Counted from the stretch's first letter, positions 1 to 28,374 are shown. The stretch: 28,374 bases of DNA from Polyangiales bacterium (GCA_036277895.1 DASUME010000162.1:1-28374), one strand, 5' to 3'. Made by a program: numbers and translations. The notes: generated by a model not told the origin, from the sequence alone.

Positions 1-428
1 AGGTGCGTGGTGTCGATCACACGCGTCGCACGGCGGCGCAGCGGAGCCAGCCACTCGCGCTCCAGCCGGATCGCCTCCAGCACGCTGCCCTCGTTCGCGA
101 GCCGGTGCGGGCGGCGCGTCTCGCTGAAGCGGCGCACCAGCGCGTCGTCGGCCGCGTCGAGGAACAGCACGTCGGGCGGGAAGCCGCGCGCCTCCAGCTC
201 GGACAGCGCGCTCTCGGCGCCCTCCAGGAAGTTGCCGCTGCGCACGTCGATGCCGAGCCCGACGCGCACCTGTTCCTTGCCCGCCTCCAGCAACTCCAAC
301 AAGCCAGGCGCCAACCGCGGCGGCAGGTTGTCGACGCAGTAAAAGCCGAGGTCTTCCAGCACACGGAGCGCCGTACTGCGGCCCGCGCCAGACAACCCGG
401 TGACGACGACGAGTTGCACGCTCTGCAC
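1..428 (-). CDS. rapZ: RNase adapter RapZ/YvcJ family P-loop protein (3' end runs off the window)
   Basis: Not in the ORF track. Manual minus-strand translation from GTG at 428 gives VQSVQLVVVTGLSGAGRSTALRVLEDLGFYCVDNLPP...VRVGLGIDVRSG (Walker A, 'VDNLP' and 'DVR' motifs of RapZ). It lies directly downstream of hprK, as is usual. Start may be GTG 419. Confidence 0.93.
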   Translation of the reverse strand, partial: MQSVQLVVVTGLSGAGRSTALRVLEDLGFYCVDNLPPRLAPGLLELLEAGKEQVRVGLGIDVRSGNFLEGAESALSELEARGFPPDVLFLDAADDALVRRFSETRRPHRLANEGSVLEAIRLEREWLAPLRRRATRVIDTTH

Positions 429-486
429 GGGGGCAGAGGATAGCGCTAGAGCGGCGAACCGCGAAGCGAACGCATGCCGATTGCGT

Positions 487-1479
487 TCACTCCTTCTTGC
501 CGAGCTCCCGCTCCAGCCGCTCGGCGAAGCGCTTGGCGCCGTGTAGGCCTTCGCGTTTGAGCAGGTGATTGCGCGCCGCCATCTCGAGCAACACCCCCAT
601 GTCACGGCCCGGACGCACGGGGATGCGCAGGCGTGAAATCTTGGTGCCGAGTAGCTCCATCTGCTGGTCGTCGAGCCCGAGCCGCTCGTAGACCTCGTCC
701 TCACGCCAGTGGCAGAGCTCGACCACCAGATCGACCCGCGCCTCGTCGCGCACCGCGGTGGCACCGAACAGATCGCGAATGTTGAGGATACCCACGCCGC
801 GGATCTCCAGGTGGTGGCGCAACAGCGGCGCCGGGGACCCGAGCACCGCCGTGTTCGGCAAGCGCGTGAGCTCGACCAGGTCGTCCGCGATCAGCCGGTG
901 GCCGCGCTCGACCAGGAACAGCGCGCACTCGCTCTTGCCGATGCCGCTCGGCCCGATCAGCAGCGTACCGACGCCGTACACCTCGACCAACACGCCGTGC
1001 AGGCGCGCGCGCGGCGCGAGCAACCGGTCGAGCACCGTGTGCAGCCCGTTGATGGTGGTGCTGGAGCGGGTGGGCGAGCCGACCAGCGGCGTGCCGTGGC
1101 GCTCGGCCTCCTGGATCAGCACCTCCGGAGGCGTGACCCCGCGGCTGACGATGATCATCGAGATGCCGAGCGCGCACAGGAAGGCGACCCGTTCGGCACG
1201 CGTCTGCGCGTCGAGCCCGTTCAGGTAGCTGAGCTCGGTCTCGCCGAGCACCTGGATGCGCGTGCGCACCAGGCCCTGGGTGTGCCCGACCAGCATCAGG
1301 CCGGACTTCTGCACGCGCGGATGGTCGACCTTGCGATCGAGCCCCCTCGCGCCCGCGTGCAGCACCAGCAGGTCGCGCAGCTCGGGGTGTTCGACGATCG
1401 CGCGCACCGCCACCGCGACCTCGGGCACGCCCGAGGGGCGGTCGGAGTCGCCGGCGCGCTCGCCCGGCGCGTCGCTCAC
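487..1479 (-). CDS. hprK: HPr(Ser) kinase/phosphorylase
   Basis: HGVLVEVYGVGTLLIGPSGIGKSECALFLVERGHRLIADD (Walker A) and LEIRGVGILNIRDLFG signature; overlaps the ptsN stop by 4 nt. Confidence 0.97.
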   Translation of the reverse strand: MSDAPGERAGDSDRPSGVPEVAVAVRAIVEHPELRDLLVLHAGARGLDRKVDHPRVQKSGLMLVGHTQGLVRTRIQVLGETELSYLNGLDAQTRAERVAFLCALGISMIIVSRGVTPPEVLIQEAERHGTPLVGSPTRSSTTINGLHTVLDRLLAPRARLHGVLVEVYGVGTLLIGPSGIGKSECALFLVERGHRLIADDLVELTRLPNTAVLGSPAPLLRHHLEIRGVGILNIRDLFGATAVRDEARVDLVVELCHWREDEVYERLGLDDQQMELLGTKISRLRIPVRPGRDMGVLLEMAARNHLLKREGLHGAKRFAERLERELGKKE

Positions 1480-1934
1480 CCGATGTCCGCGCGCGCGATC
1501 ACGTCGAACGCCTCGTGCGCCGTCTTGGCCGCGAGCAAGCTCTCCCGGACGTCCTTGTTGCGGAGCAGCCGCGAGACGCGCGCCAGCACCCGCAGGTGGT
1601 CGCCCGTGTGGTGCTGGGGCGCCAGCACGCCGACCACGATCCGCACCGGCGCGCCGTCGATCGCCTCGAACGGGATGCCGTTGGGGCTGATCGCAACCGC
1701 CGCGCGCAGGCGATCGAGGTTGGCCAGGCGTCCATGCGGGATGGCCACGCCGCTGCCGATGCCCGTGCTGGCGAGGCGCTCGCGCTCGCTCAGCACCTCG
1801 TACACCGCGGGCGCGTCGAGCGAGCCGTCATCGCGCGTGAACAGCTGCGCCACCGTGGACAGCGCCGCCTCCTTGGTGGTCGCCGTCAGCTCGGTGGTGA
1901 CTCGCGTTTCGCTCAGTATGTCCGTCAGCCGCAT
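1476..1934 (-). CDS. ptsN: PTS IIA (Ntr/Fru-type) phosphocarrier
   Basis: ERERLASTGIGSGVAIPHGR phospho-His motif, C-terminal HLRVLARVSRLL; position in the rpoN operon. Confidence 0.93.
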   Translation of the reverse strand: MRLTDILSETRVTTELTATTKEAALSTVAQLFTRDDGSLDAPAVYEVLSERERLASTGIGSGVAIPHGRLANLDRLRAAVAISPNGIPFEAIDGAPVRIVVGVLAPQHHTGDHLRVLARVSRLLRNKDVRESLLAAKTAHEAFDVIARADIG

Positions 1935-1997
1935 GGGATGGCTGGGGCTCCGATGAAGAGTTTGAGGCCGACATTCACGTGCCGGCGCAGTCGGCGC

Positions 1998-2309
1998 CTA
2001 CTTTTCGCTATTCGCGGTACGCCGTCGATCGTGCTCTGCACTCTTCGAGCGACGAACCTGCTGATCGATGCAGTCGGTGACCTTGTCGATCGAAGCGTAC
2101 ATGTCTTCGGTCTGCTCGGTGGCCACGTAGGTATGGCCGTCCGAGCGCAGCACGACTTCCACCTGGTGGAAGTGCCGCTCGGTGGAGAAGTTGACGTCGA
2201 GATCGAGAGGGGCGCGCATGAACTTCTGCAACTTACTGAGCTTCTCGGAGGCGTAATTCTTGAGCGAGTCCGACGAGTCGATGTTGCGGAACGTAAATGC
2301 GATCCTCAT
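1998..2309 (-). CDS. hpf: Ribosome hibernation factor HPF/RaiA (short form)
   Basis: FRNIDSSDSLKNYASEKLSKL...DMYASIDKVTDCIDQQVRR; directly downstream of rpoN. Confidence 0.92.
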   Translation of the reverse strand: MRIAFTFRNIDSSDSLKNYASEKLSKLQKFMRAPLDLDVNFSTERHFHQVEVVLRSDGHTYVATEQTEDMYASIDKVTDCIDQQVRRSKSAEHDRRRTANSEK

Positions 2310-2359
2310 GTCTACTACCTCCGGCGGTGGGCTCGAACAGTCGAGAAGCTAAGCGGTCA

Positions 2360-3841
2360 TCAAAAGTACTTCTTGCGCTTGGAGCTGCTCAGGATTCCGA
2401 GCATTTCGCGGTACTTGGCGACCGTACGGCGCGCGATCACGATGTCGCCCTGGGCCAGGATCTCGACGATCTTCTGGTCGCTGTGAGGCTCGCGCTGGTC
2501 CTCGTCGCCGATGATCTTCTTGATCGCCTGCTTGACGCTCTCGGACGCGATGTCGTCCTCGTGCTCGCGGCGGATCGCGCTGTTGAAGAAGAACTTGAGC
2601 TCGTACAGGCCTTGCGGCGTGTTGACGTACTTGTTGCTGGTGACGCGCGAGATGGTGCTCTCGTGCATGCCGACCGCCTCGGCCACGTCGCGCAAAATCA
2701 TCGGCTTGAGGTACTCGATGCCCTTGTCGAAGAATTCACGCTGCTTCTCGATGATGCACTCGGTCACGCGCACGATCGTCTTGCGGCGCTGGTCGATGCT
2801 CCGGATCAGCCACTGCGCGCTGCGCAGCTTGCCCTGGATGTACTCCTTGGCCTTCGGATCGCCCTGCATCGCGGCGCGATAGAAGTTGCTGATCTTGAGC
2901 CTCGGCATGCCGTCGTCGTTGGCGCGCACGAAGTACTCGTCGCCGACCTTGATCACCTCGACGTCCGGCGTGATGTAGCGCGCCTCCTCGGTGACGAAGT
3001 TGCGGCCGGGCCGTGGCTCCAGCTCCGCGATCGCCTGGGCGACGTCGTAGATCTCCTCGACCGTGACCTTGAGCGCCTTGGCGATCGCCTGGTAGTTACG
3101 CTTCTCCAGGTTGCCGAGGTGGTCGGTCAACACGCTGACGACGAGCGGGTCGAGGTCCAAGTGCTCGGCCTGGATCAACAGGCACTCGCGCAGGTTGCGG
3201 GAGGCGACGCCGATCGGGTCCATACGCTGGATGATCTTGAGGACCTCTTCCGCGTCCTCGGCATCGAGCCCGGCCTCGCCGGCCAGCTTGGGCACGATCT
3301 CGGCCTCGGTCAGGCCCTCGACGCGCAGGTAGCCCGCCTCATCCAGGTTACCGACCGTCAGCAGCGCGAACGCTTTCTCCTCGTCGAGCAGGTCCGCCAT
3401 CCGGATCTGCCAGGTGAGATGATCACCCAGGTCCTCGGCCCGTGTGGCCGTGGCCTCGTAGCTCGGCATCTCGTCTTCCATGCCGCCGCGGAACGAGGGC
3501 AGGGGCGCCTGCATGGCGTGGTTCTCGAGGTACCGCTCCCAGTCGATCTCGTCGGCCTTCTTCTCGCCGGCCTTGTTCTCGAGCCCCACCGCGCGGTCGT
3601 CCGCGCTGATCTGCTGATCGATGGTGTTGATCTCGGAGCGCTCGAGGTTTTGCTCCGTGCGATCGGCCCGGACCCCCTCGGCCTGGTCGCCCGTGTCCTC
3701 CAGGACCGGGTTCTCCATCAGCTCGTCGCGGACCATGTCCACGAGCTCCATCCGAGACATCTGGAGCAGCTTGATGGCTTGCTGCAGCTGGGGCGTCATC
3801 ACGAGCTGCTGTGAGAGCCGTAGCTGCTGCTTGATCTCCAT
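2360..3841 (-). CDS. rpoN: RNA polymerase sigma-54 factor
   Basis: N-terminal LVMTPQLQQAIKLLQMS, helix-turn-helix MHESTISRVTSNKY, RpoN box IARRTVAKYRE; SD AGGAG at 3848-3852. Confidence 0.99.
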   Translation of the reverse strand: MEIKQQLRLSQQLVMTPQLQQAIKLLQMSRMELVDMVRDELMENPVLEDTGDQAEGVRADRTEQNLERSEINTIDQQISADDRAVGLENKAGEKKADEIDWERYLENHAMQAPLPSFRGGMEDEMPSYEATATRAEDLGDHLTWQIRMADLLDEEKAFALLTVGNLDEAGYLRVEGLTEAEIVPKLAGEAGLDAEDAEEVLKIIQRMDPIGVASRNLRECLLIQAEHLDLDPLVVSVLTDHLGNLEKRNYQAIAKALKVTVEEIYDVAQAIAELEPRPGRNFVTEEARYITPDVEVIKVGDEYFVRANDDGMPRLKISNFYRAAMQGDPKAKEYIQGKLRSAQWLIRSIDQRRKTIVRVTECIIEKQREFFDKGIEYLKPMILRDVAEAVGMHESTISRVTSNKYVNTPQGLYELKFFFNSAIRREHEDDIASESVKQAIKKIIGDEDQREPHSDQKIVEILAQGDIVIARRTVAKYREMLGILSSSKRKKYF

Positions 3842-3891
3842 CCCGTTCTCCTAACCGACAGCCACCGGGTCGGCGGGTGAGGGGTTTCCAA

Positions 3892-3920
3892 AGTATAGGC
3901 CCGTGCCAACGGGCTGAGAA
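3892..3920 (-). promoter_or_regulatory. Putative sigma70-type promoter of the rpoN operon with a palindromic spacer
   Basis: The minus strand reads TTCTCA-N17-TATACT about 50 nt upstream of the rpoN ATG. The spacer contains the perfect inverted repeat GCCCGT-N4-ACGGGC (3899-3914). Confidence 0.5.
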
Positions 3921-4153
3921 GTTGCTTCGAAGGCTGGGTCCATTGCCTGTAGCGCGGCGGAAGAGTCCGTGCACACGTCGCTTTCCGCGATGGACACAAT
4001 CCTTGCAAGCACGTACGCTGCCGGCGCTCGAACAGCCCTCACACAGACCTCCCAGAGCGGGTCTACGGGGCGCGCTCTCCGAGCTTGCGCGCACCAGGCC
4101 CACTGTGTGCTAGCAGCTGCCAAGTACGCGCCGGGCAGCGTGAGCAAGCCGGG

Positions 4154-4714
4154 TCAGGTGGGAGTGCCCCCGAGCCGCGCGCCGAAGCCCACCAGGAGCA
4201 GCGCTCCAGCGAGCACCAGGTAGCTGCCGAGCGCGGGCACCGCGGCGAAGCCGAGCCGGCCGAACGCCCACAGCAAGCAGGCCAGCGCCACCGCCCCCAA
4301 CGCGGGGACCACCACACGCAGGCTGCGCATGGCGCGTGGGGTTCTTCGACGTGCGAGCGCGTAGAAGACGGTGAACGCGATCAGCGAGAGCGTCCACAAG
4401 CTCGGGATCGCGCGCGCCAGCTGGTACGTCGCGACGGGCTCGGTCAAGCGCACGAGCGGCAGAGGCAACGCCGCCAGCTGACACAGCGCACCGAGCGCGA
4501 CCAGGACGCGCCCCGCGCGCGGATCGAACAGCGCGAGGCGGCGGAGATCGTGCGAGAGCGGCTCATCGAGGTCATCGTCCTGCTCCGGGTCGGGGACACT
4601 GGATGCATCGAGCCGTGTCAACGGCACGAGCGTCAGCTCATGCTCGGGGCACTGGCTCTGACCTTCGAACGATTCCCGGCAGAACGGGCAGAAGAGAACC
4701 TGGTGTTGCGCCAT
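4154..4714 (-). CDS. Hypothetical membrane protein with N-terminal Zn-ribbon (CPFC...CPEH), 186 aa
   Basis: In-frame ATG at 4714 (MAQHQVLFCPFCRESFEGQSQCPEH), an acidic linker, then about four hydrophobic segments. The longer ORF-track start at 4903 overlaps the opposite-strand GNAT gene. Confidence 0.75.
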   Translation of the reverse strand: MAQHQVLFCPFCRESFEGQSQCPEHELTLVPLTRLDASSVPDPEQDDDLDEPLSHDLRRLALFDPRAGRVLVALGALCQLAALPLPLVRLTEPVATYQLARAIPSLWTLSLIAFTVFYALARRRTPRAMRSLRVVVPALGAVALACLLWAFGRLGFAAVPALGSYLVLAGALLLVGFGARLGGTPT

Positions 4715-4730
4715 GGTCTGCTGATATCGT

Positions 4731-4759
4731 GCGCCTGCTTTTGGCTTGGCGCCTGCTTT
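4731..4759. repeat. 11-bp direct repeat GCGCCTGCTTT x2 in a divergent intergenic region
   Basis: Exact copies at 4731-4741 and 4749-4759 (18-bp period). Confidence 0.6.
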
Positions 4760-4795
4760 CGCGAGGTCGCCGCGTTCACGTAGAGAGGGCCCGCG

Positions 4796-5230
4796 ATGAA
4801 GATCCGCGGCATCACCAAGCAAGACTTCGACTACGTCGTCTCGGTGTTCGATCACTGGTGGGGCGGGCCTTCGAGCGAGCGCGCGAGCCCGTTCTTCTTC
4901 CACGAGCTCGGCGAGTACGCGCTAATCGCCGAGGAAGACGGCCGCGTGATCGGCTTCCTGCTCGGGCTGGTCTCGACCGGGAGTCGCACCGGGTACGTGC
5001 ACCTGGTGGGCATCGACCCGAATCATCGCCGGCGTGGCGTCGGCAAGCAGCTGTATCAACACTTCCAGGAACGCTGTCGGGCAGCGGGGCTACGCGAGCT
5101 CAAGGCGATCGGCATGGTCGGGCACGAGTCGTCGCTTCGTTTCCACGCGGCGCTGGAGTTCGCGGCGCGCGAGGTAAACGACTACGCCGGCCCGGGCCGC
5201 GCGCGGGTCGTCTTTACCAAGGAACTCTAG
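4796..5230 (+). CDS. GNAT family N-acetyltransferase
   Basis: Acetyl-CoA binding motif YVHLVGIDPNHRRRGVGKQLY; C-terminal SLRFHAALEF. Confidence 0.9.
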   Translation: MKIRGITKQDFDYVVSVFDHWWGGPSSERASPFFFHELGEYALIAEEDGRVIGFLLGLVSTGSRTGYVHLVGIDPNHRRRGVGKQLYQHFQERCRAAGLRELKAIGMVGHESSLRFHAALEFAAREVNDYAGPGRARVVFTKEL

Positions 5231-5329
5231 GGCGCTCCGCACTGGTGCGCTGCGGGGGGGAACGTTATGCTTTCCCTTCGAGTCGCGGCCGGCCCGCGAC
5301 GGGGCATGATTCCAGTCACGGGAGCATCG

Positions 5330-6052
5330 ATGAGTTACTCTGGAGCGGTGGTCGCGCGGAGCGCGCGCGAAGAGCTGGGGAAGGCCCTGGCGACCCTGCA
5401 AGAAGACCCGCGCACCCCTCCCGACGTCATGGGCGTGGCGCAGAACATTGCGCAGGCCGTGGGTTCGTTGTTCGACGCCGAGCAGGCGACCGACGAGCGG
5501 CACGGCAAGAACAGCGTGCGTGCGGCGCTGAGCTCGCTGAGCCAGACGATGGCGCTGCTTCAGGACCTCAAGAGTGGACACCGCGGCGTGGTCGCGGCCA
5601 CGGCGAGCATCGCGACCGCGATGAGCAAGCTGCACCCGCTGACGGTGGTGCCGAGCATGTTGCCCGGTCGCTCGCCGTCGGTGCCGCCGCCGCAGGGCTC
5701 GGGCCACGGGCAGATCGCCAAGGGCAAGCGCTCCGAGGTGGAAGCCAACGTGGGCGCGAGCTCGGAGACGAACTTCTACGTCGGCTTCTCGGGCGAGATC
5801 GCCGAGGGCGGCGTGTTCATCGCTACCTACAACACGCTCGAGGGCGGCACGCTGGTGAACGCCACGGTCACGCTGCCCGGCGGCTTCGAGTTCAAGGTGC
5901 CCGGCTACGTGCACTTCGTGCGCGACCCGATGGACATGAGCGACGAGGCCGAGCCCGGCATGGGCATCAAGTTCGAGCAGCTGCCGAACGAACATCGCGA
6001 GCTCGTGCTGCGCTTCGTACGCAAGCGCGCCCCGATGTTCTACGACGACTGA
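5330..6052 (+). CDS. TIGR02266-type PilZ-like domain protein with N-terminal helical region, 240 aa
   Basis: C-terminal SETNFYVGFSGEIAEGGVFIATY...PGMGIKF...RFVRKRAPMFYD is typical of myxobacterial PilZ-like proteins; GGAG at 5321-5324 precedes ATG 5330 (ORF-track start 5267). Confidence 0.8.
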   Translation: MSYSGAVVARSAREELGKALATLQEDPRTPPDVMGVAQNIAQAVGSLFDAEQATDERHGKNSVRAALSSLSQTMALLQDLKSGHRGVVAATASIATAMSKLHPLTVVPSMLPGRSPSVPPPQGSGHGQIAKGKRSEVEANVGASSETNFYVGFSGEIAEGGVFIATYNTLEGGTLVNATVTLPGGFEFKVPGYVHFVRDPMDMSDEAEPGMGIKFEQLPNEHRELVLRFVRKRAPMFYDD

Positions 6053-6060
6053 GTTCTCTA

Positions 6061-6180
6061 CATTGACGTTGACGTTGTCGTGAACGGCGACGGCGACGAT
6101 TTCTCGGCACAACGCCCTCCAAGACTGCGGTGGCAGCGCGAGGGATCGTCGCCGTCGCCGACCAGGTCAACGTCAACGTG
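6061..6180. repeat. Palindromic intergenic element, copy 1 (REP/MITE-like)
   Basis: Perfect 16-bp inverted repeat 6085-6100/6145-6160 plus 11-bp pair 6063-6073/6166-6176. 6069-6100 matches 23273-23304 at 31/32 nt. Confidence 0.85.
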
Positions 6181-6183
6181 GAA

Positions 6184-6633
6184 TTACCAGAGCGCGACGG
6201 ATGTGGCGTCTAGACTCAAGGGGCCCATCGACTTCATGCCCTCGCCTGCGTAGTGCTCGCGCTGCGCTTCGGGGAGCTCGTGGCGCTTGAGCTGGCCCTC
6301 GATCACCGCGGCGTGGCCGACGGCGTCTTGCGGGATGAAGAACGCGTGGTTGGCCATCGGCACGCGCAGGCCCTCGCTCGCGCCCTCGGCTTGCAGCTCG
6401 AGCCAGCAGCCGGCGGCCTGGCACACGCGCGCGACGGTGCCTCGGCACGCGATCGACTTGCCGACCAGCGGCTCCGGATCCGCGAGCACCGCATCGACCG
6501 GGTACACGGGCGCGCGGTTGCTCAGCGGTGCGCCGAACGCGCGCGCGGGCGGTGATGGAACGTTGGGCTTGGGAGCCGGCGTGGGCTCGGCCGCGTTGCA
6601 CGCGACCAGCAGCAGCGCGGCGGCCCACCTCAC
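6184..6633 (-). CDS. DUF4920-like putative lipoprotein, 149 aa
   Basis: GTG at 6633 overlaps the NUDIX stop (GTGA). Signal peptide with lipobox LVAC, then FGAPL...GTVARVCQAAGCWLEL...FFIPQDAVG. It is the real C-terminal part of ORF 6184..7965. Confidence 0.75.
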   Translation of the reverse strand: MRWAAALLLVACNAAEPTPAPKPNVPSPPARAFGAPLSNRAPVYPVDAVLADPEPLVGKSIACRGTVARVCQAAGCWLELQAEGASEGLRVPMANHAFFIPQDAVGHAAVIEGQLKRHELPEAQREHYAGEGMKSMGPLSLDATSVALW

Positions 6634-7031
6634 GTGAACACCCCGAGCAGCTTGGCCATCGACGCCTCGTCCGCGGGCGTGAACTCGAAGCGCTCGAACT
6701 CGTCCGAGTAGACCCACTTCACGTCGTTCACGTTCTGCGTGCTGGGCTCGGAGAGCAAGCTGCAGTCGTAGAGGTAGAGCTCCACCGTGTAGTGCTCGTA
6801 CGGATGGCTCACGTACGAGATCAGCTGCCCCACGGTGACCTCGGCCTCCAGGCGCTCGGCGATCTCGCGCTTGAGCGCTGCCTGGTCGGTCTCCCCCGAC
6901 TCGACGCGCCCGCCGGGGAACTCCCAGAGCAGCGGCAGCACGGCCGTGGCGCGCCGCTGCGTGATCAGGTAGCGACCCTCGCGCTCGACCATCGCGGCCA
7001 CGACTCGGATCATCGGCGGTTGTGGGGTCAC
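6630..7031 (-). CDS. NUDIX hydrolase (MutT/NudG-like)
   Basis: IRVVAA...LWEFPGGRVESGETDQAALKREIAE (Nudix box) and FTPAD; start may be ATG 7013. Confidence 0.88.
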   Translation of the reverse strand: MTPQPPMIRVVAAMVEREGRYLITQRRATAVLPLLWEFPGGRVESGETDQAALKREIAERLEAEVTVGQLISYVSHPYEHYTVELYLYDCSLLSEPSTQNVNDVKWVYSDEFERFEFTPADEASMAKLLGVFT

Positions 7032-7062
7032 GGCGAAAACGCCATAACGCGCTTGTCACCTC

Positions 7063-7989
7063 ATGTCGAGCAAGCTGGTTCGGTTCGCGTACTTCGGTCT
7101 GCCACTCGGTGCGCTGGCGCTCGCGCGCGCCGGCTTCACGCCGCACTTGATCGTGCTCGGGCACACGGACGCGCCGGGGGCGCGGCGCGTGCGCAAGCTG
7201 CCGAGTCGGCTGCTCGAGCGCCCCGACCTCCGCGACGCGCACGTGCAGCGCTCGATCCGCGACGCCGGCGCCGACGCGCTGCTGTGCTGGTTCTATCCCA
7301 AGCAGGTGCCGCGGGGCTTGCTCGACGCGTTCCCGCGCGGGGCGTTCGGCACCCATCCGTCGTTGCTGCCGCGCTGGCGCGGACCCGACCCTTACTTCTG
7401 GGCGATCTACGAGGACGACCGCGAGACCGGCGTCAGCCTGCACCGGCTGGAGGCGGACTACGACACGGGCGCCGTGATCGCGCAGGAGGCGCTCGCGATC
7501 GATCCGCGCGAGCACGCGTTCCGGCTCGCCAAGCGGCTCGACCGGCCGGCGCTGCGGCTGCTCGTCGACTGCGCGCGCCGCCTGTCGAACGGCGAGCCGT
7601 TGCATGGGCGCGCGCAGCCTGCGGAGGGCGTGACGCTGGCGCCGAAGCCGGAGCCCGAGCTGCTCGAGCTCGACTGGGAGGCCCCGGCCGCGCAGGTCGT
7701 ACGGCTCGTGCGCGCCGCGGCACCCTACCCCGGCGCGAGCTGCGAGCTCGGCAGCGAGGTGGTCGACGTGCTGGAGGCAGAGGTCTACGGCGGTGCTCTG
7801 CCGCGCGCGCTCGAGCCTCGTGATGCCGTCTGGACGCCCGACGGTTTGGTGGTCTGCGCCGGCGACGCAGGGGTGCTGGTCCGGCGCGTGCGCACGGAGC
7901 GCGACGTGCTCCTGCATGGAAGCGAGCTTACGCGGCTGTTTCCGGGGGGATTGACCCAGGTACACTTCGGTCCCAAGGACCCGTCGTGA
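7063..7989 (+). CDS. Formyltransferase family protein (Fmt/ArnA-N-like, probably not the initiator-tRNA Fmt)
   Basis: THPSLLPRWRGPDP and GVSLHRLEADYDTGAVIAQ folate-binding motifs, plus a C-terminal domain (LDWEAPAAQVVRLVRAAAPYPGA). Confidence 0.85.
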   Translation: MSSKLVRFAYFGLPLGALALARAGFTPHLIVLGHTDAPGARRVRKLPSRLLERPDLRDAHVQRSIRDAGADALLCWFYPKQVPRGLLDAFPRGAFGTHPSLLPRWRGPDPYFWAIYEDDRETGVSLHRLEADYDTGAVIAQEALAIDPREHAFRLAKRLDRPALRLLVDCARRLSNGEPLHGRAQPAEGVTLAPKPEPELLELDWEAPAAQVVRLVRAAAPYPGASCELGSEVVDVLEAEVYGGALPRALEPRDAVWTPDGLVVCAGDAGVLVRRVRTERDVLLHGSELTRLFPGGLTQVHFGPKDPS

Positions 7990-9023
7990 GCTCGCCCGTC
8001 CCCGTGTTGCTGCGCCCCGACAACTTCACGCCTCCCACGCGTACGCCGTGGGGCGGGACGCGGCTGTCGCGCTCGTACAAGGCGCCCTACGTGGCGCGAG
8101 ACATCGTCATCGGTGAGTCTTGGGAGATCTCGGTGGAGCCCGACTTCCCGGGTGCCCTCGAGGACGGGCGCGCGCTGACGGCGTACCTCGGCTCCGCGCC
8201 GCACGCGATCCTCGGCGACGAAGCCGCGCGTGGGCGCACCGGCACCGCGCTGCTGGTGAAGCTGATCGACACCGACGGCCCGCTGAGCGTGCAGATCCAC
8301 CCGAGCGACGACTACGCGGGCCTGGCCGCCGACGAGTGCGGCAAGCCGGAGAGCTGGTACATCGTCGATCGGGAGCCCGGCGCCGGCCTGTACCTCGGCT
8401 TCCAGCGCGGCGTCTCGCGCGCGCAGATCGAACAGGCGCTCCGCGAGGGCGGCTCGCTGGAGCCCCTGCTGCGCTTCGTGCCGGTCGAGCCCGGGGACTT
8501 CTTCCTGATCGACGCCGGCACGCCGCACGCGATCGGGCCTGGCCTGACGCTGGTCGAGCCGCAGCACGTGATCCCGGGGCGCCGCGGCGTGACGTATCGC
8601 TACTGGGACTGGAACCGCCGCTACGACGCGCGCGGGGTCGAGGACGCGTCGGGCGAGCCGCGCGCGCTGCACGTCGAGCACGCGCTGGCGGTCACGCGCT
8701 GGCGTGCGGTGCAGGAAGACGGCTTCGTCGAGAGCATCCGGGTGCGGGCGCCCCTGCTCTCCGCGGGTCCGGCCCAGCTGACGGTGCTGGCCGGGGACGG
8801 CGGGCTCGCGAGCGAGTGGCTCCACGTGGCGAGGCTGACCGGCACCGGGCGCTGCCGGCTGCCAGCGCTCGATCGCTTGCAGGGGCTGACCGTGCTCGCC
8901 GGCACGGTCGAGGTCGGAGGGCTGCGAGTGGAGGCCGGCCGGTCCGCGGTGGTGCCCGCCCAGCTGCAGGGGAGCGAAGTCACGCTGCACGGCGCCCACG
9001 CCATCGTCTCCGCCGTCGCTTGA
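7986..9023 (+). CDS. manA: Type I phosphomannose isomerase-like cupin
   Basis: PWGG, LLVKLID, LSVQIHP, KPESWY and AGTPHAIG metal-binding motifs; GTGA overlap with the upstream gene. Confidence 0.8.
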   Translation: MSSPVPVLLRPDNFTPPTRTPWGGTRLSRSYKAPYVARDIVIGESWEISVEPDFPGALEDGRALTAYLGSAPHAILGDEAARGRTGTALLVKLIDTDGPLSVQIHPSDDYAGLAADECGKPESWYIVDREPGAGLYLGFQRGVSRAQIEQALREGGSLEPLLRFVPVEPGDFFLIDAGTPHAIGPGLTLVEPQHVIPGRRGVTYRYWDWNRRYDARGVEDASGEPRALHVEHALAVTRWRAVQEDGFVESIRVRAPLLSAGPAQLTVLAGDGGLASEWLHVARLTGTGRCRLPALDRLQGLTVLAGTVEVGGLRVEAGRSAVVPAQLQGSEVTLHGAHAIVSAVA

Positions 9024-9057
9024 CGCGATCGCGCCAGCTTGCAACATAGGCGACCGC

Positions 9058-9807
9058 ATGAGCGCCTCGCATATGGACCATCCGCAGCGGAGCCCCAACC
9101 CGCGCATCTCGATCGTGATCCCGGTCTACAACGAGGAAGCCATCCTCGAAGCCGCGGTCAAGGATCTGCTCGACCGGCTGACCACCCACTTCGAGTTCCC
9201 GTTCGAGCTGATCTTGGCCGAGAACGGCTCGAGGGATCAGACGGTGGCGCTCGCACAGCAGCTGGCCGAGCGCTTCCCCGAGGTGCGCACGTTCAGCCTG
9301 GGCGAGCCAAACTACGGCAAGGCGCTCAAGCGCGGCATCCTCGAGGCGCGCGGCGAGATCGTGATCTGCGACGAGATCGATCTGTGCGACACGGACTTCT
9401 ACTCGCGTGCGCTGGCGCTGCTCGACTCGTACGAGGCCGACCTGGTGGTGGGCAGCAAGGTGCTCGACTCGTCGAGCGACGAGCGGCCGTTCCTGCGCCA
9501 CTTCGCGACCATCGTGATCAACGGCATGCTGCGCGTCTCGCTCGGCTTCAAGGGCACGGACACGCACGGCCTGAAGGCATTCCGGCGCGCGGCCGTGGTG
9601 CCGGTGGTCGAGCGCTGCATCGTCGACAAGGACTTGTTCGCGAGCGAGCTTGTGATCCGCGCCGAGCGCAGTCAGACCGTGCAGATCAAGGAGATCCCGG
9701 TGCGCGTGCTGGAGAAGCGCCCGCCCTCGATCCACCTGTTCCGGCGCGTGCCCAACGTGCTCAAGGGGATCGCGCGGCTGGTGGTGGCGATCCGGATCAA
9801 GGGATGA
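9058..9807 (+). CDS. Glycosyltransferase family 2 (DPM1/ArnC/GtrB-like polyprenyl-phosphate sugar transferase)
   Basis: ISIVIPVYNEE, ENGSRDQT, NYGKALKRG, DLVVGS, DTHGLKAFRR. Confidence 0.88.
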   Translation: MSASHMDHPQRSPNPRISIVIPVYNEEAILEAAVKDLLDRLTTHFEFPFELILAENGSRDQTVALAQQLAERFPEVRTFSLGEPNYGKALKRGILEARGEIVICDEIDLCDTDFYSRALALLDSYEADLVVGSKVLDSSSDERPFLRHFATIVINGMLRVSLGFKGTDTHGLKAFRRAAVVPVVERCIVDKDLFASELVIRAERSQTVQIKEIPVRVLEKRPPSIHLFRRVPNVLKGIARLVVAIRIKG

Positions 9808-10727
9808 AGCTGGCCGCCGTCTCGGTCGACATCGACGAGATCGACAACTACGCGGCCATCTACGGGCTCAGCGGCGCACTGGATGTGTCGCTGACCGCGG
9901 TCTACGACAAGGCGCTGCCCCGGCTCGGGGCACTGTTCGCCGAGCTCGACGTCCCGTGCACGTTCTTCGCGATCGGTCGCGACCTGACGCGCGCAGAGAA
10001 CGTGGCCCAGCTGCGCGCGCTGCACGCGGCCGGCCACGAGATCGCCAACCACTCGCTCAACCACTACTACGATCTCACGCGCCGCGATCGCAACACGCAG
10101 CAGCGTGAGGTACGCGGCGGTGCGGACGCGATCGAGGCGGCCGTGGGCGCGCGGCCGGTCGGCTTTCGGGCGCCGGGCTACACGATCACCGATCAGCTGT
10201 TCGAGGTGCTGGCGGGCGAGGCGGTGCGCTACGACTCCAGCGTCTTCCCCTGCCCGCCCTACTACCTGGCGAAGGCGGCCGCGATCGGCCTGATCAAGGC
10301 GCGTGGGCGGCAGAGCCGCAGTGTGGTCGACGATCCGCGCGTGCTGAGCGCGCCCGCGGAGCCTTACTATGTCGGCAGACCTTACTATCGCCGCGGCGCG
10401 GGGCTGCGCGAGTTCCCGATCGGCGTCAGCGGCGACTGGAGCATGCGCCTGCCGTACATCGGCACCACCGTCGCGCTCGCGGGCGAACGCGGCGCACGCT
10501 GGCTGACCCGGCTGGCGTCACGCTCGTTCGTGAACCTGGAGCTGCACGGGATCGATCTCTCGGACGCGCACGAAGACGGGCTGCGCGGGCTCGTGCCGTA
10601 CCAGCAAGACCTGCGGCGCAGCGCGGCCGAGAAGCGCCTCGCGTTGGCGTCTGCGCTGAGCGAGCTGAAGCGCCAGGGCTACACCTTCGTGACGCTCGCC
10701 GAGGCCACGCGCCGCCTCGCGGCTTGA
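9804..10727 (+). CDS. Polysaccharide deacetylase (NodB homology, CE4), 307 aa
   Basis: ATG at 9804 overlaps the GT2 stop (ATGA); SVDIDE, TFFAIG, GHEIANHSLNH, GFRAPGY, YDSS motifs. It is the C-terminal part of ORF 9039..10727. Confidence 0.9.
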   Translation: MKLAAVSVDIDEIDNYAAIYGLSGALDVSLTAVYDKALPRLGALFAELDVPCTFFAIGRDLTRAENVAQLRALHAAGHEIANHSLNHYYDLTRRDRNTQQREVRGGADAIEAAVGARPVGFRAPGYTITDQLFEVLAGEAVRYDSSVFPCPPYYLAKAAAIGLIKARGRQSRSVVDDPRVLSAPAEPYYVGRPYYRRGAGLREFPIGVSGDWSMRLPYIGTTVALAGERGARWLTRLASRSFVNLELHGIDLSDAHEDGLRGLVPYQQDLRRSAAEKRLALASALSELKRQGYTFVTLAEATRRLAA

Positions 10728-10757
10728 GGGGAAGATCGGCGCGGCGCAGAGCGTAAG

Positions 10758-12161
10758 GTGGCCCGCATGATCGACCCGGCGATCCTGGAGCGCATCGGCG
10801 ACGCAGCGGTGCCGCAGCGCGGGATCGCGGGGCACGTGCTGCCGCCCGACTCGCTGCCGGGGGTGACGGGCCTTCGCGAGACGGTTCGCAGCGTGATCGG
10901 TCCGCTGCGATCGGGCGCCGACTTCTACGCGCGCGATCGGGCGCGCTACGGTGAGATCTACCGCGGCATGTTCGCGGGGCAGCCCACGGTGTTCGTGTGG
11001 CACCCGGAGCAGGTGCAGAAGCTGCTGCGCAACGAAGACGGCGCGTGGTCCGCGGGGCTCGGCTGGAGCGAGCTGGTGTTCTCGCGCATGTACCCGCACG
11101 CGGGCAACAGCGGCGCGCTGATCGCGATGGACTTCGACGCCCACCGCGGTGCGCGCAAGCTGGTGCAGCACGCGTTCACGCCGCGCGCGCTCAAGGGCTA
11201 CCTGGAGCTCGCCGCCCCGCGCATCGACGCCGCGCTGGCGCGCTGGCTACGCGCCGGCCGCGTGCCGTTCAAGGCCGAAGCGCGGGTGTTGCTGAGCGAG
11301 GTCGCCAACGAGATCTTCACCGGCATCGGCTCGCTCGACGAGCGCGGGCGTATCGACCGCGCGGTGATGACGAGCTGGCGGGGCGTGATGGCGCTGAGCA
11401 CGCGCGCGTGGCTGAGCCCCACGCTGCGCCATGCGCGCCGCAGCTACGGCTTCCTGCTCGCGCTGTTCGAGTCGATGCTGCCCGCGCGACGCGAGCAGCC
11501 AGGGCGCGACCTGCTGAGCCAGCTGGCGCTGGGCGGCGCGGCCGACGGAACGGACGACGCCGCGATCGCGAAGCTGTTGGTGAGCATCATGATCACCGCC
11601 TACGACACCACCACGATGGCGGTGACGAGCATGGCGTACCTGCTCGCGCGCGAGCCCGCGTGGCAACAGCGGCTGCGCGACGAGGCGCGTCAGGTCGAGG
11701 TGCTCGACTGGGAGGGCCTCGCGCGGCTGGAGCAGCTGGAGTGGGCGTGGAAGGAGTCGCTGCGGCTGATGCCCGCAACCGGCCCCGTGCCGCGGCGCAC
11801 GCTGCGCGAGCTGGAGCTGCTCGGCCACCACCTGCAGCCCGGCACGTTCGCGACCGTGATGATCGGGCCGCACGGGCGCTCCGACGCGTACTGGCCGAAC
11901 CCACTCGTGTTCGACCCGGAGCGCTTCGCACGCGGCGAAGATCGCGCGCGCAGCGGCAGCTTCGCGCCGTTCGGCGGTGGCCCGCACGCGTGCATCGGTC
12001 AGCAGCTGGCGACGCTCGAAGCCAAGCTCGTGTTCCACCGCCTGCTCACCCGCACGCGCTTCGCGCTCGTGCGCGACAACGGCCTGCGCCACGTCTACGC
12101 GCCCTTCGGTGTGGCCGCGGGCAAGGTCGAGCTCGCGCTCACGCCGCTCGCTTCGCCTTGA
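10758..12161 (+). CDS. Cytochrome P450
   Basis: I-helix AYDTTT, ExxR (ESLR), DPERF, heme ligand FGGGPHACIG; start may be ATG 10767. Confidence 0.96.
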   Translation: MARMIDPAILERIGDAAVPQRGIAGHVLPPDSLPGVTGLRETVRSVIGPLRSGADFYARDRARYGEIYRGMFAGQPTVFVWHPEQVQKLLRNEDGAWSAGLGWSELVFSRMYPHAGNSGALIAMDFDAHRGARKLVQHAFTPRALKGYLELAAPRIDAALARWLRAGRVPFKAEARVLLSEVANEIFTGIGSLDERGRIDRAVMTSWRGVMALSTRAWLSPTLRHARRSYGFLLALFESMLPARREQPGRDLLSQLALGGAADGTDDAAIAKLLVSIMITAYDTTTMAVTSMAYLLAREPAWQQRLRDEARQVEVLDWEGLARLEQLEWAWKESLRLMPATGPVPRRTLRELELLGHHLQPGTFATVMIGPHGRSDAYWPNPLVFDPERFARGEDRARSGSFAPFGGGPHACIGQQLATLEAKLVFHRLLTRTRFALVRDNGLRHVYAPFGVAAGKVELALTPLASP

Positions 12162-13002
12162 CCAGCAGCGCGTGCAGGAGCTCGGTCGACAGGCCGTGCA
12201 GCACCAGGCGGTAGCCGGCGCGCAGCGTGGTCAACGGCACCATCGGATGCTTGTTGTTGGCGAGGGCCACGTGCGTGCTGGTGCCCAGGATGCGCGCGAC
12301 GTAGAGCGCGATCGTCTCGTCCAGCTGCAGCGAGTTGGACGAACGCCAGAAGTCGTGGTCGGTCAGGAACAGCTGGTAGAGCGGCGTGTACAGCTCGATC
12401 GCGCTCTCCAGGTCCACGAAGTTGGTCAGCCGATCCGGGAACGGCGCGAAGGCCGGCGGCTGGTCACTGATCGCGCTGAAGTCGATCTGTTCCGGCTTGC
12501 CGAGCTCCTTGCCCGCCGCGAGCAGCTTGCGATTCAGCTCGATCACGAAGTTGAACAGGTTCAAGTCGTGCTGCAGGAACAGGTCGTCCTTCACGTCGTC
12601 GAGGTACACCGGCTTGAGCGGCTTGGTCGCGACCTCGACGCCGGAGTTGTCGGCGATGAAGCGCAGGATCTCGGAGCCGAGGTGGAAGTGCCGCATCACC
12701 AGCAAGTTGGCCTGGGGCGTCATGAAGGTCTTCATGTTCCACGCCAGCAGCTGGTGGAGCAGACCACTCGAGGCCACGTGCGGCGTCACCGTCTTCAGCA
12801 GCTGGAAGGCGGCGATCAGGCTGCGCGCGAACGGACGCGTCAGCGGGAGGATGAACTGGCGGTTGCGCGAGCTGACGTCCTCCAGCCACGCGCGCTTTGC
12901 GTTGGACTCCATGGGCACGCTCTGGTCGAGGTAGAGCGCCAGCCACGGGCTCGGGTCGCGCGGATCGTGCTCCATCGCGAGGAAGTCGGTTCGTTGGCTC
13001 AT
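12139..13002 (-). CDS. Hypothetical protein coupled to the KAS III-HDO gene, 287 aa
   Basis: ATG at 13002 overlaps the upstream stop (ATGA). Protein-like composition from MSQRTDFLAMEHDPRDPSPWLALYLDQS onward. No family recognised with certainty (possibly DUF6999-like, from memory). Confidence 0.85.
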   Translation of the reverse strand: MSQRTDFLAMEHDPRDPSPWLALYLDQSVPMESNAKRAWLEDVSSRNRQFILPLTRPFARSLIAAFQLLKTVTPHVASSGLLHQLLAWNMKTFMTPQANLLVMRHFHLGSEILRFIADNSGVEVATKPLKPVYLDDVKDDLFLQHDLNLFNFVIELNRKLLAAGKELGKPEQIDFSAISDQPPAFAPFPDRLTNFVDLESAIELYTPLYQLFLTDHDFWRSSNSLQLDETIALYVARILGTSTHVALANNKHPMVPLTTLRAGYRLVLHGLSTELLHALLVKAKRAA

Positions 13003-14834
13003 GAGACCTCGATTTGTTCGAACTGCAGCAGGTAGAGCATGGCGGTCGCGCGGGCGGTGGCGAGGATCTGCGCGGCGTGCCGGCCCTGTTCGTCGTAGGC
13101 GAGCACCAGCTCCACGGCGCGTAGCCAGCGGCTGAGGTGCGCCTGGTCGTTCTCGCCGTGGTAGCCGAGGAAGCGCGTGCGCTCCGCGGGCAAGCCGAGC
13201 TGGCGCCGTAGCGCGGGCAACAGCTGCGGGATCACGCGCTGGCCCGTGCCTTCGATGATGTAGATCGCGCCCAGCAGATCGATCGGATTCGAGCGCTCGG
13301 CGCGCGCGAACATGAATGCGCTCAGCGCGTCGCCGCCCGCGCTGCGCGTCAGCTGATCGAGCGCGAGCTCGCCGCCGGCGTCGCGATAGTCCGCGAACAG
13401 GATCTGGTAGTCCTCGCGCTCGTCGCCGGCGTGCTCGCGGATCAGCGGCACCAGGTCCGCGAACGGCGCCTGCACGTGGTCCGCGGCGCGCGTCATCCAC
13501 TGGCTTCCGACGCGGACCTGCGGAATCCACACCCTCATCCAGGCGAGGTAGTCCTCGCGCGTGAAGCTACCGCGCGCGATCTTGCGCACCAGCGGCGTGC
13601 GGCGCAGCCGCGACTGGTAGTCGTGCCAGACCTCCGCCAGCCCGGCGAGCAGCGAGGCGAGCCTGGGATCACCCTGCACCTCGTGCGGCGGCGCGATGGT
13701 GCCCTGCCCAGCGCTGCCCGCGACGACCGTGAACTGTGCGAAAGAGACGGTGAAGCGCCCCGACTCGGGCACGAAGCAGAGCACCGTCTGGCCCGGCTCC
13801 AGCTTGCGCTCCCGCTGCAGGTCGCGCAGCAGCAGGAACAACGACGCGCTGCCCGTGTTGCCGCGGTGCTCCAGGTTCGAGAACCAGCGCTCGCGGGGGA
13901 TCAGGAAGCCGGCCTTCGTCATCAGGTCTTCGATCAGCGGCGCGAACTTCGCGGACGAGTAGTGGCACAGGAAGTGGTCGACCTTGCGCACGTCGATGCG
14001 CTCGCGCCGGATCAAGCCGACGTACTCGTGGATGCCGAGCTCGAACAGGCGCGGCAACAGCCGGATGTCCTGGCGCAACAGGAACGCACCGTCTTGCTCT
14101 GCCTCGGCGAGCGACGGGTAGTCGAGGTAGCTCGGATGCGCGGGCGAGCCGCCGCCGATCTGCATGCAGACCGGATGGTCACCGCTGAACGAGCGCAGGT
14201 GCAGCCAGTCGAGCCGCAGCGACAAGCCCTGCGCGCTCGGCTCTCGTCCGAGCAGACACGCGCCTGCGCCATCCGACAACATCCAGCGCAAGAAGTGCGA
14301 GTCGAAGTCCGCGTGGTAGTCGCGCGGCGCGAAGCGCGAGCGCTTGAACATGCGCGACGGCATCTCGCTGGCCACCACCAGCGCGTGCTCGTGGCGGCCG
14401 AGCTGCACCATGCTCGCCGCGTGCTGGAGCGCGGCCACGCCGGACGCGCACACGCCCTGGTGGCTGCTGGTGTGCATCGGTCCCGCGCCGAGCTCCCCCT
14501 GCACCATGTTCGCGAAGCCCGGCATGGCCAGATCCCCGCCCGAGCTGCCCGTGCACAACACCGAGACCTGCTCGAGCGTCACGCCGGCGGCCGCGAGCGC
14601 GTCGCGAGCAGCTTCGGCTGCCATCTGGGCGGAAGAGTAAATCGTGCGTCCCTCCCGGTCGATCGCGTAGTGGCGCGTTCGAATCCCGTTGTCGGCCAGG
14701 ATTCGCCGCTTGATCCGGGCTGATCGCGCGTCGAGTGGCGCGATGAAGCCGTCGATCGCGTCGTTGTCGACCGGCTCGCCGGGCAGAAACATTCCGGTGC
14801 CGGTGAGGTATACGGAAGCGAAGTCGATCGCCAT
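12999..14834 (-). CDS. KAS III-type (DarB/StlD-like) ketosynthase fused to a C-terminal heme-oxygenase-like diiron (HDO) domain
   Basis: Residues 1 to about 370: triad C129 (GVCASG), H291 (LCHYSS), N326 (GNTGSAS) and FLRWMLSDGAGA. Residues about 390-611: helical domain with HAGDERED, YIIEG (E528) and HxxxDxxH (H559/D563/H566). Confidence 0.88.
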   Translation of the reverse strand: MAIDFASVYLTGTGMFLPGEPVDNDAIDGFIAPLDARSARIKRRILADNGIRTRHYAIDREGRTIYSSAQMAAEAARDALAAAGVTLEQVSVLCTGSSGGDLAMPGFANMVQGELGAGPMHTSSHQGVCASGVAALQHAASMVQLGRHEHALVVASEMPSRMFKRSRFAPRDYHADFDSHFLRWMLSDGAGACLLGREPSAQGLSLRLDWLHLRSFSGDHPVCMQIGGGSPAHPSYLDYPSLAEAEQDGAFLLRQDIRLLPRLFELGIHEYVGLIRRERIDVRKVDHFLCHYSSAKFAPLIEDLMTKAGFLIPRERWFSNLEHRGNTGSASLFLLLRDLQRERKLEPGQTVLCFVPESGRFTVSFAQFTVVAGSAGQGTIAPPHEVQGDPRLASLLAGLAEVWHDYQSRLRRTPLVRKIARGSFTREDYLAWMRVWIPQVRVGSQWMTRAADHVQAPFADLVPLIREHAGDEREDYQILFADYRDAGGELALDQLTRSAGGDALSAFMFARAERSNPIDLLGAIYIIEGTGQRVIPQLLPALRRQLGLPAERTRFLGYHGENDQAHLSRWLRAVELVLAYDEQGRHAAQILATARATAMLYLLQFEQIEVS

Positions 14835-14873
14835 GCAGGCAGTAGGTAGACGCAGCCCCGCCTGCGGCGCCTG

Positions 14874-16148
14874 CTACAGCACCGCGGCCATCGCGCCGGT
14901 GACCGCGCTGAGCTCCTCGCTCGCGATGATGTACGGCGGCATGGTGTACAGCAGCTTTCCGAACGGGCGCAGCCACACGCCACGCGCGACCAGCGCCGGC
15001 ACCACACGCTCGAAGTCGACCCGCTCCTTCAGCTCCAGTACGCCGATCGCGCCGAGCACGCGCACGTCTTCGACGCCCGGATGTTCCGCCAGCGGCGACA
15101 GCTCGCGCCACAGCTGGCGCTCGATCTGCGCGATGCGCGCGCAGTGGTCGTAGCTGAACAGCAGCTCCAGGTTCGCGAGCGCCGCCGCACACGCGAGCGG
15201 ATTGCCCATGTACGTGGGGCCGTGCATGAACACGCCGGGCTCGCCCGCGGCGATCGCGTCCGCGATCGCGTCCGTGATCAGCGTCGCGGCGAGCGTGAGC
15301 ATGCCGCCGGTGAGCGCCTTGCCCACGCACATCACGTCGGGCGCGATGTCGGCGTGCTCGCAGCCGAACAGCGTGCCGGTGCGGCCGAAGCCGGTCGCGA
15401 TCTCGTCGAAGATCAGCAGCACGTCGTGCTGGTCGCAGAGCGTGCGCAGCCGGCGCAGATACTCCGGATGATGGAAGCGCAGCCCGCCTGCGTTCTGTAC
15501 GATCGGCTCGATCACCACCGCCGCGATCTCGTGCGCACGCCAGCGCAGCAGCGACTCGACCTCATCGATCGACGAAGACTCCCACACCGCGTGGTAACCG
15601 GGCCCCGGCAGCGGCGCGAAGATCTGCTGCGCGAGCACGCCGCGAAACAGCGAGTGCATGCCGTTGACCGGGTCGCAGACCGACATCGCGCCGAGCGTGT
15701 CGCCGTGGTAGCCGCCGAGCGGCGTGAGGAACTTGTTCTTGGCGGGCTTGCCGCGCGCGTGCTGGTACTGCAGCGCGAGCTTGAGCGCGACCTCCACCGA
15801 CACCGAGCCCGAGTCGCTCAAGAACACGCGCGTCAGCGGCTCGGGCGTGAGCGCGACCAGGCGCTCACACAGCGCGACCGCGGGCTCGTGCGTGAGCCCG
15901 CCGAACATCACGTGGCTCATCGTCGCCAGCTGCCTGCCCATCGCCGCCGTGAGCGCGGGGTGGTTGTAGCCGTGGATCGCCGCCCACCACGACGACATGC
16001 CGTCGATCAGCGCGCGGCCGTCGTCGAGGTGGAGGTGCACGCCCTCGGTGCGCGACACGGCGTACAGCGGACCCGGTGTGCCCGGCGCTGCGTAGGGGTG
16101 CAGCACCACGCGGCGGTCGCGCGCGGTCAGCTCATCCCAGCTGCTCAC
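14874..16148 (-). CDS. bioA: Adenosylmethionine-8-amino-7-oxononanoate transaminase, 424 aa
   Basis: LHPY, DGMSSWWAAIHGYNHP, SDSGSVSVEVALK, GYHGDT, FDEIATGFGRTG, PLP lysine CVGKALTGG, HGPTYMGNP, WLRPFG. GTG at 16148 gives a typical BioA length (ORF-track start 16214). Confidence 0.95.
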   Translation of the reverse strand: MSSWDELTARDRRVVLHPYAAPGTPGPLYAVSRTEGVHLHLDDGRALIDGMSSWWAAIHGYNHPALTAAMGRQLATMSHVMFGGLTHEPAVALCERLVALTPEPLTRVFLSDSGSVSVEVALKLALQYQHARGKPAKNKFLTPLGGYHGDTLGAMSVCDPVNGMHSLFRGVLAQQIFAPLPGPGYHAVWESSSIDEVESLLRWRAHEIAAVVIEPIVQNAGGLRFHHPEYLRRLRTLCDQHDVLLIFDEIATGFGRTGTLFGCEHADIAPDVMCVGKALTGGMLTLAATLITDAIADAIAAGEPGVFMHGPTYMGNPLACAAALANLELLFSYDHCARIAQIERQLWRELSPLAEHPGVEDVRVLGAIGVLELKERVDFERVVPALVARGVWLRPFGKLLYTMPPYIIASEELSAVTGAMAAVL

Positions 16149-16812
16149 GCTCGGCTCCGATCGCGACCCACGCCGACGTGGCGCGCGCCACCACCGCGGC
16201 ACGCGCCAGCTCATCGGCGCGCTCGTTGAGCGGGATCCCGGCGTGCCCCTTCACGTAGACCAGGGACAGGCGTGGGAAGTTGCGCATGCGCTCTTTGATG
16301 TCCGCGATCAGCTGTACGTTGGCCTTCGCCTTCCAGCCCTTGCTCAACACGCCGATCGCGTACTGGCTATCGGTGTGGACTTGCATCGGCTCGCTGGAGC
16401 GGCCGACCGCCTCCAGCGCGCGCAGGATCGCGGTTAGTTCGGCGACGTTGTTGGTGCCGATGCCGAGGTACTCGCTGAGCTCACGACGCGTACCGTGTTC
16501 GGTCAGCACCACACCGAGGCCGGCCGGGCCGGGGTTTCCGCTGCACGCGCCGTCCGTGTACGCGACCAGCTTGGCATCCGCCGCGGGGGCCGCACTCACG
16601 GCCTTGGCGACCGGCGCCGCCTCTGCACAGTGCTCGTCCGGCAGCACGGGCTCGGCGGTGAGCTCCAGGTTGCGTGTGGCGGCGCGATACGACTTGCCGT
16701 CGTTGGCCTTGTATCGGATCTCGACGCGGCCGCCTTCGTCGAGGAGCGTGCCGTCCGGATGGCAGCGCGCCAACGCGCGGGTGCCGCGCAGCACTACGGG
16801 TCGCCAGGGCAT
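16132..16812 (-). CDS. rnhA: Ribonuclease HI with an N-terminal extra domain
   Basis: YTDGACSGNPGPAG, TNNVAEL, HTDSQY, VKGHAG, NERADELA (all four acidic catalytic residues) from residue about 81. Confidence 0.93.
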   Translation of the reverse strand: MPWRPVVLRGTRALARCHPDGTLLDEGGRVEIRYKANDGKSYRAATRNLELTAEPVLPDEHCAEAAPVAKAVSAAPAADAKLVAYTDGACSGNPGPAGLGVVLTEHGTRRELSEYLGIGTNNVAELTAILRALEAVGRSSEPMQVHTDSQYAIGVLSKGWKAKANVQLIADIKERMRNFPRLSLVYVKGHAGIPLNERADELARAAVVARATSAWVAIGAEREQLG

Positions 16813-16911
16813 TCGCCCGCTCGTAGCCCAGATCGCGGAATCTCACCAGTCAAAGGGAAGTGACTGGTGAGTTCATGCGCGACCACGCCAGTGGCTGCTA
16901 GGGTTGGTCCC

Positions 16912-18015
16912 GTGAAACGGTCTTCGGTAGTCGTGATCGCGCTCGCTCTGGTCGCCGTGTTGGCGGGCGCTTGGTACATGTTCTGGCCCCACACCTCGCT
17001 GCCGGTGGATCCGCTGGCGGCGGTGCCGGCAGATTCCTACGGCGTGGCGCACATCCGAGTGGACCGCGTGCTCGCCTCGGACGCCTGGAAGCGGCTGATC
17101 GTCGAGCGTGGGCAAGCCAAGGGCATCGAGCGTGTGCAGGTGCTGTGTGGGTTCAATCCGCTCGATCGGATCAAGGAGCTGACGGTGTTCGCGCGCCCGG
17201 CGCCGGGCGGCGGCCTCCCGAAGCTCGCGTTCGCGGCGCGCGGCGAGCTCAACCACCAGGAGCTGCTCGACTGCGTGAAGAAGTTCACGGGCGGCGATGA
17301 CTCGGCGCTCACGCGTGAGGACATCGAGGGCATCCCCACCGTGCAGAGCAAGAAGGGCAGCTCGCGCGCGGCCTTCATCGGGCGCGACGGCATCGTGGGC
17401 GGCGATGCAGAGAGTGTGGCGGCCGTGATCCACACCGTGCTGCAGAAGGCGCCCAGCCTGAGCGGCGATCTGATGATGAAGCAGCTCTACGCGGAGCTGG
17501 AGCAGGGCAGCGACATCACGCTGGTGAGCCGCCTGCCCGAGGAAGCCAAGCCGATGATCCGGCAGCTGGCGACCGTGGCCGGGCCGAAGGTGGAGCTGCT
17601 GGAGGAGATCAAGCTGTTCGGCGTCACGGTGGTGACCAGCTCGGCGAAGCTCGCCGGCGGGATCACGCTGGTGACGGGCTCGACCGCGGAGGCGAACGCG
17701 TTCGTCGAGCTCGGCAAGAACGCGATCGGGCGCCTGCTGACGATCCCCGGCATCGGCATGACGCCGGCCTACGGTGTACTGAAGACGGTGCAGAGCGAGG
17801 TGCGCGGCGATCGCGCGACGTTCAGCGGGCTGATCAAGGTGGCGTCCGTGGAGACGCTGCTCGAGCTCGCCCCCGCGCTGGAGGCGTTCGCGGGCGACAT
17901 GGTGCCGGGTGCCAAGCCCGATGCATCCAAGCCGACCCCTGCCCCTGCCCCTGCCCCGACGATCGAGCAGCTCCAACCGGAAGAGCCGCCGACGAAGAAG
18001 CGCAAGAAGGACTAA
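16912..18015 (+). CDS. Hypothetical membrane-anchored/exported protein, 367 aa
   Basis: N-terminal hydrophobic helix (VVVIALALVAVLAGAWYMFW), then a globular region and a Pro-rich/basic tail. Start GTG 16912 preferred over 16867. Confidence 0.75.
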   Translation: MKRSSVVVIALALVAVLAGAWYMFWPHTSLPVDPLAAVPADSYGVAHIRVDRVLASDAWKRLIVERGQAKGIERVQVLCGFNPLDRIKELTVFARPAPGGGLPKLAFAARGELNHQELLDCVKKFTGGDDSALTREDIEGIPTVQSKKGSSRAAFIGRDGIVGGDAESVAAVIHTVLQKAPSLSGDLMMKQLYAELEQGSDITLVSRLPEEAKPMIRQLATVAGPKVELLEEIKLFGVTVVTSSAKLAGGITLVTGSTAEANAFVELGKNAIGRLLTIPGIGMTPAYGVLKTVQSEVRGDRATFSGLIKVASVETLLELAPALEAFAGDMVPGAKPDASKPTPAPAPAPTIEQLQPEEPPTKKRKKD

Positions 18016-19238
18016 GCCTTCCGGCGCGCGATCTGCTCGACGAGACGCTGTGCGCGCTCGGGATCGACGCGGCACAGCGCGACCACACGCTCGCGGTCGA
18101 CCATCAGCTCGAAGCCCGCACGCTCGCGGCGCAGGCGTGACCAACCGGAGAGCGACAGGTCCAGCAAGGCGCCGAGGCCGAGCGCGAGCGCCCCGCTGAG
18201 CAGCAGCTCGCGATCGCCGCGCGCGATCGCGTCGCTCAGCCAGACCACACCGAGCAGCGCGCCCACCGCCAGCGCGAGCGCACCGAACAGCACATCGTAG
18301 GCGGGACGGCTCACCTCACGCAGCGCGAACTCGACGTCGCGCAGGGCGTACGAGGCGTCGCTGACGCGCAGCGTGCGCCCGAACAGGCGCGTCTCGCGGC
18401 GCACGTGCAGCGCGTTGCTCTCCAGCCGTACCCGACCGGTGCGCTCCAGGCCGAAGCCCCAGGCCAGCGTGCGTCCGACCGCGGAGAGGATCGCCCAGCC
18501 GACGAAGTACGACGCCACGCGCAGCGCGGAGATGCGGGGCAGCCGGCCCCACGCGCCCTTGACCTCGAAGCCGTCGATCTGCGGCAAGGCCTCGGTGCCG
18601 AGCGCGTGCTGCGCGACGGTGCGGATCCAGCTGTCCGGCGTGGTCTCCGCGAGCCGACCCAGCGCGACGCGTGCGCTCGGGCGGTCGAGCATGGTCAGCA
18701 CGTGGATGCGCAGCACGGCGCGTGCGCGATGGCCACCCAGCGACGGACCGTCCGACGGCGCGAGGATCACGCCCTCGAGCGCCTCGATCAGCGCGTCCTG
18801 TTGCTCCTCGGAGAGCAGGCCCTTCACGAAACGATATGGCGCGTACGGCGTCGAGAGCTCGAGCCAGTCGGCGTGGCGCGCGAAGCGCTCGAGCAGCTCG
18901 CGGCGCTCGGCGCTGCTCTCGTCCTCGAGCTTCTCCGCGAGACCACGCACCATGAACGCCGCCAACAACGCCCACTGCGCGGAGCGCTCGGGGCCGCGCT
19001 CGAGCAGCGCGATCACGTTGCCGTCGCCGGTCTCGGCCTGCGTGCGCACCAGCCGATGCGCGGCCGCGCGCACGCGCACCGCACGACGCCCGAGCGCCTT
19101 GAGCCCGCGCGCTTCCGCTTGCTCGCTCAGCATGTCGAAGCACAGCGCCGCCAGCTTTTGCCCGTGCGGATGCTGCTTCGCTTCCGAGAGCGAGCGATCG
19201 AGGGCCGCGATCGACGGCATGCTCAGGGACATCGTCAT
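18012..19238 (-). CDS. Hypothetical membrane protein
   Basis: Long ORF with protein-like composition; helical N-terminal region and three hydrophobic segments near the C-terminus. Confidence 0.75.
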   Translation of the reverse strand: MTMSLSMPSIAALDRSLSEAKQHPHGQKLAALCFDMLSEQAEARGLKALGRRAVRVRAAAHRLVRTQAETGDGNVIALLERGPERSAQWALLAAFMVRGLAEKLEDESSAERRELLERFARHADWLELSTPYAPYRFVKGLLSEEQQDALIEALEGVILAPSDGPSLGGHRARAVLRIHVLTMLDRPSARVALGRLAETTPDSWIRTVAQHALGTEALPQIDGFEVKGAWGRLPRISALRVASYFVGWAILSAVGRTLAWGFGLERTGRVRLESNALHVRRETRLFGRTLRVSDASYALRDVEFALREVSRPAYDVLFGALALAVGALLGVVWLSDAIARGDRELLLSGALALGLGALLDLSLSGWSRLRRERAGFELMVDRERVVALCRVDPERAQRLVEQIARRKA

Positions 19239-19263
19239 GCCCGCGAGAGTCTATCAGCTCGCG

Positions 19264-20232
19264 TCAGAGCAACGAAAGTTGCGAGTCGTGCGGCTCTGAT
19301 TCGAGCAGGTCCTTGGCGGCCCGGCGGCGAAAGCAAGCGTCGTCGATGCCGAGCGAGGTGCGCAGCGCGCTGCTGGCGATGACGAAGCGCTGCGTGACCG
19401 GGTCGTGGTAGCCGCTGACCTCGGCCAGGCTGTCGTCGTGGCCGCGGTAGAAGCGGTTCTGCCGCTCCATCGCCAGCTCGCGCACGTACTTGCCGACCAT
19501 CGAGGCGAGCGCGACCGGCAGGTGGTTGGCGTCCGCGTCGATCTCGAAGCGCACGTGGCCCACGCCCTGCACGTCGAAGGCGAGCGTGGGCCTCTGTGCG
19601 CGCGCGGGGCTCACGCCGCGCAGCGGGAAGTGCCGCATCCGGGCGATGTAGTTGCGGATGCCTCCGACCATGCCGCAGATCGCGCGCACGTCCTCCGGGC
19701 TGCGGGTGCGCGCGTCGAGCACCAGCCGCTCCATCAGCTCCAGGTCGACCTCGACGCGGCTCTGGCCCTTGCGCAGGCGGGTGTTGAGGGAGCCCGTGCA
19801 GGCGAGCGCGCTGCGCACATGGAGGGGCCGCAGGCCGGCTCTTGCGAGCTTACGCAGCACCTGGCGCCCGGCCTCGATGTCCCCGCCGAAGCAAGGGAGC
19901 GGGATGGACACTGACCAGCACTGGGGACGGGATCCCGCCGGACACGGCGTGCGCAGGGCCTCGGGGGCATCGAGCAACAAGGCCTCGAAGAGTGCGTCGA
20001 TGTCGGTGGGCAGCACGCCCGAGAGCTGCTCGATCAGCGCGAGCGCGAGGCCTTCTGCAAGCGCCATCTGACCGAAGCCGGCCGTGGCCTTGCTGTCGTC
20101 GATGCCCAGCGCGCGGCCGACCTCGGCGTGGTGCTCGGGGCGATAGCGCTTGAGCTCCAGGCTGGCGGCCGTGGTGACCAGCGGACCGAGCAGCGGCCCC
20201 AGCCCATTCTCGTCGACGCCCACGATGATCAC
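19264..20232 (-). CDS. Divergent RNase HII-like protein, 322 aa
   Basis: IIVGVDENGLGPLLGPLV, IDDSK, DADANHLPVALASMVGKYVRE, SGYHDPVT align to RNase HII motifs. GTG 20232 places the DE motif at the N-terminus. Confidence 0.72.
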   Translation of the reverse strand: MIIVGVDENGLGPLLGPLVTTAASLELKRYRPEHHAEVGRALGIDDSKATAGFGQMALAEGLALALIEQLSGVLPTDIDALFEALLLDAPEALRTPCPAGSRPQCWSVSIPLPCFGGDIEAGRQVLRKLARAGLRPLHVRSALACTGSLNTRLRKGQSRVEVDLELMERLVLDARTRSPEDVRAICGMVGGIRNYIARMRHFPLRGVSPARAQRPTLAFDVQGVGHVRFEIDADANHLPVALASMVGKYVRELAMERQNRFYRGHDDSLAEVSGYHDPVTQRFVIASSALRTSLGIDDACFRRRAAKDLLESEPHDSQLSLL

Positions 20233-20368
20233 GAGGGGCTGCCTATCATACCTCGCCTCACCTGCTGACTTTTTGCGCGGGCCCAGAGCGACAGACGCAG
20301 AACCGCTCGCTTTCCCCGGCCCCGCGAGTCGCGATACCATCGTTCCTTCGGGGGCGACGCACAGGCGA

Positions 20369-21349
20369 ATGGCGACCAAAGAAGGCGGACTGGTGGCGCG
20401 CTCCGTGCGCGAAGCCCTCGGCACGCTGATGTCGCCGCAGCTCTATTCACAGCTGGTGGCGCGCGCGCTGTCGAGCGCGCACCTGAGCGAGATCCCGGAG
20501 CAGGGCCGCGCGGTGGCGCAATGGATCCAGGGGCCGCTGTTGCGCGAGGTCGAGGTCGCGGCCGGCGCCGATGCGGCGGAGCTGGTGGCAGAGCAGCTGG
20601 CGCCGGTGGTCGCACACGCGAGCAACGAGGGGCGGCCGTCGATGCCGCGCGAGGAGCCGAGGCCGGGATCGGATCGCGCCGCCAAGCGTAAGAGCTCCGA
20701 TCGCGCGGCGATGCGCAGCGCGCCGTACGTTCGCGTGGCGTCGGATCGTGTGCGGCCACCGAGCGCGGAGAAAAATGCGCGTGTGCCTTCGGAGCCCGCG
20801 CAGCGGCCTGCGAAGAACCCGTTCGGCAGCGACATCCCCACGGGCCTGGTGTCCGCGCCGCCGCGTCGGCAGTCCGCGGAGACCACGCGCACGCAGCTGA
20901 CGGCGGAGCAGCTCGCCGCGATGAACCAGGCCGGCCACACCGCACGGCCCGCGGCGCCCGATCCCGAAGACCGGGAGCTACGGCGCGTGCTGTTGGCGTC
21001 GAATGCGCGGGGCTCGGTCGACTCGCTGCAGGGTTACCTGCAAGGCGTCGCGCGCGTGGCGCCGGTGGCGGACCTGGTCGGCCTGCTCGACGCGCTCGAC
21101 GACAAGACGCTGCGCGACCCGATCGTGCTCGTCGATTGCCAGCGCCCGACCGTTCACGCGACGAGCATCGCCGCGATCGGCGAGGACCTGCCCGCCGGCA
21201 CGACGATCGTGCTGTGGGGAGTGAGCGACGACACCTGGAGCCAGCTCGACCGTGACCGCGTCCCAAGCTGCCACTGGGTCCGCTGCTCCCACGAGGCCAC
21301 CCCCGGCGACGTCGGCGCGCTCGTGTCGATGCTGATCAGTCAGCGCTGA
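20369..21349 (+). CDS. Hypothetical protein: helical N-domain, Pro/Arg-rich linker, CheY-like C-domain, 326 aa
   Basis: ATG 20369 (MATKEGG...). The C-terminal alternating beta/alpha pattern RVLLAS / PIVLVD / TIVLWG resembles a receiver fold. Confidence 0.65.
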   Translation: MATKEGGLVARSVREALGTLMSPQLYSQLVARALSSAHLSEIPEQGRAVAQWIQGPLLREVEVAAGADAAELVAEQLAPVVAHASNEGRPSMPREEPRPGSDRAAKRKSSDRAAMRSAPYVRVASDRVRPPSAEKNARVPSEPAQRPAKNPFGSDIPTGLVSAPPRRQSAETTRTQLTAEQLAAMNQAGHTARPAAPDPEDRELRRVLLASNARGSVDSLQGYLQGVARVAPVADLVGLLDALDDKTLRDPIVLVDCQRPTVHATSIAAIGEDLPAGTTIVLWGVSDDTWSQLDRDRVPSCHWVRCSHEATPGDVGALVSMLISQR

Positions 21350-22250
21350 GGTCGGCGAGCAGCGCCTTCAGCAGCGTGGCGTCGTCGTCGACGCCGGCGC
21401 GCTCGGCCTTCTCGTGCTCATTGCGGATCCACGGCCACGTGGGGCCCGCATCCTGGCAGCCGACGGCGCGCTCCAGGCCGGTGCACGCGATGCGCACGTG
21501 GAAGTGATCGCGGTGGGGGTTGCCGGAGCTCGGCTGGTGCAGGACGTACGCGGCGCGGAGCAGCGCGCGCGGGTCGCGCTCGTGGCGCAGGGCGTAGGCG
21601 AGCAGCCGGGCCTTGATGCCGTCGGCGCAGAAGATCCACTGCGCCGGGGCGCGCTCGTCGAGCAGCAGCTCGCGCACGAAGGTCCAGTTGCGCGCCGTGT
21701 CGAACAACGCGACGGCGCCACTCGGCGCGGTCTTGTTGGCGACCACACTCGCGCCGAGCTCGTCGAACGCGTAGAAGCCGCTGCCGCGCCGCGGGCGGCC
21801 GTCGATGTCAGTGAGGTAGAACAGCACGTCGACGTCGCGACCCGTCTGGTGGCTGCCGTGGCGCGAGTGCAGCCCGCCGAAGCGCGCGGAGATGTCTCCC
21901 ACGATCAGCGGGGCGCCGCCGGGCAGCTCGCGCGCGACCTTGGCCGCCGCGCGCTCGATCGCGTCGCGCAGCACCGGCGCACCCCAGCGTGTGTCTTCCC
22001 CGGTCTTGGCGCGCAGGTAGCCGGGCCCCGACTCGGGCAAAGGCACGCCGGACAACAAATAGCCGCCGTTCGCGTAGCCGATGCTCGCAGGACGCAGGGC
22101 GCGCGCTTCCTGTTCGGTCATGCTCGCGGGCCGCGTCATGCGCGGTGCCAGTCCGCACGCTGCGAGCGCGAGCGAACATGCTACGAGCGCCGCTCCAAGG
22201 AAGTGTCGGCTTGATCCGCTACCGCTCTGCCGTACGTTGCCAATGATCAT
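21336..22250 (-). CDS. mepA: Penicillin-insensitive murein endopeptidase (LAS family), putative lipoprotein
   Basis: IVGDISARFGG, HGSHQTGRDVD and HRDHFHVR zinc motifs; N-terminal hydrophobic stretch ending in lipobox LAAC. Confidence 0.85.
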   Translation of the reverse strand: MIIGNVRQSGSGSSRHFLGAALVACSLALAACGLAPRMTRPASMTEQEARALRPASIGYANGGYLLSGVPLPESGPGYLRAKTGEDTRWGAPVLRDAIERAAAKVARELPGGAPLIVGDISARFGGLHSRHGSHQTGRDVDVLFYLTDIDGRPRRGSGFYAFDELGASVVANKTAPSGAVALFDTARNWTFVRELLLDERAPAQWIFCADGIKARLLAYALRHERDPRALLRAAYVLHQPSSGNPHRDHFHVRIACTGLERAVGCQDAGPTWPWIRNEHEKAERAGVDDDATLLKALLADLSAD

Positions 22251-22266
22251 GGGTGATCGAGGACCT

Positions 22267-23265
22267 ATGGACCAGTTTACAGCGCATTTGGACCGTGGCT
22301 GGGACCTGGTCGGCCGAGGAGACTACGCAGGGGCCTTGATCTCTGCGCAGAAGAGCCTCGAGCTCGATGCCGAGAGTCCCGACGCACACAATCTACTCGG
22401 TTTCATCCACCAAGCGGAAGGGCGTGCAGAAGACGCGCTCGAACACTACCGCCAGGCGATCGCGATCGACGAGACCTACGTCGAGGCGATGCTCAACGCG
22501 GCCGAGGTGCTGATCCATGCGCTGCGCGACTACGAAGCCGGGCTGGCGATGGTGGAAGAGGCGCTCGACTTCGCCGAGGGCGACGACGAGGTGGGCGACG
22601 CCCTGCTCTTGCGCTTCGACGCGCTGATGCAGCAAGGCGATCGCGACGGGGCGGCGGCGGTGGCGAGCAAGCTGCCCGAGGGCCCGTTCGAGAACTCCCA
22701 GCTCGACTTCATGATCGGGCGCGCCAAGTTCGAGACCGGCGATCTCGACGGTGCGGAGAAGCACCTCGAGCTGGCGGTCAAGCACGAGGGCCCGAGCGGC
22801 GACGCGTTCTACTACCAGGGCCTGGTGCGCGAGGCGCGTGGGGATCTGCGCGGGGCCACGCTGGCGTTCCTGCAAGCGCGCGAGGCGGACCTGAACGCGC
22901 CGCGCCCCAGCTGGTCACTCTCTGCTTCGAGCTTCGAGCGCAAGGTGCAGAACGCGGTGCGCAAGCTGCCCGCGGCGCTGGCCGAGGCGATCGACGGCGC
23001 ACTGGTGGTGGTGAGCGATATCCCCGGCCCCGAGGTGGTGGCCGAGGGCGTCGACCCGCACATCGGGGTGCTGATCGACGACCTGCAAGACGCCGACGGG
23101 CAGCCGGTCGCCAACGAGGCGCAAGCGGAGCGCGCCGGCCGGGTGTTCGTCTACCAGCGCAACATCGAGCGCTGGGCCGAGAGTGCCGGCGAGGTCGAAG
23201 ACGAGATCCTGCAGACCCTGGAGCACGAGTTAGCACTCTCGTTCCCCGAGCTCTCCCCCAAGTAG
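22267..23265 (+). CDS. TPR-repeat protein with C-terminal zincin-like (DUF1025-type) domain, 332 aa
   Basis: GAGGA SD before ATG 22267; TPR-like repeats (PDAHNLLGFIHQAEGRAEDALEHYRQAIAID etc.); C-terminal VFVYQRNIERWA...EILQTLEHE. Confidence 0.85.
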   Translation: MDQFTAHLDRGWDLVGRGDYAGALISAQKSLELDAESPDAHNLLGFIHQAEGRAEDALEHYRQAIAIDETYVEAMLNAAEVLIHALRDYEAGLAMVEEALDFAEGDDEVGDALLLRFDALMQQGDRDGAAAVASKLPEGPFENSQLDFMIGRAKFETGDLDGAEKHLELAVKHEGPSGDAFYYQGLVREARGDLRGATLAFLQAREADLNAPRPSWSLSASSFERKVQNAVRKLPAALAEAIDGALVVVSDIPGPEVVAEGVDPHIGVLIDDLQDADGQPVANEAQAERAGRVFVYQRNIERWAESAGEVEDEILQTLEHELALSFPELSPK

Positions 23266-23270
23266 TTCCC

Positions 23271-23380
23271 CGTTGACGTTGGCGTGAACGGCGACGGCGA
23301 CGATCTCGCGGCACGGCGTTGGCAGGCTTTGCCGAGCGATCGTCGCCGTTCACGCTCACGTCAAGGTCAACGCTCACGTG
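23271..23380. repeat. Palindromic intergenic element, copy 2 (REP/MITE-like)
   Basis: The left arm GCGTGAACGGCGACGGCGACGATC pairs with the right arm GATCGTCGCCGTTCACGC with one extra 6-nt unit; 31/32 identity to copy 1. Confidence 0.85.
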
Positions 23381-24078
23381 AGAGAGAGCTTGAGTACGGC
23401 GGGGTCGCCGCCGGCGCCGCGCCAGAGCTTCTGCATGTCGTCGGGTGGCTCCAGCGACAGCGTGATCACCGAGCCGCGCTTGGCGGGATCCGGCATGCGA
23501 AAGGCGGCGCAGTGCAGCATCACGCGTTGGGCGCTCAGGATGCGGCCGTTGGCCAGCGTCAGGCGCTTCTCGCCGCCGTAGGCCATGTCGCCGAGCAACG
23601 GGTAGCCCGCGTGCGACGCGTGCACGCGTAGCTGATGCGTGCGGCCGGTGATCGGCCAGAAGTCGAACGCCACCAGCGAGCCGGCGGTCGCGACCACACG
23701 CCAGTGCGTGTGCGCGGCCTTCGAGCTCGAGATCTCGGCCACCTGACGCTTCTTGGGATCGCGCACGTCGAACGCGATCGGGAAGCGCCAGTCGCCCTCT
23801 TGCTCGTCGGGCTGGCGCGCCGCGATCCCTAGGTACGAGCGCCGCAGCTTGCCATCTCTGCGCGCCACGTTCGCCACGCGGTTGGCCAGCTCCGTGCGTG
23901 CGAACGTCGTCAGCCCGCTCACCTGCGTGTCGAGCCGCGACAGCGGGTGCAGCGCGGGCGCCTCCGGATCGAGCGCACGCGCGCGCTCGAACAGGCTGTC
24001 GCCCTCCGGCGAGGTCGTTGCGATCCCGACCGGCTTGTTCAGCACGAGGAGATGCTGGTCGCGATAGACGATGGTCAT
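23374..24078 (-). CDS. RluA-family pseudouridine synthase (no S4 domain), 234 aa
   Basis: ATG 24078 overlaps the upstream stop (ATGA); IVYRDQHLLVLNKPVG, catalytic SRLDTQVSGL, TGRTHQLRVH, LLGDMAYG, MLHCA. Confidence 0.9.
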   Translation of the reverse strand: MTIVYRDQHLLVLNKPVGIATTSPEGDSLFERARALDPEAPALHPLSRLDTQVSGLTTFARTELANRVANVARRDGKLRRSYLGIAARQPDEQEGDWRFPIAFDVRDPKKRQVAEISSSKAAHTHWRVVATAGSLVAFDFWPITGRTHQLRVHASHAGYPLLGDMAYGGEKRLTLANGRILSAQRVMLHCAAFRMPDPAKRGSVITLSLEPPDDMQKLWRGAGGDPAVLKLSLT

Positions 24079-26681
24079 GGCGGCACAGACTGCGCGTCCG
24101 GACCGAGTGGGTCGACCCGATACTGATCGGCGTCCACGCGCACGCGCTCTCCATCGCGCAGCCTGCCGAGCGCATTCGGCACACCCACCACGACCGGCAC
24201 CCCGAGCGCAGACGCCAGCATCGCGCCGTGCGACAGCATGCCGCCTTGCTCGCTGATCACCGCGCGCACCGCCGGCAGCACCGCGCACAGCCCCACGTCA
24301 CACGCCTTGGTCACCAACACCGCGCCGCGCGGCAGTTGCTCCAGCCGCGCGCCGTCTTCCACGCGGAACACCTTGCCCTCAGCCGAGCCGCCGCTGCCCC
24401 AGATGCCCGTGATCGGCGGCGCCAGCGTGCGCTCGTGCGTGGGCCGCGCGTAGAAGCGCGCCACCGCCGGCGGCAGCGCGCTCAGCGTGGCCAGCTCGCT
24501 GCGCCGCTGCTCCACCTGCGCACGCACGTCCCAGTTGCCGCGCGCGAGCGCGCCGTGCAGCTCGTCCATGGTCAGGAAGAACGCCGCGTCTGGCCCCAGG
24601 CTGCGATCGCGCATCGCCAGCCGGCGCGACGCGTCGACCGCGATCTCGCGGATCACGCTGACCGCACGCGCGGTGTCGCTGAACAGCTGCTCGCGCTGCC
24701 GGGTCAGGTCGCGCAGGCGCCGGATCAACAGCGTGGCCGGGGCCCAGAGCGCGAACGGCAGCTTGCGCTTCCACTCGCGCTCGGCGCGCTCGCGCCGGCC
24801 CAACACGATCTGCTCGCGCTCGAGCGCGAATGCGAGCCCCATCGGATCCGCCAGCAGCGCGCGCAGCGCCGCCTCCAGCCGGCGCGGCGTCTCGCGCCAG
24901 CGCGGGCTCTGCGGGTCGAGCAGCAGCATGCCCTCATGACGGTGGCGCAGCTCGAAGTCGTCGAGCGCCTCGCGCACGAAGCCCGGCACGCGCTGCTCGC
25001 CATCGGCCCAGGCATGCACGCGCGTGTCGCGCGATAGCGAGCGCCCGAGCGCCAGCAGCTCGCGCCCCGAGCGCACCGACACCAGCTCGTCCGGCCCCCA
25101 GAGCAGATCGCGCTCCACGCGCAGCGCCTCGGCCCCGAAGTACGGCGCGAACAGCACCCGGAACGCGGCCAGCGTGACCAGCCAGGCGCCGTGCACGCGC
25201 ATCAGCGCGGCGCCCGCCTCGCCCAGGAACAGCTCCGCGTCCGACAACACGCGCTGTACCGCCTGCGGAGACAGCAGGCGCGCGTCGAGCCCCGCGAAGT
25301 GCCCTCGCTCGTCCGCCATGCGCGTGGCCACGAGCCCGAGCTTCTCCCCGAGCCGCACGTGCACGTCGTACACACGCAGCGCGGCGCGCGCGAGATCGAT
25401 CGGGCCCACGCGGTCGTCCTCGCGCACGTCGTGCGGCAGGTCGAGCCCCACCCGCGACAGCACGTGCGCCGACACACCCGGGATGCGGCAGACCGCCTCC
25501 GTCAGCACGCCGAGGTTCAGGAACGCACGCCCGCGCACGTCGACCATCAGCTCGGGAGCGGCCCCCAGCGCCGCTCCGCTCGCGCGCAGCACGTTGGCCA
25601 CGCCCACGCGCCCGAAGCGCTGCAGCAGCGACCAGCTCAGCGGCGCAACCGGATCCGGGAACGCCTCTCCCACCTCGCTGTGCGACCACAACGCGCGCTC
25701 GCGGATGGACGACTTCTGCGCGCGCGTGCGCGGGATCTTCGGGGCTCCCGGCAGCGCCTCGCTGCGCAACAGGTAGAGCTTGCTCTGCGCGATCGCCCAG
25801 TCGATGCAGACCGGGTAGCCGAGGTGGCGCTCGGTGCGCTCGGCCAGCCGCAGCACGTCGCGCAGGAACGGCTCGCTGAGCGCCTGGCTGGTCGCGAGCG
25901 CCGCCGGCACCTCGCGCAGCACACGCTCGCCCGCGGAGGACTCGCTGCCGCTGACCCACATGCGGGCCTTGTCCGCGATCACCGCGTCGCGCACGAAGCC
26001 ATCGCGCGAGACGCGGAACACGTCGCTCGGCACCAGTGCGCGGCGCACACCGCTCGCCAGGCCGTAGCCCGCACGCACCAGCCACTCGCCCGCGTCCGCC
26101 GTGATCGGGTGCCGCGTGTAGACCACGCCCGAGACCAGCCCGTCGACCAGGCTCTGCACCAGCACCGCCACGCTCGCATCGCGCGCGCCGGCCGCGCGCA
26201 GCGAGCGCAGCACCGGCAGCTCGAACGCGCTCGCGAACGCCGTGCGCAGCGCCGCGTACAGGCGCTCCTCGCTGTCGACCGCGAAGCGGATGTCGGTCAG
26301 CCAGCGCTGGGCATCGATGCGATCGGCACACAACGAGGGCACCACGAACAGCGCCGGCGCACCGAGCGCGCGCAGGGTGTGGAACGTCTCACTCGCCGCC
26401 AGCCGCAGATCCTCGTGGAGCTCTGCGCCGCGGATGCGCTCACGCAGCGCCGCCAGCTCCTCTTCGCCGGGCAGCGGGCGGTCGGGATCGAGCCACGCAC
26501 TCAGCCGCTCTTCGGGCGCCAGCACCCGCTCGTAGAGCGCGTCGGCGGAAGCCCGCGGCAGCGCGCTCGCGCCCGGCACCGGCAGGCCCGCGCGCGCCAG
26601 CTGCACCGTGCGCAGGATCGGCTCGCCGTACCCCTGAGCGCGGCGCGGCACGATCGACTCGATCGGCTCGAACAGTTGCAC
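24075..26681 (-). CDS. PEP-utilising enzyme family protein (PPDK_N-like + central + His-swivel domain; RPH/PigC-like architecture)
   Basis: LARAGLPVP, VAVLVQSLVDGLVSGVVYTRHP, central LWSHSEVGEAFPDPVAPLSWS, C-terminal GGMLSHGAMLASALGVPVVVGV (H818). Confidence 0.85.
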   Translation of the reverse strand: MQLFEPIESIVPRRAQGYGEPILRTVQLARAGLPVPGASALPRASADALYERVLAPEERLSAWLDPDRPLPGEEELAALRERIRGAELHEDLRLAASETFHTLRALGAPALFVVPSLCADRIDAQRWLTDIRFAVDSEERLYAALRTAFASAFELPVLRSLRAAGARDASVAVLVQSLVDGLVSGVVYTRHPITADAGEWLVRAGYGLASGVRRALVPSDVFRVSRDGFVRDAVIADKARMWVSGSESSAGERVLREVPAALATSQALSEPFLRDVLRLAERTERHLGYPVCIDWAIAQSKLYLLRSEALPGAPKIPRTRAQKSSIRERALWSHSEVGEAFPDPVAPLSWSLLQRFGRVGVANVLRASGAALGAAPELMVDVRGRAFLNLGVLTEAVCRIPGVSAHVLSRVGLDLPHDVREDDRVGPIDLARAALRVYDVHVRLGEKLGLVATRMADERGHFAGLDARLLSPQAVQRVLSDAELFLGEAGAALMRVHGAWLVTLAAFRVLFAPYFGAEALRVERDLLWGPDELVSVRSGRELLALGRSLSRDTRVHAWADGEQRVPGFVREALDDFELRHRHEGMLLLDPQSPRWRETPRRLEAALRALLADPMGLAFALEREQIVLGRRERAEREWKRKLPFALWAPATLLIRRLRDLTRQREQLFSDTARAVSVIREIAVDASRRLAMRDRSLGPDAAFFLTMDELHGALARGNWDVRAQVEQRRSELATLSALPPAVARFYARPTHERTLAPPITGIWGSGGSAEGKVFRVEDGARLEQLPRGAVLVTKACDVGLCAVLPAVRAVISEQGGMLSHGAMLASALGVPVVVGVPNALGRLRDGERVRVDADQYRVDPLGPDAQSVPP

Positions 26682-26717
26682 CGCCGCAAGCTTACAGCGA
26701 AACCTGGGGGACGCTTA

Positions 26718-28181
26718 TCAGATCACGAGCGAGAGCTGACGGCGCTGCGCGGGATGCTCGAAGGCGACCGGATATTCCCCGGTGAAGCAGGCATCGCAGA
26801 AACCTTTGCCGCCCGTGTTGGCGACGGCGCGATGCAGGGACTCCACGGTCAGGTAACCGACGCTGTCGGCCGTCACGTACTTGGCGATCTCGTCCAGCGC
26901 GTGGCTGGAGGCGATCAGCTCGCTACGCGAGGGCGTGTCGATGCCGTAGAAGCACGGCCAGCGCGTGGGCGGCGAGCTGATGCGCATGTGCACCTCGCGT
27001 GCACCGGCGTCGCGCAGCATCTTCACGATCTTGCGGCTGGTCGTGCCGCGCACGATCGAGTCGTCCACCACGATCACGCGCTTGCCGTCGATCAGCGCAC
27101 GGTTGGGGCTCAGCTTGAGCCGCACGCCGAAGTGCCGGATCGAGGACTGCGGCTCGATGAACGTGCGCCCGATGTAGTGACTGCGCACCAGCCCGAGCTC
27201 GAACGGCAGCTTCGACTCCTGCGCGTAGCCGAGCGCCGAGGGCACGCCGCTGTCCGGCACCGGGATCACCACGTCCGCGTCCACGAAGGCTTCGCGCGCC
27301 AGCGCCCTACCCATACGCTTGCGCGCCTCGTACACGTTGATGCCGCCGAGCGTGGCGTCCGGGCGCGCGAAGTACACGTACTCGAACACGCACATCTTGG
27401 ACGGCTCGCTCGCGAACGGGCGGTAGCTGTGCAGGCCCTGGCGATCGATCACGATCATCTCACCCGGCTCGACATCGCGCACGTACTCGGCCGCGATCAG
27501 CTCGAACGCCACCGGCTCCGACGCGAACACCCAGGCGTCCTTGTCGTTCCCATTCTGATCCACGCGCAGCTTGCCGAGCGCGAGCGGGCGGAAGCCCCAC
27601 GGGTCGCGCACCGCGATCAGCTCGTGCGGCGTCAGCACCATCAGCGAGTAGGCGCCCTTGCACTGGCGCAGCGCATCCGAGACGCGATCGACCGTGTTGG
27701 ATCCGCGCGAGCGCGCGATCAGGTGCACCACGACCTCGGTGTCCGACGAGGTCTGGAAGATCGAGCCCGCGGCCTCCAGCCGACGGCGGATCTCGTCGCC
27801 GTTGGTCAGGTTTCCGTTGTGGCCGACCGCGATCGAGCCGTGCGCGTAGTCGATCGCGATCGGCTGCGCGTTCTTGAGGTGCGAGCCGCCGGCCGTGGAG
27901 TAGCGCACGTGGCCGATCGCCCGGTCGCCCGGCAGCTGCGCGAGCACGTTGGCGCTGAACACGTCCTGCACCAGGCCGAGCGCGCGATGCGCGTACAGCT
28001 GGCCCGCGTCGGCGCTGACGATGCCCGCAGCCTCCTGGCCTCGATGCTGGAGCGCATGGAGGCCAAGGTAGGTGTGGTTGGCAGCTTCGCTGGAACCCCA
28101 GATTCCGAAGACACCACATTGATCGTGGAAGTGATCGTCGTCGTCGAAATCGTGCGGCACGCTGCCTTGTACCGTGCGCAC
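26718..28181 (-). CDS. purF: Amidophosphoribosyltransferase (propeptide, Fe-S type)
   Basis: CGVFG N-terminal nucleophile after a short acidic propeptide, [28 protein letters not shown] loop [13 protein letters not shown], four Cys (CVFE, PCFYG, CDAC). Start may be GTG 28160. Confidence 0.98.
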
Positions 28182-28191
28182 TCCGCGGCGT

Positions 28192-28374
28192 CTACCGCGC
28201 TCGACGGTGCTCGACCATCAGGCAGCGATCTTGGATCACGTCGATGCCGGCGGCCGTCAGAGCGTGCGCAAAGTCGTCATCCTCGATGCCGCTCTGCAGC
28301 CAAACGAGCTTGGGTTTCTTGGCGATGACGTCGTCGAGGTGCGCGTGCAGATCGCTCGGCCGTCGAAACACGTC
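28192..28374 (-). CDS. CoA-binding protein, YccU family (5' end outside the window)
   Basis: Not in the ORF track. Manual translation: [60 protein letters not shown]. Confidence 0.88.

Follow-up and report, generated by a model that had tools for sequence, protein, structure and literature searches.

A StlD/DarB-like ketosynthase fused to a heme-oxygenase-like domain and translationally coupled to a DUF6999 protein: a candidate biosynthetic cassette in a Polyangiales bacterium

Genes at the locus and the insertion site

The window, i.e., the whole stretch of DNA that was analysed, comprises 28,374 nt of a Polyangiales bacterium (GCA_036277895.1, DASUME010000162.1:1-28374), and the features under study are listed in Table 1. 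The original prediction of a 611-aa open reading frame that carries a complete KAS III triad (C129/H291/N326) followed by the pattern of a diiron-type heme-oxygenase-like (HDO) domain was borne out, as the Pfam matches exceeded the gathering cut-offs and the residues in question were invariant. The coupling to the next gene was verified by the coordinates: the stop codon TGA of the fusion gene (12999-13001) and the start codon ATG of the partner gene (13000-13002) overlap in the motif ATGA. The same architecture of ketosynthase (KS) and HDO was present in more than 3,500 full-length homologues. In the alignment the linker between the two domains exhibited no conservation, and its length differed between homologues.

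Table 1. Features of the locus, with positions counted from the first nucleotide of the window.
Feature	Position	Strand	Basis
KS-HDO fusion gene, 611 aa + stop, ATG start	12999..14834	-	ORF, translation, Pfam and NCBIfam matches
KAS III (StlD/DarB-like) condensing domain, aa 1-372	13719..14834	-	5gk0 and NF005293 matches, triad
Variable inter-domain linker, ~aa 373-390	13665..13718	-	Alignment columns ~420-460
HDO domain, ~aa 391-611	13002..13664	-	PF14518, AF2 model, Foldseek, invariant ligand residues
DUF6999 partner gene, 287 aa	12139..13002	-	PF22523; start overlaps stop of fusion gene
Cytochrome P450 gene	10758..12161	+	PF00067, E 1e-44
Inserted block P450 + DUF6999 + KS-HDO, 4.1 kb	10728..14873	.	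Between polysaccharide-deacetylase gene and bioA; synteny with L126-L129

The P450 gene and the DUF6999 gene are convergent, and their 3′-ends overlap by 23 bp. Upstream of the fusion gene, on the same strand and at a distance of only 39 bp, lies a true bioA gene (TIGR00508, 563 bits versus a cut-off of 405). BioZ is a KAS III enzyme and BioI is a P450, and the arrangement could thus be read as a link to biotin, with a BioZ-like KAS III providing the neighboring bioA with a pimelate precursor and the P450 helping. This reading is exceedingly improbable, because it is contradicted by the synteny. In four genomes of the same genus (L126-L129) the deacetylase gene and bioA converge with about 45 bp between them (about 80 bp in L129), and the flanking genes are without exception syntenic with those of the host locus. 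In these genomes bioA is in place without KS-HDO, DUF6999 and P450; it abuts the deacetylase operon and is therefore only a native neighbor. In addition, bio genes were found beside the cassette in none of the other loci examined, and the KS groups with StlD/DarB.

The same comparison revealed that P450, DUF6999 and KS-HDO together form a 4.1-kb insertion. The host is a Polyangiales-like myxobacterial genome, which acquired the cassette within this insertion. The P450 gene is absent from the matching site of the four genomes, and it was not a neighbor of the cassette in any further locus examined; it is possibly a lineage-specific tailoring enzyme.

The two domains of the fusion protein

The N-terminal half matched ACP_syn_III (aa 127-200, 33.0 bits) and ACP_syn_III_C (aa 277-353, 37.5 bits), in both cases above the Pfam gathering cut-off, and C129, H291 and N326 were unchanged in an alignment with 16 of 16 homologues (59–77% identity). 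The top NCBIfam model was the StlD/DarB family NF005293 (E 5e-102), and the best solved relative was StlD (5gk0, E 4e-71, aa 7-371), which was much nearer than FabH (about 1e-11) or the OleA-type structure 3row (4e-07). Profile, solved structure and tree agreed on the nearest relative, and, judged from sequence, the StlD/DarB ketosynthases are close sisters of the KS domain, which retains the Cys-His-Asn triad. However, it stayed below the curated cut-offs, with 341.7 bits versus 450 for NF005293 and 271.8 bits versus 550 for the DarB model NF053539 (true DarB genes, for comparison: 545–615 bits), and one long branch with a support of 100/100 parts it from canonical DarB in the tree. Therefore, its reaction may differ from that of DarB.

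The C-terminal domain matched Haem_oxygenas_2 (PF14518, aa 482-600, 43.1 bits versus a cut-off of 28.9). The fold check that had been suggested yielded the heme-oxygenase-like (HO-like) bundle: the AF2 model was of high confidence (pLDDT 94.7), and Foldseek, with a probability of 1.00, aligned it to 3DDE, a structure of unknown function (TM 0.80), to CADD (0.79–0.84) and to UndA (0.70). The four residues of the predicted E...HxxxDxxH pattern, E528, H559, D563 and H566, were unchanged in the 16 homologues, and the same was true for H468, E472 and D475, which are likewise candidate ligands. The fold, the PF14518 match, the carboxylate on the second core helix and the H-x3-D-x2-H motif on the third are common to known HDOs (UndA, BesC, SznF, RohS, CADD, 3DDE). 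In contrast, the first core helix departs from the usual pattern, as the alignment placed E472-x-x-D475 where 3DDE carries E-x-x-H. The invariant H468 sits one turn before D475, the position of the usual His. Whereas six core-helix ligands, three His and three carboxylates, are typical of HDOs, the candidate ligand set here may comprise four carboxylates with either two or three His. Since E-x-x-D replaces the E-x-x-H of the relatives, the domain may be unusual in both its metal content and its reactivity. A further difference is the covalent fusion to a ketosynthase, an architecture that was not found in the literature searched.

It was considered whether the domain is something other than a conventional oxidase: a CADD-like protein that is self-sacrificial or supplies an aromatic building block, or else a domain without catalytic activity that serves structure or regulation. 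CADD belongs to the two closest solved folds, the E-x-x-D ligand set is atypical, and many invariant aromatic residues (W403, Y429, W432, W436, W446, Y483, Y525, Y558, W570, Y601) could form a radical-transfer path. However, the seven candidate ligand residues do not vary between phyla, which speaks for an active metal site, the fusion points to a hand-over of the KS product, and a single-turnover enzyme would sit poorly with a dedicated operon. Hence, this explanation is regarded as improbable.

An olefin or a ketone had been among the products originally envisaged. Such a route would start with an OleA-like Claisen condensation to a 2-alkyl-3-oxo acid, and an UndA-like decarboxylation by the HDO would then release a long-chain olefin or ketone. 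In the known OleA and UndA/UndB routes, a thiolase-fold enzyme indeed joins acyl chains head-to-head, and an HDO or a member of the desaturase family carries out an O2-dependent decarboxylation. UndA is among the structural neighbors of the HDO domain, and genes of the FA_desaturase family, to which the UndB-type olefin synthases belong, occur next to the cassette. UndA-type HDOs bind the carboxylates of fatty acids (PMC7848743). However, 3DDE and CADD, not UndA, are the nearest structures, the OleA-type match is weak, and OleBCD genes are absent. For a ketone an oxidase would even be superfluous, because 3-oxo acids lose CO2 spontaneously. As the similarity of the KS to StlD/DarB is far greater than that to OleA, a ring product of the DarB type is likelier, and formation of an olefin or a ketone appears doubtful.

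The DUF6999 partner and the spread of the cassette

The partner protein, which had been described as lacking a recognisable function, matched a single family, PF22523 (DUF6999), over profile positions 1-275 of 275 (E 3e-119, 397.7 bits versus a cut-off of 27), and a sequence search retrieved no solved structure. The AF2 model was confident (pLDDT 92.2), and it had no fold match in four structure libraries. According to the model, DUF6999 is a soluble all-helical protein with an orphan fold. R104, H105, P131, H145, D197, D228 and H269 were invariant in 35 members (24–84% identity), and D146 and E274 were nearly so. Probably, DUF6999 either catalyses another metal-dependent tailoring step or acts as an assembly partner. 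It is tempting, and clearly more speculative, to see in it a new class of His/carboxylate metalloenzymes with a fold unlike any solved or clustered structure, which together with KS-HDO would make a family of oxidised two-chain lipids not seen before, i.e., phenolic or quinone-like membrane-active compounds or signals, in hundreds of bacterial species.

The linkage to the partner gene, for which a neighborhood analysis had been suggested, turned out to be strict. KS and HDO, fused or split, were located directly upstream of DUF6999 in 95 of 95 non-redundant loci from six phyla (Pseudomonadota, Bacteroidota, Bacillota, Planctomycetota, Actinomycetota, Myxococcota). They formed one fused gene in most loci and were split in Microbacterium, Agromyces, Cellulomonas and Demequina. 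The distribution was very patchy, with the cassette in 2/251, 7/41 and 2/61 genomes of three groups; DUF6999 was present in 2 of the 251 genomes of the host phylum. KS-HDO-DUF6999 is therefore a conserved, horizontally mobile biosynthetic cassette, and from its translational coupling and strict co-inheritance we infer that DUF6999 is an obligatory third component.

The genes outside this core differed between loci. Of the 15 non-actinobacterial loci, 9 had FA_desaturase or FA_hydroxylase genes, which encode membrane proteins, in coupling with the cassette; these neighbors belong to Gram-negatives, and the recurrent accessory genes are lipid-modifying. One locus had a diacylglycerol kinase gene after the cassette. 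At 36–37 of 80 actinobacterial loci, genes for a membrane HisKA_3 kinase and a LuxR-type regulator adjoined the cassette, mostly directly upstream and in a few cases downstream, and in most of them the response regulator gene ended 18–76 bp before the KS start. The idea of a two-gene system holds for the conserved core; it does not describe the mobile unit, which arrived together with the P450 here and travels with desaturases or hydroxylases elsewhere.

These neighbors bear on another explanation, namely a remodelling of membrane lipids, in which the KS would build an acyl chain of unusual form (branched, keto or mid-chain-joined) that is oxidised by HDO and DUF6999 and ends in membrane lipids, so that the envelope is adjusted under membrane-sensing regulators. 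The cassette-specific desaturase and hydroxylase genes and the diacylglycerol kinase gene would fit, and so would the kinase/regulator pair, which has the architecture of DesK/DesR-type membrane sensors. However, the patchy spread is more in keeping with an accessory metabolite than with a core membrane function, neither an acyltransferase nor an ACP was conserved with the cassette, and the KS is nearest to the ring-forming StlD/DarB enzymes. Membrane remodelling is accordingly judged unlikely, if less so than the hydrocarbon route.

A putative condensation-oxidation pathway

DarB takes a 3-oxoacyl thioester and a 2-enoyl thioester as its substrates. The products are carboxy-cyclohexanediones, which DarA aromatises with decarboxylation (PMC13748660, PMC6836626). 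A Pfam scan of the window's likely genes, i.e., those picked by codon bias, with a subset also compared with NCBIfam, agreed with the original statement that ACP, acyl-CoA ligase and DarA-like cyclase are missing from the window; the 4.1-kb insertion likewise contained no DarA-like gene. A DarA candidate, a 302-aa gene conserved beside true DarB, was used as a single query and had no match in the host genome, which is 82% complete. DUF6999 was unrelated to this candidate (hhalign probability 0.16%).

By analogy, the reading preferred here, to which a probability of about 0.45 is assigned, is a DarB-type condensation after which the HDO domain, in place of DarA, would carry out oxidative decarboxylation and aromatisation to yield a dialkylresorcinol-like lipid. 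The KAS III domain would load a fatty-acyl thioester on C129 and couple it head-to-head to another thioester of fatty-acid origin, giving a carboxylated dialkyl-cyclohexanedione-type intermediate. This intermediate would be taken over by the HDO domain, probably via its free carboxylate, in the manner in which UndA binds lauric acid; in HDOs without an extra carboxylate ligand, Fe1 binds the carboxylate of the substrate, and an aliphatic hydrogen is abstracted (PMC7848743). With O2, the most likely outcome would be oxidative decarboxylation and aromatisation, the domain standing in for DarA/StlC. DUF6999 would act as third component in metal-dependent tailoring or assembly, and optional neighbors would decorate the product, in this genome the P450 and in other lineages membrane fatty-acid desaturases or hydroxylases. 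The product is probably an oxidised ring-type lipid. Overall, the original interpretation as a condensation-then-oxidation system was supported, and none of the checks on fold, linkage and known pathways spoke against it; the chemistry itself, from the order of the reactions and the diiron identity to the class of product, is what we infer.

No paper describing the cassette and no characterised pathway matching it was found in the literature searched, in accordance with the earlier view that it cannot be assigned to one. The DarAB(C)/StlCD systems also link an oxidising enzyme to the KS. However, they have an aromatase (DarA, StlC, BrtC) beside the ketosynthase (DarB, StlD, BrtD), whereas here the HDO is fused or adjacent and DUF6999 always follows. 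Like the cassette, the brt cluster is without a dedicated ACP. DarB homologues termed "DarA-less", with products unknown, occur in small clusters in cyanobacteria, and a different reaction was argued for them (Nat Prod Rep 2019, PMC6836626). They share with the present system a DarB-like KS without a neighboring aromatase, but the passages of the review that were consulted describe neither an HDO fusion nor a DUF6999 partner (PMC6836626), and here both are present.

The cassette is widely shared yet unstudied, and the 4.1-kb insertion and the native status of bioA are new here. The dialkylresorcinols, cyclohexanediones and stilbenes of DarB/StlD enzymes are signals, antibiotics and drugs (e.g., tapinarof), and the HDO enzymes form a young family whose chemistry is unusual. 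A natural KS-HDO fusion would probably reveal a new mechanism of aromatisation or oxidation, the always-present DUF6999 a new metal-binding fold, and the cassette as a whole a widespread but unknown lipid-like metabolite. Its small size (2.7 kb; 4.1 kb with the P450) and independence of a dedicated carrier protein make direct heterologous expression feasible, and the sister genomes without the insertion at the same site are natural controls. One genome (G286) holds both a true dar cluster and the KS-HDO-DUF6999 cassette, indicating that the two are not redundant.

Domain architecture of the fusion protein and its partner

The original prediction had described a 611-aa ORF that joins a KAS III ketosynthase (KS) with a complete catalytic triad to a heme-oxygenase-like dimetal (HDO) domain, and both halves were recovered by profile searches. 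ACP_syn_III (aa 127-200), ACP_syn_III_C (aa 277-353) and Haem_oxygenas_2 (PF14518; aa 482-600, 43.1 bits against a gathering score of 28.9) were all found above the Pfam gathering scores. In an alignment of 16 homologues with 59-77% identity the triad C129/H291/N326 was invariant, and the linker between the two domains (around aa 373-390) was unconserved and variable in length. The top NCBIfam model was the StlD/DarB family (E 5e-102), whose threshold was not reached (341.7 bits vs 450); the model specific for DarB likewise scored below its own (271.8 bits vs 550). By sequence, the closest solved relative of the KS was StlD (5gk0; E 4e-71, aa 7-371), followed by weaker matches to FabH-type (about 1e-11) and OleA-type (3row; 4e-07) structures. 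A KS-domain tree, for which six Chitinophagaceae genes above cut-off served as the DarB reference and the root of which is unreliable, contained one branch with 100/100 support that separated canonical DarB from the KS domains of the cassette, i.e., of the KS-HDO fusion gene together with the adjoining DUF6999 gene. The KS of the window grouped with a metagenomic KS (80% identity), and KS encoded by separate genes were nested among the fused actinobacterial ones.

Features of the window discussed in the text, with positions and strands
Feature	Position	Strand	Basis or remark
Four-gene operon: formyltransferase, PMI-like cupin, GT2, polysaccharide deacetylase	7063-10727	+	
Inserted block, 4.1 kb: P450, DUF6999, KS-HDO	10728-14873		between bioA and deacetylase; synteny with four same-genus genomes
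Cytochrome P450	10758-12161	+	in the 4.1-kb insertion
DUF6999 gene, 287 aa	12139-13002	-	PF22523, E 3e-119
KS-HDO fusion gene, 611 aa, ATG start	12999-14834	-	ORF
Sizeable ORF	16867-18015	+	no Pfam match
Sizeable ORF	18012-19238	-	no Pfam match
Sizeable ORF	20150-21349	+	no Pfam match

The HDO domain yielded a confident model (pLDDT 94.7, pTM 0.90), the nearest solved folds of which were 3DDE (TM 0.80), CADD (TM 0.79-0.84), a TenA homologue and UndA (TM 0.70), in agreement with the HO-like bundle that had been proposed. The structural-genomics protein 3DDE, which has no known function, was also found with a sequence profile of the domain (E 3e-07). The E...HxxxDxxH ligand pattern (E528, H559, D563, H566) proved to be invariant in the 16 homologues, as were H468, E472 and D475, and the same result was obtained with 28 HDO domains. 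The Glu of the second helix and the H-x3-D-x2-H motif align with 3DDE, and the profile alignment places E472-x-x-D475 of the cassette HDOs where 3DDE has E-x-x-H. Because of this replacement, the metal site is predicted to be more carboxylate-rich than in the HDOs studied so far. The deviating ligand brings up the alternative of an unconventional or inactive HDO, which, next to the invariance of all these residues, is regarded as very unlikely. The genome of the window contains two more PF14518 HDO genes, on its contigs C776 and C294 (loci L111 and L112), and the gene on C294 adjoins a weak P450-like match with 25% identity to the P450 of the window.

The start of the second gene overlaps the stop codon of the fusion gene as ATGA, as had been seen in the sequence, and its product indeed lacks a recognisable function: the sole match was DUF6999, with none in NCBIfam and none by sequence among the solved structures. 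Its model was also confident (pLDDT 92.2, pTM 0.90) and comprised twelve helices. The fold was not matched by Foldseek in the PDB (best E 0.38) or by shape in the ESM Atlas (best TM 0.30), VIA-align against 48,161 chains gave a best Z of 4.2, which is lower than what helical proteins usually reach by chance, and the AFDB clusters yielded only the family itself. Penicillin-amidase fragments retrieved by an Atlas feature search (0.94) shared only 137 features, had no Pfam support and were treated as chance matches. A membrane-spanning segment is absent (maximum hydropathy 1.25). About 3,300 DUF6999 proteins exist, and they form a compact family with only 364 representatives at 50% identity, of which many are fragments; the few matches that combine DUF6999 with other domains appear to be fragments or chimeric gene calls. 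Among 35 members (24-84% identity) R104, H105, P131, H145, D197, D228 and H269 were invariant, and D146, E274, S224 and N119 were nearly so. Three histidines and four carboxylates, distributed over five helices, look like a putative metal site. A complex prediction for the fusion protein and DUF6999 gave a score of 0.00, which is under the mark of the tool and counts neither for nor against binding.

Linkage and neighbours of the cassette

More than 3,500 full-length homologues of the fusion protein exist. A set of 95 non-redundant loci was searched with profiles built for this analysis; 80 of them are from Actinomycetota (Micromonosporaceae, Glycomyces, Actinospica, Trebonia, Microbacterium, Agromyces, Cellulomonas, Demequina), and the set also includes Lysobacter, Steroidobacter, Leeia, Ottowia, Burkholderiaceae, Paenibacillus, a Planctomycetota MAG and Chitinophagaceae. 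Wherever a locus offered enough sequence, KS and HDO were encoded directly upstream of DUF6999. They were fused in most loci and were separate genes in L084-L099, showing that the linkage to the partner gene is conserved in the fused as well as in the split form. The truncated locus L051 contained HDO and DUF6999 only.

Beyond this core the neighbours vary. Of the 15 non-actinobacterial loci, 9 have cassette-specific FA_desaturase and/or FA_hydroxylase genes immediately upstream, and stop/start overlaps are frequent; the desaturases are 41-52% identical to one another. In 36-37 of the 80 actinobacterial loci the cassette is adjoined by genes for a membrane histidine kinase (DUF5931, HisKA_3 and HATPase) and a LuxR-type response regulator. 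Mostly, 18-76 bp separate the end of the regulator gene from the start of the KS; a few loci have the pair downstream. The two look like dedicated regulators with a DesK/DesR or LiaS/LiaR architecture. Together, these patterns suggest that the cassette may act at the membrane or envelope. A role of the cassette in the remodelling of membrane lipids would be in line with them; in view of a KS that has StlD as its closest solved relative, it is considered unlikely.

The kinase/regulator pairs occur within the range L020-L083, e.g., at positions 5400-8000 of L061. In a Burkholderiales-type MAG (L019, positions 9290-13280) a desaturase gene precedes the cassette and a prokaryotic diacylglycerol kinase gene follows with overlapping stop and start codons, and the whole set is situated in a region of envelope-glycan genes. 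For the genetic model Caulobacter vibrioides, matches to DUF6999, PF14518, a sub-threshold DarB-like KS, FA_desaturase and FA_hydroxylase were obtained, which suggests, at the level of sequence, that the extended cassette may be present there.

Proposed reaction sequence and relation to DarB systems

The ketosynthases DarB, StlD and BrtD catalyse a Claisen condensation and a Michael addition between a 3-oxoacyl and a 2-enoyl thioester, and the resulting carboxy-cyclohexanedione is aromatised by DarA/StlC with loss of CO2 (PMC6836626, PMC13748660). In HDOs without an extra carboxylate ligand, e.g., UndA, the substrate carboxylate binds Fe1, and this binding induces the addition of O2 and the abstraction of an aliphatic hydrogen (PMC7848743). 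DarA is not encoded in the 4.1-kb insertion that carries the cassette. It is proposed that the KS would make a DarB-type carboxylated ring intermediate and that the fused HDO would decarboxylate it oxidatively, aromatising the ring in a single O2-dependent step. DUF6999 would act as a third catalytic or assembly component, and the product might be decorated by the P450, desaturases or hydroxylases. This reading is tentative, with a probability of roughly 45%. A hydrocarbon route similar to that of OleA and UndA would be compatible with the fold similarity of the HDO to UndA; the KS matched the OleA-type structure much more weakly than StlD, and this route is judged to be unlikely.

'DarA-less' DarB homologues, the products of which are still to be discovered, are mentioned in a review from 2019 (PMC6836626). 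The literature searched contained no description of the KS-HDO fusion or of DUF6999 and no characterised pathway that matches the cassette, so that the original prediction of a candidate new biosynthetic system was upheld. The cassette is regarded as a putative pathway of the DarB type in which the oxidising partner differs and the third protein has an orphan fold, and the system is directly testable.

The possibility that DUF6999 is a hidden DarA was rejected: the hhalign probability against a DarA candidate was 0.16%, and DUF6999 is all-helical, whereas the start of the DarA candidate looks flavodoxin-like by eye. One Chitinophagaceae genome (G286) contains both a canonical flexirubin-type dar cluster, with DarB above cut-off, DarG and DarH, and a KS-HDO-DUF6999 cassette (L016, L136), and therefore the two systems are not redundant. 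The DarA candidate of this dar cluster has 302 aa and matches no Pfam or NCBIfam model.

Genomic setting and distribution

The assembly, a MAG with a completeness of 82%, comprises 990 contigs. The GC content of the window is about 70%, and genes for sigma-54, HPr kinase and a PilZ protein are likewise present in it. RpoN shares 88% identity with the protein from a 'Myxococcales bacterium' MAG and 74% with the one from Sandaracinus amylolyticus, from which it was concluded that the host is an uncultured Myxococcota bacterium resembling Polyangiales. In four genomes of the same genus the order M74 peptidase, RNase HII, two unknown genes, RNase H, bioA, convergent deacetylase, GT2, PMI-like, formyltransferase and PilZ is kept, and the gap between bioA and the deacetylase gene is about 80 bp in one genome and about 45 bp in the other three. 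In the window this gap is occupied by the insertion: the RNase H-bioA unit has the KS-HDO/DUF6999 pair at its 3' end, and the formyltransferase-deacetylase unit has the P450 at its own. The gene upstream of the cassette is a true bioA (TIGR00508, 563 bits vs 405), which would be the basis for a link of the cassette to biotin. However, the bioA synteny is kept in the four genomes without the cassette, and such a link was rejected on this ground. The P450 was likewise rejected as a conserved partner, as it is not located beside the cassette in any other fetched locus. Its relatives elsewhere in the genus are only 45-50% identical, and it is possibly a lineage-specific tailoring enzyme.

DUF6999 was not found in 9 genomes of the same genus or in 31 further genomes of the same order, whereas wider samples yielded it in 2 of 251 genomes for the phylum, 7 of 41 for the Glycomyces family and 2 of 61 for the Microbacterium family. 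From this patchy distribution it was concluded that the cassette is accessory and laterally spread. The inserted genes have the same GC3 as the host, and meaningful repeats were not seen at their flanks; therefore, the transfer was either old or from a similar donor; promoter-like or terminator-like sites were not found at the insertion. Elsewhere the genome contains many desaturase and hydroxylase genes, the best match to the cassette type having about 32% identity only, indicating that it carries a minimal version of the cassette.

The four-gene operon next to the insertion resembles the formylate-transfer-deformylate logic of ArnA/ArnC/ArnD, and its gene order is conserved in the four same-genus genomes. 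Two of the ORFs without a Pfam match, the first and the second in the table, also lack an NCBIfam match, and both are syntenic in genomes of the same genus.
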